From: Anaerolineales bacterium
GTDB taxonomy: Bacteria; Chloroflexota; Anaerolineae; Anaerolineales; UBA11858
Direction of reading: 5' to 3'
Assembly (NCBI GenBank): GCA_016783125.1
Contig: JADHXE010000003.1
Coordinates: 1-54,849, forward strand
DNA: 54,849 nucleotides
Shown here piece after piece: positions 1 to 54,849 of this stretch. Numbering within the stretch: the stretch's first letter is position 1; the number at the start of each line of letters is the position of its first letter. The notes beneath the pieces are model-generated. The model was not told where the DNA came from, searched no databases, and was given only the letters and a program-made list of their open reading frames with translations. A program made the translations under genes and the position numbers.

Positions 1-29
1 TGACCAAACCAGATTTTTCGCGCCGCGTA

Positions 30-452
30 TTACATTGCACAACACCCTGTGAAAAAACTCAATGCATTTTCCTCAGTGTAATTCAAATTTCGTTGGGCCC
101 GTAGGATGGTGAGATCGCGCACCAGCTGGCTGGTTGTTATTAGATCACCACTTGCTCTCACTTCGGCGATGCGACTCTTCATTAAAGCTTTGTCAGGAAC
201 TAAATCTCGGACAGGTTTCTGCAATTCTTTTTGGGCGCGATGAAGTATATCCTGGGATGCAAGTGGCCTAATGCGGGGATTATCAGAACCGTTTCTTGGG
301 AACCAATAGTCACCATTCTTGAGATTCACTCGAAAACATGGCACTAGATTTTCACCGATTGATTTTTCCTCGATCACCTTGATCTGCCCAACACCATAAG
401 AGTGATGAACGATCCAATCCCCTACCGAGTATGGAGATACACTTTCAGTCAT
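30..452 (-). CDS. CarD/CdnL-TRCF family RNA-polymerase-interacting regulator (C-terminus looks short or aberrant)
   Basis: N-terminal YSVGDWIVHHSYGVGQI..IEEK matches the CarD RID fold start; RIRPLAS and E..AL helical CTD motifs follow; ends abruptly in FFTGCCAM. Start at 452 or 467. Confidence 0.75.
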   Translation of the reverse strand: MTESVSPYSVGDWIVHHSYGVGQIKVIEEKSIGENLVPCFRVNLKNGDYWFPRNGSDNPRIRPLASQDILHRAQKELQKPVRDLVPDKALMKSRIAEVRASGDLITTSQLVRDLTILRAQRNLNYTEENALSFFTGCCAM

Positions 453-561
453 TTCTGTTCCTTCCACATCATATTTTTTAGAACTAGCTTTTCATTTGTG
501 TGCATAAGATTATGCACAGGCACATCGAGATATTAGGCTCACGCTTGGGTTGCTAATCGAT

Positions 562-1269
562 TCAGAAATCATCTGGTTCTTTCTTCTTTACCTGCCTTTG
601 CAATATGACTCGCACTGCCAAGGCGGACCTGTCTTCGATAGCCAGGTTGCTGGCAATATCAGCGATTGCTGTATCATAGTCTGCTTGAAATTCGGTTGGA
701 ACTTTGTTGTGCACTTCGTGAGTGAATTCCGACCATGCGTTTTGAAGTTTTGTTCGAATCTGGATTTCGCAGATCATTCTATCCTCGACGATAGTACGCC
801 GTTTCCTATGAGTCTTCACACGATCATACGAAACATCTGCCAGAAGGTGTATCGCCCTATATCCGGTGGGTTTCGGATCTCTGATGTAGTCTTCCAAAGA
901 ACGCGGCTTGATGAGGAACTGCTTTGTAGCCTGGATATAGTCGAGCATTCCATAGCAATCATCTACAAACCAACAAATCACTCTGGCTCCAATAAAGTCC
1001 ATGATAACTTCGGTCGGATGGCCAAACAAGGGCCAATCTAGCTTCTCCAGTTTCCTGAGAAAACTTGTTAATGACTTTACCCTGGAGTGCACGACAACAG
1101 CTTCACGAGGGAGCTTGTTTTCTGCTGTGTAAGCCGAAGCCAGTCCGCCCAGCCTGATTTTGAGAATCTGGCTTATCGATTCCAATTCGTCGCCGTATAT
1201 ATTGAAAAATCGAACAGATCTTTCGGTCAGGAAGTCTATTCGTTCCTCTCGGGTTTGGGGCTTTGCCAT
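562..1269 (-). CDS. RelA/SpoT-domain small alarmone synthetase-like protein
   Basis: Synthetase motifs RVKSxxSxxRK, DFIGARVI, GYRAIH and EIQIRT..Q.AW in a 235-aa protein with no hydrolase or regulatory domains. Confidence 0.85.
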   Translation of the reverse strand: MAKPQTREERIDFLTERSVRFFNIYGDELESISQILKIRLGGLASAYTAENKLPREAVVVHSRVKSLTSFLRKLEKLDWPLFGHPTEVIMDFIGARVICWFVDDCYGMLDYIQATKQFLIKPRSLEDYIRDPKPTGYRAIHLLADVSYDRVKTHRKRRTIVEDRMICEIQIRTKLQNAWSEFTHEVHNKVPTEFQADYDTAIADIASNLAIEDRSALAVRVILQRQVKKKEPDDF

Positions 1270-1364
1270 TTCTCATTCCTGTCAGATTTATTGTCTGCTC
1301 AACGAGGGTTTCAGGCACATGACGTTTTCGACCCAAAACTCTTCGCTCATGCTCAATCGTTTGG

Positions 1365-1919
1365 TCATTTCAAATTTTCTGCTAGTGGGTCATTCGCTAC
1401 TGGAGAGAAGCCTTCATCAAACAATTGACTACGCAACTCCCTGATTACCTTTTTTAGCCCTGCCATTCGTACTTCACGATCTGCCATAAGTAATAACATC
1501 TTCTCGAGTTCATCGATCTTTTCCTGCAAAATCTCCTGCGCATTTTTCCGCTCAGTGATATCTTCTATTGCAAGAAGAATCATATTGGTGTTGTTGTCAT
1601 CGCGGTATATTTTTCGGGCGTTCTGCAGCATTGTACGCACACCGATATGGTCAAAAACAGCCGTGATTTCAAAGTTTTCAAAACTGGTTTTCTCTGGCAG
1701 TATATGTTCCAGGAGTTCTTTTAGCTCAGGCACACCCCATTTTTTATTATCAATCTCGAACAGCAATTTCCCTTCCATTTTTTCCGAATTACATTGAAAG
1801 TGCATGAAATAAGCTCGGTTGGCTAAAATCACTCGTAGATCAGAATCTAATACAATTAGAGGTTGACGCACGGTTGCGATAATATCTTTATGAAAATTCA
1901 CTTCATAATTGTTGTTCAT
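1365..1919 (-). CDS. Stand-alone PAS-domain protein with C-terminal coiled coil
   Basis: IIATVRQPLIVLDSDLRVILANRAY...LAIEDITERK PAS/PAC signature, then a REVRMAGLKK coiled coil; no kinase domain. Confidence 0.8.
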   Translation of the reverse strand: MNNNYEVNFHKDIIATVRQPLIVLDSDLRVILANRAYFMHFQCNSEKMEGKLLFEIDNKKWGVPELKELLEHILPEKTSFENFEITAVFDHIGVRTMLQNARKIYRDDNNTNMILLAIEDITERKNAQEILQEKIDELEKMLLLMADREVRMAGLKKVIRELRSQLFDEGFSPVANDPLAENLK

Positions 1920-1964
1920 CTGTTGACCTTTCGACTCGAATAAGACGAAACCCCTGAATCCGAG

Positions 1965-2174
1965 TTATGCGCTCACAAGCTCAAAGTTTTCTTCAAAATA
2001 CATCTTGGAAACATACCAGGTATCTGTGTGGTCCTTGGGGTTGCGGGCAATCATCCCCAGATCATTCATTGGATCATCCCCTTCGCTGACAGACACGCCT
2101 GACAAATCTTCACCGGGTATATAGGAGCGCATTTCTGCCAAGCCTTTCCTGCGATATTGCTTGAATTCATTCAT
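1965..2174 (-). CDS. Small hypothetical protein (69 aa)
   Basis: ATG at 2174 (MNEFKQYRRKGLAEMRSY...IARNPKDHTDTWYVSKMYFEENFE), 10 nt after the upstream ORF stop; globular-looking sequence. Confidence 0.6.
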   Translation of the reverse strand: MNEFKQYRRKGLAEMRSYIPGEDLSGVSVSEGDDPMNDLGMIARNPKDHTDTWYVSKMYFEENFELVSA

Positions 2175-2184
2175 TTCAGGTTTC

Positions 2185-2610
2185 CTACTTCTCTTTTTTC
2201 TGCCTATATTGAAGCAATTTCCGCTTATCGTCTCGTTGCTGCTCTTTTTGTCGAAGTTTCCGTCTATGTTCTTGTTCCAAATCAAATTGTTTTTGCTCTT
2301 CTTGTCTCAGTTTTCGTTTGTGTTCTATTTTTAAATCCAGTTGCTGTTGCTCCTCTTGTCGCAGCTTTCGTTTTTGCTCTTGTTCCTGTTTCAAACCCAG
2401 TTGCTGATAAACCTCTTGTCGTTGTTTTCGGTTCTCCTCCAATTTCAAATCCAGTTTATGCTGATCCCTTTGCCGCAGCTTTCGTTTCTGCTCCTGTTCC
2501 TGCTCCAGTTTCTTTTGTTCATCTTGCCGCATTATTCGTTTATCTTCTTGTTGCTGCTCTCGTTTCAGCCGCTTTTGTTCCCGTTGCTCATATTCATCTT
2601 GCTGTTTCAT
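2185..2610 (-). CDS. Q/E/K/R-rich repetitive helical protein
   Basis: About five imperfect 18-20-aa repeats (EQKRKLRQxEQQQLDLK); AAGG-like RBS before the ATG at 2610. Confidence 0.55.
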   Translation of the reverse strand: MKQQDEYEQREQKRLKREQQQEDKRIMRQDEQKKLEQEQEQKRKLRQRDQHKLDLKLEENRKQRQEVYQQLGLKQEQEQKRKLRQEEQQQLDLKIEHKRKLRQEEQKQFDLEQEHRRKLRQKEQQRDDKRKLLQYRQKKEK

Positions 2611-2728
2611 AGTATTTTCCTTCTTGAATATCTGAGTTGTCAAAATACCTTACAGGTGCTCAAATTGGCAAAAGCGAGTGTTTTCTTGTTTTTTATTATG
2701 CTCGTTAAAAGGTTGAGCTAATTAGTTT

Positions 2729-2786
2729 ATGAGGAAACCAGAAATCCATGGATTTTTCCGCAATCCTGCGTTTCTGGTTTCCTCAT
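2729..2786. repeat. Palindromic intergenic element with 16-bp perfect arms; possible terminator
   Basis: atgaggaaaccagaaa ... tttctggtttcctcat; same family as the arms at 29073 and 29441. Confidence 0.8.
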
Positions 2787-2832
2787 GGATCGATGTATAT
2801 CGTCGATTATTGGAATGTTCAGACCGGGAGAT

Positions 2833-4332
2833 TCACTCTTTACCTTCCGATTTGTTCACCCAGCTATCCACAATGCGACTGGCAGTTTCCCGGGCACCAA
2901 GTCCAAAAGCCAGAGCAGCCGCCACGCCGATTGCGCCCAAGAGCACGCCAAAGGCGATGTTGACAATTTCTCCAGCAACACCGACCTGTTGAAGCCCCAT
3001 AGCAGCGACCAGCACAAGAATGGCGGTACGAGCTATTCCAGCCATAAAGCCAGCGTTGTTGCCGCCTGCTGCCATGATAACGTCGCGGGTCAGGTTAGCA
3101 AGATAGAGACCAACCGCAAAGATGAGCAATGCCAGCAGCACTTGCCCACCAAAGGCCAAGAAAATCGCCAATATTTCCGCCAAGAAACCAAAGCCGAGCA
3201 TGTCAGCGGCTTCAATGCCAGCGAGCAGCAGAACAGCAACCAGTACAATGTAGCCGACCACTTCTGAGAGCGTGTACTTCGCCTTATCAGAAGCAATACG
3301 CAGGCCCAACTTTTCAGTAATTCTGTCGAATCCAATGCCAGTCAGCAGATTGCTGACCAGTCCGGAGATTAGTTTGCCCGCGAAATAAGCAACCAGCAGC
3401 ACAAGAACCGCCCCAAAGAACATCGGGATACCGCTCATGACGGCAGTCAGCATAGAAATGGCGGGGGCCGAGATCGCGTCTACGCCCAAAGCATTCAGAG
3501 CGGCAATCACAGCCGGGATCAGAATCAAAATGTAGATTACTGAACCGATGATTTTCGAAAGTGGTTCGGTTTGTGATTCGCTGCTGACGCCAATACGTTC
3601 ACCAAATTTATCGATATTGGTGGCAGCTAACAAGTTGACTACGATCTGGCGCACGATGCGAGCTAAGAGCCAGCCAATAAAAAGGCTGATGGCTGCTGCA
3701 AAGATATTGGGAATTGCGCCCAAAATTGCATCCACGACGCCAGTGACGGGTTCCACCAGTCCCCGCATCCCAAGAGCATTCAGCACGGCGGGCAGGAAGA
3801 GCAGGAAGACAAGCCAGAAGACGCCGTTCGCAAGAGAATCAGAAACGCTGACCTTCGGTGCGTCAATCTCAGCTTGCGCAGCAAGCCGCTCATCAAGTTT
3901 GGTCATGCGCATAGTTCGTTGGATGACGAATTTTGCAATCGTAGCGACCAGCCACGCTACCAACAGAATCAATATTGCACCCAGCAATTGCGGAGCAGCC
4001 AGGGCGATCTGTTCTAACATGGCGTTCAATGGGGCTGCTACGGCGGGGAGCTGCACAGTCTGAAAGAAGGCAACCAGCACGAACAACATGACTAGATAGA
4101 AGGCGGCTGTAGAAACCCATTTTGCGATATTCAGCTGAGCCGGTTCTTCGCCTTCAGCCACTGCGCCAGCCAGACGATCGTCTACATTGGTGCGTTTCAA
4201 CAAGCGATAAACTACAGTTTTAATGATGCGGGCAATGAGCCAGCCCACGATCAGGATGGCAAGGCCAGCCAGCAGGTTGAGCATGTCTTCGCCGACAAGC
4301 GCAATCAATTGAGTAAGTATTTGGTCAAACAT
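2833..4332 (-). CDS. Conserved TM-helix repeat membrane protein (CmpX/MscS-associated type)
   Basis: Four repeats of P.(L/I)..A.(L/I).L.(V/I)GW..A followed by a D.R/K loop; C-terminal G.A.ALAFGLG.RE motif; RBS GGAG. Confidence 0.8.
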   Translation of the reverse strand: MFDQILTQLIALVGEDMLNLLAGLAILIVGWLIARIIKTVVYRLLKRTNVDDRLAGAVAEGEEPAQLNIAKWVSTAAFYLVMLFVLVAFFQTVQLPAVAAPLNAMLEQIALAAPQLLGAILILLVAWLVATIAKFVIQRTMRMTKLDERLAAQAEIDAPKVSVSDSLANGVFWLVFLLFLPAVLNALGMRGLVEPVTGVVDAILGAIPNIFAAAISLFIGWLLARIVRQIVVNLLAATNIDKFGERIGVSSESQTEPLSKIIGSVIYILILIPAVIAALNALGVDAISAPAISMLTAVMSGIPMFFGAVLVLLVAYFAGKLISGLVSNLLTGIGFDRITEKLGLRIASDKAKYTLSEVVGYIVLVAVLLLAGIEAADMLGFGFLAEILAIFLAFGGQVLLALLIFAVGLYLANLTRDVIMAAGGNNAGFMAGIARTAILVLVAAMGLQQVGVAGEIVNIAFGVLLGAIGVAAALAFGLGARETASRIVDSWVNKSEGKE

Positions 4333-4469
4333 GGAATCTCCTTTGGGGTCGATAAATAGTTTGAGTGTCTACTTTCCTAGACACCGAAAACCGCTTCGTT
4401 TTTCTTATTAATTGTCTAATTTGCCATCGTTTTGCTCCTTTTCATGGAAACATTTCAGGCCCTTCTCAT

Positions 4470-5948
4470 TCAACCGACATGCAGTTTAGTTACCTGGCGG
4501 AAGTGGAAGCCCATAATGGCCAGCGTGATAGCCAGTGGGAACAAGCGGGGACGCCTGAACAGGGTCCAGAAAAATAATCGCCAATATTGGGCACGCTCGA
4601 CACCGCGGATACCCAGATGGAAAATGGAGCGTCCTAAGGCCAGGATATACTGTGGATCTGGGTGAGAGCGGATTTTGGGCGGGTGGTACTCGCGCAGAAA
4701 AGTCAATACCCGCTCGTAATAGAATTGCGGGGCGTAGATTTGGCCCAACAGCTTGCGATAGCCTTCCCGCAGCGCTTCCGCACCCATCTTGGGGATGATA
4801 TTGGTCGAGCCATCCACATTATCCCCCGAAAAATCGTTCATCAGGCGGTCTTCTTGTTGCATGCGCGCGTACAACCGTGTTCCTAGCGGAGCCTGCAGCA
4901 ACCCCACCATGGCTGTCACGATACCGCTTTTTTGGATGAAATCGACCTGCTGCTGAAAGATGGAGGGCGGATCGTTATCAAAACCGACGATGAAACCGCC
5001 CTGCACCTGGAGCCCTGCACGCTGCAGTTGCTTGACGCTCTCCACCAGGTCGCGGTCCTTGTTCTGGTTCTTACTGCATTCAGTCAGACTGTCTTCATTG
5101 GGCGTCTCGATACCGACAAAGACCGTAGTAAATCCGGCTTGCGTCATAAGGCTGATCAGTTCGGGATCATCGGCCAGGTTGATGGACGCTTCAGTGCTGA
5201 ACGGCATACCGCGCTTGCCCTTGCGCCATTCGATCAGCGCTGGCAGCACTTCAGATTTGATCTGCTTCTTGTTGCCAATAAAATTGTCATCCACGAAAAA
5301 GATGCCCTGGCGCCAGCCCAGAGCGTAGATGCTGTCCAACTCGGAAATGATTTGGGTCGCGGTTTTGGTGCGCGGGCGGTGCCCCAAGAGGGACGTCACA
5401 TTGCAAAAATCGCAACTAAAGGGACAGCCACGCGAGAACTGGATGCTGACCGTATCGTAATATTTGAGATCTGCCAGAGGCCACAAGGGCACCGGGGTTT
5501 GCTGGATGTCTGGATACTCAGTGGTGGCATAAAGGGGTTGGGCGTGCCCCTTGGTCAGGTCCGTCAAAAAAAGCGGTAGGGTCAACTCGGCTTCATTGAG
5601 CACGAAGTGATCGACCTCGGGAAACTGCTCATATTCCATAGTGAAGAGCGGCCCGCCTGCAACAACTTTGACACCAGCCTGCTTGCAGCGAGCGATCAAA
5701 GCGCGGGCCGCATCGCGCTGCACGATCATAGCGCTGATGAAGACATAGTCAGCCCAGGCCAAATCCTTGTGGGTCAGGCTGATCACGTTCAAATCAACCA
5801 ACCGTTTTTCCCACGCATCAGGCAACAAGGCAGCCACGGTTAACAAACCTAGCGGTGGGGAGCCAGCCTTCTTGCGGATAAATTTTAGGGCGTGCTTGAA
5901 ACTCCAAAACGTATCTGGGAATTCAGGGTAAACCAGTAAGATTTTCAT
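4470..5948 (-). CDS. B12-binding radical SAM protein (DUF4070-type)
   Basis: MKILLVYP..PPLGLLTVAA cobalamin-binding start; SRGCPFSCDFC CxxxCxxC motif; FVDDNFIG; start at 5948 overlaps the upstream stop (ATGA). Confidence 0.9.
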   Translation of the reverse strand: MKILLVYPEFPDTFWSFKHALKFIRKKAGSPPLGLLTVAALLPDAWEKRLVDLNVISLTHKDLAWADYVFISAMIVQRDAARALIARCKQAGVKVVAGGPLFTMEYEQFPEVDHFVLNEAELTLPLFLTDLTKGHAQPLYATTEYPDIQQTPVPLWPLADLKYYDTVSIQFSRGCPFSCDFCNVTSLLGHRPRTKTATQIISELDSIYALGWRQGIFFVDDNFIGNKKQIKSEVLPALIEWRKGKRGMPFSTEASINLADDPELISLMTQAGFTTVFVGIETPNEDSLTECSKNQNKDRDLVESVKQLQRAGLQVQGGFIVGFDNDPPSIFQQQVDFIQKSGIVTAMVGLLQAPLGTRLYARMQQEDRLMNDFSGDNVDGSTNIIPKMGAEALREGYRKLLGQIYAPQFYYERVLTFLREYHPPKIRSHPDPQYILALGRSIFHLGIRGVERAQYWRLFFWTLFRRPRLFPLAITLAIMGFHFRQVTKLHVG

Positions 5949-6178
5949 CGTAACCTTGCTTTTAGTCTCAACTTGAAAATTAATTTCAGCCAATTTTCCG
6001 ATCGCCATCTGGCCCTTTTTCTCTGAACTGGGCCGTTATAGGTCCAAAAGGTTATTCGTTCGCCGCACTCGCAGTTGATTGTTCTGGCGGTAGAACCTTC
6101 ATTTTTTGATGGATCATCGACGAGTGGATTATCAGTAATCGTTTTATTACAGCCAGGACATGTAATATAGATTTCCAT
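5945..6178 (-). CDS. Small zinc-ribbon-like protein, translationally coupled to the radical SAM gene
   Basis: CPGC...CECG cysteine pairs; its TGA overlaps the next ATG at 5945-5948. Confidence 0.6.
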   Translation of the reverse strand: MEIYITCPGCNKTITDNPLVDDPSKNEGSTARTINCECGERITFWTYNGPVQRKRARWRSENWLKLIFKLRLKARLR

Positions 6179-6211
6179 TTTCTTGCCTTTAGCGGAAAGT
6201 TAATCTTTCCA

Positions 6212-6346
6212 TCATGGATCTATGTTATTGATGATCTTATCTTTGCTTTTATTTTTCTTCTCTCTTTTCGCTTGCTTTTTTTCCTTCATGTTTTTTTGTG
6301 GTTTTTTCTTGGACATCTTTTTGTTCTTCTTCTGACCTTTAGCCAT
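6212..6346 (-). CDS. 44-aa lysine-rich micro-protein (below the ORF-track cutoff)
   Basis: Manual translation MAKGQKKNKKMSKKKPQKNMKEKKQAKREKKNKSKDKIINNIDP*; strong RBS AAGGAG at 6355-6360. Confidence 0.7.
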   Translation of the reverse strand: MAKGQKKNKKMSKKKPQKNMKEKKQAKREKKNKSKDKIINNIDP

Positions 6347-6513
6347 GACCTTTACTCCTTGTGTAAGGTTCCTAACTGGCTGCATTCTTTCATCGTTAGG
6401 TGATCAATTAGGAATGCAATTTGGTTACTCGGGTTTCAACCGCTGCCGCGCAAAAGCACTTGTGCTTCGCCGCGACAAAGATTGCAACTCCCAGGATGAG
6501 CAATGACATTTGA

Positions 6514-7659
6514 TCAATAACGGAGCACAGCAGCAGCAGAAGTACCCCCCGGCACTTTATCCGGTTCCACGGCATAAACTGTGCCACCTTTCAGGTAGGT
6601 TTGAACAGCCGCCAGTTCCAGTAGGGATTCGTCGCCAGACTCCATTTGATTATGGATTTCAATCTCACTTGTAACTGAGTTAAAGATACCCCATTGCTGC
6701 ACTCCAGTGGCGATATATAACGTTTCAATCTGGCCATGATAAGCGGCCGGAACGATCTTTTCGAATGTGTCTGTCGCTCGTTCGCTTTCCTGACCGGCAA
6801 GTTGTTGGTACTGGGCAAAAGCCTCTGCTTGAGCGGCCTGGAAGTAATGTTCAAGAATGTTCCAGGCACTTTTGTGCAGCTCGTCCACACGCAATAGATC
6901 AGGATTCCCCTTGATAACTGTATTGATCAAATTAGGGTAGGAGTTGGCTTCTTTGTAGATTGGTAGCAAGTATTCAACACCCGCCAAAACGAGCGGTGCC
7001 CGGTCTTCTTGAAGAAATTCCGTCAAACCATCCGAGACCAGGCGAAAGTAGCGCAGCAGCTCATTTTTGGCGCTTTCGTCGCTGTCACCGCCTTGACCAT
7101 GGAAGGTTACCGAACCGAAACCGGAAGTGTGGTGTTGAAAGATTGCTTGATAATCGCCGGATGGTAGTGCTTCAGCCAGACTGCCGCCCGCCTGCCCAAT
7201 GTCAACCTCGCTGACGCTATCGCGCGTTCCATTCAGTAACCTGATTTCGTTCTGGCTCAACGCCAGGATGTAAAATTGGCCGTCTCCGGTGAAGAGAGGT
7301 AGCAGCGGTTTGATGTGGAAGTAATCTTCAACCACGACCAATTCTTCAAAATTCAGCGGGAGACAGTAGCGGCGAACGCTGTTGGAAGAGAGAAAAATCG
7401 CCAGACCATCACTCTGATGCTGCCAGAACTGAGCATCCTGTAAAAATTTGCTGGCCGGCTCGAGCATTTTTTGTACATCACGCCGGCCTACGCCCTGGTC
7501 TGATAAGTGCTTCTCTGCCTCTCCGAGTAGATTTTTCAGTCGAATCGGATCCTGCTGGGCTTCGGTCCCAGTTCTGTGGGTCGGCATATAGATTGAAATA
7601 CACCATGGTTGTTCTTTACGCATTAATTGTTCTAGTTCATCTCTCGTTAAAACATCCAT
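6514..7659 (-). CDS. Bacterial aeRF1-like protein (baeRF3/baeRF7 type)
   Basis: ISIYMPTHR...DPIRLKNLL, FHIKPLLPL, YILALSQN..RL, FHGQGG, PLVLAGV and a C-terminal GG.VY...AAVLRY; no GGQ motif. Confidence 0.85.
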   Translation of the reverse strand: MDVLTRDELEQLMRKEQPWCISIYMPTHRTGTEAQQDPIRLKNLLGEAEKHLSDQGVGRRDVQKMLEPASKFLQDAQFWQHQSDGLAIFLSSNSVRRYCLPLNFEELVVVEDYFHIKPLLPLFTGDGQFYILALSQNEIRLLNGTRDSVSEVDIGQAGGSLAEALPSGDYQAIFQHHTSGFGSVTFHGQGGDSDESAKNELLRYFRLVSDGLTEFLQEDRAPLVLAGVEYLLPIYKEANSYPNLINTVIKGNPDLLRVDELHKSAWNILEHYFQAAQAEAFAQYQQLAGQESERATDTFEKIVPAAYHGQIETLYIATGVQQWGIFNSVTSEIEIHNQMESGDESLLELAAVQTYLKGGTVYAVEPDKVPGGTSAAAVLRY

Positions 7660-7825
7660 TTTCTTTCTCCAAGTAGAATACCAAGCCGGTGATATTGAGA
7701 AAGCCGACGACCACACCTCGGACCGCTAAGGCTCAGATCGCCCAATCGGGTTGAAAGAAAAGCCCGGCGAGCCCGGCAATGGCAAGCCGAAGATAATCCC
7801 ATTTACCAATTGTTTGACGATTCAT
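7637..7825 (-). pseudogene. Decayed small membrane-protein gene
   Basis: RBS CAGGAG, ATG at 7825, MNRQTIGKW..LAIAGLAGLFFQPDWAI, in-frame TGA at 7735-7733, then hydrophobic ALAVRGVVVGFLNITG continues in frame. Confidence 0.5.
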
Positions 7826-7840
7826 TTCAGCTCCTGTCTT

Positions 7841-8689
7841 TTATTTTTTGATAACGGGAACTGTAGTCCCTGCCAGATCATTAACTACATTAACTAAATC
7901 ACTGCCAGCGGGAACTATAATCTTTGTATTATCTTTTAAGGCTTCAGCGACTGTCTCCAGTTTTTTGAGCAGCTGTGCATTGCCGATAAAATACTCTTCA
8001 GCAGCGACGTTTACAGTCTTGATGGCATCTCCATCAGCATCTGCTTTTAATCGAATCGCCGCCGCGATTCCTTCTGCTTTTTTAATTTCAGCTCGCCTTT
8101 CTCCATCAGCTTTGGTTTCAATCGCTGTTGCTAGATCAAGGGCAGCTATTTTTTCATTTTCAGCTTTAACAACCTGGTTCATGGCGTCTTGAACATCATC
8201 CGGTGGTTCGATACGCTGCAGCTCAACCCGGACAACATCAATTCCCCATTTGGAGACTTCTTTGGATAATATTTTTTCAACTTCTAAATTAATTTGATCT
8301 CTATTTTCGTTTGCCTCTGTCAGGGTCATTTTACCGATCACGGCTCTGAGGGTTGTTTTTGCCAGAGATGGCACTGAGGATGCAAAATTGTTCACGTTAT
8401 AAATTGCTTTTTGGGCTTCTTCCACCCTGTAATAGACCACGCCATCAACTACAGCATTTAATTTGTCCTTTGTAATAATTGATTGTGGATCAATATCCAC
8501 TCGGCGCTCTGTTATGTTTATGCGATACATTTTGGATAGGAAAGGTATAACCCAGTTGAAACCGGCGCTGGCAGTTTTTGAATACCGGCCCAGAAATTCG
8601 ACAACTCCCACTTCTACAGGCCGGAGGATCTTTACGCCTGAAGCGAAGATAATTATTGCGAAAAATACTACATATAATATGATGTTCAT
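7841..8689 (-). CDS. SPFH/band-7 (stomatin-like) membrane protein
   Basis: N-terminal TM helix, VVEFLGRY, ITKDKLNAVVDGVVYYRV, TTLRAVIG, WGIDVVRVEL..I.PP and an Ala/Glu coiled coil. Confidence 0.92.
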   Translation of the reverse strand: MNIILYVVFFAIIIFASGVKILRPVEVGVVEFLGRYSKTASAGFNWVIPFLSKMYRINITERRVDIDPQSIITKDKLNAVVDGVVYYRVEEAQKAIYNVNNFASSVPSLAKTTLRAVIGKMTLTEANENRDQINLEVEKILSKEVSKWGIDVVRVELQRIEPPDDVQDAMNQVVKAENEKIAALDLATAIETKADGERRAEIKKAEGIAAAIRLKADADGDAIKTVNVAAEEYFIGNAQLLKKLETVAEALKDNTKIIVPAGSDLVNVVNDLAGTTVPVIKK

Positions 8690-8956
8690 CTAATTGCTCC
8701 TCATAGTTGATAACCTTCTCTAGATATTTGATTTTGGTTTATTGGAAGCATAAACCTGAAAACCTGAATTCCACGTCAAATAATAATCCAACCGTCTGTT
8801 AAGCCACTGGAAAATTCTTCAAGAGCTTGACTTTGACTTTTTTCTAGCGTGTTCTTCGATATTGTTTTCCATTCGTTATTCCCTTGATCTCAATAGATCG
8901 TGAATGCATCTTACGATTTGTGTGAGGCGTGAAGCTGTTGTATTCTGCCCAGACTT

Positions 8957-9124
8957 TCACTCGTCCCAGTCACGAAGGAATACACCCGCATCAATGAGAT
9001 CTTGTTGCGTTAGTTTGAATTCATTGATGAGCCTTTTGATAAAGCTCATCACGATTTGCAAACTGGACCTAAAGCCCCTCTGAATAGGGGCACGTGTAAC
9101 TTGTTTGTCATGATAGTTTTCCAT
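8957..9124 (-). CDS. 55-aa micro-protein
   Basis: Manual translation MENYHDKQVTRAPIQRGFRSSLQIVMSFIKRLINEFKLTQQDLIDAGVFLRDWDE*; GAGG RBS upstream. Confidence 0.55.
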   Translation of the reverse strand: MENYHDKQVTRAPIQRGFRSSLQIVMSFIKRLINEFKLTQQDLIDAGVFLRDWDE

Positions 9125-9153
9125 TTTGTCCTCGCTTTGTTTACTTGCGGCCG

Positions 9154-9537
9154 CTAGCCATCATCACTCGTCGTTAACGACCACTCAAAGAGTAACTCTT
9201 GATTTTGCGAGGGTGGTACAGGCTGTACATATTGTTCGTACCCAGCCAAATTGATTCCGTGGAGTTCCTGCACTCGTTCGCGATACCAGCGGTCATAAGG
9301 CAGACTAGAAGTGATGATCTGGCCCAATGCCCAGCCAACATCGGGGGCTTCCAGGGTGGTTACAGCCGTCGCCCCATAAGCGGTATCCACCAGCGCCAAC
9401 CTTTCAAGTGTGATACCCAGCCGTCGACGAGAAGAGATATACATCTGTTTTCGGGAGCCGGACAGTTCCTGGCAAAATCGCCGCCAGGCTTCCACCTTTC
9501 CGGTCAGGATGGGAAATGTTAGAATAATGCCAGACAT
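9154..9537 (-). CDS. Hypothetical protein, first gene of the leftward cluster
   Basis: MSGIILTFPILTGKVEAWRRFCQEL...GITLERLALV; GAGG RBS before the ATG at 9537. Confidence 0.7.
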   Translation of the reverse strand: MSGIILTFPILTGKVEAWRRFCQELSGSRKQMYISSRRRLGITLERLALVDTAYGATAVTTLEAPDVGWALGQIITSSLPYDRWYRERVQELHGINLAGYEQYVQPVPPSQNQELLFEWSLTTSDDG

Positions 9538-9601
9538 CGGGGACCTCTTCCAATTTACAAGATTATTTCGAGTGGCCTTATCTTTTTTTACTTTTAGCCT
9601 A

Positions 9602-9635
9602 AGTATAATGATATAGAGTCTCAAACGCGTCACAA
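9602..9635. promoter_or_regulatory. Divergent promoter region with a heptamer direct repeat (candidate SARP/BTAD site)
   Basis: GTCTCAA-4nt-GTCACAA at 9618-9635; TATAAT on + at 9604-9609 and TATACT on - at 9607-9602. Confidence 0.5.
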
Positions 9636-9646
9636 GGAACCACACA

Positions 9647-12013
9647 ATGGCTGATCGGGCCCTGGTATTACATATTTACGCACTCGGAACCCCCGAAGTG
9701 CGCCTGGGAGAACATTTGGTTACTTTTCCCACACAAAAGACTCTGGCGCTATTGGTTTATCTGGCGATTGAGGGGGGCATTCAGCCGCGCGAGCACCTGG
9801 CAACCCTGCTTTGGCCTGAATCCAGCCCCGAGCGCAGCCACGCCAACCTACGCAACACCCTCAACCACCTGCAAACAGGGCTGCGCCGGGTAGACGACCA
9901 ATCATCCCCCTATCTCGTCACAACCCACCACGCACTGGGCCTTAACGCAGACGCCGAAATCGATTTAGACCTGAATACCATAGCGCATGCTTATGCGCTG
10001 GCACGTGCTGACCGTTCTAGCCGGATGGTACCGGAGGGTTCAGCCAGCTTACCAATCCTCCAATCGGCTGCAGACCGCCAGCGCGGTGAATTTCTGGCTG
10101 GTTTTTCCCTGGGAGATGCCCCTGGTTTCGACGATTGGGCTGCCATCCAACGTGAAGTGTGGCACCGCCGTCTGAGTTTGATTCTCGACCGTCTCTCCGA
10201 AATCCAGTTTGCACAGGGCGTGTTTTCTGGTGCTACGGAAACCGCCTCTCATTGGATTGCCCTGGATACGCTGAATGAAGTTGCCTATCGCCGCAAGATG
10301 CGGGCGCATTTCGCGGCTGGCGAACGCGGACAAGCGTTGGAAACTTATCAGGCTTGTGAAGCCATTTTGGCGGCAGAATTGGGCATCGAGCCAGAGCCGG
10401 ACACGGCGTTGTTAGCAAAGAGCATTCGCACACAACCATCACCTGTACATTCGCAAAGTTTTCAACTCGCTCCTCAGGCACGCCGTCCAGATACATCCGT
10501 CGATTTTCTGGAAAACCTGTATGCCGGGCGTGTCAGCGAGTATCAGGCGCTGGTGAATAGCTATGAGCGCACAGCTTCTGGCCAACCTCAGCTTGTGGTA
10601 TTGCGCGGAGAGGCAGGCATTGGCAAAACCCGCCTCGCCCGGAAATTTTTGGCCTGGACCAGTACTCAGGGAGCCGAGTGTTTGCAAGGAGGTGCTTTTG
10701 AGAGCGGCAGCCACTTGCCGTTTCAACCACTGGTAGAGGCTCTCCGGCTGAGGCTTGAACATAAAAACTCGATTGAAGTTCTACTGGATGATGTCTGGCT
10801 GTCCCTGCTGAGTCATCTGATGCCAGAGTTACGCCAACGATATCCGGATTTATCCCCGCATCCTTTAGTGGATTCTTTCTCCGAAGAAGCTGCAAGTCGA
10901 GTCCAATTCTACGAACCCATCGTTCAATATACGCTAGCCCTGACCGAACGAGCACCATTGGTTCTATTCATAGATGATTTGCAGTGGACAGACAGCGCAA
11001 CGTTAGACCTGTTGCAATACGCCGTCCGGCGCTGGAAAGATAGCGCGGCGCGGGTTTTATTGTTGGTCAATCTGCGGTCAGAAGCTTTGCATCCGATGAC
11101 CCAACCTTATCAAGTCGGTGAGTGGTTGACGCACGTTGCCCGTGAGTTGACTCCGGCTCATATCGAGTTAGAGCCGCTGGGGGAACGGGAAACGGTGCAA
11201 ATGATTCTATCGATCCTGTCGCCACCAGCTCCCGACTTCGCCCAATGGTTATATGATGAAACGCGTGGGCAGCCTTTTTACTTGATGGAGACTTTGAAGG
11301 ATTTGCTCGAGCGCCGTGTACTTCATCCCAAACGGCGGGCGGAGGGGCTCTGGACTTTTGCGGTGGACGCTGAACACGAACTTGGGCAAGCAGTGCGGGT
11401 CCCGTCTACCGTGCATGCCGTGATCCGCTCGCGCTTGAATCGCCTCAGCCCTAATGCCTTCAGCCTGTTGGCGGGTGCAGCAGTTCTTGAAAAGCAAATC
11501 ACTTTCGAGCATCTATGCGCCATTGCAAACGTGAATTATGATCTGGCCTTACCTGCCCTGGATGAATTGATCAGCGGTCGCCTCTTATTGGAAGCGGAGC
11601 AACCTGGCGTTGGCAGCACCTATTTTTTCGTCAACGACATGCTTCGCGATGTGGTTTATACCGATGCTGGGGACGCTCGGCGTCGACTTTTCCATCAACG
11701 GGCACTTGAAAACCTAGAAACAGCGGAGGAATCAGCAGCAGTCCTAGCCCACCATGCACTGGCCGCAGGTTTAACTCAAGCAACTTTCCAATACAGTTTA
11801 ATTGCCGGGCAAGAAGCACAACGCATCTCGGCGGTAAATGAGGCCATTGTCCATTTCGAGCGTGCCCACGAGTTGATACAGGATGGCTCAATACTAAACG
11901 ACGTAGATTTGCGTGATCTTTATAAACAGCTAAGTCTAGCCTACAAATTGGGTGGTTATATGGATAAGGCCTTGGCTATGGATGCTGAACTGGAAAAGTT
12001 GATTGGCTCCTAA
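9647..12013 (+). CDS. SARP/BTAD transcriptional regulator with AAA (STAND-like) ATPase domain
   Basis: wHTH start (LGTPEV...LALLVYLA...REHLATLLWP), BTAD (G.FL.GF...F.DW; E.AYR..MR), Walker A GEAGIGKT, Walker B LFIDDLQW, T.G.PFYL.E. Confidence 0.92.
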   Translation: MADRALVLHIYALGTPEVRLGEHLVTFPTQKTLALLVYLAIEGGIQPREHLATLLWPESSPERSHANLRNTLNHLQTGLRRVDDQSSPYLVTTHHALGLNADAEIDLDLNTIAHAYALARADRSSRMVPEGSASLPILQSAADRQRGEFLAGFSLGDAPGFDDWAAIQREVWHRRLSLILDRLSEIQFAQGVFSGATETASHWIALDTLNEVAYRRKMRAHFAAGERGQALETYQACEAILAAELGIEPEPDTALLAKSIRTQPSPVHSQSFQLAPQARRPDTSVDFLENLYAGRVSEYQALVNSYERTASGQPQLVVLRGEAGIGKTRLARKFLAWTSTQGAECLQGGAFESGSHLPFQPLVEALRLRLEHKNSIEVLLDDVWLSLLSHLMPELRQRYPDLSPHPLVDSFSEEAASRVQFYEPIVQYTLALTERAPLVLFIDDLQWTDSATLDLLQYAVRRWKDSAARVLLLVNLRSEALHPMTQPYQVGEWLTHVARELTPAHIELEPLGERETVQMILSILSPPAPDFAQWLYDETRGQPFYLMETLKDLLERRVLHPKRRAEGLWTFAVDAEHELGQAVRVPSTVHAVIRSRLNRLSPNAFSLLAGAAVLEKQITFEHLCAIANVNYDLALPALDELISGRLLLEAEQPGVGSTYFFVNDMLRDVVYTDAGDARRRLFHQRALENLETAEESAAVLAHHALAAGLTQATFQYSLIAGQEAQRISAVNEAIVHFERAHELIQDGSILNDVDLRDLYKQLSLAYKLGGYMDKALAMDAELEKLIGS

Positions 12014-12250
12014 ATGCTATGGAGGCAACTCCCAATTGCCTGGTTATATTATTTGACAAAAGTTGCTCGTGGTGTCCAAAAACCTCATCCCAACATTTTC
12101 GACGTTGATAAAATACTCAATTATGTTTCCAATCGGCCTTTAACCAAAAAAGCCCGGATAAACAAACTTCCCTTCCGAACTTTCTGTGGAGCTGGAATTA
12201 CACCAGGCGGTCCCGACAAATAAAATTAAGCAACAATTTTCCCACATTCC

Positions 12251-12280
12251 TTGACAAAACTGCTCATAAGTGTGTAGAAT
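12251..12280 (+). promoter_or_regulatory. Sigma70-type promoter
   Basis: TTGACA (12251-12256), 18-nt spacer, TAGAAT (12275-12280). Confidence 0.7.
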
Positions 12281-12290
12281 CCTTTTCGTA

Positions 12291-12378
12291 GTGTCCTATC
12301 TGACGGGATTCCCGCGTCTAGCTGCATAATCAGATCAGCAGCAAGATTTCCCGCCCAGATCAGGGCATTTTTTGTTTT
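12291..12378 (+). ncRNA. Putative structured RNA or attenuator hairpin upstream of the recombinase operon
   Basis: Nested pairings gtgtcct/agggcat, atctg/cagat, cggga/tcccg and gctgc/gcagc, followed by a T-run; starts about 10 nt after the -10 box. Confidence 0.5.
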
Positions 12379-12470
12379 AAGCTACTTTTCGTTTCGCGTT
12401 GGCAGTTAGGGCTAGACATCTGCTCTCCAAGCCTAAGAGTGAAACGGACATATAAGAGCAAATAAGAAAG

Positions 12471-12671
12471 ATGAACAAAGATACGAACGTTGAGAATGGT
12501 GGTCAAGCCATTGCCGCACAATCACAAAAATCTGCAGATTCCTTATTACACCATGATATAAGGGATTATGCCGATCCTGAGTATCAAATCCCTTCACCTT
12601 TGATCGCATGGCTGGCGAGGATCAATCAACGATACCTTTCTGAAAATATGCGCGAAGACTTAATAGAGTAG
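12471..12671 (+). CDS. Small hypothetical protein upstream of the recombinase
   Basis: 66-aa ORF ending 8 nt before the recombinase ATG; no recognisable motif. Confidence 0.45.
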   Translation: MNKDTNVENGGQAIAAQSQKSADSLLHHDIRDYADPEYQIPSPLIAWLARINQRYLSENMREDLIE

Positions 12672-12679
12672 CCAATTGT

Positions 12680-14245
12680 ATGCCTTCTGCCAATAATTCT
12701 TCACAGCACTATGCAGCTGCCTATATCCGCTATTCATCAAAAATGCAAGATGAATCATTGAGTCTTGAAGCTCAAGAGCGAATTATCAGGCGAAGAGCAG
12801 AACAAGATGGCAATTTAATCGTGGTTGTCTTTGCGGATAAAGCTCAATCCGCTTATCGCAATAAATATCGTCCAGTACTAAATAGGGCACTTGAAAGTGC
12901 CAAACAGGGCAAGTTCAAAATTCTCTATGTCCATAAACTTGATCGGCTCGCTCGTCGTTTGGAGTGGACTATCGAAATCGCCAAAACCTTAGAAAAATAT
13001 GGGGTCCAGCTAATATCTGTAGATCAAAACTTCGATCGCAACACACCCGATGGCAAACTTCACTTCAACATGATGGGGATGATGGCGGAACATTATTCTG
13101 ATAATCTTAGCCGCGAGGTACACAAGGGCAAATATCAACTTATCATAAATGGGTATCATACCGGAATGTTCCCATGGGGATACGAAAAAACTGTAGACGG
13201 TGAAAAGAAGAAACGTGTTGGCAAGCCCACTCCCCATTTGAAGTATGTCGTCCATGATTTGTTTTCCCGTTACGCCACTGGCCTTTACTCCGATCAACAA
13301 ATGGCTGATTGGCTCAACCAACAAGGCTTCCGTCGCTCAGAAAATCGCTTATTTACCCGAGACAATCTTCGCGATATTCTTCAGAATATCTATTATGCTG
13401 GAAAAGTGCGCTACCGGGGTGCGAAACTTAGCGCCATTGGAAAAAATTACCGAACCATGGGAGGTGAAATTTTCGAGGGGAAACATGACGCCATAATCAG
13501 CATGACAGTATTCAATCGCTGTCAGGCTGTGCGCGCAGAACGCCGTCATAAAGCACCAACTCGACAAATAACTCGTCATGTCTATTACGTCAATGGCATG
13601 ATCGACTGTGTCCACTGTGGCCGCAGCATGCGAGCACAAAGTTCAAGGTCTCACCGCTACTATCGAGAAGCATCAAAAGGGAAAGGCTATTTAGACTGTC
13701 CCATGCTGCAAAGAAGCGTTCGGGCTGATGTGATCGATGCGCAGATCGGCCGTATCATGAAATTACTGCGATTGCCTGACAACTGGGAATCCGCGGTGAA
13801 GACTCTCCTAAAGAAGAATGAGGACTACACAAATCCCGAGGCAGAACGCGCCCGCATTCGCAAACAAATACGCGACATGCGCGAAATGAAAAGCCACGGG
13901 TTGTATGAGGGTGAGGATCATATATTTTGGCGGGATGTCGAAGTTCTGCAAGAAAAGCTATCCAGGCTTAAAGATATCAAGGAACCAACTGTCAACAAGG
14001 CTGCCAAAAAACTACTGGATATTCAAAAGGCCTGGGATTTGGCTACTCGTCAGGAACGTGAAGAATTGGTCAAAATGCTGCTTTCAAGAGTCGGTTGTGA
14101 TATCAAAGAAAAACGCATCACTTGGATTGAACCCGAACCCGAATTTATCCCTCTTATCCAGTTGATGGACGTGCTGATTCCACAAGATAATGGCAAATGG
14201 CTCGTTCCCCAATCATTGACCAATGGGACTCTAAGGGACATATAG
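12680..14245 (+). CDS. Large serine recombinase (integrase)
   Basis: YIRYSS catalytic Ser, LDRLAR, PWGY, recombinase domain (L.N..YAG; G.HDAIIS..F), Zn ribbon CVHCG...C and a coiled-coil CTD. Confidence 0.95.
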   Translation: MPSANNSSQHYAAAYIRYSSKMQDESLSLEAQERIIRRRAEQDGNLIVVVFADKAQSAYRNKYRPVLNRALESAKQGKFKILYVHKLDRLARRLEWTIEIAKTLEKYGVQLISVDQNFDRNTPDGKLHFNMMGMMAEHYSDNLSREVHKGKYQLIINGYHTGMFPWGYEKTVDGEKKKRVGKPTPHLKYVVHDLFSRYATGLYSDQQMADWLNQQGFRRSENRLFTRDNLRDILQNIYYAGKVRYRGAKLSAIGKNYRTMGGEIFEGKHDAIISMTVFNRCQAVRAERRHKAPTRQITRHVYYVNGMIDCVHCGRSMRAQSSRSHRYYREASKGKGYLDCPMLQRSVRADVIDAQIGRIMKLLRLPDNWESAVKTLLKKNEDYTNPEAERARIRKQIRDMREMKSHGLYEGEDHIFWRDVEVLQEKLSRLKDIKEPTVNKAAKKLLDIQKAWDLATRQEREELVKMLLSRVGCDIKEKRITWIEPEPEFIPLIQLMDVLIPQDNGKWLVPQSLTNGTLRDI

Positions 14246-14325
14246 GAACAATCGTCTATTCTCGATGGTAGCCTAATTGACCTATGGTCCCATCCTGGTT
14301 ACAATTGCCCACAATGGACTTATTA

Positions 14326-14366
14326 ACGCAAAAATCGCCCAGAGGCGACTGAGCGATTTTCAGCGT
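14326..14366. terminator. Hairpin, probable bidirectional terminator
   Basis: aaaatcgc-ccag...ctga-gcgatttt, between the recombinase end and the convergent tRNA fragment. Confidence 0.5.
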
Positions 14367-14438
14367 AAGTCCTTTTACAAACGAAGCGTTTATTCATTTG
14401 ATCAGAGCAGTCAAGCTCTTGAGGACATGTTACGCTCT

Positions 14439-14486
14439 GCGGTCCCGACGGGATTCGAACCCGCGATCTCCGGCTTGACAGGCCGG
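14439..14486 (-). pseudogene. 3' two-thirds of tRNA-Asp(GTC); att-type fragment lacking the 5' acceptor strand and D-arm
   Basis: Reverse complement CCGGC-CTGTCAA-GCCGG AGATC GCGGG-TTCGAAT-CCCGT CGGGACC-GC; no GGTCCCG or D-arm upstream. Confidence 0.85.
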
Positions 14487-14601
14487 ATGAATCGTTGGCA
14501 GCCACAGAGAGCAACACAAGCGCGCTTGCAATAGGTTAATATAAAAAAATCACATCGCCATCTCCGATAATTGCAAACATCAACATATTTGCGACAAGGT
14601 A

Positions 14602-14630
14602 TTGACATTTTACCATCCCCCATCTACACT
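14602..14630 (+). promoter_or_regulatory. Sigma70 promoter giving a probable leaderless comM transcript
   Basis: TTGACA-17-TACACT; ATG follows after 6 nt; no SD sequence. Confidence 0.7.
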
Positions 14631-14636
14631 TGACTC

Positions 14637-16160
14637 ATGCTTGCCCGCGTATTCTCCTGCGCCGTGATCGGTCTTGATGGGGTCGTCGTCGAAGTCGAGG
14701 TCGATACCAGCAGCGGCTTACCCAAAACAACCATTGTAGGCTTGCCCGATGCCGCCGTGCAGGAGAGCCGCGAGCGGGTCGAAGCTGCTGTAAAAAATTC
14801 CGGCTTCATGTTTCCGCGCAAACGCGTGACGGTCAATCTGGCGCCAGCCACGGTGCGCAAAGCTGGCCCGGTCTACGATTTGCCCATCGCCGTAGGGGTT
14901 CTGATTGCCACCGCCCAACTACCTCCCCATGCTTTAGATGATGCCTTGGTTATTGGAGAACTTTCCCTTGACGGGGGCGTGCGCCATGTGCGCGGCGTAC
15001 TGCCTATGGCCGCCCTGGCTCGCGCAGAAGGTATTCGCCAGATTTTTGTACCCGAGGTGGACGCGCCCGAAGCCGCCCTGATCCCTGACCTCGAAGTGAT
15101 CCCTGTAACCTCACTGGCTGCGCTCTATGACCACCTCACAGGTGGGCCTATGTTATCCCCTAACATAGATACTGTCTCCGAGGGGGCTTACGACACAACC
15201 CCTATCACCGATTTCCAAGAGATCAAAGGCCAGGAGCAAGTCAAACGCGCTTTGGAAGTTGCCTGTGCTGGAAATCATAATTTACTGCTGATCGGCCCAC
15301 CGGGGTCAGGCAAAACCCTGCTGGCGCGCGCCCTGCCCGGTATCCTGCCCCACATGACCATCGACGAAGCCCTGGATGTCACCCGTGTCTACTCCATCGC
15401 CGATCAACTCCCCTCGGACGTGCCCCTGATCCAGCAGCGCCCCTTCCGCGCCCCACACCATACCATCTCGCACGCCGGGCTGGTCGGCGGCGGCAACTGG
15501 CCCACCCCCGGCGAAATCTCCCTGGCGCATCGAGGTGTGCTCTTCCTGGACGAATTTCCCGAGTTCGGCAGCCGCGTCCTGGAAGTCTTGCGCCAGCCCC
15601 TGGAAGACAAACTCGTCACCATTTCCCGCGCTCAAGGCTCGCTGACCTTTCCATCTAATTTCCAACTCATCGCCGCCATGAACCCCTGTCCGTGTGGTTA
15701 TTCAAATGACCCCATCAAAGAATGCACCTGCTCCAACCAGGTCATCACCCGCTACCAGAAACGCATCTCCGGCCCGATGCTCGACCGCATCGACATCCAC
15801 ATCGAGGTGCCGCGCGTCGATTATGACAAACTCAGCGACGACCGTCTTGGGGAACCCTCCTCAGAGATCCAAAACCGCGTGGAAGCCGCCCGCGAGCAAC
15901 AGCGCAAGCGATTCGAGGGCACCAGCCTCTCCTGCAATGCCGATATGGGGCCCGCCGAACTGCGCCAGTACTGCCCCCTGGATCAAACCGGCCGCTCCCT
16001 GCTGCGCAGCGCTATGAGCCAGCTGCAACTCTCGGCGCGTGCCTATCACCGCGTGCTCAAGCTGGCGCGCACCATCGCCGATCTGGCCGGGGAAAGTGAA
16101 ATCGCCCCCGCACATCTGGCGGAGGCGCTGCAGTACCGGCCGAAGTTAGAGTTGATGTAG
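14637..16160 (+). CDS. comM: YifB/ComM Mg-chelatase-like AAA+ ATPase
   Basis: IVGLPDAAVQESRERV, VNLAPA, GELSLDG, GPPGSGKT, RPFRAPHHT, PGEISLAHRGVLFLDE, AMNPCPCG, LSARAY. Confidence 0.95.
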   Translation: MLARVFSCAVIGLDGVVVEVEVDTSSGLPKTTIVGLPDAAVQESRERVEAAVKNSGFMFPRKRVTVNLAPATVRKAGPVYDLPIAVGVLIATAQLPPHALDDALVIGELSLDGGVRHVRGVLPMAALARAEGIRQIFVPEVDAPEAALIPDLEVIPVTSLAALYDHLTGGPMLSPNIDTVSEGAYDTTPITDFQEIKGQEQVKRALEVACAGNHNLLLIGPPGSGKTLLARALPGILPHMTIDEALDVTRVYSIADQLPSDVPLIQQRPFRAPHHTISHAGLVGGGNWPTPGEISLAHRGVLFLDEFPEFGSRVLEVLRQPLEDKLVTISRAQGSLTFPSNFQLIAAMNPCPCGYSNDPIKECTCSNQVITRYQKRISGPMLDRIDIHIEVPRVDYDKLSDDRLGEPSSEIQNRVEAAREQQRKRFEGTSLSCNADMGPAELRQYCPLDQTGRSLLRSAMSQLQLSARAYHRVLKLARTIADLAGESEIAPAHLAEALQYRPKLELM

Positions 16161-16280
16161 GCCACGGATGGCGGTATGCCATTCGCCTGTCAACGCAAAT
16201 ATCGCGGGGGCGCTGCCGACATCTGCGCGAGTCAAGACGGGGGCATGGGTTTCCTCTTCGATTTTGGTTTGGATGATGAA

Positions 16281-16357
16281 GATTAGGTATTGGGTATTGG
16301 GTATTGGGTATTGGATATTAGATGTTGGATGTGGGAATATCCAATCTCTAATATCTA
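16281..16357. repeat. (GGGTATT)n heptamer tandem repeat with an inverted partner arm
   Basis: ggtattgggtattgggtattgggtattggatatt ... aatatccaatctctaatatct. Confidence 0.85.
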
Positions 16358-16726
16358 AGTCTGGCTAACCGCCACCACAAAGGCAACGGCATAGGTTTTT
16401 GTATGACTGAGACTGAGCGACCAGGTACTCAGGCCAAGCTGCTCAGCCAAATCTTGGGCAGCCCCATGGAGATGCAAAATTGGAGCACGCGCTTCGTCGC
16501 GCAGGATTTCGATCTCTTGCCAGCGCACTTCGCCGATACCGCAGCCCAGGGCCTTGGCGACGGCTTCTTTAGCAGCGAAGCGCACAGCTAGAGAGGCACT
16601 ATCCTCACCACACAACGCCAACTCATCCGCTGTGTAGACGCGCTGCAAGAAACGCTCCCCATTGCGGGCGATGGAATCTTTGATGCGCTCGATTTCGATC
16701 AGGTCAACACCGGTTGTAAGTTTCAT
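16355..16726 (-). CDS. acpS: Holo-[acyl-carrier-protein] synthase
   Basis: GVDLIEIERI, RFAAKEAVAKALG, SLSLSH. Confidence 0.95.
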   Translation of the reverse strand: MKLTTGVDLIEIERIKDSIARNGERFLQRVYTADELALCGEDSASLAVRFAAKEAVAKALGCGIGEVRWQEIEILRDEARAPILHLHGAAQDLAEQLGLSTWSLSLSHTKTYAVAFVVAVSQT

Positions 16727-16728
16727 GT

Positions 16729-16795
16729 CGGTTACAAGTTTGCACGTTGAAAGTTGAACGTTTACATTCTAACGTGCAACTAGTCAACGTTTTTT
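16729..16795. repeat. Heptamer-based hairpin repeat, copy 1 (left flank of the TIR cassette)
   Basis: cggttacaagtt followed by gttgaaa/caacgt-type units; related copy at 18331-18395. Confidence 0.75.
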
Positions 16796-16821
16796 AGCTT
16801 CTTATCCTACCCTTTTGTTTA

Positions 16822-16880
16822 TGCCACAGAGTTCACAGAGAACTCAGAGTTTTTAATTTTTCTCTGTGATCTCTGTGGCT
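16822..16880. repeat. Nonamer (CACAGAG-type) palindromic repeat
   Basis: gccacagagttcacagagaactcagag ... ctctgtgatctctgtggc. Confidence 0.85.
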
Positions 16881-16885
16881 AAAAT

Positions 16886-17611
16886 CTACAATTGCTCAAG
16901 CACGCGGCGGGCGATGCTGGGGGCAACCATCTCCGTCTCGGAGATATCCTTGATGTGGATACGCGGCAGATCACGCACCTCTTTAGGAAGGTCATGAGGC
17001 GCGCCGATCTGCACCACCATGGATGAAATCTTATTCTCAGCTAAAACCAAATAATCGCGCACCATCCAGGGGTTGCCCATATCAGAAACCATTAACAACC
17101 CGGCCTGCAAACTGCGCCGCTGGGTTTGCAGCAACACGCTCAAGCTTTGTCCGCTCATATCCTGCTTCAACAACACCTCTACGCCACCATCTTCCAATGC
17201 CTCTTTGAGCGCATAAGCGAACTCGATATCCGCCACGGCGCTCGAAAGGTATAGACGAGGGGGTTGGTCCGGTTTCGACGGCGAACGCAACAGCTCAAGA
17301 TCGCCGCTGCGCGTGGGCGCGATCTCATCAAGCTCTAACCAATGATCCATCACCAGGACATCGTCGTCATCGTCATCATCTGCGAAGTGCACGCGCACCT
17401 TGATGTTAAACTCACCCCAACCCCGCGCGCCCAACCTGAAACCTGAGTCCCGGTCGGTCACTTTCTGCACCGGGTTCGGAAAGGTGGGGTGCAACACATA
17501 CTCGACGTAGGCTACCTCTTCCAGGTCATCCTCAGGACCCTCCAACCATACCGCCCAATCCCACCAACCTTCACTACTCGGCGTCACTTCTTGTCTAATT
17601 ATTAAGTTCAT
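16886..17611 (-). CDS. pYEATS-domain protein with a C-terminal degenerate TIR-like domain
   Basis: W.W.VWL...V.YVEYVLHPTFPNP...F.L...GWGEF.I YEATS signature; then RLYLSS..AD.EFA..LKEAL...GVEV TIR-like beta-A/alpha-A. Confidence 0.8.
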   Translation of the reverse strand: MNLIIRQEVTPSSEGWWDWAVWLEGPEDDLEEVAYVEYVLHPTFPNPVQKVTDRDSGFRLGARGWGEFNIKVRVHFADDDDDDDVLVMDHWLELDEIAPTRSGDLELLRSPSKPDQPPRLYLSSAVADIEFAYALKEALEDGGVEVLLKQDMSGQSLSVLLQTQRRSLQAGLLMVSDMGNPWMVRDYLVLAENKISSMVVQIGAPHDLPKEVRDLPRIHIKDISETEMVAPSIARRVLEQL

Positions 17612-18315
17612 AGCGCGCCTCCTGCTACGGGGTTTAATTCAATCACAACCAACTGGGGACTGACGGGGGAAATCCATTGCGTCTGGCCGTCATGGATCTG
17701 CAACTGAATCAGATAATCGTCCTGTACCCCCCTCAGATAAACCACTGCGCCGCGCCCTTCGGGGAGCGTTGTGGTTGTCATCCATTCGGTCAACTCACCA
17801 AGCGATGCTTTCATGTAGCGATACTGGCATTGGATCTGTCCATTGGCATGGCCGGGATGCTGGGCCAAGGTCTCCGGCATGATATTGACTTTGATGATCC
17901 GCCCTGACTGCGCTTTCCAAATCCCCACTGTTTCAGAGAGTGCTAAAAAGGCGCTCATGGGGTTCGCCCGGTCAAAAGGGATATGCTCGTGATTCCCAAA
18001 AGCCCCGCCGGTTTGCACATCAGTTTCGATCAAAGCAATAGCCTTTTTATTGGCCCCGCGGGCGAAATTGAGCTCATCACGCACCCAATCGTGGGTCGTC
18101 CAGTCCCCCGACGCCAATAACTCCCGCCTGGTGAGCAAAGCAATCAGCGCGCCAGATTGGTTGATCTTGCTCCTGATTTCATCCGTAAGCTGCCCCCCGC
18201 CCAGCCTTCTGCCCGTCACCACATTGATATTGTGACTGACGAGCAGTTTTTCCAGCTGGGAAACCAACTCCCGGTCAGAATCCCGAAAAGAAAACGAAAG
18301 AAAGATATTTTCCAT
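17608..18315 (-). CDS. TIR-domain protein with a C-terminal beta-rich unknown domain
   Basis: IFLSFSFRD.D, I..S.ALIALLT and WVRDEL..A (putative catalytic Glu); GGAGG RBS; ATGA overlap with the pYEATS gene. Confidence 0.75.
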   Translation of the reverse strand: MENIFLSFSFRDSDRELVSQLEKLLVSHNINVVTGRRLGGGQLTDEIRSKINQSGALIALLTRRELLASGDWTTHDWVRDELNFARGANKKAIALIETDVQTGGAFGNHEHIPFDRANPMSAFLALSETVGIWKAQSGRIIKVNIMPETLAQHPGHANGQIQCQYRYMKASLGELTEWMTTTTLPEGRGAVVYLRGVQDDYLIQLQIHDGQTQWISPVSPQLVVIELNPVAGGAL

Positions 18316-18330
18316 ACGCTCCTCCGAAAA

Positions 18331-18395
18331 CGGTTACAAGTTGAAGGTTGAAGATTCAACGTTTAACGTTCAACTTGCCAACGTGCAACATTTTT
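18331..18395. repeat. Heptamer-based hairpin repeat, copy 2 (right flank of the TIR cassette)
   Basis: cggttacaagttgaaggttgaag...ttcaacttgccaacgtgcaac; first 12 bp identical to 16729-16740. Confidence 0.75.
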
Positions 18396-19722
18396 ACGGC
18401 CCAGCGACTGCCACCGCCAGCTTATCAGGATGCAGGTATTTACTGGCCGCGGCCAGCACCCCCTCAGGAGTCACCGCCTCGACCCGCTCTGCGTAACGCA
18501 GGTAGTAATCTAATCCCAGGTCATAGCGCTCCAAATTGAGCAGCGCACCGGACACCCCGCCATTGGACTCCAACGCCAGAGGCAGCCGCCCGATGAAATT
18601 GGCCTTGCTGTCGTTCAACTCATCCTCATCCACCGGCTCAGTCACAAAGCGCTTGATCTCAGCCCGGATCAACTCGATAGCCTTCTCGACATTCTCCGGG
18701 TTGACGCCCGCGCTCACCGACCAGGGTCCCGGCCCCATACCCGCACTCATCCGGCTGAACGCATAATAAGCCAGCCCAGCTTTCTCTCGCACAGCTTCAC
18801 CGATGCGCCCCATCATACCAAATTGTCCGAAAATGCTGTTCCCCAAGGCGGCATCGAAAAATTCTTCCGCACTGCGTGAAGGACCCGCCACACCCAAGAT
18901 GATGTCCGCTTGAGTCTTGCCTGGGATATCCACCCGTTGAGTTACCAGTTCCTCGAGCGGGGTGACGGACGGGAGTTGAGGCGGGTGCGGTTGATTGGGG
19001 TTTGTCCAATCTCCCAGGGCTGAGCGCACCTTTTCGACGGCATCTTCCGGGGCCACCGCACCGACCACGGCAACCACCATACCGCGCGGCCCATAGTGCT
19101 TCTGGTGGAAATCAACCAGGTCCTGGCGAGTGATGGCCTGGATCATCTCGGGGTAGCCATCCTCCGGGCGGCTGTAAGGGTGATCTTTGTAGACAATCTG
19201 ATCAAAGGTCAAATCGGCCATATCGCGCGTATCCTGAGCGCGCAGCGTCAGCCCGGTCAGCAGCTGGGCCCGCAGGCGCTCGATCTGAGTCTCAGGAAAG
19301 ACCGGCTGGCGCAATCCTTCAGAGAGTAATTCCAGCAGCAAGGGCAAATCCTCGGCCAACGATTTGCTCCCAAAGCCGGTTGTATGGGTAGCACCATTGA
19401 AACCCAGGCTGGCTCCCACAGACTCTAAGGCCTGGTAAATCCCCTGGAAGTCTCGTTTCTCGGTGCCGCGCATCAGCGCCGCAGAGACGAAATCCGCTAA
19501 GCCCAACTTCTCATCAGAATCGAACAACCCTCCCACAGTGACATAACCGCTCACTGTGATCGAGGGACTGTTGAAATTGGATCGAGCCAGCACGGTGATG
19601 CCGTTAGGGAGATCAACGCGGGTGATGTCGTCCGGGCCAGGTAGTGATGATTGGGTATTGGGTATTGGGTATTGGGTATTGAATATCGAATATCCAATAT
19701 CTAATCTCTTTGCGCGTTTCAT
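18394..19722 (-). CDS. M16 family peptidase, non-catalytic subunit
   Basis: LPNGITVL, GLA.F....LMRGT without HXXEH, R....VREK.GLAYY; N-terminus encoded by a GGGTATT repeat. Confidence 0.9.
   Translation of the reverse strand: MKRAKRLDIGYSIFNTQYPIPNTQSSLPGPDDITRVDLPNGITVLARSNFNSPSITVSGYVTVGGLFDSDEKLGLADFVSAALMRGTEKRDFQGIYQALESVGASLGFNGATHTTGFGSKSLAEDLPLLLELLSEGLRQPVFPETQIERLRAQLLTGLTLRAQDTRDMADLTFDQIVYKDHPYSRPEDGYPEMIQAITRQDLVDFHQKHYGPRGMVVAVVGAVAPEDAVEKVRSALGDWTNPNQPHPPQLPSVTPLEELVTQRVDIPGKTQADIILGVAGPSRSAEEFFDAALGNSIFGQFGMMGRIGEAVREKAGLAYYAFSRMSAGMGPGPWSVSAGVNPENVEKAIELIRAEIKRFVTEPVDEDELNDSKANFIGRLPLALESNGGVSGALLNLERYDLGLDYYLRYAERVEAVTPEGVLAAASKYLHPDKLAVAVAGP
19649..19705. repeat. (GGGTATT)n repeat inside the 5' end of the M16 gene
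   Basis: gggtatt x4 then gaatatcgaatatccaatatct; translates as LDIGYSIFNTQYPIPNTQ. Confidence 0.85.
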
Positions 19723-21014
19723 TTCGCCACCTCCCCGTTATTCCCTGTCGGCAAATATGTCCCCAAAACCCGATTGCGAGGTACCAAATACGTCTGCGCG
19801 ATGCGCTGGACATCATCGGTGGTGACAGCCGCCAGCCGATCCAAATAGCTGGTAAACCAATCGTAAGAATCGAACATCTCTGTGAAGCCCATCCAGAAGG
19901 CCTGGTTGGTGATGCTCTCGCTGCCATAGGCGAACAGCGCCCGCGCCTGCTTGACTGCCCGCTCAACGGCTTCACCCGTCGGCGGGGTCTCCTGCACACG
20001 CTGGATTTCTTCATCCAAGGCGGTGATGACTTCCTCGGCCTTACGATCAGGATGCACTGTCGCAGTGATGCTGTAGACATAGGGATCAATGGTCACAGGC
20101 AAGCCGCCTTGCACGCCCACGGCCAGGTCACCTTCCACCAGCTTGAGATATAACTGCGAGGTTTTATTGGATATCCCGCCCCCGAACATATTCAAGCCTG
20201 TGGGGCCAGTCAGCAAGCTATCCAGGACAATAAAGGGGAAAAAGTCAGGGTCAGAGGCTACTGGGGAGTGATAGTAGGCGCTAACATAGGTCGTATCGTC
20301 AGAACCCTCCACCGTCAGGCGGTGTTCGCCGCGCTGCGGGGGTTCGGGACGTACCTGGCGTATGGGTTCATCCCCAGCCTGCAAAGGCCCATACAATTCC
20401 TCGATGCGCTCCCGCATCTCTTGAGCCTCGAAATCTCCAGCGATGACCATCACGGCGTTGTTAGGACGGTAGTAACTGCGATAGTGGTTATACAAATCAT
20501 CGCGTTGGATGGTTTGAAGGTCGGCCATATCGCCGAGGATCTCATGATGGTAGGGGTGCACCCGGAAGGCCGTCGCCCGCATCACCTCGCCAAGCTGGAA
20601 CATGGGCTGGTTCTCGCTGCCCTGCCGTTCGGAGATGATCACCGTGCGTTCGGATTCCACTTCCTCGGCGTCGAAGATGCTGTTGACCATACGCTCCGCT
20701 TCCAGGCGCAAGGCCAGGTCGATCTTGTCGGCGGGCATAGTCTCGAAATAGGTCGTCCAATCCAGGTAAGTGAAGGCATTCCAGATGCCGCCTTCCCTGG
20801 AGATTGCCTTGTCGAGAACGCCAGCAGGAAACTGGGGTGTGCCTTTGAACTGCATATGCTCCACCCAATGGGAAATGCCCGTTTTCCCAGGGATTTCGTC
20901 GCGCGACCCGACCCGATACCAAACCCAACTGCTGATGATCGGCGCGGTGTGAATCTCCTTGAGCATCACTTTCATGCCGTTGGAGAGTTGAAATTTAGTA
21001 ACCGGAAGGTTCAT
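19719..21014 (-). CDS. M16 family zinc peptidase, catalytic subunit
   Basis: WYRVGSRDE..G.TGISHWVEHMQFKGT (HXXEH), NAFT..D.T.Y, ER.VI..ER. Confidence 0.93.
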   Translation of the reverse strand: MNLPVTKFQLSNGMKVMLKEIHTAPIISSWVWYRVGSRDEIPGKTGISHWVEHMQFKGTPQFPAGVLDKAISREGGIWNAFTYLDWTTYFETMPADKIDLALRLEAERMVNSIFDAEEVESERTVIISERQGSENQPMFQLGEVMRATAFRVHPYHHEILGDMADLQTIQRDDLYNHYRSYYRPNNAVMVIAGDFEAQEMRERIEELYGPLQAGDEPIRQVRPEPPQRGEHRLTVEGSDDTTYVSAYYHSPVASDPDFFPFIVLDSLLTGPTGLNMFGGGISNKTSQLYLKLVEGDLAVGVQGGLPVTIDPYVYSITATVHPDRKAEEVITALDEEIQRVQETPPTGEAVERAVKQARALFAYGSESITNQAFWMGFTEMFDSYDWFTSYLDRLAAVTTDDVQRIAQTYLVPRNRVLGTYLPTGNNGEVAK

Positions 21015-21046
21015 AAAAAAGAATATCTCATTAGATAGAATTCATT

Positions 21047-21166
21047 AGGGTGTGTTTCATTTCGGATGAATGCCTCGCTGCATATTTCGTATAGCGTATT
21101 GCGTATTTAAAAACATTACGGAATACGTAATACTGACACCTTTCTCAACTCATTTGAAACACACCC
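21047..21166. mobile_element. MITE-like element with terminal inverted repeats and an internal heptamer hairpin
   Basis: gggtgtgtttca ... tgaaacacaccc; inner cgtattgcgtatt/aatacgtaata; a similar end occurs near 36504. Confidence 0.55.
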
Positions 21167-21197
21167 ATTTCACTACAATCAGCTTAGGAGACAGTTT

Positions 21198-21884
21198 TCA
21201 CTCAGAGAACAAGAACCACTCACAAAGGATTTTCAGCGGGCCTTGACAAATTTCTGTGTTCTCCCAAGAATCATCCATGCTCATTAGCAAACTGTCATAT
21301 GGCGAGACCACATTAATCAAACCATCAAAAGGAGCACCCAAACCAGTATTGCTGAGAGGGATATGGATTGGCACCTCAAGATGTACCGGCACTGTTTCAT
21401 CAACCGGGACAGAGATATTCAAGGCGATTGGCAAACTTGTCCCGGCGGGTAAAACAATATCGGCTGGGGCGTTTATTCTTAGCACCCCGGTCGTTATCGT
21501 CACATGAGCCCCATTTATGTGAGTGGGTTCGGTCAGTATAACCCGCGTATTGGTGGATACCGGTAACTTAAACTGGACTGGAATTGTATCATTAACAATG
21601 ATGGTCTCATTGATCACTGCCTCGTTCATGAGTTTGAAATTCTCATGCAGTCCCTCGACCAGTTGTTTGGAGACGGCATTTTTCAAAGCAAAAAGCTGCT
21701 GCCCAAATGAGATCAACACAACAATCAGGATGATATTTACCACAAAGGAGAGCGTGCTCATCACCGTCCAGAAAGCCGGTATGATCTTGCCTTGCCAGAT
21801 GAAACGACGGTAGATGGCTTTAGCCAACAGCGTAGCTGTAACCCTGGATTTAGTTGGGCAGTAATTCTGGTCAGTCATTGGCAT
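21198..21884 (-). CDS. Hypothetical membrane-anchored protein
   Basis: One N-terminal TM segment followed by a Val/Ile/Pro beta-rich domain; GGAG RBS. Confidence 0.7.
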   Translation of the reverse strand: MPMTDQNYCPTKSRVTATLLAKAIYRRFIWQGKIIPAFWTVMSTLSFVVNIILIVVLISFGQQLFALKNAVSKQLVEGLHENFKLMNEAVINETIIVNDTIPVQFKLPVSTNTRVILTEPTHINGAHVTITTGVLRINAPADIVLPAGTSLPIALNISVPVDETVPVHLEVPIHIPLSNTGLGAPFDGLINVVSPYDSLLMSMDDSWENTEICQGPLKILCEWFLFSE

Positions 21885-22094
21885 CTCTCCTGACAGCGCC
21901 TTATCATTTGATGATGATGTTTAGAATATAGCATAATGCCAGTGAGCAGTAAACAGTTTGAATTACAGTACCCAGTACCCAGCGATCAGTGCTCAGTGGA
22001 AAGCTGCTCTGCAAAAAAGTAAGACTTTCCAATGAAGCCCCGACGAAGGGTGGGGATGTATAATACACTTAACGGAACTGGAGGAACGAACAGT

Positions 22095-23426
22095 ATGGAA
22101 AAAGAGAATTATTTCGTGGCCGTTATCGGCGCTGGCCCGGCTGGATTATACACGGCAAAAAAACTGGCCCAGGCGGGGGCCAAGGTGGTCATTTTCAACC
22201 GCGATATCAAACCAGGCGGCCTGGCTGAGTACGGCATCTATCACACCAAATATCGCATGAAGGCCGGTTTGCGCAAACAATTTCAGAAGATACTCGCCGA
22301 GGAAAATATCACTTATTATGGCAATGTCAGAGTGGGTGATGAAGGCGATCTATGCCTCGATGATGTACGCCAGCTTGGGTTTCAGGCCATCGTCGTGACA
22401 GTTGGCGCCCAGGGGACTAAATGGCTTGGGCTGCCCGGGGAAGATCTCAAGGGGGTCTTCCATGCCAAAGATCTGGTTTATCACTATAACAAGCTGCCCC
22501 CCTTCAGCCAGCGCGAATTCGCCATCGGAAAACGCGTCGCTTTGATCGGCGTGGGCAACGTGATGATCGATATCGCCCATTGGATGATTCGTGATAAAAG
22601 GGTCGATGAAGTCATCGCGGTAGCACGGCGAGGCCCAGCCGAGGTCAAATTCGACAGAAAAGAGCTGGAAAACGTAGCCCACAACCTCGACCTGGAAGCC
22701 CTGGATGCTGAGATCGAGCGCGTCGCCGACCGCATGAGCGCTGTGGATCAAAGTCCTCAGGACGCTAAAGAGTTCATTCTGTCAGCGCTGCCCAAAGCCA
22801 AAGAACCGGTTTCTGAAACTCGTTTTCGCTTCGAGTTTCTCTCCTCTCCCAAACAGATGTTAGGCGATGAGAATGGTAACCTTATGGGGCTAGAAATCGA
22901 TGATACTGAGCTGCTGCCGAGGAACGGCGACACCAAAGCCCAACGATTGGGCAGCACCCGCGTGCTGGATGTCGATACGGTGGTGTTCTGCATCGGCGAC
23001 AAGGTCGATGAATCATTTGGATTGCCGATCCAGTGGAATGCTTTCGTCAAGCATCCATCGCCGCGCTACCCGGTCAACGATCTCTCCTATGAGGTATTCG
23101 ATCCAAAGACGGAAAAACCTATCGATGGCGTTTTCGTAGCAGGGTGGTCGCGCGAAGCCAGCAGCGGCCTGGTTGGATATGCCCGCAAAGATGGCGAAAT
23201 TGGCGCTGAGGCTGTGCTGCAATATCTTGATACTTTGCCTGCTCCCGAAGATGCCAAAAGCTATCTCCAAGCTGTGGCTGAGATGATGGCCGGACTGCCT
23301 CACCCTGTTGTCGATAAGTCCGGTATTACACGACTGATCGAGATCGAAGGAGCACAAGCAGAAGCCCAAGGCCTGGAAGATTTTAAATTCGATACCAATC
23401 AGGAAATGCTCGCAGCGCTGGGGTAA
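22095..23426 (+). CDS. FAD-dependent oxidoreductase, ferredoxin-NADP+/adrenodoxin-reductase-like
   Basis: VIGAGPAG, PGGLAEYGI, IGVGNVMIDIA, ARRGP, GW.R...G; TATAAT and GGAGG upstream of the ATG at 22095. Confidence 0.88.
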   Translation: MEKENYFVAVIGAGPAGLYTAKKLAQAGAKVVIFNRDIKPGGLAEYGIYHTKYRMKAGLRKQFQKILAEENITYYGNVRVGDEGDLCLDDVRQLGFQAIVVTVGAQGTKWLGLPGEDLKGVFHAKDLVYHYNKLPPFSQREFAIGKRVALIGVGNVMIDIAHWMIRDKRVDEVIAVARRGPAEVKFDRKELENVAHNLDLEALDAEIERVADRMSAVDQSPQDAKEFILSALPKAKEPVSETRFRFEFLSSPKQMLGDENGNLMGLEIDDTELLPRNGDTKAQRLGSTRVLDVDTVVFCIGDKVDESFGLPIQWNAFVKHPSPRYPVNDLSYEVFDPKTEKPIDGVFVAGWSREASSGLVGYARKDGEIGAEAVLQYLDTLPAPEDAKSYLQAVAEMMAGLPHPVVDKSGITRLIEIEGAQAEAQGLEDFKFDTNQEMLAALG

Positions 23427-23440
23427 TCCCCTCGAATTTT

Positions 23441-23496
23441 CCAACAAAAAATAGGGTGGGGGGGGGCAGCGTCCCTACGCACACCCTATTTTTTGG
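23441..23496. repeat. Long palindrome between convergent genes (MITE core family or bidirectional terminator)
   Basis: aaaaatagggtg...caccctattttt. Confidence 0.7.
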
Positions 23497-23506
23497 CTAA
23501 TCTTAT

Positions 23507-23946
23507 CTAACTGGCTTTCTTTGGCAGAGTCACCAACAGGAAACCAATCGCGATGACTACTTCCCCAAGAATGACTCCGGCGGCTTGTAGGGGGCCAAAA
23601 TAGGGGATCCTGGGGAAAGGCTGGGTGCCGAACCCTAAGATATCTGCCATGCCCGAGATAAAGGCAATCACATAACCGGTGCTGACCAGGCGCAGGCCAA
23701 TATCAGCGGCGAGAGATCGTTCACCCCCAACCCATTGCAATGAAAAACTTATATACCCCCCCACACAAATAACTGCCAAACCAACCAGAAAGACAGCGAT
23801 CTGCACAAAACCCACCACAGGGCTGCGATCTAAGCGGAACAGACCAGGTTCAAGTCCCAATAAAAAAAGCAGGAGGCCAAAGATCACAATCCCCAAGCCA
23901 ACCCGAACCCGTCGAGGCCCATTTGGAGGTCTTTTCTCATCCAATT
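23507..23946 (-). CDS. Hypothetical 4-TM membrane protein (start uncertain)
   Basis: Four hydrophobic segments; the longer ORF start at 23980 falls inside a MITE. Confidence 0.7.
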
Positions 23947-23965
23947 TGATTATCCTTTCGGTAGG

Positions 23966-24083
23966 CAACCACTCAAACAAACAGAAGAAGAGCCGAAAAA
24001 ATGGGAGTGCGTGGGAGGGTGATCCCCACGCACTCCCATTTTTTCGGAATCTCTCTCCACGTAGGCTTTAACCTGAGTTGTTG
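23966..24083. mobile_element. MITE copy C
   Basis: Ends caaccactcaa / ctgagttgttg; core ccgaaaaaatgggagtgcgtggg...cccacgcactcccattttttcgg; overlaps the dipeptidase stop codon. Confidence 0.65.
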
Positions 24084-25159
24084 CTCGGCAAACTGTTTTC
24101 GAGATAGGTAATCCAGTTATGCCCGAGAACGGCAGATACATCCTCTTCAGTATAACCCTTTTTTAGTAACAGGGGAGCAAGTTTGCCTAAATCGGCAACG
24201 GTGTCGATTTCCGCGGGAGTTCGCTGGAGGCCAAAGCCGCCGTCGAAATCGCTGCCCAGGCCCACATGACGGGCATCCCCGGCCTTTTGGCAGATATAAT
24301 CGATTTGCGCGACCACGTAATCAAGAGTCACCAAGTGACGTCCATCGCGCTCTTGCCATCCGGGCAACAAGAAGCTGTTGAAGGGCACAATCCCGATCAC
24401 AGCCTGGCATTCGATGAGGCCCTGAATGACTCGATCAGATAGAAAGCGGTTGCTATCTAGACCTTCCAGCAAAGCGGCTGCATTGGCATGTGATGCAATA
24501 ATCGGGCCAGGGTACACATCCAATGCCTGCAGCACAGCCTTCTCATCCATGTGGCTGATGTCCAGGCTGAAGCCCACATCTGCCATGCCATCTAACAAAG
24601 CGTAGCCTTCTTTGGTCAGCGGGCCAGGCTCACCAGTGCCGCCACAAAAGCGGGTTCCCGCCCAGGCTGGGCCAATAATACGCACACCGCGTTCCCGCCA
24701 TTCGACTAACTCCGAAGGGGAACCGACCGCCTCAGCGCCTTCCATCAGGATGACAAGGCCGACTGGAGGAGAAGCTGTTTCGCCCTCCCACTCGGCCAGG
24801 TGATCCTGCAGTTCTTTTTGGGTACGCAGCAATCGAAACTTATCTGGATGCTCTTCTACCAGGCGGTGGTAGACATCGATTTGAGCCTGGTAGAGAGTCC
24901 CAGCTTCAGAGTGATCGAGATAGTATTGGACATCCCAGGGACCCAGTTTACGCCGGGCGGGCGCGGCAAAAAGGGTCGAGAAGACGACCGCCACGCGGCC
25001 GCGTTGATAATCCGGCCAGCCCAGCAGGGTATCACCATTGTGGATTGGGGCATCGCCCCCGCGTTCTCGGCGGCGCGTTTCGGCCGCGGAGAGCGTGTAA
25101 TCACGGTCGAAAGTGAGCACATTCCAGGCCAGGTCTTGATGAGCGTCTACGATTAACAT
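24068..25159 (-). CDS. Membrane dipeptidase (M19, amidohydrolase fold)
   Basis: IVDAHQD, LMEGA, DISH, ASHAN, GLGSDFDG, G.NW. Confidence 0.92.
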   Translation of the reverse strand: MLIVDAHQDLAWNVLTFDRDYTLSAAETRRRERGGDAPIHNGDTLLGWPDYQRGRVAVVFSTLFAAPARRKLGPWDVQYYLDHSEAGTLYQAQIDVYHRLVEEHPDKFRLLRTQKELQDHLAEWEGETASPPVGLVILMEGAEAVGSPSELVEWRERGVRIIGPAWAGTRFCGGTGEPGPLTKEGYALLDGMADVGFSLDISHMDEKAVLQALDVYPGPIIASHANAAALLEGLDSNRFLSDRVIQGLIECQAVIGIVPFNSFLLPGWQERDGRHLVTLDYVVAQIDYICQKAGDARHVGLGSDFDGGFGLQRTPAEIDTVADLGKLAPLLLKKGYTEEDVSAVLGHNWITYLENSLPSNNSG

Positions 25160-25168
25160 ATCATATCC

Positions 25169-25296
25169 TAACTGCTCAGGCTAAAGCCTTCGCAGTAAAA
25201 TTTCCGAAAAAAGGGTGTGCGTGGGGGCGAGCGCAGCCGCTTTGCGCCCATGCACGCCCTTTTTTCGGCCTCCTCTAGTTCATATCTGAACAGTTA
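25169..25296. mobile_element. MITE copy A
   Basis: TIRs taactgctcag / ctgaacagtta; core ccgaaaaaagggtgtgcgtggggg...ttttttcgg; supplies the last codons of mutY. Confidence 0.7.
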
Positions 25297-26350
25297 GTAA
25301 ATCGGCTATCTGGCGATCAATCTTGCCCATGGGGTAATCGCTGAGTTCTGAGGGGCGCGCCCAATATATATCGGTGTGATCTAAAAGTTGGGGTTCTCCG
25401 GCGAGAAGCGTGGAGCGGAAAGCGTGGAGTGTGATGCGGAAATGAGTATACGCGTGTTGGAAAATTCCGAGAGGTTCTCCTACTTCGATATCAACGCCTA
25501 ACTCCTCACAGATTTCGCGCTTCAGGCAGGCTTTTAGGGTTTCGCCTGGCTCCGTTTTGCCGCCTGGAAACTCCCACATGCCTCCGAGCAAGCCGCCCTC
25601 TGGTCGTTGTGCGATGAGCACGTGTCCATTGCGGTGGATCACTGCGGCGGTAACGGTGTGGTGCGGAATACCGGCTTTCTTCTTCCGGACTGGGCGCTGC
25701 GCTTGCACCCCAAGCTGGCGGGCCTTGCAAATCTCCGACACCGGGCATAGATCACACTTTGGAGCGCGCGGCGTACATATTGTGGCACCCAATTCCATCA
25801 GGGCCTGGTTGTACTCCTCGGCTTGACCTGGCGGAAGGTGCTCGCGCGCCAGATCCCAGAGACGCCGCTCCCCTTCACTTGACCCCAGCGGTTCGCTGAC
25901 ATCAAAGAGACACGCCAGCACCCGGCGGATATTGCCATCCAGGGCAGCCTCGTTCAATCCAAAAACAATCGAAGCGATTGCAGCAGCCGTGTAAGAGCCA
26001 ATACCCGGTAAGCTTTTCAACGATTGTACATCAGCGGGGAGTTCACCATGATGTTGATCTACAACAATTTGAGCAGCCCGATGTAGATTGCGCACCCGGC
26101 TGTAGTAGCCTAACCCTTCCCAAAGGTTGAGCACATCTTGTTGTGATGCTTCTGCCAGAACTCGAATATCAGGAAAACGCTCCATCCAACGTTCAAAGTA
26201 CGGGATCACGGTTTCAACGCGGGTTTGCTGAAGCATGATCTCCGAGACCCAGATAGCATAAGGGTCAGCAAGTCCGCGCCAGGGCAGGTCACGGGCGTTC
26301 TCAGCATACCAGTTCAATAATTGCTCAATAAATGGAACCATAAATGTCAT
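25280..26350 (-). CDS. mutY: A/G-specific adenine glycosylase with a C-terminal Nudix domain
   Basis: RDLPWR, WVSEIMLQQT, W.GLGYY.R, LPGIG.YTA, DGN, C-x6-C-x2-C-x5-C [4Fe-4S] motif, complete Nudix box. Confidence 0.95.
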   Translation of the reverse strand: MTFMVPFIEQLLNWYAENARDLPWRGLADPYAIWVSEIMLQQTRVETVIPYFERWMERFPDIRVLAEASQQDVLNLWEGLGYYSRVRNLHRAAQIVVDQHHGELPADVQSLKSLPGIGSYTAAAIASIVFGLNEAALDGNIRRVLACLFDVSEPLGSSEGERRLWDLAREHLPPGQAEEYNQALMELGATICTPRAPKCDLCPVSEICKARQLGVQAQRPVRKKKAGIPHHTVTAAVIHRNGHVLIAQRPEGGLLGGMWEFPGGKTEPGETLKACLKREICEELGVDIEVGEPLGIFQHAYTHFRITLHAFRSTLLAGEPQLLDHTDIYWARPSELSDYPMGKIDRQIADLLTVQI

Positions 26351-26354
26351 TCAT

Positions 26355-26402
26355 AAAAAAATAGTATGCCAGGCGGATACACCGCCTGGCATACTATTTT
26401 TT
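26355..26402. terminator. Perfect hairpin with A/T tails, intrinsic terminator-like
   Basis: aaaaaatagtatgccaggcgg-ataca-ccgcctggcatactatttttt. Confidence 0.8.
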
Positions 26403-26411
26403 CTACGCCAC

Positions 26412-26714
26412 CTACATTTGGAATCCAGGCCGCTCCGTGACAGCTTTGAATTCTAAATCTTTGACGTAATCCAGTAAACGTGATGTCAGACCATCCCACT
26501 CCTGAGAGAGGATAATCCGGCGCAACTCGTTGGGGTCTTCTGTTTTCGCCGCGGCCAGGATTTGAGGCTGGTCACCGTAAACCGTAACCCAGGCCTCGGT
26601 GGTTTCTAATCCCAGTTCTTGAATTTCTGGGATGAACTCGCGCACCACAAATTCGAAATACTCTTGTTCGCGCCCGGGCAGGATATTCCATGTCATCAAC
26701 AGCTTTACGGCCAT
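26412..26714 (-). CDS. Hypothetical protein (100 aa)
   Basis: MAVKLLMTWNILPGREQEYFEFVVREFIP...; GGAG RBS; alpha/beta barrel-like pattern. Confidence 0.75.
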   Translation of the reverse strand: MAVKLLMTWNILPGREQEYFEFVVREFIPEIQELGLETTEAWVTVYGDQPQILAAAKTEDPNELRRIILSQEWDGLTSRLLDYVKDLEFKAVTERPGFQM

Positions 26715-26730
26715 AATCTCTCTCCCGAGG

Positions 26731-27375
26731 CTACGCCTGGTAATCCAACACCACAACTTGAGTTTCTGTGGGGACTGATGATGGTGTAACCGTTAGTTCT
26801 TCCACCGGGTTGATCGTTCCCAGGCCCATCTCTTTGAGGAATTTACTGAGCGGGTCGAGTTCGATTTTGCATTCGGGCGTACTGTAGTGCATGGGGATCA
26901 CAATTCCCGGCTCCAACAAGCTGATCACCTCGGCGGCTTTGGCGGCGTTCAGGCCTTCACCACCTCCCACGGGAACCAGGGCGACATTCACTGTGCCCAA
27001 TGCCTCAACCTGGGACTGGCTGGGAACCCGGTTCAAATTTCCAAGATGGGCAACGGCCACACCTTCATAATCAAATACATATAGTGTGTTGGGCAGTTCA
27101 CCCTTTGGACGTTTGTTGCCGCCGTTTGTGCGCACTGCTGTGATAAAGACATTGCCGATCTCATACTCGCCTGGCCCGCGCACTACACGCTGATTGGATT
27201 TCACTGCCGCCTCATTGTTATAGGCGGGCGCGTCCTGGCTGATCGAGACGATATGGCCGCGCAGGTTCAAAGGCCCGTAACCGACAACTTTTTCGTCATA
27301 GGGATCAGTGACGACTGTCGCCAGGCCACGAGCAGCGAGTCTAAAACAAGAATGTCCATGCCAAGTTATTTTCAT
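26731..27375 (-). CDS. MBL-fold hydrolase-like protein with degenerate metal ligands
   Basis: MKITWHGHSCF, TDPY, GPGEYE, LVPVGG, IVIPMHY; HxHxDH site reads SQDAPAY. Confidence 0.85.
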   Translation of the reverse strand: MKITWHGHSCFRLAARGLATVVTDPYDEKVVGYGPLNLRGHIVSISQDAPAYNNEAAVKSNQRVVRGPGEYEIGNVFITAVRTNGGNKRPKGELPNTLYVFDYEGVAVAHLGNLNRVPSQSQVEALGTVNVALVPVGGGEGLNAAKAAEVISLLEPGIVIPMHYSTPECKIELDPLSKFLKEMGLGTINPVEELTVTPSSVPTETQVVVLDYQA

Positions 27376-27408
27376 TACTTATCTGCGTCCTTATGTTTTC
27401 TCTGGTTC

Positions 27409-27470
27409 GTAGTCAGGCACGAGAGTGCCGTTGTGGATGTGGCAAAACGGCACTCTCGTGCCTGACTACG
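27409..27470. repeat. GTAG-type REP doublet (REPIN-like)
   Basis: gtagtcaggcacgagagtgccgtt ... aacggcactctcgtgcctgactac perfect inverted repeat. Confidence 0.85.
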
Positions 27471-27542
27471 AACCCAATTTGTTCTGCCCGATTATACTGT
27501 ATTGGTAAAAAAACCGCCAAAATTTATGATATTATCTCGCCC

Positions 27543-29066
27543 ATGAAAAATCTACACTTCACCATCGTACTTATCATCATTCTATCTGCGTTGACAGCTT
27601 GTAGTTCACCGCAAGTAGAACCATCCCACACGCCTGCGATCCCGACACAAATGCCGGTTCCCAGCGCCACGCCCGAGGCCGAGGTCGAGGCTTCAGCCTC
27701 GATCACACCCACGGCAACGGCAACTGAAACCCCAACGGTTAGCCCCACCCCAACCACGTCTCCCACCCCAGAAATCCAGTATATGATCTCCGCAGAGTTA
27801 GATTATGTCAATCTATTGCTCTCAGTAAGGCAATTTATCAGTATCCCAAACAATTCCTCGACACCTCTCAACGAGATCATGCTTGTAGTCCCCACGAATT
27901 TATACCAGGGTGTATTCAATTTGACCTACATCGCCTGGGATGATGGGCAAGAGATTGCAGATCACAACCTGAGAGGCTCTCAACTATATATCCCAATGCA
28001 AGAGCCGCTCAACCCCGGAATGACAAAAAATATCATCCTGTATTATGAGCTTAGGCTGCCTCCCAATAACTCTTCAGCCGAGGCTGGACCAACCCCCTTT
28101 GGATATACCACCCGTCAAATTAACTTAGTAGATTGGTATCCCTTCGTGCCGCCTTATCGTAAGGATCAGGGTTGGATGATGCGGGATCCGTGGGCGTATG
28201 GTGAATTTCTAGTTTATCCCGTTGCTAACTTCGATGTCACCATTACGCTCAAGAATCTACCCCAAGCAGTGACCATCGCTGCCAGCGCCCCCGATACTGG
28301 AGATGGGGAAACTCATAAATACTACCTGAAACAGGGACGTAATTTTGTCTGGTCGGTTAGCCCATCCTATACGGTATTCGAAGAACAGTTAAATGGTACG
28401 ACGATTATGGGATATGTATTCTTGCCAGATGCCGTTGCTGGAGAACAGGCATTTTACGCCACCGTGAATGCTTTCCAGCTCTATTCAGAACTTTACGGCC
28501 CTTACCCGCATCCCATGCTGACCATGGTAGAAGCCGATTTTGACCACGGCATGGAGTACCAAGGATTGTATTTTCTCAATCGTGGATTCTTCGCATCTTA
28601 TGATGGCACCGCCGGGAGTTTCCTGATTGCCATTGCTGCCCATGAAACCTCCCATCAATGGTGGTATGGATTGGTCGCTAACGATCAGGCCCTGGAACCC
28701 TGGCTGGATGAAGCCCTGGCCACATACAGCGAGTACTTGTTTTACGAATACTATTACCCTAAGAGATTAGACGATTTTTGGTGGGATCGTCGTGTGAATC
28801 CATACCATCCTGCCGGGTGGGTGAACAGCACCATTTACAATGCCTCAGGATACCGTGAGTACAGAGACGCGGTCTATCTGCAAGGCGCTATATTCATAAA
28901 CGATCTTCGGAATCTGATTGGTGATGAAGCCTTCTTCGCCTTCTTGAAGGATTATGCTTCCACCTACGCTAACCAAATAGCAACAGGAAATGATTTCTTC
29001 AGGATATTGGCCGGGCACACGGACGCGGATTTTACCCCCTTACTAACTACCTATTTCCAGAGGTAA
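27543..29066 (+). CDS. M1-family (gluzincin) metallopeptidase lipoprotein
   Basis: Lipobox LTAC, Pro/Thr linker, GMEY, HETSHQWW, WLDEALA, Y..GA. Confidence 0.9.
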   Translation: MKNLHFTIVLIIILSALTACSSPQVEPSHTPAIPTQMPVPSATPEAEVEASASITPTATATETPTVSPTPTTSPTPEIQYMISAELDYVNLLLSVRQFISIPNNSSTPLNEIMLVVPTNLYQGVFNLTYIAWDDGQEIADHNLRGSQLYIPMQEPLNPGMTKNIILYYELRLPPNNSSAEAGPTPFGYTTRQINLVDWYPFVPPYRKDQGWMMRDPWAYGEFLVYPVANFDVTITLKNLPQAVTIAASAPDTGDGETHKYYLKQGRNFVWSVSPSYTVFEEQLNGTTIMGYVFLPDAVAGEQAFYATVNAFQLYSELYGPYPHPMLTMVEADFDHGMEYQGLYFLNRGFFASYDGTAGSFLIAIAAHETSHQWWYGLVANDQALEPWLDEALATYSEYLFYEYYYPKRLDDFWWDRRVNPYHPAGWVNSTIYNASGYREYRDAVYLQGAIFINDLRNLIGDEAFFAFLKDYASTYANQIATGNDFFRILAGHTDADFTPLLTTYFQR

Positions 29067-29072
29067 AAGGTA

Positions 29073-29470
29073 ATGATAAGGAAACCAGGAACACAGGAAA
29101 CTATTGTATTCGTCAAGAATACCTTGAACAGATGTCATTGCGAATGGAGCCTGCGGAATGAAGCAATCTCCCCGCCGAATTGGGGATTGCTTCGTCGCAG
29201 AAAGCGCTCCTGCTTAGAAACAAAATGCCCTGTCATTGCGAGAGTTGCTCCACCGCCCGAAGCAATCTCCTGTTCAAAGGGGGAGACTGCTTCGTAATGC
29301 CAACGGCACGCAAAGCGAACGCTCGCAGTGACACAGAATTCGAGTTTCTTTCTGTTTGAGCAGCGCCGATAGCGCTGTGGATTTACTCGCAATGACAGTA
29401 TTGTTCAGGCTTCTGTTGATGAACATAAACACAGAAAAATATTCATGGATTCCTGGTTTCCTCATCGTAA
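29073..29470. repeat. Nested palindromic repeat complex
   Basis: Outer arms aggaaaccagga/tcctggtttcct; middle attcgtcaa..ttgaaca / tgttcag..ttgatgaa; inner GTCATTGCGA...GAAGCAATCTCC...GATTGCTTCG...TCGCAATGAC units. Confidence 0.8.
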
Positions 29471-29506
29471 TTTCACTATCCAGTGTCCTGCTGGCAATCA
29501 CAGTAA

Positions 29507-30412
29507 ATGGAGAATAGATTTCTAAAAACCTGGGTAGAAGGCTGCGCCCGCAACCTTGCCTTTCAGATTATTGTTATGGGCGCTGCTTTTGGACTCTTCC
29601 TGATCCCGGCGCTGATTGCGGCGCTGTGGGGCGGCGACCGGGATACCAATTTCGCCATTTTCATGGGCATCCTGATCTTCATAATCGTGGCCGGAGTTGT
29701 TGGGATAGTCACCTTGGGGGTCAGCAGCATCCGCAAGCGAGCGGCGCAGCTTGATGCCGTCTTTGAACCCTGGAGATTAACGGGGGACCCCTACCTGCAA
29801 AACGGACGCCAGTATCACGGCGATATCAACGGGCGGCAGGTGGATATTTATTTTCACCGCGGGCCGACGCTAGAAATCCATATCGCTGCGCCGCTGCACA
29901 CGCGCGCTGCGGTCGTATTCAAGAGTGAAATTGGCCGCATCTCGGCCAGCCTGGGAGATTACGAAACCGTAGCGCTCAATGATCCAGTATTCCACAACCT
30001 GAGCATCTACGCGTTGGATGCCAACTGGATGAACAAAATCCTGGCAGACGGCCCGGCGCGGGTGGCCATCCGTCAGTTGATGCGCGTCACAGGGGCTTAT
30101 GAACTGCGCCAGATACTGATCCAGCCCGATGCGCTGAAGTTGACCATCCGCCGCGTGGGCATGGAGCAGATCAACCGACAAAATGTGGGAACCTGGCTCG
30201 ATGATCTGTTCACCCTGCTCATGGCGATTGTGGAAGCGCCAGACCCACAAGCAATCACCGTCGCTATGCCGATAGAACGCGCTGTACAAAGCGACCGCGG
30301 ATCGCTGGCGATTCTGGTCGCCGCGGCGGGGTGCAGCATCATCGCCACATTGTCTTTTTATATTCTCGTCATCACGGCCGTGATACGACTCTTTTCCAGC
30401 CTGCTGAACTGA
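29507..30412 (+). CDS. Hypothetical membrane protein (2 N-terminal TM, soluble domain, C-terminal TM)
   Basis: 301-aa ORF with host-like codon bias and clear hydrophobic segments. Confidence 0.7.
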   Translation: MENRFLKTWVEGCARNLAFQIIVMGAAFGLFLIPALIAALWGGDRDTNFAIFMGILIFIIVAGVVGIVTLGVSSIRKRAAQLDAVFEPWRLTGDPYLQNGRQYHGDINGRQVDIYFHRGPTLEIHIAAPLHTRAAVVFKSEIGRISASLGDYETVALNDPVFHNLSIYALDANWMNKILADGPARVAIRQLMRVTGAYELRQILIQPDALKLTIRRVGMEQINRQNVGTWLDDLFTLLMAIVEAPDPQAITVAMPIERAVQSDRGSLAILVAAAGCSIIATLSFYILVITAVIRLFSSLLN

Positions 30413-30440
30413 TCCGCAGTGGTCAGTAAACAGAAAAACT

Positions 30441-30494
30441 CCGAAATTAGGGGAACGGGCGGGGCATTCGCCCCGCCCGTTCCCCTAATTTCGG
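30441..30494. repeat. Long perfect palindrome (MITE core family)
   Basis: ccgaaattaggggaacgggcggggc-attc-gccccgcccgttcccctaatttcgg. Confidence 0.8.
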
Positions 30495-30560
30495 AAAATC
30501 TCTTCCAAGTTGAGATTGTAAAAGTAATCAGTCATCAGTGCGGCGTGCTATAATTTGGGT

Positions 30561-30791
30561 ATGGACGCATCAGATGCCAGGGCTTATATCGAGCGGTGGC
30601 GTGAAGTTGAACTGATTGAACGAATGGAAGCGCAGGCTGCCAGTTTCCAAGATCGTTGGCGGCAGTTGAATGCAATCTTTGGGTTGGCGCACGCGCTGGG
30701 GCTATTCTTAAAGCCGGTAGCCAACCAGGAAGAAGTCGTGTGGCAGCGCTGGGCAAGTTTGAGCCAGATTGAGCGTGATGACCAAGGATAA
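30561..30791 (+). CDS. Small helical protein, putative partner or antitoxin of the downstream nucleotidyltransferase
   Basis: 76 aa; TGcTATAAT 6 nt upstream of the ATG; overlaps the next gene. Confidence 0.65.
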   Translation: MDASDARAYIERWREVELIERMEAQAASFQDRWRQLNAIFGLAHALGLFLKPVANQEEVVWQRWASLSQIERDDQG

Positions 30792-31350
30792 TCCGTCTCT
30801 AAAGCCGTTGTTGGCTCCGCTGGCGGCTCTTCAGCGTCTGCTGAATCGCTATGAGGGTAAGGGGATCATCATTGGAGGAATTGCCGCGAGTCTGCTTGGA
30901 ACACCCCGCCTCACCGCTGATGTAGATGCCCTGGTTCTCCTATCTATTGAGGAACTTCCTGAGTTATTGGATGCAGCGAGGGCAGAAGGGCTAATTGAGC
31001 GGATATCAGACCCACAAACATTTGCCCGCCAACGCCGGGTTGTTCTGCTGCGTCATGATGAAAGCGGCATCGGCATTGACATCTCTTTAGGCACGCTGCC
31101 ATTCGAACAAGAAATGATCGCCCGTAGCATTGTGGTTCAACTCGAAGGCCTGAAAATCCGCCTGCCAACCCCCGAAGATTTGATCATCTTGAAAGCCGTC
31201 GCTCACCGCCCCAAGGATTTACTGGATATTCAGGGGGTTATCCAAAGCCACCCCGACCTCAACCGGGAACGCATACAGGATTGGGTCACCCAATTTGCGC
31301 AGCTTTTGGAGATGCCCGAACTGTGGGAAGATATTGCCGGCTGGCTGTAA
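30778..31350 (+). CDS. Nucleotidyltransferase (DUF6036/AbiEii-like TA component)
   Basis: IIGGIAA..G.PRLTADVD, PTPEDLIILK.VA.RPKD..DI. Confidence 0.8.
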   Translation: MTKDNPSLKPLLAPLAALQRLLNRYEGKGIIIGGIAASLLGTPRLTADVDALVLLSIEELPELLDAARAEGLIERISDPQTFARQRRVVLLRHDESGIGIDISLGTLPFEQEMIARSIVVQLEGLKIRLPTPEDLIILKAVAHRPKDLLDIQGVIQSHPDLNRERIQDWVTQFAQLLEMPELWEDIAGWL

Positions 31351-31373
31351 GACGGGGGGACAAATCACTAAAA

Positions 31374-31421
31374 GTAAAAAAAGAGTGTGGCAGCAAAAAA
31401 GCTGCCACACTCTTTTTTTTA
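31374..31421 (+). terminator. Intrinsic terminator-like hairpin
   Basis: aaaaaaagagtgtggcagc-aaaaaa-gctgccacactctttttttt. Confidence 0.75.
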
Positions 31422-31431
31422 CTAACTCACC

Positions 31432-31503
31432 TTACGCAGAACGTCCCGCAGGTTGCCGTGATTACAGCCTGGTTTTAGAAAAAATCTGCGGGACGGTGCG
31501 TAA
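31432..31503. repeat. Small inverted-repeat element
   Basis: ttacgca..cgtcccgcag ... ctgcgggacg..tgcgtaa. Confidence 0.55.
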
Positions 31504-31575
31504 CATCAGTGCTCCAATTCAGAAACGCATCGCTTTCTTAGGCCCTATTTCCATTCCTTACAACATCGAAACAGT

Positions 31576-31610
31576 TTCTAAACAACTTCTGAACAACTCT
31601 TCGGTAAACT
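31576..31610 (+). promoter_or_regulatory. OmpR-type direct-repeat operator plus -10 box (copy 1)
   Basis: TTCTAAACAAC-TTCTGAACAAC; TAAACT starts 29 nt after the motif start. Confidence 0.75.
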
Positions 31611-31615
31611 GGTAA

Positions 31616-31698
31616 CTAGGTATCAGGTAATTAGGTGATTAGGTATTCGGAAATTTGGATAGCCCCATAACCTAATTACCTGATACCCAATACCTAGC
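31616..31698. repeat. Heptamer/octamer-repeat hairpin in the 5' leader
   Basis: taggtatcaggtaattaggtgattaggtatt ... acctaattacctgatacccaataccta, directly before RBS acaaggag. Confidence 0.8.
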
Positions 31699-31713
31699 CA
31701 CAAGGAGCACACC

Positions 31714-34011
31714 ATGACCACAGGAACTCAAACCATACCCACGAACCCACCCCGAACGCAAACGCTCAACATCAGCCGAGAAAAAATCATCGGTATGGTT
31801 GGCCTACTCGCTATCATCGCGTTAGGCGCTTTTTTGCGTTTCTATCAACTGGGCACATACACCATTGGCAACACCTACTACGCCGCCACGGTCAAATCGA
31901 TGCTGACATCGTGGCATAATTTCTTCTACGCTTCCTTTGAGCCGGGCGGCTCGGTGACCGTGGATAAACCCCCACTGGGCTTCTGGGTACAGACGATTTC
32001 GGCCTATATTTTTGGAGTTAACGGCTTCGCATTAGCCCTGCCGCAAGCCCTGGCCGGGACGCTCTCCATCCCCGTGCTCTATCATTTAGTGCGCAAATAC
32101 TTCGGCATCTGGGCCGGGTTGACCGCCGCATTGGTCTTGGCCCTGATGCCCGTGACCATCGCTACCGAGCGCAACAACACCATCGACGGCCTGCTGGTCT
32201 TTGTACTGCTGCTGGCGGCCTGGGCATTCATCAAAGCCACCGAGACGGGCAAAACCCGCCACCTGCTGATGGGCGTCATCCTGGTCGGGCTGGGCTTCAA
32301 TATCAAAATGCTGCAAGCCTTCATGCCCCTGCCGGCTTTCTACGCCATCTACTTCTTCGGCGCCCGCACCCCCTGGTGGAAGCGCATCCTGCAACTTGGG
32401 GCAGCGACCATTGTTTTGCTGGTGGTCTCTTTCGCCTGGGTCGTGGCCGTCGATCTGACCGCCGCCGACCAGCGCCCCTACATTGGCAGCAGTGATAACA
32501 ATACCGTGATGGAGTTGATCATCGGTCACAATGGGCTGAGTCGTTTGGGACTCGCCGGAGGCGGGCGCGGTCCTGGGGGGAATGATGGTCCCCAGGCTGG
32601 AGCCGACGGCCCTTCGATCTCCCCTTCGGGGACAGGACAGGCAAACCAATCTCCGGGTGGGTTCGTGCCCCCTGGGCAAAATCCTGCTCCCGGAGCGAAT
32701 CCAGCCAACGACCGCCAGCCGCCCCAAGAAGCTATCGAAGCCTGCAGCAGTCTGACTGAAAGCGAGGCTTGCACTGTCAACCTGCCCAACCGAGATATCG
32801 CAGGAACTTGTCTCACCTTCTCGCAAGGGGAACTTGTCTGCGTGCCGGAAGACAGGGTGCCGCCAGCCAATGCAGCTACGCCTGGACAAACTCCCAATGG
32901 CCCTGACGGTCAAGTACCCGATGGCGGTCCAGGCGGCCCTGGAGGCGGTGGCCCCTCTGGCGAGACGGGTACCGCTGGCGTGCTGCGCCTGTTCGAAGAG
33001 CCGCTGGTCACTGAGGCCAGCTGGCTGCTGCCGCTGGTTTTGCTGGGCTTCCCGGTGACGCTGGTTGCAGCTGTTCGTAGTGACGTTCGTAGTGACGGCT
33101 TCAGCCGTCCGAGTGCGACTAAAGTCGCTACTACGAACCAAATTTGGAAAGATAATAAAATCCGAAGTCTGCTGCTGTGGGCGGGTTGGCTGCTGCCTTC
33201 CATTGCGTATTTCAGCTTCACTACCGGCCTGTTCCATCGCTACTACCTGATCATGATAGGGCCCCCACTGGCGGCCCTAGTTGGCATCACACTCTGGGCG
33301 ATAGCCAAACACTGGAAACAGAACCACTGGGTCGGTTGGACAGTAGCAGCCTTCATCAGCGGGTTGACGATTATCTTCGAGATTTACATCTTCCGCAATT
33401 ACCCCAATTATGCTGGCTGGGTAACGGTGATCTCCCTGCTGCTCTGGTTGGCCGGAATTGGCATCCTGGCCCTGAGCAAACTGCTGCCTGTTCACAGAGT
33501 AGGCCTAGCCCTGGTGCTGACCGCCATGCTGGTGGCCCCCTTCACCTGGTCGGCTTTGACCACCCTCAACACCAACCCCAACGTGGCTTTGCCAACCGCG
33601 GGCATCGAGGCCTCCGATCAAACCCGGGCTACCTTCATGACCCCCAACCAGACCACGCTCAGCACCAACGGACAGGTCATCCTGGATTACCTGCTGGTCA
33701 ACACCGACCCTGACGATTATTTACTGGCCACGCTCAACGCCCGCGGCGCGGCTCCTTACATCCTTGAAACCGGGCGCAAAGTATTGACCTTCGGCGGCTT
33801 CGGTGGCAGAGATGATGTGGTGGGCCTGGACGACCTGACTGAAATGATCGAGAACGGCGAATTGCGTTACATCCTTGGCATCCCGCAGGGTAAGCAAGAG
33901 ATCGCCCAATGGGTGGTGAGTAGCTGCACTGTTGTAGACATCCAGACTTCCGAAGTCTCCAGTCCGCGCGGCGGCCAAAACGAAGAGGTGCTCTATGACT
34001 GCGGAGCCTAA
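31714..34011 (+). CDS. ArnT/PMT-family (GT-C, YkcB-like) glycosyltransferase with Gly/Pro-rich and 4-Cys inserts
   Basis: N.YYAA.V.SM..SWHNFF, VTVDKPP, R.N..D, GFNIKMLQA, RPYIGSS..N...ELI.G.NG..R, FH.YY, GGF.G.D. Confidence 0.9.
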   Translation: MTTGTQTIPTNPPRTQTLNISREKIIGMVGLLAIIALGAFLRFYQLGTYTIGNTYYAATVKSMLTSWHNFFYASFEPGGSVTVDKPPLGFWVQTISAYIFGVNGFALALPQALAGTLSIPVLYHLVRKYFGIWAGLTAALVLALMPVTIATERNNTIDGLLVFVLLLAAWAFIKATETGKTRHLLMGVILVGLGFNIKMLQAFMPLPAFYAIYFFGARTPWWKRILQLGAATIVLLVVSFAWVVAVDLTAADQRPYIGSSDNNTVMELIIGHNGLSRLGLAGGGRGPGGNDGPQAGADGPSISPSGTGQANQSPGGFVPPGQNPAPGANPANDRQPPQEAIEACSSLTESEACTVNLPNRDIAGTCLTFSQGELVCVPEDRVPPANAATPGQTPNGPDGQVPDGGPGGPGGGGPSGETGTAGVLRLFEEPLVTEASWLLPLVLLGFPVTLVAAVRSDVRSDGFSRPSATKVATTNQIWKDNKIRSLLLWAGWLLPSIAYFSFTTGLFHRYYLIMIGPPLAALVGITLWAIAKHWKQNHWVGWTVAAFISGLTIIFEIYIFRNYPNYAGWVTVISLLLWLAGIGILALSKLLPVHRVGLALVLTAMLVAPFTWSALTTLNTNPNVALPTAGIEASDQTRATFMTPNQTTLSTNGQVILDYLLVNTDPDDYLLATLNARGAAPYILETGRKVLTFGGFGGRDDVVGLDDLTEMIENGELRYILGIPQGKQEIAQWVVSSCTVVDIQTSEVSSPRGGQNEEVLYDCGA
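33073..33138. repeat. GTAG-type REP doublet inserted in frame in the glycosyltransferase
   Basis: gttcgtagtgac x2, ggcttcagcc, gcgactaaagtcgc, tactacgaac; 66 bp = VRSDVRSDGFSRPSATKVATTN. Confidence 0.8.
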
Positions 34012-34099
34012 TCCTGAAGATTGATGATTGGGGTCAAAGCACATTTGATGCAGACAAGAATGCCATGCTGAATATTCCAAGCATGATATACTTTTAGTT

Positions 34100-34381
34100 G
34101 TGAAAATTCGCCAAATCATCTGGCCGAAAGACCGGACAGATCACATAGCCCATCACAATGTGACCCCCGAAGAATTCGAAGAAATATGTTTCGGAGATGC
34201 ACTGGTATTACGCTCAAAATCCGAAGGGAAAAATCCGGTTTATTACGTATACGGGCAAACAACTGCTAACCGCTACCTGCTCTGTATTGTCATTCACTTT
34301 CCAGATAGTAATGGATATCCAATTACGGCCAGAGAAATGAATACTAGCGAAAAACGCCGTTTCAGAAAGCGAAAAAGATGA
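34100..34381 (+). CDS. BrnT-like toxin
   Basis: W......HIA.H.VT.EE.EE, YYVYGQT...RYL..V, Y.ITAR.M...E.R. Confidence 0.8.
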   Translation: MKIRQIIWPKDRTDHIAHHNVTPEEFEEICFGDALVLRSKSEGKNPVYYVYGQTTANRYLLCIVIHFPDSNGYPITAREMNTSEKRRFRKRKR

Positions 34382-34626
34382 TGAGTAAAATTCCCCAATT
34401 TAAATCTGTTCAGGAAATGGAAGTTTTCTGGCAGAAAAACAGCCCGCTCGATTTTAAAGATGAATTAGAAAAAATGAGTGATCCAATCTTCGTCCGTAAA
34501 TCTGCCATAGAAGTTCCATTACAACCCCAGGAAATGGAAGTAGTAAAAAAGATTGCTGAAGGGCAAGGTCTTGATGACGGAGAACTTATCCGACAATGGG
34601 TTCTTGAAAAACTGCAATTTGTATAA
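34378..34626 (+). CDS. BrnA/CopG-like antitoxin
   Basis: IPQFKS..E...FW and a C-terminal RHH-like LIRQWVLEKL; ATGA coupling to the toxin. Confidence 0.75.
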   Translation: MMSKIPQFKSVQEMEVFWQKNSPLDFKDELEKMSDPIFVRKSAIEVPLQPQEMEVVKKIAEGQGLDDGELIRQWVLEKLQFV

Positions 34627-34807
34627 TATTTTCTCTATCGGCACGTTGTATTAGAGTATTACTCAGCGCAGGCTTATTCTGGCATGCTTGTGAGGCACAC
34701 ACAGCTAATCGCCAAGAAAAAACTAAAACAAAGCGGACAGTCCATCGAATAAACTTGATGGACTGTCTTTTTTGAGCACATATTACCACCTGGGGAAATT
34801 ACTCAAA

Positions 34808-34853
34808 ATCTAAATAGCTTCTAAACAATATCTAAATATGTTTTGTGTATGCT
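34808..34853 (+). promoter_or_regulatory. Direct-repeat operator plus -10 box (copy 2)
   Basis: atctaaatagc-TTCTAAACAAT-ATCTAAATATG; TATGCT starts 29 nt after 34819. Confidence 0.7.
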
Positions 34854-34900
34854 ATTGAAGAAGATTTTCATTCAATCAGTAAAAACGATTTTAGTTAAAA

Positions 34901-35359
34901 ATGAATACAACAATATTCAAACATACACTTTCCACTCACAGATTCCATCTCCCAGTTTGGCTCGTCCAGATCTGGAAATTCATGACCGTCGGCGTTCTCA
35001 ATACCCTCATCGACGCCGCGGTCTACTTCGCCCTGACGCGCTGGCTGGGGTTGGGATCGCTACCGGTGCTGGCCAAAGGCATTGCCTACGCCGTCGGCAT
35101 GACTAACAGTTTCTACTGGAACCGCACCTGGACTTTCAAATCCCAGAGCAATTCCTTCGACACGGCTCAGGACAGGCTCTGGCGGGCAGCCTTCCTGTTC
35201 ACGCTGACCCACATCGCCGCCCTGGGCATCAACGCTGGTGTCATGTACCTGGGCCTGGAGACGTTTAATCTTAGTGAAGTCATCTCCCTCGCCCTGGCAA
35301 CCGGCGCGTCGTTCGGCTGGAATTTTATCTTGAATAAATTGGTAGTTTTCAAAATGTAA
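34901..35359 (+). CDS. GtrA-family lipid-sugar flippase
   Basis: KF..VG.LNTLID, NSFYWNR.WTF, WNF.LNK..VF. Confidence 0.9.
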   Translation: MNTTIFKHTLSTHRFHLPVWLVQIWKFMTVGVLNTLIDAAVYFALTRWLGLGSLPVLAKGIAYAVGMTNSFYWNRTWTFKSQSNSFDTAQDRLWRAAFLFTLTHIAALGINAGVMYLGLETFNLSEVISLALATGASFGWNFILNKLVVFKM

Positions 35360-35362
35360 TGA

Positions 35363-35440
35363 TTCACCGCAAAGAACGCCAAGCACGCAAAGAAAAACAC
35401 AACAGTTTATCTTAGCGATCTTCGCGCCTTGGCGGTGAAA
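35363..35440. repeat. Nonamer (CGCAAAG/CGCCAAG-type) palindromic repeat
   Basis: ttcaccgcaaagaacgccaagcacgcaaag ... cttagcgatcttcgcgccttggcggtgaa. Confidence 0.8.
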
Positions 35441-35457
35441 GAGAAAAGGACAAAACT

Positions 35458-36189
35458 ATGCAATCATTATCCATTGTTCTCCCCGCATATAACGAAGAAG
35501 CCAACGTGCGCACCACCGTCGCGGAGGTGGCTGGCATAGCCCAAAAACTTGGCCTCGACCACGAGATCATCCTGGTCAACGACGGCAGCCGCGACCGCAC
35601 CGGCGAGATCGGACGCGAGCTGGCTGCTTATATCCCAGAGTTCCGTCTGGTGGAGCACTATCCCAACCGTGGCTATGGCGGGGCGCTAAAGGCTGGTTTC
35701 GCCGCTGCCCGCAAGGATTTGATCACCTTCTTCCCCGGTGATAATCAATTCCGCTTCGAGGAGATCACCCGCCTGCTGGAGCGCCTTGACGACGCAGACG
35801 CTGACATCGTCTGCGGCTACCGCGCCAACCGTCAGGACCCCTTCATGCGCAAGGTCAACGCCTTTGGCTGGAATATGCTCATACGGATTCTGTTTGGCTA
35901 TCTGTGCCAAGACATCGACTGCGGCTTCAAGCTTTTCCGCCGGGATGTGCTCTCGCACGTGTCTATTAAATCCGATGGAGCACTGATTGATACAGAATTC
36001 CTCTCCAGTGCGCGCCGTCTGGGCTGTCGCATCGAAGAAGTACCTGTAACTCATCGTCCCCGTATCGGCGGCGAGGCCACGGGAGCGGATATCCATGTGA
36101 TCATCAAAGCCTTCCGCGATTTATGGGAGCTATTGCAGGAGCAAATCAACGCAACTGGCTACCTGAAGTGGCGTTTTGGACTCAGATGA
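35458..36189 (+). CDS. GT2 polyprenol-phosphate glycosyltransferase (DPM1-like)
   Basis: LSIVLPAYNEE, VNDGSRDRT, NRGYGGA, DIDCGFKLFRR; DxD site reads PGDNQ. Confidence 0.9.
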   Translation: MQSLSIVLPAYNEEANVRTTVAEVAGIAQKLGLDHEIILVNDGSRDRTGEIGRELAAYIPEFRLVEHYPNRGYGGALKAGFAAARKDLITFFPGDNQFRFEEITRLLERLDDADADIVCGYRANRQDPFMRKVNAFGWNMLIRILFGYLCQDIDCGFKLFRRDVLSHVSIKSDGALIDTEFLSSARRLGCRIEEVPVTHRPRIGGEATGADIHVIIKAFRDLWELLQEQINATGYLKWRFGLR

Positions 36190-36308
36190 TTAAGCAACTC
36201 ATTGGACAATAAATATCTCCACTTATTCAGAGTTTTCCAGGAAAGAGCGCAGTGTATTTGTGCCTTTCCTGGAAAAATTGAGAAAAACATAAATCAAACC
36301 CAAAACAC

Positions 36309-36343
36309 TTCTAAACAACTTCTGAGCATTTTTGGGGTAAGAT
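36309..36343 (+). promoter_or_regulatory. Direct-repeat operator plus -10 box (copy 3)
   Basis: TTCTAAACAAC-TTCTGAGCATT; TAAGAT starts 29 nt after the motif start. Confidence 0.75.
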
Positions 36344-36344
36344 A

Positions 36345-36431
36345 GGGATTAGGAATCAGGGATTAGGAATCAGGTATCAGGGATCAGTGTATCCCTGATA
36401 CCTGATCACCTGATCACCTGATTACCCAATC
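36345..36431. repeat. Heptamer-repeat hairpin in the 5' leader
   Basis: gggattaggaatcagggattaggaatcaggtatcaggg ... ccctgatacctgatcacctgatcacctgattacccaatcc. Confidence 0.8.
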
Positions 36432-36562
36432 CACAAGGAGTACCCCATATCCTCATCATGGCGATTTAATTACCTCGTTGGCTTGCAGCCTTTTTCAATT
36501 CGCTTGAAACACACCCAAACCATCCAAGCGAGCAATCTGAATAAGTATCAGGAGAGAGAAAT

Positions 36563-38317
36563 ATGAAATCTAAACTCAGGCACCACCAACGCGTGCAGTT
36601 TGCCCCCTTTAGCATTTTGCTCTTTGCCATTCTTTTTGTCCTGCTCCTAGGGCTGGCATGCAAAACACCTACAACCGAAAGCTCTAATAAGACCCAGGTC
36701 GCTCTCAATGTTCAGGCTACGCGACTTGCTCAGAGTGAAACACAAACTGCCCAGGCTGAAGCCGAGGCAAAACAACAGAAAGAGATCTCTGACCAACAAG
36801 CTACTCTCGACGCTCAAGCCACAAAAGACGCCCAGGCTGATGCGGAGCAGGTCCAGGCTGCGGAAGAAGCGCCCGTGGAGGCAGAATCCGCACCGGGCGC
36901 AGAAACAGCCCCGGCGGAAGCCCCGCCCCCAACAGATGCCGCTTATCCCATCGTAGATACCGGTCAGGTATATTGTTATGAAAACGGCGGGGGCATCCCC
37001 TGTCCCACCGAAGGCCAACCCTTCTATGGGCAAGACGCCCAATATAGCGGGAACGCCCCCAGCTACACCGATAACGGCGACGGCACGATCAGCGACAACG
37101 TCACCGGCCTGATGTGGCAGCAAGACCCCGGCGACAAGATGGGCTACGCCCAGGCCGTAACCGGAGCCGAGAGCTTCAATTTGGCTGGATATGACGACTG
37201 GCGGCTGCCGACGATCAAAGAGCTGTACTCGTTGATCCTGTTCAGCGGCTATGACGTCAGCGGCTGGAACGGAACAGATACCTCGGGGCTGATCCCGTTC
37301 ATTGATGAGGTCTTTGCCTTCGAGTATGGCGATACCAACAGCGGCGAGCGCATCATCGACTCACAATGGGCCACCAGCAGCGTCTACACCGGCACGGTCT
37401 TTGGAGGCCAAGAGGCCATGTTCGGCGTCAACTTCGCCGATGGGCGCATCAAGGGCTATCCCACCGGCTCAGGCGGCGGCCCGAGCAAAACCTACTTTGT
37501 GATTTATGTGCGCGACAACCCCGAGTACGGCATCAACGATTTCGTCAACAACGGGGACGGCACAATCGGCGACAACGCCACCGGCCTGGTCTGGATGCAG
37601 TCGGATAGCGGCAACGCGCTGGACTGGGAAGGCGCGCTCAACTACTGCGAGAGCCTGGACTTCGCCGGGATTAGCGATTGGCGTTTGCCCAACGTCAAAG
37701 AGCTGCAAAGCATCGTCGATTACAGCCGCGCGCCCGATACCACCAACTCGGCCGCCATCGACCCGCTCTTCAACGTCACTTCGATTACCAATGAAGCCGG
37801 CGCGACGGACTATCCCTTCTACTGGAGCAGCACCACCCATGCCAACATGCAAAGCGGTGGGAGTGCGTCTTACGTGTCCTTCGGCAGAGCCTTAGGCTAC
37901 ATGAACGGTCAATGGATGGATGTGCACGGAGCGGGCGCGCAGCGCAGCGACCCCAAGAGCGGCGACCCCTCCGAGTGGCCCACCGGCCGCGGCCCGCAGG
38001 GCGACGCCATCCGTATCTACAACTATGTGCGCTGTGTGATCGGCGGCGTATCGAGCGAAGTCGTCACCGGCGGCGAAGCAGACCCCAATATCGGCGCAGG
38101 TCTGGGTGAACTACCCGACCTGGATAAAGGCCCAGGGCAAGTCCCTGGCGTACAGCCTCCCCCTTCACCGGAAGCCATCGACGCCTGCACAAGCCTGAGC
38201 GCCGGCGCGGCCTGTTCGTTCAACACGCCCATTGGCTCAGCCAGCGGAAGCTGCACGCAAATTGCCGTGCCAAATCTAACGGTACTGGCCTGCGTGCCCG
38301 AGATCGGGCTGCCGTAG
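36563..38317 (+). CDS. Tandem DUF1566 (Lcl-type) domain lipoprotein with a C-terminal 4-Cys module
   Basis: Lipobox LGLAC, IVDTGQ..CY, two copies of NGDGTI.DN.TGL.W.Q...DWRLP..KEL, DVHGAGAQRSDPK. Confidence 0.88.
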   Translation: MKSKLRHHQRVQFAPFSILLFAILFVLLLGLACKTPTTESSNKTQVALNVQATRLAQSETQTAQAEAEAKQQKEISDQQATLDAQATKDAQADAEQVQAAEEAPVEAESAPGAETAPAEAPPPTDAAYPIVDTGQVYCYENGGGIPCPTEGQPFYGQDAQYSGNAPSYTDNGDGTISDNVTGLMWQQDPGDKMGYAQAVTGAESFNLAGYDDWRLPTIKELYSLILFSGYDVSGWNGTDTSGLIPFIDEVFAFEYGDTNSGERIIDSQWATSSVYTGTVFGGQEAMFGVNFADGRIKGYPTGSGGGPSKTYFVIYVRDNPEYGINDFVNNGDGTIGDNATGLVWMQSDSGNALDWEGALNYCESLDFAGISDWRLPNVKELQSIVDYSRAPDTTNSAAIDPLFNVTSITNEAGATDYPFYWSSTTHANMQSGGSASYVSFGRALGYMNGQWMDVHGAGAQRSDPKSGDPSEWPTGRGPQGDAIRIYNYVRCVIGGVSSEVVTGGEADPNIGAGLGELPDLDKGPGQVPGVQPPPSPEAIDACTSLSAGAACSFNTPIGSASGSCTQIAVPNLTVLACVPEIGLP

Positions 38318-38323
38318 GAATTT

Positions 38324-38535
38324 GCCCTCACCCCCAGCCCCTCTCCCGATTTCGGGAGAGGGGTGTCAAGCAAATCTCATACCGGTTGGCAGCCCAACCG
38401 CGTTGGGCGGGTTTGGAAAGACGCGGGCAGCCATAAGAAAACGCCCTCACCCGGCCTGTCGCTACGCTCCAGCCTCCCCTCTCCCAAAATTGGGAGAGGG
38501 ACAAACCTGAGCGCAGCGAAGGTCAGGGTGAGGGC
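38324..38535. repeat. CCCTCACCC/CCCTCTCCC...GGGAGAGGG repeat cluster
   Basis: gccctcacccccagcccctctcccgatttcgggagagggg, a second copy near 38443-38500, and a closing arm gggtgagggc. Confidence 0.8.
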
Positions 38536-38654
38536 AAAACGAGCAACCTTCAACAAGCAAACCACGAACGCTCGCTTTGCGCACCTTTGGCGAGGACACA
38601 AAGGATCGCAAAGATTTTTATGACAGGGCAATCGCATATGATTGTTAGCTCAAA

Positions 38655-38764
38655 CCCCGGCGACTGGAAGTCGCAGCGACGCTTGCAAAGTCGCCCTGCG
38701 GCGACTGGATTCCAACCTGCGCAGGCAGGATTCGCAAATGTTGCTGCGACTTCCAGTCGCCGGG
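38655..38764. repeat. REP-like long palindrome
   Basis: cccggcgactggaagtcgcagc ... gctgcgacttccagtcgccggg with two inner hairpins. Confidence 0.85.
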
Positions 38765-38821
38765 CACGGTGGTGTGATTGTCATAATAATTTGTAAAGGA
38801 GAGGGCCAAAAGGAACACACC

Positions 38822-40375
38822 ATGCACACAAAAAAACTACTCCTAATCACGATAACGCTCATCACAACCCTGGCCTGTTCGCTCGTCTCCGGAGTCGCCG
38901 AACAGACCGAAATCTCGCCAACGACAACCGTTGCGGCCATCAGCGCCGATGAGCCGCCCGCCGTTTCGCAGCCCGAAAGTCAAGCACAACCCGCTTCGGG
39001 TGAGGCGCTGTACCTGTTCGCACCGAACCACTCGACGGATACTTATTTGATGAACAGCGAGGGCGCCGCCATGTACACCTGGACGAGCGTCTACAACCCG
39101 GGCAACGCGGTCTATCTACTGGAAAACGGCAATCTGCTGCGTACCGGCACGGTGAAAACAGACGTATTCGACGCGGGCGGTTCCGGCGGCATTGTACAGG
39201 AGATCGCCCCGGACAGTTCGGTGGTTTGGGAATACCGTTACGCCGACGATCAGGCACAGCAGCATCATGATATCGAGCAGATGCCGGATGGCAATATCCT
39301 GATGATCGCCTGGGAATACAAAACACGGGCCGAGGCCATTGCCGCCGGGCGCGAACCCGGTCTGTTGAAAGGTGGCGAACTCTGGCCTGATCATGTTATT
39401 GAAGTTGATCCTGCCACCAACGAGATCGTCTGGGAGTGGCATATCTGGGATCACCTGGTGCAGGATCATGACCCGGCGCAAGCCAATTACGGCATGGTAA
39501 CCGAGCATCCCGAGTTGATCAACATCAACTTCATCAGCCGCCAGGCCGCCGCCGACTGGAATCACATCAACTCGATTGACTACAACGCCGAACTGGACCA
39601 GATCGTGCTCAGCGTGCATAATTTCAGCGAGATCTGGATCATCGATCATGGCACGACTACCGAAGAAGCCGGCGGCGCGGCGGGCGATCTGCTCTACCGT
39701 TGGGGTAATCCACAGACCTACGACGCTGGAACCGCAGCTGATCAACAATTTTATGTTCAGCACGACGCCCAATGGATTCCTTCCGACTATCCCGGCGAGG
39801 GGAATATCCTGGTATTCAACAACGGTGAAAAAAGATCGCGATCTTATTCATCCATCGATGAAATTACGCCCCCGCTCAATCCCGATGGCTCTTACACCCT
39901 GACCTCTGGATCAGCCTATGGTCCCGAAGCGCCTGTGTGGACTTATGTCGCAGAAAACCCTGCCGACTTCTTCGCCGATCATATCTCCGGCGCGCAGCGA
40001 TTACCCAATGGGAACACACTGATCTGCAGCGGCACGGATGGCGTTTTCTTCGAGGTCACGCCGGAGGGCGAAGTGGTTTGGCGCTATGACTACGGCAGGG
40101 ATGTGTTCCGCGTGATGAAAATCTCCGCCGATGACCCCCGGCTGGCGGGCTTGAACTTGCAGCCCGGCGAGACGTTGAAAGCAGAAAGCGGCCCCAATGG
40201 CCAACCCTCGGGAACAGGACAGCCCCCGGGAAACAACGGCCCACCCCAAAGGGCGCGTGATGCGTGTGCTGACTTGGCCGTCGGCGCGGCTTGCTCGTTC
40301 GAAAACCCCAAGGGGACGGTGAGCGGCTCTTGTCAATCCATCCAGGGGCAGTTAACCTGTGTGCCGGAGAAGTAA
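38822..40375 (+). CDS. Aryl-sulfate sulfotransferase (ASST-like beta-propeller) lipoprotein with a C-terminal 4-Cys module
   Basis: Lipobox TLAC, YLLENGNLLR, QHHD, DWNHINSIDYN, LYRWGNP..Y, QHDA, SGAQRLPNGNTLI. Confidence 0.88.
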   Translation: MHTKKLLLITITLITTLACSLVSGVAEQTEISPTTTVAAISADEPPAVSQPESQAQPASGEALYLFAPNHSTDTYLMNSEGAAMYTWTSVYNPGNAVYLLENGNLLRTGTVKTDVFDAGGSGGIVQEIAPDSSVVWEYRYADDQAQQHHDIEQMPDGNILMIAWEYKTRAEAIAAGREPGLLKGGELWPDHVIEVDPATNEIVWEWHIWDHLVQDHDPAQANYGMVTEHPELININFISRQAAADWNHINSIDYNAELDQIVLSVHNFSEIWIIDHGTTTEEAGGAAGDLLYRWGNPQTYDAGTAADQQFYVQHDAQWIPSDYPGEGNILVFNNGEKRSRSYSSIDEITPPLNPDGSYTLTSGSAYGPEAPVWTYVAENPADFFADHISGAQRLPNGNTLICSGTDGVFFEVTPEGEVVWRYDYGRDVFRVMKISADDPRLAGLNLQPGETLKAESGPNGQPSGTGQPPGNNGPPQRARDACADLAVGAACSFENPKGTVSGSCQSIQGQLTCVPEK

Positions 40376-40454
40376 CAGGTAGGGAAACAAGGGAAACAAG
40401 GGAAACAAGTATTTTGCTCACATGCCACTTGCCCACTTGCACTATAATAAACCC

Positions 40455-41150
40455 ATGACCAAAACCATCCTCGTCGTAGACGATAAAGCTAACGTGCGCA
40501 CGCTGCTTAGAGAATATCTCACCGAAGAGGGTTTCCGCGTAGCCACCGCCGAGAACGGCAGAGAAGCCCTCTTCGTGGCGCGCCACGAGCAGCCCGATCT
40601 GATCATCCTCGACATTATGATGCCCGAGATGGGCGGTTACGATTTCATGCGCGCCTACCGCAAAGAGAGCGAGACGCCCATCATCATGCTGACTGCCAAG
40701 CTGGAAGAAACCGACAAGGTGCTGGGCCTGGAGTTGGGCGCCGATGACTATGTCACCAAGCCCTTCGGCATGAAAGAAATGGTGGCGCGCATCCGGGCTG
40801 TGCTGCGGCGAACCAGCCAGGCCGCGCCGCCGCCCAATATCCTGCGCGGGGGCAGTATCACCCTCAATCAAGACGAACACACCGTAAAGGTAGGCGAGCA
40901 ATTCGTCGACCTGACCCCCTCGGAGTTCGATCTGCTGGGGGTGCTGATGTCCGCCCCGGGACGCGTCTTCTCCCGCCTGGATCTGCTGGAAAGATTGCAG
41001 GGGACAGCCTTCGAAGGCGTTGAGAGGACGATTGACGTGCATGTCCGCAACCTGCGCACCAAAATCGAGGCGGATCCCAGCGACCCGCGGCGCATCGAGA
41101 CGGTCTTTGGGGTGGGTTATCGGTTTAGGGGAGTAGGGAGTAGGGAGTAG
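40455..41150 (+). CDS. OmpR/PhoB-family response regulator
   Basis: ILVVDD, LDIMMP, GADDYVTKPF, LTPSEFDLL, RTIDVHVRNLR.K, TVFGVGY; TATAAT 6 nt before the ATG. Confidence 0.95.
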   Translation: MTKTILVVDDKANVRTLLREYLTEEGFRVATAENGREALFVARHEQPDLIILDIMMPEMGGYDFMRAYRKESETPIIMLTAKLEETDKVLGLELGADDYVTKPFGMKEMVARIRAVLRRTSQAAPPPNILRGGSITLNQDEHTVKVGEQFVDLTPSEFDLLGVLMSAPGRVFSRLDLLERLQGTAFEGVERTIDVHVRNLRTKIEADPSDPRRIETVFGVGYRFRGVGSRE

Positions 41151-41208
41151 GGGAGTAGGAAGTTTACTTATTCCTTACCCCCCTACTCCCTACTCCTTAC
41201 TCCCTACC
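41126..41208. repeat. (GGGAGTA)n/(TACTCCC)n heptamer hairpin overlapping the regulator stop codon
   Basis: ggggagtagggagtagggagtaggggagtagg ... ccctactccctactccttactccctacc. Confidence 0.85.
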
Positions 41209-41217
41209 AACACCACC

Positions 41218-42771
41218 ATGCGTTCTCTCGCCCCCAAACTCCTCCTGGCCTTCCTGGCCGTCAGCCTGACCGTGGCGTTATTAGCTGCGGCTATCACGCG
41301 TTACACCACTCAGCAAGATTTCGCCGAGTTGGTGCTGAGCAACACCCAGAACAATTTCATCGACCGGGCTACCACCTATTATCAAATAAAAGGGTCTTGG
41401 CGCGGCTTTGCTGAGTCAATCCTGCGCCGACAGAATCCGCCGCTTGCGCAGCCCCAACCCGAAGGGAATCTGCAAAATCCGCTTCCCGGACAGCAACTGC
41501 CACAGCAGCAGTTTCAGCAGCTTCCGCAACAAAGAGAAAAACCACCGCTAGAACAACTGGAAACTCAACCGCTGACCTTTGCCCTCATCGACACCCGCGG
41601 ACGCGTCGTCCTGCCTGCCGGGGAGTATCGTATGGGGGATTTGCTTTCAGATGCTGATTTGATGGAGGGAACAGCGATTGTAATCGACGGCCAAACCGTG
41701 GGCACAGTCATCGCCACGGGGGATATCCCTCCATTGGCTCTGCGCGAGGAGCAATTCTTAGAGCGGATCAATCAATCTCTGCTCTACGCCACCCTCGGCG
41801 CCATGGCTGTGGCGCTGATCATCAGCCTGGTGCTGACCCGGGGTCTCACCCGCCCGCTGCGTGAACTAACCTCCGCCATTCAAGCCACTGCCAAGGGAGA
41901 AATGGGGCAGCAAGTGCGCGTTCGTTCAGAAGATGAAATTGGGCAGTTAGCCCAGGCCTTCAACCAGATGAGCGCTGACCTGGCGCACCTCAGCGGGCAG
42001 CGCCGCCAGATGACCGCTGACATCGCCCACGACCTGCGCAACCCGCTGACCGTCATCGCCGGCTATATCGAGTCTATGCGTGATGGCGTGCTCAAACCCA
42101 CCCCCGAACGCCTGGAGACCATCTTCAACGAAGTCCACCATTTGCAGCGCCTGGTGGATGACCTGCGCACGCTATCCCTGGCCGAGGCTGGCGAGTTATC
42201 GCTCAACCTGGCCCCTGTCGCTCCAGAGGCTCTGCTCAAACAAATCCAGGCTGCCTACCAACATCCCGCTGAACAACAGCAGATCACCTTGAATGTACAA
42301 GCCGAACCCGATCTGCCGCACATCAACGTCGATCCAGACCGTATGATGCAGGTTCTGGGTAATCTGGTCAGCAATGCTTTGCGGTACACGCCGGAGGGAG
42401 GGGAGATAGCGATCAGCGGGGAGCGGCGCCAAAGGCGTGCAAAGCAAGCGGAGAGCGGAGAGCGGGGAGCGGGGAGCGGGGAGCAGTCGGTCGCCGGTCG
42501 TCGGTCATCGGTCGTCTTCACTGTCACCGACACCGGCCCCGGCATCAACCCCGCCGATATAGCGCGCATCTTTGATCGCTTCTACCGGGGCGATGAGTCT
42601 CGTCAAGGCGTGGGGGGCGAGTCCGGGTTGGGGTTGGCGATAGCCAAATCGATTGTCGAAATGCACGGGGGGAAGATCAGCGTTGAGAGTGAGTTGGGGC
42701 GGGGGACGAGTTTTATTATTGCGCTGCCTGACTTACCGGGGGTTGGACGCGGTCTAAGTGCCGCCAACTGA
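41218..42771 (+). CDS. BaeS-like HAMP sensor histidine kinase with a repeat-derived insert in the HATPase domain
   Basis: Two TM helices, HAMP (DEIGQLA.AFN.M), H-box IAHDLRNPL, N-box NL.SNALRY, DTGPGI, FDRFYR, SGLGLAI. Confidence 0.95.
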   Translation: MRSLAPKLLLAFLAVSLTVALLAAAITRYTTQQDFAELVLSNTQNNFIDRATTYYQIKGSWRGFAESILRRQNPPLAQPQPEGNLQNPLPGQQLPQQQFQQLPQQREKPPLEQLETQPLTFALIDTRGRVVLPAGEYRMGDLLSDADLMEGTAIVIDGQTVGTVIATGDIPPLALREEQFLERINQSLLYATLGAMAVALIISLVLTRGLTRPLRELTSAIQATAKGEMGQQVRVRSEDEIGQLAQAFNQMSADLAHLSGQRRQMTADIAHDLRNPLTVIAGYIESMRDGVLKPTPERLETIFNEVHHLQRLVDDLRTLSLAEAGELSLNLAPVAPEALLKQIQAAYQHPAEQQQITLNVQAEPDLPHINVDPDRMMQVLGNLVSNALRYTPEGGEIAISGERRQRRAKQAESGERGAGSGEQSVAGRRSSVVFTVTDTGPGINPADIARIFDRFYRGDESRQGVGGESGLGLAIAKSIVEMHGGKISVESELGRGTSFIIALPDLPGVGRGLSAAN

Positions 42772-43897
42772 TGAATGATCCTGTGCTGGTTTGCAATGAC
42801 TTCTCACCGCCATAGACGACATAACCTTCATCTCCAGGCATGTTGGCAAGTTTGCGCCAGTATTTGAGATTATCAAAGTAGCTGCTAGAAATTGTTTTGC
42901 CGGATTTGATTTCTACAGGCACAATTGCTTCCCCATCAACCAACAAGCAATCGATCTCTTTGCCGCGGCTGTCCTGCCAAAAATACGGATAGCGCCGCTC
43001 TCCTTGATGAAAACTCCGCTTGATAAACTCGTTGATCACAAGATTCTCAAACAGCGCGCCTTTCATATAATGCAAGTTGACCTGGTTCTCATCCCGTATG
43101 CCCAGCAGAGAGCAAGCCACACCGGTATCGTAGAAATAAAGCTTAGGCGATTTCACCAGCCGCTTATTGAAGTTCTTGTGATACGATTGTAAGCGATAAA
43201 CGATGTACGATGTTTCTAAAATAGAAATCCACGCTTTGGCCGTATTGGGGCTGATACCAGCATCGTTTGCCAGGCTGGTATAGTTGATTAATTGACCTGT
43301 ACGCCCTGCACATAATTGAATAAATTGGATGAAGGCGTTGATATCCCCGATATTTTTTATCATGCGCACGTCTCTTTCGACATACGTCTGGATATAAGAT
43401 GGATAAAAATCGATAGGAGCGATATCACGATCATAAATGCGGGGGTATTGGCCTCTAAATATCAAGGTCTCATATTGATCGGCGGTAAAACTGCTACTTT
43501 CAAGTTCCGAGAATGAAAATGGCAACAAATGGAGAATCGCCGTTCGTCCGGCCAGTGTTTGGCTGATCTTCTCCATCAAAAGGAAATTCGATGAGCCTGT
43601 CAGAATGAACTGGGCATCGCGGTTATCATCGACAATCGTCTGGATGTAGGAAAACAATTCGGGCGTGTTCTGAATTTCGTCCAGGATGGCCCCTGCGGTG
43701 TAGTTTGACAAGAAACCGCGCGGATCCGTCAACGCAACTTGCCGGATATCCGGTTCTTCCAAAGATACGTAGGGGAGAGATGGAAACGCAGCTTTGACGA
43801 GTGTTGTCTTGCCAGATTGGCGCGGACCGGTCAGGGTGATAACTTGAAATTTCTGCGCCAGGGTAATCAGTTTGGGGGTGAGTGTTCGTTCTATCAT
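42716..43897 (-). CDS. AAA_14 ATPase with DUF4143 domain
   Basis: TGPRQSGKTT, LDEIQ, LTGSS, LAGR, KSPKLYFYDTG, GALFEN, EID..L..P.EIK. Confidence 0.9.
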   Translation of the reverse strand: MIERTLTPKLITLAQKFQVITLTGPRQSGKTTLVKAAFPSLPYVSLEEPDIRQVALTDPRGFLSNYTAGAILDEIQNTPELFSYIQTIVDDNRDAQFILTGSSNFLLMEKISQTLAGRTAILHLLPFSFSELESSSFTADQYETLIFRGQYPRIYDRDIAPIDFYPSYIQTYVERDVRMIKNIGDINAFIQFIQLCAGRTGQLINYTSLANDAGISPNTAKAWISILETSYIVYRLQSYHKNFNKRLVKSPKLYFYDTGVACSLLGIRDENQVNLHYMKGALFENLVINEFIKRSFHQGERRYPYFWQDSRGKEIDCLLVDGEAIVPVEIKSGKTISSSYFDNLKYWRKLANMPGDEGYVVYGGEKSLQTSTGSFISWRHLDRVQPPVSQAAQ

Positions 43898-44033
43898 GAA
43901 ACATCTCCGTCTGCAGGGAAAATGGATCCATCAATACCCTGATGATAACACAATCTGCGCGTATTCGCAAAACGATTGCGGATTTGTTCAAACTTTATAT
44001 TCTCACGAGGTAACTGCTTAGCCACGAAATTGA

Positions 44034-44222
44034 TTACTGTCCTTCTACATCAATAAGTACCGCTCTGACTGCCAGACGCCAGCCGTACTCCCCGCTGGAT
44101 TCATCGAAGCCCTGGCAGGTGATCAGCGTGAGCACGTCGTAGTCTTCATGCGGCAGGGCGCGCACTTCGTAAACGTGTTTCTGCCCCCAGGCATGGATGA
44201 TGATCTGGCCGCCGTGCAGCAT
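44034..44222 (-). pseudogene. C-terminal fragment of a sortase gene
   Basis: YEVR...LTLITC...RLAVRA (TLxTC plus catalytic Arg); N-terminal half with catalytic His and membrane anchor absent. Confidence 0.75.
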
Positions 44223-44250
44223 CGAGCTTTACAAATTCCAAGTATGAAAA

Positions 44251-44362
44251 CACGAATGATGACGAATATCACGAATTGCACGAATAAAGCGGGGAGTAAT
44301 TTCCCCCCAAAGTATGCCCCGAGTGATGCCGAAGGGTTGGGGGGTTGGGGGGTTAGGGGGGC
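44251..44362. repeat. Nonamer (CACGAAT) run plus a G-rich heptamer repeat remnant
   Basis: cacgaatgatgacgaatatcacgaattgcacgaat; gggttggggggttggggggttagggggg. Confidence 0.6.
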
Positions 44363-44417
44363 AGTAAGGATCAGGATGGAATACCGTAAGAACTGGCGTT
44401 TCTGCTATAATCATCAG

Positions 44418-45413
44418 ATGCCCACTGAGAACTTACCCGCGCTGAAAAAACTATTCGCTCAAGCCCTGGAGGCCCGCTCAATTCCGCTCAACGCTGGCCG
44501 CTCCACGGCCCTGCGCCTGTTCAGCGGCTTCTACGAGGGCTATCCGGGGCTGGTGGCCGATCTCTACGGCCGCACGCTGGTGTTGTTCGATTATGAGGGA
44601 TCAGGGGACGCTTTGGCGGCCGCGGGTGAATTCTTCCTGGAACGACTCCCCTCGATAAACTGCGTGATCCACAAAACGCGCTCGGCGCATGATCCTGCGC
44701 AACGCAAGGGGATTCTCGCCTTTGGAGATTCACCCACCAAAAAAATCCGCGAGCACGGGGTCTGGTACGCCCTCGATTTGCAGATGCAGCAAGACGCCAG
44801 CTTCTACCTCGATACGCACGGCCTGCGCAAATGGCTGCTGGAGAACGCTGGAGGGTGGCGCGTCCTGAACACCTTCGCCTACACCGGCAGCCTGGGCGTG
44901 GCTGCGCTGGCGGGCGGCGCGGACTATGTGCTGCAAACCGATCTCAAACGTAAATTTCTAGAACTGGCGCGTACCGGTGGTATGCTAAACCGGCTCGATT
45001 TGGGCAAGATGAAGTTGCAGGCCAACGACTTCTTCAGCCAGATCGCTCAATTGAAACGCCGCGGCCAGCTCTTCGACTGCGTGATCCTCGACCCGCCCTT
45101 CTTTTCGAGTACCGCCAAAGGCCGCGTCGATCAGGCAGCCGAGAGCACGCGCCTGATCAACAAAGTCCGCCCGCTGGTGGGGGATGGAGGCTACCTGATC
45201 GCCATCAACAACGCGCTATTTCTGAGCGGAGCAGATTATATGAGTTCTCTGGAAACACTCTGCGAGGACGGTTATCTCACTATCGAAGAGATCATCCCTG
45301 TACCACAAGATATCACCGGGTTCCCACAAACGATAGTCAGCCCACCCCCAAGCGACCCAACGCCCTTCAATCATCCCACTAAGATCACAATTTTGAGAGT
45401 GAAGCATAGGTAA
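44418..45413 (+). CDS. Class I SAM-dependent methyltransferase, RlmI/RlmK-like, without PUA domain
   Basis: RLF.G..EG.PGL..D.YG, FYLD...LR, VLNTFAYTG, FDCVILDPP.F. Confidence 0.85.
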   Translation: MPTENLPALKKLFAQALEARSIPLNAGRSTALRLFSGFYEGYPGLVADLYGRTLVLFDYEGSGDALAAAGEFFLERLPSINCVIHKTRSAHDPAQRKGILAFGDSPTKKIREHGVWYALDLQMQQDASFYLDTHGLRKWLLENAGGWRVLNTFAYTGSLGVAALAGGADYVLQTDLKRKFLELARTGGMLNRLDLGKMKLQANDFFSQIAQLKRRGQLFDCVILDPPFFSSTAKGRVDQAAESTRLINKVRPLVGDGGYLIAINNALFLSGADYMSSLETLCEDGYLTIEEIIPVPQDITGFPQTIVSPPPSDPTPFNHPTKITILRVKHR

Positions 45414-45441
45414 AAATTCGCGCACAAGCTGAAGCAAATCG

Positions 45442-45558
45442 TAACTGCTCAGTCATAGAGAGAAAGTTCCCGAAAAAAGGGTGTGCGTGGGGGGCGAGCG
45501 CAACTGCCCCCACGCACACCCTTTTTTCGGGGTATCTCTCCTTTAGCCTGGGTAGTTA
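45442..45558. mobile_element. MITE copy B
   Basis: TIRs taactgctcag / ctgggtagtta; core nearly identical to copy A. Confidence 0.7.
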
Positions 45559-45612
45559 TAGCAAATCTATCAATTTGCTGCTTGGAGACTCTGCGCCATT
45601 GCGTTTATTTTC

Positions 45613-45640
45613 TTGACTCTTTCCCATCCTTCGGTATAAT
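45613..45640 (+). promoter_or_regulatory. Sigma70 promoter of the serS leader
   Basis: TTGACT-16-TATAAT. Confidence 0.75.
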
Positions 45641-45667
45641 CGCTGCATTCCGATCTCAAAAAGATCA

Positions 45668-45980
45668 GCACGGAGACAAGTAATCGTCAAACCTTCCAGA
45701 GAGCCGCCGGTCGGTGTGAGGCGGCAGGCCAAACGATGAAATCCCCTCCGTCAGTAGGACAGGTTGTCAACCTGTCGACAGATTATCAATCTGTCCTACG
45801 CGTCGCTCCCGCAGGAATAGTTATTCACGACTGTTGTAAGGGAGCCGGGTTCGCCCGTTAGCGCGAATTAGAGACCCCCACCCGGCCTCTCCCGATTTCG
45901 GGGGAGGGGGTAAAAGGGGTGAACGCAGGTGGCACCACGAGCGCCCCCCTCGTCCTGCACGGAGAGGGGGGCTGATTCAT
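45668..45980 (+). promoter_or_regulatory. T-box riboswitch (Ser, UCC specifier)
   Basis: Stem I with AGTA, AGAGA and GGTGTGAG motifs; GAAA-TCC specifier (45742-45744); T-box AGGTGGCACCACG (45927-45939); hairpin gcccccctc...gagggggg; lies upstream of serS. Confidence 0.9.
45754..45800. repeat. GTAG REP doublet inside the T-box leader
   Basis: gtaggacaggttgtcaacctgtc-gacagattatcaatctgtcctac. Confidence 0.8.
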
Positions 45981-46097
45981 TAATATGCCTGTAGTGTGCC
46001 ACGAGAGTGGCACGAGCACTATCGTGCTCTTGCCGCTTTGCGTACCTTCGGTATGCACACCTGTGGCGCTACAAACATTACACAATGGAGGTGCACC

Positions 46098-47372
46098 ATG
46101 TTAAACATCAACCTGATCCGAGAAAACCCTGACCTTGTGCGAGAGGCGCTAAAAAAGCGCCAGGAAGATTCCGCGCCTGTTGACCGGGTGCTTGAATTAG
46201 ACGCGCAGCGCCGCGATCTGATTCAAGACGTGGAAACCCTCAAAGCGGAGCGCAATGCCGGCTCAAAAGAAATCAGTCGTACCAAAGACCCGGAGGCGCG
46301 TCAGGCCAAGATCGAGGCCATGCGCGCCGTGGGGGATAAAATCAGCAATATCGATGAAGGACTCCGCCAGGTACAGGCATCACTCGATGCCGTAATGTCC
46401 ACCCTGCCCAATATACCGGACGAGCGGACTCCCTTAGGGGTGGATGAATCCGAAAACGTGATCATTAAAACCGTGGGGGAGAAAACTAAATTAGACTTCG
46501 ACCCCAAGCCGCACTGGGACCTAGGGCCTGAGTTGGGCATCATCGATTTCGAGCGCGGCGTCAAGCTGACGGGGTCACGCTTCTACGTACTCAGCGGAGC
46601 CGGGGCGCGTTTGCAGCGAGCCTTGATCGCTTTCATGCTCGACTTGCATATCCGTCAGGGCTATACCGAGAAATACACCCCCTTCATGGTTCGTACCGAT
46701 ACCGTCTTTGGGGCAGGCCAACTGCCCAAGTTCGCCGACAACCTCTACAAAGATCACGAAGAGGATATCTACTTTGTGCCCACTGCTGAAGTGCCTTTAA
46801 CCGGCCTGCACATGGACGAGATCATCCCCGAAGAAGAGCTGCCCCTTTACTATACCGCCTACACGCCCTGCTTCCGCCGCGAGAAGATGAGCGCCGGGCG
46901 CGACGTACGCGGCATCAAACGCGGCCACCAATTCGACAAGGTCGAGATGTACATGTTCGTCAAGCCCGATGACTCGCCCGCAGCCTTCGAGAAGATGATT
47001 GCCGACGCCGAGGCGACCTGTGAAGAATTGGGTTTTACCTATCGCATCAACCAGCTCTGCACTGGCGACCTGGGCTTTGGCGCATCGATCACTTACGATA
47101 TCGAAATATGGGCCGCAGCCAGCCAGGAGTGGCTGGAGGTCTCATCGATCTCGAACGTGACGGATTTTCAAGCCCGCCGGGCGAATATCCGTTACAGGCC
47201 GGAAGAAGGCGGCAAACCCCGCTTCCTACACACCCTCAACGGGTCAGGGTTGGGCATGCCGCGCGTGATGATCACCATCCTGGAGAACTATCAGCAGGCT
47301 GACAGCTCGGTGGTCGTGCCCGAGGTACTGCGCCCCTGGATGGGCGGCATCGATGTCATTCGCCCGGAGTAG
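46098..47372 (+). CDS. serS: Serine--tRNA ligase
   Basis: N-terminal coiled-coil arm, PTAEVP, FRRE..SAGRD.RG..R.HQF.KVE, EVSS.SN..DFQARR, TLNGSG; GGAGG RBS. Confidence 0.97.
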
Positions 47373-47404
47373 AGGCAACTTTTTACAGCAATTCTCGTAG
47401 AAAG

Positions 47405-47494
47405 GGAATAGAGACTAAGTAGAGGAGTAAGGAGTATGGAGTAGGGAGTAGGGAATCAAGCCCCAATGGCCTGCTCCCTTACTCCATACTCCCT
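47405..47494. repeat. (GGAGTAN)n heptamer hairpin
   Basis: ggagtaaggagtatggagtagggagtaggg ... ctcccttactccatactccc. Confidence 0.8.
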
Positions 47495-47515
47495 GATAAC
47501 CCAAAGGAGGCTATC

Positions 47516-48013
47516 TTGCCCGCTTGGCTGGAAACAACAACTTTAGTAATGATCATCCTCACCATGGCGGTGGGGCAACTAGGCCTGATCATCCCCATAT
47601 TCCCGGGGAATGTGGTCATCTGGGCGGCTGCCCTGGTTTATGGTGTAGTGTTCGGATTCGGCAATTGGGGTGGGGTGCTGTTCGCCCTGATCACATTGTT
47701 GATGCTGGTCGCGGTGGGCGCCGATAACTTACTGATGGGCGCCAAGGCCCGTGAAAAGGGCGCTTCCTGGGGCTCGATCATCGCGGCCCTGGCGGCTGGT
47801 GTGATTTTCACCTTCATCTTTCCCCCTATTGGCGGGATCATTGCCGCCCCGTTGATCCTCTATTTGATGGAGTTCCGCCGGCTGAATGATAGTAAACAAG
47901 CTACCGATGTGGTGCGCGGCCTGCTATGGGGTTTGGGATTATCCTTTTTGGCTCGTTTCGGTTTAGGCTTGCTGATGATCGCTGTCTGGGCTGCCTGGGC
48001 ATTTTTTAACTGA
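47516..48013 (+). CDS. DUF456-like membrane protein
   Basis: G.IIP..PG, GAK...GAS, P.GGII; AGGAGG RBS before a TTG start. Confidence 0.8.
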   Translation: MPAWLETTTLVMIILTMAVGQLGLIIPIFPGNVVIWAAALVYGVVFGFGNWGGVLFALITLLMLVAVGADNLLMGAKAREKGASWGSIIAALAAGVIFTFIFPPIGGIIAAPLILYLMEFRRLNDSKQATDVVRGLLWGLGLSFLARFGLGLLMIAVWAAWAFFN

Positions 48014-48070
48014 CCGGGGACAGAAGACGGAGGACGGGAGAAACCGGTCTTCCGTCCTCTGTCATCCGTC
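48011..48070. repeat. Heptamer hairpin spanning two convergent stop codons
   Basis: tgaccggggacagaagacggaggacggg ... ccggtcttccgtcctctgtcatccgtc; near-identical to 52161-52228 inside dnaE. Confidence 0.8.
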
Positions 48071-48649
48071 CGGGGCAAAAAACGTCATTCCCACCCCCAT
48101 GCGCTCCAGGCCCTCCTCGGCCCAATGTCTTACCAATGTAGAATCGTCATCCAGGGCTTCAAAAAGAATAGGGATTGCGGACTGATCTTCGATAAAAGCT
48201 AACGCACGCACGGCCTCCAGACGAGCAGTTTGGGGGCCGTTTTCCATTACCCCAATCAAGAATGGCACTGCCCCCAAGCCCACAGCGATCAAGGCTTCAG
48301 CGGCTAAACGTCTCAGCAATTGGTCAACATCGCTCAAGGCGAACAGCAGCTCAGGGATATTCTCATCCGATGCGTGCTCCTTGAGGGCTAAAGCCGCGCA
48401 CTGGCGCACGGATAGATCAGGGTCATGCAACCCCTTTCGGAGCAAATGTGCTGCTTCGGGATCAGCGATCTCTGCCAGGGCGCGCGTGGCCCACCAACGG
48501 GTATCCGCGTCCGCACCGGGGGAAGCAAGTATTTCTTTCAGCGCGGGTAATGCTTCGTCCCCAAATGCAGCTATCTCGACTGCGGCGGATTCGGCCAGTT
48601 CGTCATCGCCGGATATGAGGTTAGATATTAGAGATTGGAGATTGGGCAT
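48062..48649 (-). CDS. HEAT/PBS-lyase repeat protein
   Basis: Repeated R..A..AL..I...A.P.L..L.D motifs. Confidence 0.85.
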   Translation of the reverse strand: MPNLQSLISNLISGDDELAESAAVEIAAFGDEALPALKEILASPGADADTRWWATRALAEIADPEAAHLLRKGLHDPDLSVRQCAALALKEHASDENIPELLFALSDVDQLLRRLAAEALIAVGLGAVPFLIGVMENGPQTARLEAVRALAFIEDQSAIPILFEALDDDSTLVRHWAEEGLERMGVGMTFFAPDG

Positions 48650-48738
48650 TACAGGTATACACGTATCAAGTAAACAGGTGGCAATGAGTCCCTGGTGGCT
48701 GCCTGTTTACTTGTCTACTTGTTTACTTTATACCCAGA

Positions 48739-48957
48739 CTACTTTTCCGGCGGGGGGATGGGCAGATCGCCTTTAGCTGTTTCCACCCACTTGTCACCCT
48801 CATCGATCAGCATGACTGGGATGTCATCGCGGATAGGGTACTTACGTCCACAATCCTGGCAGATGAACCAGGATTCTTTGTAGTGTTCCAGCAAACCTTC
48901 CGTATCCCGCACACAGGCGGGGCAGCGTAAGATTTCAATGAGTTCTTGACTAACCAT
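48739..48957 (-). CDS. Trm112/YcaR-like small protein
   Basis: LIEILRCPAC...CQDCGRKYPIRDDIPVMLIDE. Confidence 0.9.
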   Translation of the reverse strand: MVSQELIEILRCPACVRDTEGLLEHYKESWFICQDCGRKYPIRDDIPVMLIDEGDKWVETAKGDLPIPPPEK

Positions 48958-48969
48958 CAGTTTCTCCAA

Positions 48970-49146
48970 TTATAGTAGTTGTTTGAATTCTTCAACGGTT
49001 TCAATGTACAACTGAATAGCGTCTTTAATATTTTCCAACGCTTCTTCTTCAGTCACTCCTTGAGACCAGCATCCAGGTAACCCTGGACACCAGATCGCGA
49101 ATCCTTCCTCATTTTGTTCAAGTTTTACTTTATATTGCATAGTCAT
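48970..49146 (-). CDS. HicB-family antitoxin (N-terminal domain only, orphan)
   Basis: Y.V.LEQ.EEG....CPGLPGC.SQG.T.EEALENIKDAI; no adjacent hicA. Confidence 0.85.
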   Translation of the reverse strand: MTMQYKVKLEQNEEGFAIWCPGLPGCWSQGVTEEEALENIKDAIQLYIETVEEFKQLL

Positions 49147-49176
49147 CTTCCTCCGATAATCTGGAGCCAAGAGCTA

Positions 49177-49728
49177 TTAGACATCCTCGAAGCGGATATT
49201 GATATTGGTGGTGCCATTACCAAGATCCACACCTTGAACCACTATGGCCTCGCCGCTTTCGTGACCATCAAAGACCATGCTAAAGGTGGTTTCGGTAATC
49301 GCTGTGTTGAGTGTGCGTTCTATCAATCCCATCTCAGTGAGCGCACCACGGTAGAACTCGATGGCTTCTTCTACCGTCAGGCTGGTGGCGAAATTGACCT
49401 GGTCGCCGCCGCCGGTGAAGTTTTGCACGTCATCGGGCAGAGGGAACTCAGTATCATATTCTCGAGATTCCTCAGACATGTCATCATCTTCATGATCTTC
49501 TGCCTCGTCTGCCTCGTCGGCATCGTCGGCATCGTCGGCATCCTCCGCTTCTTCCGCGTGACTCTCTTCAGCCTCATCGGCATCTTCAGAATGACTGTCT
49601 TCTGCATCTTCGCCAGCCATCTCCTCGGCAGCAGGGGCTTGGCTTTCTTCGACAGCAGCTTCCGGAGAAGAGCAAGCCACACCGATTACCAGGAGTAATA
49701 CAAATATAAGTGATAGTTTACGGTTCAT
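49177..49728 (-). CDS. Lipoprotein with an acidic low-complexity linker
   Basis: Lipobox GVAC, Asp/Glu/Ala/His-rich linker, then an EFPLP..V globular domain. Confidence 0.75.
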   Translation of the reverse strand: MNRKLSLIFVLLLVIGVACSSPEAAVEESQAPAAEEMAGEDAEDSHSEDADEAEESHAEEAEDADDADDADEADEAEDHEDDDMSEESREYDTEFPLPDDVQNFTGGGDQVNFATSLTVEEAIEFYRGALTEMGLIERTLNTAITETTFSMVFDGHESGEAIVVQGVDLGNGTTNINIRFEDV

Positions 49729-49772
49729 GTTTTTTCCTTTGACGATAAATTTGTATGAAGAAATGATGTGAT

Positions 49773-50699
49773 CTAACGACACGGTTCCCGCCAGGCATCT
49801 AACTCCCAATTCTTCTTGAGGAAATCGAAATTCATGGCGTTGACCTGAGGACAGAACTCATCGCTGTCGAGTTCGTATTCTACCCCAAAAACTGATTTTC
49901 CGGAGTGCACAAATGGCAAAAGGAGATCGCATTCATCGTAATAGAAACACTCTTCGTTCAACGCCCAATCGAAATAGAGCACCAGGTCTTGGATCTGATC
50001 TAAATCGTTCTTCAAGCCGATAGATAACCCACGTGCATGGGCGACTTCAGCCAACCAGAGATTGTATTCGAGCTGATCCTGATAAGTTAGGGAAAAGCCG
50101 CTCTGATTGGCATACCCATCCATATTGTCTGGTTCAACACCGTCACAACCTTTGTCAACGGCCAAATCCAGGCGGGCTTCCATGATGGGGGCTAGCAACT
50201 CTATTTGGCGGATATCCAACCACTTTTCATCAGGCCAGCCTTCAAGTTCTTTCCCAAGAAGTTCAGTTGGAAAATCATCGGCATCCTCACGCCAGTCTTC
50301 CCAACTCCCGGCGCTGAAGTAGCAGATCACCACGCGGCCATCGGCGTGCAGTTCATCAATTACATTCTGAGGGGCCTCGAAGAGGTCGATATCATACACC
50401 TGAACATCGAGGGTTGTGTCGATCTCCCCAGACAACTGCCACTGCCAACTCGTACCAGGAGCAGGCTGCCACCAATTAGAATCCTGGCTGACCTCTTGAG
50501 CAGGAATCGTGGAAAAGGTTTCTGTTGGCTGAACTGGAATATCCCCAAAAGATGGGGCAAAAGAGCAAGCAGCAAGGAGAAAGAGTGTCGTGAAAACCCC
50601 CAGCCGTAAGATGGCTTTGGCATCAATCGCTTCGCTCGCTTTGCGTGCCTTGGCGTGCGTGCCGTTGGCATGACGCACCTTTGGTGTGCCAGCACTCAT
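49773..50699 (-). CDS. Endo-alpha-1,4-polygalactosaminidase (GH114) lipoprotein
   Basis: WQWQL, YDIDLF, ICYFSAGS.E.WR.D, KGCDGVEPDN.D, GLKNDL.Q, NEEC, EY; lipobox LAAC. Confidence 0.9.
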   Translation of the reverse strand: MSAGTPKVRHANGTHAKARKASEAIDAKAILRLGVFTTLFLLAACSFAPSFGDIPVQPTETFSTIPAQEVSQDSNWWQPAPGTSWQWQLSGEIDTTLDVQVYDIDLFEAPQNVIDELHADGRVVICYFSAGSWEDWREDADDFPTELLGKELEGWPDEKWLDIRQIELLAPIMEARLDLAVDKGCDGVEPDNMDGYANQSGFSLTYQDQLEYNLWLAEVAHARGLSIGLKNDLDQIQDLVLYFDWALNEECFYYDECDLLLPFVHSGKSVFGVEYELDSDEFCPQVNAMNFDFLKKNWELDAWREPCR

Positions 50700-53600
50700 T
50701 GAAAAGTGATCGTCTCGATACGGATATTTTCTTGCCCCATCAGGTCATGTAATTCTGCGATCAGATCAGGGTTGAGGCGAGTTGTATAGTTGGGGAAATC
50801 CAGTAAATAACCGCGCCCATCTTCAAAGATGTGGAACGCAAAACGATCAAACCCCGGGTAGCTGATCAATTTGCCAAAGATGCGGCGCATCAATAAACCA
50901 TCACGGATACGGCCCAATGCGGGCCGCATGATCACAGTGATCATGCGGATATCATCGCCATCCATTGCAGGTAAACCTGACAAGGCTGGCACCGACGGTG
51001 AGATCGACTCGGCGATCACCTCGCCTGGTTCAGCTGCAGCAGAAGCTGCATCAGAACCCGTTTCCCCCGCGATGATCTCGTGCAGTTGCTGCACTTCTTG
51101 GAATTCCTCGGCCAGAGATAAGGCCTCTTCGATCAACGATCCCTTCTCTTGAGGTTCTTCGGCTTGCTCTTCAGAAGCTTGCGCTTCCACAGGGGCGCCG
51201 TTGATCGCTTCCCAGTCGTCCGGGAAAGCATCTGGGGGTGGGGGCAGGCCATCATCGTCCCAGGTGCTCGGCTCGTATGCAGGCGCATCTTCGGCGACCT
51301 GGGGTTCACGAGACTCTGCCTGGGGGCGCGTATCAGTCTTTTTATCAGGAACCACGCCAAACCGTCTGTCTGAACTTCCCCCTGGGGGAGGACCCATCTG
51401 CGGGTAAGTATCAACTAAAGGCGTGACATGATTCAGCTCTGTGGTGATATGATCCACCAAAATCTTTGGCTCTACTCCTTGGGCATCCACTTTGCCATCT
51501 ACCATCACAATGGTGTCGAATTCGATGAGGTCGCGGTACTTCTCCCAGGTGCGCGGGAAGATCACCAGATCGATATTGCCCTGCATATCTTCAAGCGTGA
51601 CAAAGCCCATGGGCTGGCCCTTTTTGGTGGTATGGGGTCGCATACGGGCGATCAGGCCGGCCACTCGCACTGGCTGCCTGTCGTTGGCCTCGACCAGCTC
51701 AGTTGAGTAATGGGTGACGTTCTGATCGATAGCATCCATCACTGTACTGAGAGGGTGATCGGAGACATACAGGCCAATTAGCTCACGCTCCCAATCAAGC
51801 TGCTCACGGCGGGTAACCTCAGCATCGATGGAAGGCAATTGGATATTCTCCACCAGACCCGTTTGAGCCCCAAACATGCTCATTTGCCCAGAGTCAGCGG
51901 CTGCAAAATAGGATGAGCTGAGTGAAACGATGCGATCAAGAGAATCGAATAAGGCCGGGCGAACGCCAAACACATCCAAGGCCCCCACCTTGATCAGACA
52001 CTCGAGGGCGCGTTTACCCACTTTGCGCAGATCAGCGCAGCGGACGAATTCGTTGAGATCAACAAAGGGGCCATCCACACGAGCTTCCAGGAGCGTATCG
52101 ACGGGGCCATGACCGACGTTCTTGACCGCGCCTAAGCCAAAGCGAATGGCGGATTTGGCTTGACCGGGGACCGAAGACGGAGGACGGGCTTCTACGTCCC
52201 GGTCTCCCGTCTCCGGTCTTCCGTCTTCAATGGAGAAATCCCACAAGCTTTTGTTGATATCGGGAGGCAATACCTCGATGCCCATGCGGCGGCAGTCGGC
52301 AACGTAAACCGCTACTTTGTCGGTATTGTTCAGTTCAACCGATAGCAGAGCCGTCATATATTCGACGGAGTAATGAGTTTTGAGATAGGCCGTTTGCACA
52401 GCGATCACGCCATAGTCAGCGGCGTGGCCTTTGGGGAAGCCATAGCGGGCGAAAGCCTCCCAATTATCGAAGATTTCATTGGCAACTTCTTCAGAGACGC
52501 CGTTCTCAACAGCGCCGCTCACAAAACGGGTGCGCTGCTGCGTGAGCACATTGGCCTTCTTCTTGGCGACACCCTTGCGCAAAAAGTCAGCTTCTGAAGC
52601 CGTATACCCGGCCAGATTCATGGCCGAATACATGATCTGTTCCTGATAAACCGTGATCCCGTAGGTTTCTTCCAAGATGGGTTCGAGCTTGGGGTGCAGG
52701 TATTCGATCTTTTCTTGCCCATGCATACGCTTGATATAGCTGGGGATGAACTCCATCGGGCCTGGGCGGAAGAGGGCCACCATGGCGATGACATGATCCA
52801 GGTTTTGGGGTTTCATCTCCACCAGATTACGGCGCATACCGGCTCCCTCTACCTGGAAGACTCCAGCGGTTTCGCCGCGCCCCAAGAGTTCATAGGTTTC
52901 AGGATCATCTAACGGAATATTATTGAGATTGAACTCTACACCATGCCGTTCTTCGATCAAATCGCAAGCCCGGGCCATCACGGTCAATGTCGATAAACCC
53001 AGGAAATCCACTTTGAGCAAGCCCTGTTCGTCGATGACCGACATCTCGAATTGGGTGACGGTTTTTACCGGGCTATCTTGGGCCGAGCCGGTCGGTCGAT
53101 GCAAGGGCAAGTATTCAATAATGGGTTTGTCTGTGACAACCACCCCCGCAGCATGTGTCCCGGCATTGCGGACAACACCCTCCATCCCTTTGGCGGTGTC
53201 GATTAGATCTTTGATATAGCCGATTGATTCATAGGCTTTTTTGAAATCGGGGACGGTTTCCAAAGCCTGTTCGATGGTCACCGGCTTGCCGGGGATAGCA
53301 GGGATGAGTTTTGCAATGCGGTCTACTTCGTTGTTGGGGATGTCTTTTACGCGCCCGACGTCGCGGATCGCTGCGCGGGCTTTCATGGTGCCAAATGTGA
53401 TAATCTGCGCCACCTTGTCGTCGCCATATTTTCGGGCAGTATATTCCATCATTTCGGCGCGGCGGTCATCGCGGAAATCCAGGTCAATGTCGGGCATAGA
53501 AACACGCCCGGGGTTGAGGAAGCGCTCGAAGATCAGTTCGTGCTCAATGGGATCAACCAGGGTGATTTCTAAAGCATAAGCCACAATCGAACCCGCCGCA

Positions 53601-54679
53601 GAACCGCGCGCGTTGTACCAGATGCCCTCTTTTTTGGCGTATTGACATAAATCCCACACGATCAGGAAGTAGGCATCAAAGCCCATGGTATGGATAATAT
53701 CTAACTCGTATTTCAACCGCTCTTGATAAAGCGCGTCTTGGGCATGGGAACCAAAGCGCTTTTCCAGACCGCGCTCACACAGTTCCCGCAGGTAAGATTC
53801 GGTATCATAGCCTTCAGGGACAGAAAAATCGGGCAAGCGATATCCTTTGAACCCCAGGTCTACCTCGCAGCGTTCGGCAATCAAGAGCGTGTTGCTCAAC
53901 GCTTCCGGCACTTCAGCAAAAATGCTGCCCATCTCTTCAGCGCTTTTCAGGTAATAGGTGCTATCCGACATGCGCATCCGCTTGGGATCGGTGAGCAGCG
54001 AGCCGGTCTGCACGGCCAACAAGATATCCTGCAACTCAGCGTCGGAGGGGTTGATGTAGTGGACATCATTGGTCGCCACATAGCGGGCTTTATAGCGCGG
54101 GCCAAGTTCCAGCAGCGCCTTGTTGATATTGGCTAACTCGGGGATTTCGTGTTCTTGAAGTTCGAGATAGAAATTTTCCGCGCCGAAGACTTCATAGTAC
54201 CAATCCAACTTCGCGCGTGCTCCCGTTATGTCACCATTATTTATGGCCCGAGGAATTTCAGCAGCCATGCAGCCCGAAGTGCAGATCAACCCCTCGGCGT
54301 GTTCGGCCAGGAATTCATGGTCTATGCGCGGGCGATAATAGAAGCCTTCGAGTTGAGCAGCAGAAGCGATTTTGAGCAGATTCTGGTACCCTGCTTGATT
54401 CTGTGCCAACAGTAGCAGGTGGGAAGATTTTTTGTCAAGCTGGGCGATGCGATCGGTCATGCGCCGGGCGGCCATATAAGCTTCCAACCCAATGATCGGT
54501 TTGATGCCTGCCTCGGTAGCCGCGTTATAAAAATCGATCACACCGAACATGGTGCCATGATCGGTGATCGCCAAAGCAGGCATCTCTAACTCGGCGGCGC
54601 GCTGAACCAGCTTCTCGATATTACTAAAGCCGTCGAGCAGAGAGTATTCAGTGTGGGTGTGGAGATGGACGAAGGACAT
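50696..54679 (-). CDS. dnaE: DNA polymerase III alpha subunit
   Basis: PHP (HLHTHTEYSLLDG, TDHG, TNDVHY), RGSAAGS, MPDIDLDF, HAAGVV, GLLKVDFLGL, YQEQ, IRFGL, OB fold. Confidence 0.98.
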   Translation of the reverse strand: MSFVHLHTHTEYSLLDGFSNIEKLVQRAAELEMPALAITDHGTMFGVIDFYNAATEAGIKPIIGLEAYMAARRMTDRIAQLDKKSSHLLLLAQNQAGYQNLLKIASAAQLEGFYYRPRIDHEFLAEHAEGLICTSGCMAAEIPRAINNGDITGARAKLDWYYEVFGAENFYLELQEHEIPELANINKALLELGPRYKARYVATNDVHYINPSDAELQDILLAVQTGSLLTDPKRMRMSDSTYYLKSAEEMGSIFAEVPEALSNTLLIAERCEVDLGFKGYRLPDFSVPEGYDTESYLRELCERGLEKRFGSHAQDALYQERLKYELDIIHTMGFDAYFLIVWDLCQYAKKEGIWYNARGSAAGSIVAYALEITLVDPIEHELIFERFLNPGRVSMPDIDLDFRDDRRAEMMEYTARKYGDDKVAQIITFGTMKARAAIRDVGRVKDIPNNEVDRIAKLIPAIPGKPVTIEQALETVPDFKKAYESIGYIKDLIDTAKGMEGVVRNAGTHAAGVVVTDKPIIEYLPLHRPTGSAQDSPVKTVTQFEMSVIDEQGLLKVDFLGLSTLTVMARACDLIEERHGVEFNLNNIPLDDPETYELLGRGETAGVFQVEGAGMRRNLVEMKPQNLDHVIAMVALFRPGPMEFIPSYIKRMHGQEKIEYLHPKLEPILEETYGITVYQEQIMYSAMNLAGYTASEADFLRKGVAKKKANVLTQQRTRFVSGAVENGVSEEVANEIFDNWEAFARYGFPKGHAADYGVIAVQTAYLKTHYSVEYMTALLSVELNNTDKVAVYVADCRRMGIEVLPPDINKSLWDFSIEDGRPETGDRDVEARPPSSVPGQAKSAIRFGLGAVKNVGHGPVDTLLEARVDGPFVDLNEFVRCADLRKVGKRALECLIKVGALDVFGVRPALFDSLDRIVSLSSSYFAAADSGQMSMFGAQTGLVENIQLPSIDAEVTRREQLDWERELIGLYVSDHPLSTVMDAIDQNVTHYSTELVEANDRQPVRVAGLIARMRPHTTKKGQPMGFVTLEDMQGNIDLVIFPRTWEKYRDLIEFDTIVMVDGKVDAQGVEPKILVDHITTELNHVTPLVDTYPQMGPPPGGSSDRRFGVVPDKKTDTRPQAESREPQVAEDAPAYEPSTWDDDGLPPPPDAFPDDWEAINGAPVEAQASEEQAEEPQEKGSLIEEALSLAEEFQEVQQLHEIIAGETGSDAASAAAEPGEVIAESISPSVPALSGLPAMDGDDIRMITVIMRPALGRIRDGLLMRRIFGKLISYPGFDRFAFHIFEDGRGYLLDFPNYTTRLNPDLIAELHDLMGQENIRIETITFQ
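52161..52228. repeat. Heptamer hairpin inserted in frame in dnaE
   Basis: Encodes EDGRPETGDRDVEARPPSSVPGQ between the ..DFSI and AIRFGL segments. Confidence 0.8.
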
Positions 54680-54849
54680 GGATGATAGTCTGGTAGTCGC
54701 TTAGTCTAATACCTTATTTTTGCGCAAAACTAGCAGGTTTCTATTCGATAACGCAAACAGGCGGCATTTCTAATCGGTAAAAAACATCCCAAAACAGGCC
54801 GATTTCGGTATCCTTGCTAAAAAGCTTTAGACTTATCACCACAAGGAGA

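Follow-up and report, generated by a model that had tools for sequence, protein, structure and literature searches.

A structured leader RNA upstream of a large serine recombinase in Anaerolineales, probably the attenuator of an ICE-like transfer operon

We analyzed a 54,849-nt stretch of DNA from an Anaerolineales bacterium (hereafter, the window), in which a hairpin RNA lies upstream of a large serine recombinase gene. This leader is a real, previously uncatalogued RNA, for which neither an Rfam match nor a pertinent paper was found. It is probably the promoter-proximal terminator/attenuator of an ICE-like transfer operon, which would have been inherited by a 2.2-kb deletion derivative carrying the recombinase. 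The analysis adds a structured leader family without an Rfam match, heading a Tad/large-ATPase operon; relatives of its ATPase occur in 39 of the 401 class genomes. It also clears away the attractive but misleading idea that the serine recombinase is RNA-guided.

The leader RNA and its family

A promoter-driven hairpin had been described upstream of the recombinase in the first-pass annotation, which was made from the sequence alone. A predicted promoter and a rod-like fold were both found there, and the sequence reads as described. The promoter is of the sigma-70 type (12251..12280, plus strand), with a -35 box TTGACA, an 18-nt spacer and a -10 box TAGAAT. It matches the consensus at 11 of 12 positions and ranks top of 10 sites within 11000-15500. 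Transcription would start at about 12286-12288. The leader RNA (12286..12378, plus strand), a predicted promoter-proximal terminator/attenuator, folds as a single imperfect rod with an energy of -31.6 kcal/mol (z -3.88), which was matched by none of 200 shuffles. The rod occupies 12290-12369, with the closing stem immediately next to a U tract at 12368-12378. A scan for short-loop terminators missed it. The earlier suggestion that a structured, promoter-driven RNA could attenuate the integrase is supported.

To the left of the promoter lies an 11-bp core (12207..12217, no strand assigned), which equals the 3' end of tRNA-Asp and would be the left attachment site of the 2.2-kb cassette. It is preceded by a terminator-like hairpin for the minus (tRNA) strand (12146..12206), which junction comparison places at the end of the left neighbor; the same type of hairpin adjoins this core at other junctions in the genus. 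The DNA contigs of two sequencing runs cover 11600-12366 with no differences. Thus, the left junction is not an assembly artefact. Separately, a weak antisense promoter-like site was seen within the 66-aa ORF that precedes the recombinase (12506-12478, minus strand). It is not conserved, such sites being present in 2 of 5 recombinase-type copies and 4 of 16 other copies, at differing places.

The leader family consists of 21 close copies and one distant copy (L047), the latter obtained by a covariance-model search. The genome of the window contains four copies, and the three others are 80-86% identical to that in the window, promoter included. In the genus, 16 copies were found in 6 of 14 genomes. 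Nine metagenome loci gave five new full copies, the other four being duplicates or partial. Within the genus the leader sequence is highly conserved; family-wide, the -35 box is invariant and the spacer varies. The 8-bp closing stem followed by the U tract is present in all close copies. Fifteen of the 21 close copies head an operon that begins with a lipoprotein or membrane-protein gene, and six head the 66-aa ORF/recombinase cassette. In L008 (identical to L038), the leader is accompanied by a full recombinase gene, 93% identical to that of the window. In L006 and L012, the leader is followed by the 66-aa ORF and the start of the recombinase, and L016 and L007 were assigned to the recombinase type from short downstream sequence at contig ends. 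In the leader tree, L018 groups with the recombinase-type leaders, with weak support (36/93).

No Rfam family matched the hairpin at E values up to 5, and there was no gathering-level match among 16 leader loci. A 19-nt pattern had no match in viral contigs. Beyond the genus, the covariance model gave four weak matches over 150 genomes of the order and one in the family search (L048), which proved on inspection to be a plain terminator and was discarded. A weak match at a recombinase-homologue locus (L209, E 0.021) was excluded from the RNA counts. A junk row (L018:1701-1749) was removed from alignment A2 before pairs were counted. Within the genus, no pair showed covariation on both sides, and 445 of 500 shuffles paired as well. 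Both-side changes in the closing stem were observed in L047, L110 and L111, that is, in three distant rows of a model-fitted alignment, where 52 nt underlie the homology of L110 and L111. The leaders of L110 and L111 resemble the outer stem alone.

Leader-headed Tad/large-ATPase operons and the predicted attenuator

Where contigs are long enough, the operon behind the other leader copies begins with the lipoprotein or membrane-protein gene, followed by a gene for a 1160-aa P-loop ATPase (NF033849). This ATPase has weak TraC and HerA matches and is presumably 'VirB4-like'. The operon continues with CpaB/SAF, a ParA-type ATPase, a TadA-type ATPase, a T2SS-F protein, an A24 peptidase and a TadE/G-like protein. 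In one genome (G186), it is followed by a tyrosine recombinase, a methylase, a beta clamp, RadC and an SNF2 helicase, which is a mobile-element gene set. Since no relaxase or coupling protein was identified, 'conjugative' is a presumptive label. We found no paper on Tad/large-ATPase elements in Chloroflexota.

The regions upstream of the ATPase operons were scanned for a promoter followed by a short leader and a terminator. In 10 of 32 usable regions, 11 sense matches and no antisense match were detected, against 3.6 expected from the rate in the genome of the window; the scan thresholds were chosen after an initial inspection, and the genomes are related to one another. Ten of the 11 sense matches immediately precede the opening gene of the run that leads to the ATPase. 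The other 22 regions, including all eight of one genus, have no such match. The distance from promoter to hairpin ranges from 28 to 213 nt across the class: the layout is kept, and length and sequence are not. In L018/L150, the order is core, promoter, hairpin and then the Tad/ATPase operon. In genome G145, a leader-headed operon and an orthologous small ORF/recombinase pair (44% identity) are located on one strand, about 39 kb apart. The element ends at tRNA-Ser, and its left att core was not found within 80 kb.

Several further features of these operons were observed. A divergent gene for an integron-integrase-like tyrosine recombinase, common to many Tad-type copies, lies just upstream of the Tad-operon promoter (L013, L017, L019, L010, L014 and L029). 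In Tad-type promoters (for example, those of L013 and L010), the -10 box lies between the halves of a G-rich/C-rich inverted repeat, a possible operator; this repeat is weak in the recombinase-type copies. Two operons of genus g111 (L102 and L103) have no leader terminator and carry a GAAC-N4-GTTC-like box after the promoter, which we take to be a LexA-type site. These operons are possibly under SOS control instead of attenuation. In G107 and G186 (L171 and L173), a second short hairpin with a U tract, preceded by a -10-like box, occurs in the middle of the element and is nearly identical in both genomes.

The leader has a GC-rich stem directly before the U tract, as intrinsic terminators do. 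In each of the 21 close copies, the fold with a short local 3' terminator is less stable than the rod, by 3.5-10.1 kcal/mol. Given this energy gap, and with the strand beside the U tract forming part of the rod, the rod is probably the terminator and not an antiterminator. In constrained folds, blocking the 5' arm left only a 4-bp hairpin before the U tract. When only the tRNA-like segment described below (positions 17-34) was blocked, the closing stem at the U tract still formed. Prefix folds suggest that early transcripts form small 5' hairpins, which include the tRNA-like segment.

We propose that the RNA acts in cis, as the 5' leader that heads the main transfer operon in an ICE-like family of Anaerolineae. 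The strong promoter would fire, and the nascent RNA would zip into the long imperfect rod. The closing stem and the U tract would then stop most transcripts at about 85-90 nt. Read-through might follow when transient hairpins of the 5' arm itself, an antisense RNA or an element-encoded factor keep that arm apart. A search for an antiterminator gave none: the genome has one NusG only and no paralogue, and no antisense promoter is conserved. Processive antitermination was considered and dropped; the internal terminators of operons in the genome of the window occur at or below the control rate.

There is a precedent for attenuators in such a place. The conjugation operon of pLS20 is headed by cATT, a zipper-type attenuator, whose zipped form is the antiterminator (PMC13401043). 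Both leaders stand before the first gene of an operon, for transfer in pLS20 and presumably so here. In cATT, a weak 5' hairpin and a 3' hairpin with its U tract are complementary, flank a long central stem and zip into a rod; in silico, complementarity of 5' and 3' hairpins across the central stem was likewise seen in our prefix and constrained folds. However, a zipped antiterminator nearly equal in energy to the terminator was not found here. The polarity is probably reversed relative to pLS20, since here it is the lower-energy rod, in every close copy, that closes at the U tract. The cATT leader is 456 nt long, against about 90 nt here. The first gene here encodes a lipoprotein, a membrane protein or the 66-aa ORF, none with a family, whereas pLS20 has conAn1/conAn2. 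The host here belongs to Chloroflexota, and one leader lineage would have moved before a recombinase. The 'mobile attenuators' (PMC2965389) are likewise conserved premature terminators of mobile-element origin upstream of unrelated genes. They are, however, terminators that belong to insertion sequences or to prophages, whereas the present leader travels with its own promoter from an ICE-like operon.

Likeness to the tRNA-Asp T arm and alternative readings of the RNA

The segment at 12302..12319 (plus strand) resembles the antisense of the tRNA-Asp T arm and comprises an invariant 5' strand of a stem and a variable bulge. It had drawn attention as a copy of the tRNA piece at 14447-14469. Both stretches read exactly as stated in the first-pass annotation, and the 11-bp core adjoining the tRNA piece is present at 12207 and 14439. 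The match is 10 nt long when exact and 18 nt when gapped. Part of it lies within the predicted stem, as had been recognized: its first seven letters include the 5' strand of the stem, and the invariant matched letters are paired. In folding, the segment can also form a transient local hairpin. The match score was equalled by 40 of 2000 dinucleotide shuffles and by 109 of 3507 random 128-nt tiles of the genome. With gaps lenient enough for the full gapped match, 258 of 6863 tiles scored as well. An exact match of at least 10 nt was rarer, appearing in 1 of 400 shuffles. tRNA-Gly(GCC) fits the same 10 nt equally well. Because of these controls and the fit of tRNA-Gly(GCC), the match is not target-specific and, by one comparison, is mildly above chance. 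The claim that the hairpin carries a meaningful copy of the target site is not borne out, since its score is equalled in 2-4% of controls and the 10 nt also occur in tRNA-Gly. The likeness looks incidental rather than that of a guide; a GC-rich stem arm simply resembles a T arm.

The 10-nt match is kept in 6 of the 22 copies, namely in five of the six recombinase-type copies, which form one clade, and in one of the 16 others; this skew is the strongest point for the first-pass annotation. L008 has the same core as the window and the 93% identical recombinase, and only 7 nt of the match. L018 lies directly to the right of the same tRNA-Asp core, and its match score is below that of most random tiles. 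In L047, the arm and its partner strand change together, so that the stem is kept and the tRNA likeness is lost; no core or tRNA piece was found within 20 kb. Under lenient gaps, 15 of the 22 copies score like ordinary tiles. Among 37 loci with recombinase homologues and flanks of up to 1.5 kb, a strong leader match was detected at two, the window and L038. Homologues without a strong match include L202 (77% identity, same core) and L188 (50%, tRNA-Asp). The small ORF is kept by orthologues of 44-50% identity at tRNA-Ser and tRNA-Asp, and three of them have another upstream hairpin in common, whatever their target. The leader of the G145 operon has no match to its tRNA-Ser, 1128 of 2293 tiles being as good. 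A second guide-like segment was not found, with at most 6 nt matching the other att arms. Two expectations set out in the first-pass annotation, that the RNA would recur with homologous recombinases and that its segment would follow the insertion site, accordingly failed at 35 of the 37 loci and in L008, L018 and G145, respectively. As an aside, related recombinases (L183-L185, L188, L190 and L193) switch between tRNA-Asp and tRNA-Ser with similar sequence just before the core, and are useful for studying target choice.

Four other readings of the RNA were weighed against these data. That the RNA guides the serine recombinase to its target, as the bridge RNA does for IS110, is scarcely credible. 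The bridge RNA guides a recombinase and has unpaired segments for both target and donor, which vary with the target. The likeness to it is that a recombinase gene is preceded by a non-coding RNA, part of which matches the DNA beside the core. However, the recombinase here is of the serine type, the single match is partial and partly paired, there is no donor-binding segment, and no covariation with the target was seen. Moreover, most homologues, including L202 and L188, have no strong match, and the orthologues at tRNA-Ser and tRNA-Asp share one hairpin that is different from the present one. Nothing pertinent on RNA-guided serine recombinases was found in the portion of the literature accessible to us. 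A tRNA-responsive attenuator, in which pairing of the 5' arm with tRNA-Asp or a 3' piece of it would switch expression of the recombinase, is very unlikely, although the leader is antisense to the T arm and most recombinase-type copies keep the 10 nt. The cofold gain is 0 to -4.1 kcal/mol before tertiary structure or modification is considered, the closing stem beside the U tract is spared when the matched segment is blocked, and L008 retains only 7 nt. T-box leaders sense tRNA through a Stem I specifier and a T-box bulge that pairs with the tRNA 3' end; here, the complementarity is to the T arm, and no T-box or other Rfam family was matched down to E 5.

The 5' arm might instead be a degenerate att/T-arm copy that an inserted promoter segment pushed away from the core and that was later taken into the stem. 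This is improbable, if somewhat less so than tRNA sensing, and it would concern the history of the arm, not its function. It is retained because at most other junctions the tRNA-Asp core runs on into GGG and a degenerate T arm; the two junctions beside a hairpin end after the 11 bp, with T-arm-like letters about 85 nt later, and by eye the att arm of L032 resembles the Tad-type arm in two blocks. On the other hand, the match is within reach of ordinary controls and most copies are no better than tiles, the stem of L047 is kept by compensatory change with no core or tRNA piece within 20 kb, and none of the core junctions listed has a crossover inside the hairpin. A stand-alone, trans-acting small RNA of about 90 nt, with the downstream genes served by another promoter or by leak, is the least improbable of the four, yet still unlikely. 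The strong promoter, the stable fold, the U tract and the high conservation within the genus would suit such an RNA. However, the leader always sits immediately 5' of a first gene that it shares a strand with, and a ribosome site often comes a few bases past the U tract; leaders across the class have a common layout but neither a common length nor a common sequence; and the promoter scan detected no further promoter-like site in sense orientation from the leader to the 66-aa ORF.

The recombinase cassette and its surroundings

The 2.2-kb cassette, bounded by the 11-bp core on both sides, contains the 66-aa ORF (12471..12671, plus strand) and the gene for a 521-aa large serine recombinase (12680..14245, plus strand). 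The recombinase has the Resolvase, Recombinase and Zn-ribbon domains typical of its class, together with the flanking core repeat; its Zn ribbon scores 25.1 bits, just below the cut-off of 25.3. Between the two full recombinase genes compared, 53 of 93 changes are at third codon positions. A terminator-like hairpin (14333..14350, minus strand) lies between the recombinase and the right core copy (14439-14449), which belongs to a 48-nt 3' piece of tRNA-Asp(GTC) (14439..14486, minus strand). This piece is identical to the 3' part of a full tRNA-Asp gene on contig C318 of the same genome. The core adjoins the promoter in only one of the five recombinase-type copies having upstream DNA. No excised-circle joint was found in the DNA contigs, which show presence and not absence.

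The 66-aa ORF is conserved upstream of orthologous recombinases, and a C-terminal motif of its protein is conserved in nine homologues. No Pfam or NCBIfam family was matched, and an Atlas search gave no usable match. Complex prediction placed the 66-aa protein on recombinase residues 365-380 and 443-467, with a score of 0.78 against 0.45 for the best control; 116 of 157 solved pairs and 2 of 215 mismatched pairs attain the mark used, counts that apply only roughly with the alignments used here. The runs agreed in at least 78% of contacts, with a partner pLDDT of at least 63. These residues would flank the coiled coil. Known directionality factors are predicted to bind at the coiled coil (10.1101/2024.06.11.598349). 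The cassette resembles such pairs in the domain order of the recombinase and in a small partner predicted on either side of the coiled coil. It differs in that the 66-aa protein belongs to no Pfam or NCBIfam family, and its function is a prediction from modeling. The 66-aa ORF is a predicted recombination directionality factor. Together with the recombinase it forms a candidate pair within the cassette, for which att sites are predicted.

Returning to the attenuator proposal, a deletion would have fused the left end of an element (core, promoter and leader) to its right end (66-aa ORF, recombinase and core). L018 exemplifies such a left end and G145 an operon and a recombinase pair in one element; ends of this kind, once joined, yield the cassette. 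Given the predicted role of the 66-aa protein, the leader would now gate an excision unit composed of the putative directionality factor and the recombinase. Beyond this, it is conceivable, but we hold it only tentatively, that the cassette is a satellite of co-resident Tad/ATPase elements, which excises only on an antitermination signal encoded by the helper. The promoter and leader of the helper, placed before the directionality factor and recombinase genes, would then act as an eavesdropping switch at the RNA level. Three of the four cassette-bearing genomes (G000, G004 and G008) also carry Tad-type leader copies; in the fourth (G002), none was found. The accessible literature yielded nothing pertinent on such satellite coupling. 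If the leader is opened in trans, the cassette would provide a compact test of a minimal element that times its excision to a helper.

On the right side, 14450-14600 is not bridged by any of the pieces listed. At 14479-14523 (minus strand), the tRNA-Asp piece passes through an 8-bp microhomology into 45 nt of gene-like coding sequence. These 45 nt translate like the C-terminal part of a gene on contigs C268 and C281, presumably ComEC-like; in the C268 copy, 10 of 15 residues are identical, with several synonymous changes. comM comes after this stretch, and the relatives have no tRNA piece upstream of comM. The junction is either a rearrangement or an assembly chimera.

The 3' end of tRNA-Asp in the genus (L132-L169) is a hotspot of tandem elements, with many junctions that have the core in common. 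Each element end brings a terminator-like hairpin for the tRNA strand, and the other ends carry degenerate T-arm copies. In a metagenome locus (L026), a copy of the cassette, over the parts compared, is followed by the core and then by the end of another element, with no tRNA piece. Thus, the cassette occupies different positions in such arrays. Two arrays of a 7-bp tandem unit were also observed in the window (16263-16332 and 19631-19700), downstream of comM and near M16 peptidase genes.

Follow-up and report, generated by a model that had tools for sequence, protein, structure and literature searches.

A four-cysteine mini-domain shared by three extracytoplasmic proteins of an Anaerolineales gene cluster

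The gene cluster and its three module copies

The window analysed here, the whole 54,849-nucleotide stretch of contig JADHXE010000003.1 from an Anaerolineales bacterium, carries on its forward strand the following genes, three of which encode a copy of the same short four-cysteine module.

31714..34011, + strand: YkcB-type GT-C glycosyltransferase, 765 aa (Pfam PMT_2 at residues 84-242, YkcB_C at residues 657-735)
32719..32850, + strand: module copy 1, in the extracytoplasmic loop of the GT-C glycosyltransferase, residues 336-379 (translation; HMM E 3.5e-29)
34901..35359, + strand: GtrA-family membrane protein (Pfam GtrA_DPMS_TM, E 2.8e-26), putative flippase-type partner of the glycosylation system
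35458..36189, + strand: GT2 polyprenyl-phosphate sugar synthase-type glycosyltransferase (Pfam Glycos_transf_2, E 1.5e-30)
36563..38317, + strand: DUF1566/Lcl_C lectin-like lipoprotein with a C-terminal module (Pfam Lcl_C, E 5.2e-42; lipobox LGLAC)
38156..38302 (core 38162-38299), + strand: module copy 2, C-terminus of the DUF1566/Lcl_C lipoprotein (translation; HMM E 4.4e-26)
38642..40375, + strand: ASST-family protein with a C-terminal module (Pfam Arylsulfotrans, E 4.2e-26)
40241..40372, + strand: module copy 3, C-terminus of the ASST lipoprotein (translation; HMM E 1.3e-27)
40422..41150, + strand: OmpR-family response regulator (Pfam, NCBIfam), 47 nt downstream of the ASST gene
41218..42771, + strand: BaeS-like sensor histidine kinase (Pfam HAMP/HisKA/HATPase_c)

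The first of these enzymes had been labelled GT39 in a preliminary description; judged by its Pfam matches it is a PMT_2/YkcB-type GT-C enzyme, scoring 118.4 bits for PMT_2 (cut-off 26.1) and 68.1 bits for YkcB_C (cut-off 27), and its DKPPLG-type first loop, D84-K-P-P-L-G, is invariant across 23 orthologues. A hydropathy and charge scan delimited the acidic, Gly/Pro-rich loop of 189 residues (residues 247-435; nt 32452-33018) that houses the module. The GtrA gene comes after the GT-C gene in relatives too. The true start of the ASST protein probably lies near 38822 (Met61), which would give it a lipoprotein signal peptide with the lipobox TTLAC. The best NCBIfam match of the kinase, which has a Pro/Gln-rich periplasmic region (residues ~27-183), is BaeS_SmeS, which spans residues 4-407 and reaches 264 of the 500 bits that its cut-off requires; the BaeS equivalog models NF012163 and NF007837 have cut-offs of 500 and 603 bits, against which the window kinase reaches 264.3 and 233, and we therefore call it BaeS-like only. 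No terminator-like site was found on the + strand between the DUF1566, ASST, response regulator and kinase genes, and these four may therefore be co-transcribed, in line with the co-regulation previously assumed; the GT-C gene, however, has a strong terminator-like site after it.

Translation of the three module intervals gave the four-cysteine motif exactly where it had been reported. Copies 2 and 3 correspond to residues 534-580 of the 584-residue Lcl_C/DUF1566 protein and 534-576 of the 577-residue ASST protein, and every copy, 42-47 residues long, is preceded by a Gly/Pro/Gln-rich linker. The shared pattern is PP-x-EA-x2-AC-x8-C-x12-C-x8-12-C-x-P, with 18 invariant columns in the three-way alignment, including the four cysteines, A-C, CVPE and a glycine two residues before Cys3; pairwise BLASTP between copies gave E values of 2e-12 and 3e-13 at 43-51% identity. 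Their DNA differs at many synonymous sites, and no recent duplication is therefore involved. An HMM built from the three copies and searched against every stop-to-stop frame (85,108 in total) in the entire 4.33-Mb assembly of the source genome (Chloroflexi bacterium) recovered these three only (E 3.5e-29 to 4.4e-26; next frame E 0.35), excluding a chance origin of the motif, while a loose regular expression for the cysteine spacing matched 16 frames, the three copies and 13 without further motif features.

The domain family and its predicted fold

The module is a real, autonomous extracytoplasmic mini-domain belonging to a large bacterial family, so far without a name. The three-copy profile, suggested in the preliminary description as a check, matched 1355 representative proteins at E<=1e-3 (255 at E<=1e-10) in varied hosts. 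Among the best 150 of these relatives, a domain scan found 2-8 copies in 149 and one copy in the other, and the majority are small secreted proteins in which the 2-8 copies follow one another in tandem; every carrier is a secreted protein, a lipoprotein or an ectodomain. The spacing C-x8-C-x12/13-C-x8-13-C holds in 399 of 423 extracted copies. In the family alignment A8, G29 and P43 are 96-99% conserved and most remaining positions vary, the surface outside the structural core being poorly conserved across the family. We define the family, the 4-Cys module, by the start PP-x-EA-x2-AC, this spacing, a Gly two residues before Cys3 and a Pro two residues after Cys4; all three window copies show the start, the spacing and the Gly/Pro positions, and against the family profile they reach per-genome E values of 6e-15 to 7e-17. 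Members are seen in monoderm Chloroflexota and in diderm Myxococcota and Pseudomonadota.

The earlier statement that this is not a named, characterised domain is borne out, since neither Pfam nor NCBIfam gave a match on the three window copies and only 2 of the 150 relatives touch the Pfam family DUF7406 (PF24155), which leaves the family essentially without Pfam cover. These two, P0008 and P0029, score 40.7 and 41.4 bits, above the DUF7406 gathering threshold of 28.4, through repeated partial matches to the Cys1-Cys3 stretch (positions 14-42 of the 52-position profile), which makes a narrow branch of the same superfamily the probable basis of the Pfam model; the other 148, by contrast, miss E<=1e-4. 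DUF7406 membership was rejected for the window copies, which have no match at E<=10, the best in the genome (E 1.2) lying elsewhere; DUF7406 is itself a family without a function, and its name was not found in the literature searched. What the analysis shows is the domain itself, with its family, predicted fold, host range, inheritance and gene neighbourhoods.

Structure prediction, another of the suggested checks, gave an AlphaFold2 model (48-row alignment; pLDDT 89.2) with a helix at residues 3-10 and strands at 17-22, 25-34 and 37-42. No relatives were found in the PDB, and the best Foldseek match is the antifungal protein NFAP2 (PDB 8rp9; TM 0.65 query-normalised, 48 columns, probability 0.98; E 0.12, identity 23%, rmsd 3.4). 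NFAP2 is also small and disulfide-rich, but it is a fungal protein without sequence relation to the module, and we regard it as an analogue at most.

The four cysteines probably form two structural disulfides, which a periplasmic or surface location favours. Two proteins with two modules each, P0049 and P0089, lack Cys2 and Cys4 jointly and retain the fold signature; this co-loss suggests Cys1-Cys3/Cys2-Cys4 pairing, to which the strand register of the model, setting Cys3 opposite Cys4, offers no obvious fit. The metal or redox sensor proposed earlier, in which the cysteines would coordinate a metal, or would report the envelope redox state by switching between thiols and disulfides, could draw on the four invariant cysteines, on the tie of the module to envelope-stress signalling and on some neighbours that are Metal_resist/LTXXQ, YbjQ, EF-hand or multicopper-type proteins. 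However, the spacings (x8/x12/x8-12) contain no CxxC, the family alignment has no conserved His, Asp or Glu as ligand, the joint loss of Cys2 and Cys4 affects four modules in total, and the location of the carriers speaks for disulfides; a metal site is unlikely, and the sensor as a whole would surprise us greatly. Zinc ribbons and zinc fingers require two CxxC (or CxxH) knuckles and all four ligands, and were rejected because the module has no such knuckles (x8, x12/13 and x8-13 in the 399 copies above) and two proteins dispense with Cys2 and Cys4. The cysteine-stabilised alpha-beta motif pairs a helix CxxxC with a strand CxC; a defensin-like fold of this kind was rejected, as the module has one cysteine at the helix end, a single cysteine per strand, and neither CxxxC nor CxC.

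Hosts, inheritance and neighbouring signalling genes

The proposal that one mobile module occurs in three otherwise unrelated extracytoplasmic proteins is supported. The host families among 67 matches were Lcl_C (15), YHYH (11), YkcB/PMT_2 (7), ASST (3), Ser/Thr kinase (2) and CotH (1), with 28 lacking a Pfam domain; a Peptidase_S8 protein is an additional host, and Spy/CpxP-like chaperones and kinase ectodomains are among the hosts of single copies. Pro/Gly linkers precede the module, which occupies either a terminus or a loop of its host. The same range of hosts (Lcl_C, ASST, YHYH and stand-alone tandem lipoproteins) also carries another tag, helical and unrelated to the module, and in one Anaerolineae genome, G359, this tag takes the place of the module on the DUF1566 and ASST orthologues while the GT-C enzyme retains the 4-Cys module, so that one common tag is not required for the three proteins.

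The three fusions in the Anaerolineae lineage are old, vertically inherited and conserved with the BaeSR-like two-component system. The cluster and its fusions are kept in the genus, with the module in 12 of 13 other genomes; copy 1 is preserved in 19 GT-C orthologues across the order, and copies 2 and 3 are also present in DUF1566 and ASST orthologues. Clustering of 51 modules followed host type rather than genome, with 9 label changes where shuffling gave 26.6 on average and 0 of 200 shuffles came down to 9. The GT-C copies conserve a host-type-specific hairpin motif, CTVNLPNRD, across genera, and some DUF1566 orthologues have a shorter first hairpin, with a Cys2-Cys3 spacing of 8. Among 60 relatives, which are non-independent kin with incomplete assemblies, sensor and module occur together in 18, the BaeS-like sensor alone in 12, the module alone in three and neither in 27.

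Beyond the lineage, 66 loci from metagenomes or plasmids had flanks of at least 1 kb and were taken as informative. In 15 of these, a Paracoccus plasmid among them, a gene for an OmpR-type regulator or kinase lies no more than 700 bp from that of the module, although the 15 are not independent and form about six groups by eye; the remaining 51 have no adjoining regulator or kinase gene, and past 3 kb from the module gene there was one in 130 kb. The regulator- or kinase-adjoining loci include a set of eight that encode the module as a fusion with a Spy/CpxP-like LTXXQ domain (NCBIfam). BaeS is the best family across the full length, sensor included, for the kinases of the window and of loci L047 and L098, and their sensor regions resemble one another more than local composition would explain (z 4-14; score attained in 0 of 300 block shuffles). 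The window sensor region showed no similarity (z 0.2) to its counterparts at L071 and L100, and more than one sensor type therefore adjoins module genes.

Possible functions of the module

We tentatively favour a portable interaction or address handle on tethers, non-catalytic and non-metal, with the sensor region of the BaeS-like kinase as its leading candidate partner; both that the domain binds anything and what it binds are what we infer. The mini-domain of ~44 residues, a short helix against a three-stranded sheet stapled by two structural disulfides, would work on flexible Pro/Gly-rich tethers in two formats, as tandem arrays in small secreted proteins or lipoproteins and as a single appendage on surface enzymes or lectins. 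At this locus it would mark the YkcB-type lipid-linked-sugar glycosyltransferase, the DUF1566 lectin-like lipoprotein and the arylsulfotransferase lipoprotein, in a cluster terminating in a BaeSR-like envelope-stress two-component system, and would gather these carriers at one common partner on the external side of the membrane. The periplasmic sensor region of the kinase possibly reads the handle, in which case the carriers would serve as accessory inputs or effectors of the signalling circuit. The docking tag of the preliminary description thus remains the best class of explanation, one that we infer from the flexible tethers, the several ectoenzymes, the second tag with the same hosts, the recurrent two-component neighbours and weak fold support for module-module contact.

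Envelope-stress two-component systems have periplasmic accessory proteins, such as CpxP with CpxA, Spy in the BaeSR regulon and LpqB with MtrB. Module genes resemble these in adjoining OmpR-type regulators and BaeS-like kinases, with an LTXXQ fusion in one group, and the two window lipoproteins lie upstream of the regulator-kinase pair; the module itself, however, lacks an LTXXQ motif and is predicted to fold differently. From the adjacency, module proteins may also be mere regulon members and not kinase ligands, for which spy of E. coli, a regulon member, is a precedent. Fungal CBM1 and dockerins are likewise small, address-tag-like modules on Pro/Gly/Ser-rich linkers of secreted enzymes, CBM1 having four cysteines and a three-stranded sheet. 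The module shares with them its size (~40 residues), its terminal position after a Pro/Gly-type linker and its many unrelated enzymes, but it has no Pfam match to either, lacks an aromatic platform and Ca-binding loops, comes from bacteria, occurs in tandem arrays as well and can sit within a loop of a membrane enzyme. A dockerin/EF-hand docking module, recognised by duplicated Ca-binding loop-helix segments and Pfam Dockerin_1, was rejected, there being no Dockerin_1 match and no conserved Asp/Asn loops.

Terminal placement on long linkers, tandem arrays and diverse ectoenzyme hosts typify wall-binding and carbohydrate-binding modules. All three are found here, the module is exchangeable with another repeat tag and adjoining genes make or decorate glycans, so that anchoring of the carriers in the wall through binding to a wall or surface polymer (peptidoglycan, secondary wall glycan or sheath), as known from LysM, SLH or small carbohydrate-binding modules, deserves consideration; we nevertheless hold it to be unlikely, because the family has no conserved aromatic or polar platform, just F/V at position 20 and structural residues, its monoderm and diderm hosts have unlike envelopes, and known carbohydrate-binding modules gave no fold match to the model. 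Modules might instead bind each other, assembling the GT-C enzyme, the DUF1566 lectin and the sulfotransferase into a complex, with tandem arrays elsewhere as multivalent scaffolds. The same tag is present on several ectoenzymes, stand-alone arrays of 2-9 copies exist, and the DUF1566 and ASST tag types match in every genome examined (4-Cys in the genus, helical in G359). Folded together from 19-row (GT-C) and 22-row (ASST/DUF1566) alignments, the two kinds of module scored 0.53, against 0.01 for the best of three controls, a contrast that flatters the pair, given that its two chains are homologous with a common fold and that the controls gave poor models (pLDDT 42-70); the runs concur in at least 98% of contacts, with partner pLDDT of at least 87. 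Of 157 solved complexes, 116 attained the mark set for this test, as did 2 of 215 mismatched pairs; passes at scores of 0.60 or below came from only 18 of the 157 and from both passing mismatches, counts that hold only roughly for custom alignments such as ours. Unless a guess has good prior odds, a pass at such a score is more likely to be false than true, and it amounts to 'weak support'. Since, in addition, the G359 GT-C enzyme keeps its 4-Cys module beside two lipoproteins with the other tag, the modules are not homogenised within genomes and the whole-assembly HMM found no tandem-array protein in the source genome, we regard such self-docking as distinctly unlikely.

The module could also be a passive, rigid bead, resistant to proteases, that serves as a cap or spacer for flexible linkers and has no specific partner, as conservation limited to the core (Cys, Gly, Pro and hydrophobics), variable surfaces and the shortened first hairpin of some DUF1566 orthologues would allow. 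To this we assign a slim chance, given that host-type-specific hairpin motifs such as CTVNLPNRD are kept across genera, that the two lipoproteins swapped the module for another tag in concert, and that module genes are placed non-randomly beside regulators. Eukaryotic enzymes glycosylate folded EGF, TSR, cadherin or IPT domains, a model for a module O-glycosylated by the co-encoded GT-C/GtrA/GT2 system. A complete three-part lipid-linked glycosylation system does adjoin the module-bearing genes, and S/T follows Cys2 in 76% and T/S precedes Cys3 in 68%; but strand propensity also accounts for S, T and V beside Cys, the enzyme carries the module itself, and the three-gene system adjoins a module gene in 0 of 27 scanned metagenome or plasmid loci, the sole PMT_2 gene among them lying ~1.8 kb from a module gene (L064), and we find an acceptor role very improbable. 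The window's GT2, GtrA and GT-C genes resemble the three-component extracytoplasmic glycosylation of Bacillus subtilis YkcC/YkcB, a class that has been reviewed (PMC8035078); a preprint describes ykcB as a glycosyltransferase expected to act with C55-P-glucose on surface components (bioRxiv 10.1101/2022.08.30.505962). In the Anaerolineales enzymes of this type, the GT-C loop bears the module between two long Gly/Pro linkers.

A four-cysteine domain in three envelope proteins

The preliminary description had reported one four-cysteine module in three unrelated extracytoplasmic proteins, and the translations, pairwise BLASTP and a genome-wide profile search confirm this far beyond chance. The copies translate to PPQEAIEACSSLTESEACTVNLPNRDIAGTCLTFSQGELVCVPE, PPPSPEAIDACTSLSAGAACSFNTPIGSASGSCTQIAVPNLTVLACVPE and PPQRARDACADLAVGAACSFENPKGTVSGSCQSIQGQLTCVPEK, with 18 invariant columns in the alignment of the three and E values of 2e-12 and 3e-13 between copies, and every copy is preceded by a Gly/Pro/Gln-rich linker.

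Module copies in the window
32719–32850, plus strand: residues 336–379 of a 765-aa glycosyltransferase with Pfam PMT_2 and YkcB_C
38156–38302, plus strand: residues 534–580 of a 584-aa Lcl_C/DUF1566 protein
40241–40372, plus strand: residues 534–576 of a 577-aa ASST protein

A three-copy HMM was tested on every stop-to-stop frame (85,108) of the assembly, which is 4.33 Mb long and 88% complete, and returned these three copies only (E 3.5e-29 to 4.4e-26; next frame, E 0.35). The signal peptides of the two soluble hosts, DUF1566 and ASST, end in lipoboxes read from the sequence (LGLAC and TTLAC), and the module-bearing loop of the GT-C enzyme probably lies on the same side of the membrane, judging from charge bias and the homology of its module to the secreted copies. 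No Rfam family was found in the window between 26000 and 46000.

As the preliminary description had proposed, the three-copy profile was searched more widely, here against 1.84 billion representatives, and host architectures were listed; it matched 1355 representative proteins at E ≤ 1e-3, of which 255 also passed E ≤ 1e-10, giving at least 1355 sequence clusters with the module, in Chloroflexota, Myxococcota and Pseudomonadota. The best 150 of the 1355, ranked by summed score and hence biased toward repeats, are mostly proteins of 110–350 aa in which a signal peptide is followed by tandem modules with Pro-rich or basic linkers between them (one copy in 1 protein, two in 79, three in 36 and four to eight in 34). 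Among 423 extracted copies, 399 have the spacing C-x8-C-x12/13-C-x8-13-C; every copy (100%) has Cys1 and Cys3, Cys2 and Cys4 each occur in 99%, and conservation is almost as high for the Gly two positions ahead of Cys3 (99%), the Pro two positions past Cys4 (97%), the Ala that precedes Cys1 (96%) and the PP start (93–94%). Most positions at the surface are variable. Loss of cysteines is confined to four modules, from the two proteins P0049 and P0089, that lack Cys2 and Cys4 at once, and this co-loss suggests that Cys1 may pair with Cys3 and Cys2 with Cys4. The structure prediction, also proposed earlier, gave a confident model (AlphaFold2, 48-row alignment; pLDDT 89.2, pTM 0.61) with a predicted helix at 3–10 and a sheet of three predicted strands at 17–22, 25–34 and 37–42, whose register would set Cys3 opposite Cys4. 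Cys1–Cys2 with Cys3–Cys4 is the other candidate pairing. A shortened first hairpin, with a Cys2–Cys3 spacing of 8 rather than 12 (CSVGPGSGTC), was seen in the DUF1566 orthologues of loci L027, L025 and L035.

The module is thus a real, autonomous, extracytoplasmic four-cysteine mini-domain, about 44 residues long, of a large family without annotation. The claim that it is unnamed was borne out, because no characterized domain matched: the three copies gave no Pfam match at E ≤ 10 and no NCBIfam match at E ≤ 1. Pfam DUF7406, a name not found in the literature searched, was passed only by P0008 and P0029 among the best 150 relatives, in partial matches over the Cys1–Cys3 part, and its model had no match at the window copies; at most, the module touches the edge of a Pfam DUF. 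The 48-row profile had no match among PDB sequences (best E 0.59), Foldseek with the predicted model found 0 PDB chains at E ≤ 1e-3, and the clusters obtained from the ESM Atlas, of Myxococcota and Pseudomonadota, were all unnamed (‘hypothetical’, ‘putative lipoprotein’). The top Foldseek match was the fungal antifungal protein NFAP2 (E 0.12, TM 0.65); lower matches to SlyD/SlpA insert domains and fibronectin type I modules were rejected as weak. A small disulfide-stapled appendage domain is familiar as a kind; the family, its fold (for which the searches gave no solved relative) and its recurrent BaeSR-like link appear to be new as far as we searched, that is, in Pfam, NCBIfam, PDB sequences, the PDB by Foldseek and the ESM Atlas, together with a narrow search of the literature on the module itself.

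Host range and a second, helical tag

The host range is promiscuous, and the module is carried on flexible tethers. In a census of 67 longer proteins found through a word index, 28 had no Pfam domain (tandem arrays), 15 had Lcl_C, 11 YHYH, seven YkcB_C with or without PMT_2, three ASST and one CotH, and two were Ser/Thr kinases that carry it outside the cell, at the C-terminus past a membrane helix. It sits at the C-terminus in Lcl_C, YHYH and ASST proteins, near the N-terminus in CotH and in a loop in the glycosyltransferases; P0013 has four C-terminal modules after its DUF1566 domain, and P0019 has N-terminal modules ahead of a subtilase. Carriers in relatives of the organism include lipoproteins of 142–150 aa, which are little beyond a linker and one module, and lipoproteins of 590–673 aa, in which a domain of about 400 residues accompanies one or two modules near the N-terminus. 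The latter domain has several LTXXQ-like motifs, with Pfam LTXXQ scores of 22.2 and 16.4 bits, under the 24.3 cut-off, and no Pfam family above cut-off.

Lipoproteins of 590–673 aa with a Pro-rich tether, in the genus and family
L023, 11571–13589, minus strand
L033, 9929–11698, plus strand
L028, 3109–4896, minus strand

The module can also be exchanged for a second tag. At locus L045 of an Anaerolineae genome (G359), the glycosyltransferase retains the four-cysteine module, and the DUF1566 and ASST orthologues both end in two helical repeats (...DFxxAAAQLGVTEEALxxALG...), the two lipoproteins having swapped tags in concert.

Helical tags, C-terminal repeat pairs (...PQIDFAAAAxxLGVTEEALxxALG...)
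L045, 12630–12824
L045, 15222–15416

A search for the helical tag, which has nothing beyond weak HTH-like matches in Pfam, found 62 proteins (P0215–P0276), mostly Lcl_C proteins, the other carriers including two ASST and two YHYH proteins and tandem-copy proteins of 107–275 aa, several with a lipoprotein signal; a regex search of the window's own genome gave no match. Two unrelated tags therefore have one host range and one manner of use, and the presence of a parallel tag on these families of hosts suggests that the surface enzymes of Anaerolineae have a broader, unrecognized address-tag system.

Inheritance and signalling neighbourhood

Of 13 other genomes in the genus, 12 had the module, as did 20 of 36 in the family; it occurred in 1 of the 24 genomes sampled first from other families of the order and in 5 of 300 further genomes of the phylum, all five from one other family of the same order and with matches mostly in glycosyltransferase frames of 715–780 aa. 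In regions from six other genomes of the genus (G002, G003, G004, G006, G007 and G009), the order glycosyltransferase (module), GtrA, GT2 and, further on, DUF1566 (module), ASST (module), regulator, kinase recurs whole or in part, and the region from G010 has DUF1566, ASST, regulator and kinase only. There are also ASST paralogues, of 446 and 442 aa, that lack the module. In a tree built for 51 modules on 43 columns, with many forks unresolved, the modules cluster by host type and not by genome (nine label changes against a shuffled mean of 26.6, a figure that 0 of 200 shuffles reached), and hairpin motifs specific to a host type, such as CTVNLPNRD in the glycosyltransferase copies, are kept across genera. 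From this grouping it follows that the three fusions are old, have passed down vertically and have been maintained by selection, and that the copies have not evolved in concert. An origin of the copies by recent duplication or by gene conversion is ruled out by the tree together with the many synonymous differences among their DNA.

Immediately upstream of the glycosyltransferase gene lies a DUF6036/DUF2204/AbiEii-type nucleotidyltransferase (30769–31350). The genes further upstream, for a conserved membrane protein of 301 aa and an M1 peptidase, are syntenic in relatives. Two small overlapping ORFs (34100–34381 and 34378–34626), resembling a BrnT toxin and a CopG-type antitoxin at 28.5 and 25.6 bits, below the Pfam cut-offs, sit between the glycosyltransferase and GtrA genes; the pair looks like an insertion, because GtrA directly follows the glycosyltransferase in relatives.

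In the window, an OmpR-family regulator begins 47 nt past the ASST gene and is followed by the kinase, with no plus-strand terminator-like site between the DUF1566, ASST, regulator and kinase genes; a strong terminator-like hairpin (34735–34768) follows the glycosyltransferase region and its small ORFs. On a Paracoccus seriniphilus plasmid, a 93-aa hypothetical protein with one module likewise adjoins a regulator–kinase pair. A metagenome scan seeded on PPQEAIDA listed 80 of 123 confirmed loci; among the 66 listed with at least 1 kb of flank, the plasmid included, a regulator or kinase gene lay within 700 bp of the module gene in 15, which are interdependent and form about six groups by eye, and no such neighbour was found in 51. 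Beyond 3 kb from the module gene, there was one regulator or kinase gene in the 130 kb surveyed.

One group consists of related loci, most of them drawn from the same handful of sample series; there the module gene adjoins a gene for an OmpR-type winged-helix protein, the one example tested having a receiver domain that is only weakly recognizable (20.4 bits against a cut-off of 30.2), and the surroundings include periplasmic EF-hand proteins, Metal_resist proteins and ECF sigma factors. Tandem-module genes adjoin EF-hand proteins of 180–204 aa and OmpR-type regulators in four related loci (L051, L058, L060 and L070), and Metal_resist/LTXXQ proteins and ECF sigma factors lie close to the module gene in L061, L066 and L072. 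In another group, of eight loci, the module, in a two-cysteine form, and an LTXXQ/Metal_resist domain (E 1e-14 to 2e-16) make up a fusion protein, Spy and CpxP being the best NCBIfam matches of the one member scanned (L098), and a kinase and regulator lie alongside in four of the eight. The placement beside OmpR-type/BaeS-like systems and Spy/CpxP-like proteins is thus non-random.

The best NCBIfam family for the kinases of the window, Paracoccus and the Spy-like group, over the whole length including the periplasmic part, was BaeS, with scores of 264, 351 and 465 bits, respectively (cut-off 500); for the regulator found in the Spy-like group, BaeR was the nearest family (316 bits; cut-off 380). 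The sensor regions of these kinases share one plan (membrane helix, GSWRxF-type helix, Pro/Gly/Gln-rich stretch, FxLxDxxG strand and second membrane helix) and a likeness above block shuffles (z 4.0 to 13.8, with 0 of 300 shuffles reaching the score), and the kinases of L071 and L100 have a second sensor type, unlike that of the window (z 0.2). In the window kinase (41218–42771), whose periplasmic region spans residues ~27–183, the sensor contains a long Pro/Gln-rich insertion at residues ~70–110, and comparable Pro/Gly-rich sensor stretches occur in the kinases adjoining module genes in L047, L098, L071 and L100. Of 60 relatives, 18 had both module and sensor, three had just the module, 12 had just the sensor and 27 had neither, a co-occurrence that is suggestive and is confounded by kinship and incomplete assemblies.

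Candidate roles of the module

We infer that the module has a binding function. The strongest argument is that two tags have a common host range and were swapped in concert, and therefore the module would be an address or interaction handle outside the chemistry of the enzymes. A docking tag was among the suggestions of the preliminary description, and a handle that brings its carriers to a protein partner, not to another module, is quite possible, although we adopt it tentatively. That this partner is the BaeS-like sensor is, taken overall, doubtful. On that reading the module would be a universal ‘plug’ that BaeS-like kinases, and perhaps others with an OmpR partner, read through their periplasmic sensor region; it would turn a lectin, a sulfotransferase, a lipid-linked-sugar transferase, a Spy-like chaperone and plain tandem arrays into inputs of one stress circuit, and the helical tag could be an alternative plug.

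Anchoring of the carriers to an envelope polymer, in line with the envelope-binding domain suggested earlier, we consider rather unlikely, and homotypic docking, in which module binds module, a little less likely again. For the latter, folding the glycosyltransferase module with the ASST/DUF1566 modules gave a score of 0.53 in three runs (‘weak support’; best of three controls, 0.01), with at least 98% contact agreement and a partner pLDDT of at least 87. Of 157 solved complexes, 116 reach the mark of this test, as do 2 of 215 mismatched pairs; passes at 0.60 or lower comprise only 18 of the 157 and both of those mismatches. These counts hold only roughly here, because the module pair was folded with alignments made for this analysis. 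The two chains are homologous, folding of the controls was poor, and we give the result little weight. The mixture of tags in G359 also shows that the glycosyltransferase and the lipoproteins need not share one tag. A passive bead is improbable, and an acceptor for glycosylation more so. The metal or redox sensor of the preliminary description seems most improbable: because Cys2 and Cys4 are lost together, CxxC is absent and the location is secreted, we infer two structural disulfides rather than a metal site.

If the handle reading holds, an abundant unannotated bacterial domain gains a definition, a fold and a testable role, and if its kinase-reading form is true, accessory sensors would be wired in modular fashion to a two-component system. 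Signal reception by BaeS-type kinases is, to our knowledge, poorly understood, and the placement by BaeSR-like systems and the Spy/CpxP-like fusion bear on their signal input.

ASST moves sulfate between phenols. One study reports binding of sulfated glycosaminoglycans by DUF1566/Lcl in Legionella (PMC11162425). Among the neighbours in the window, DUF1566/Lcl and ASST thus have a sulfate theme.
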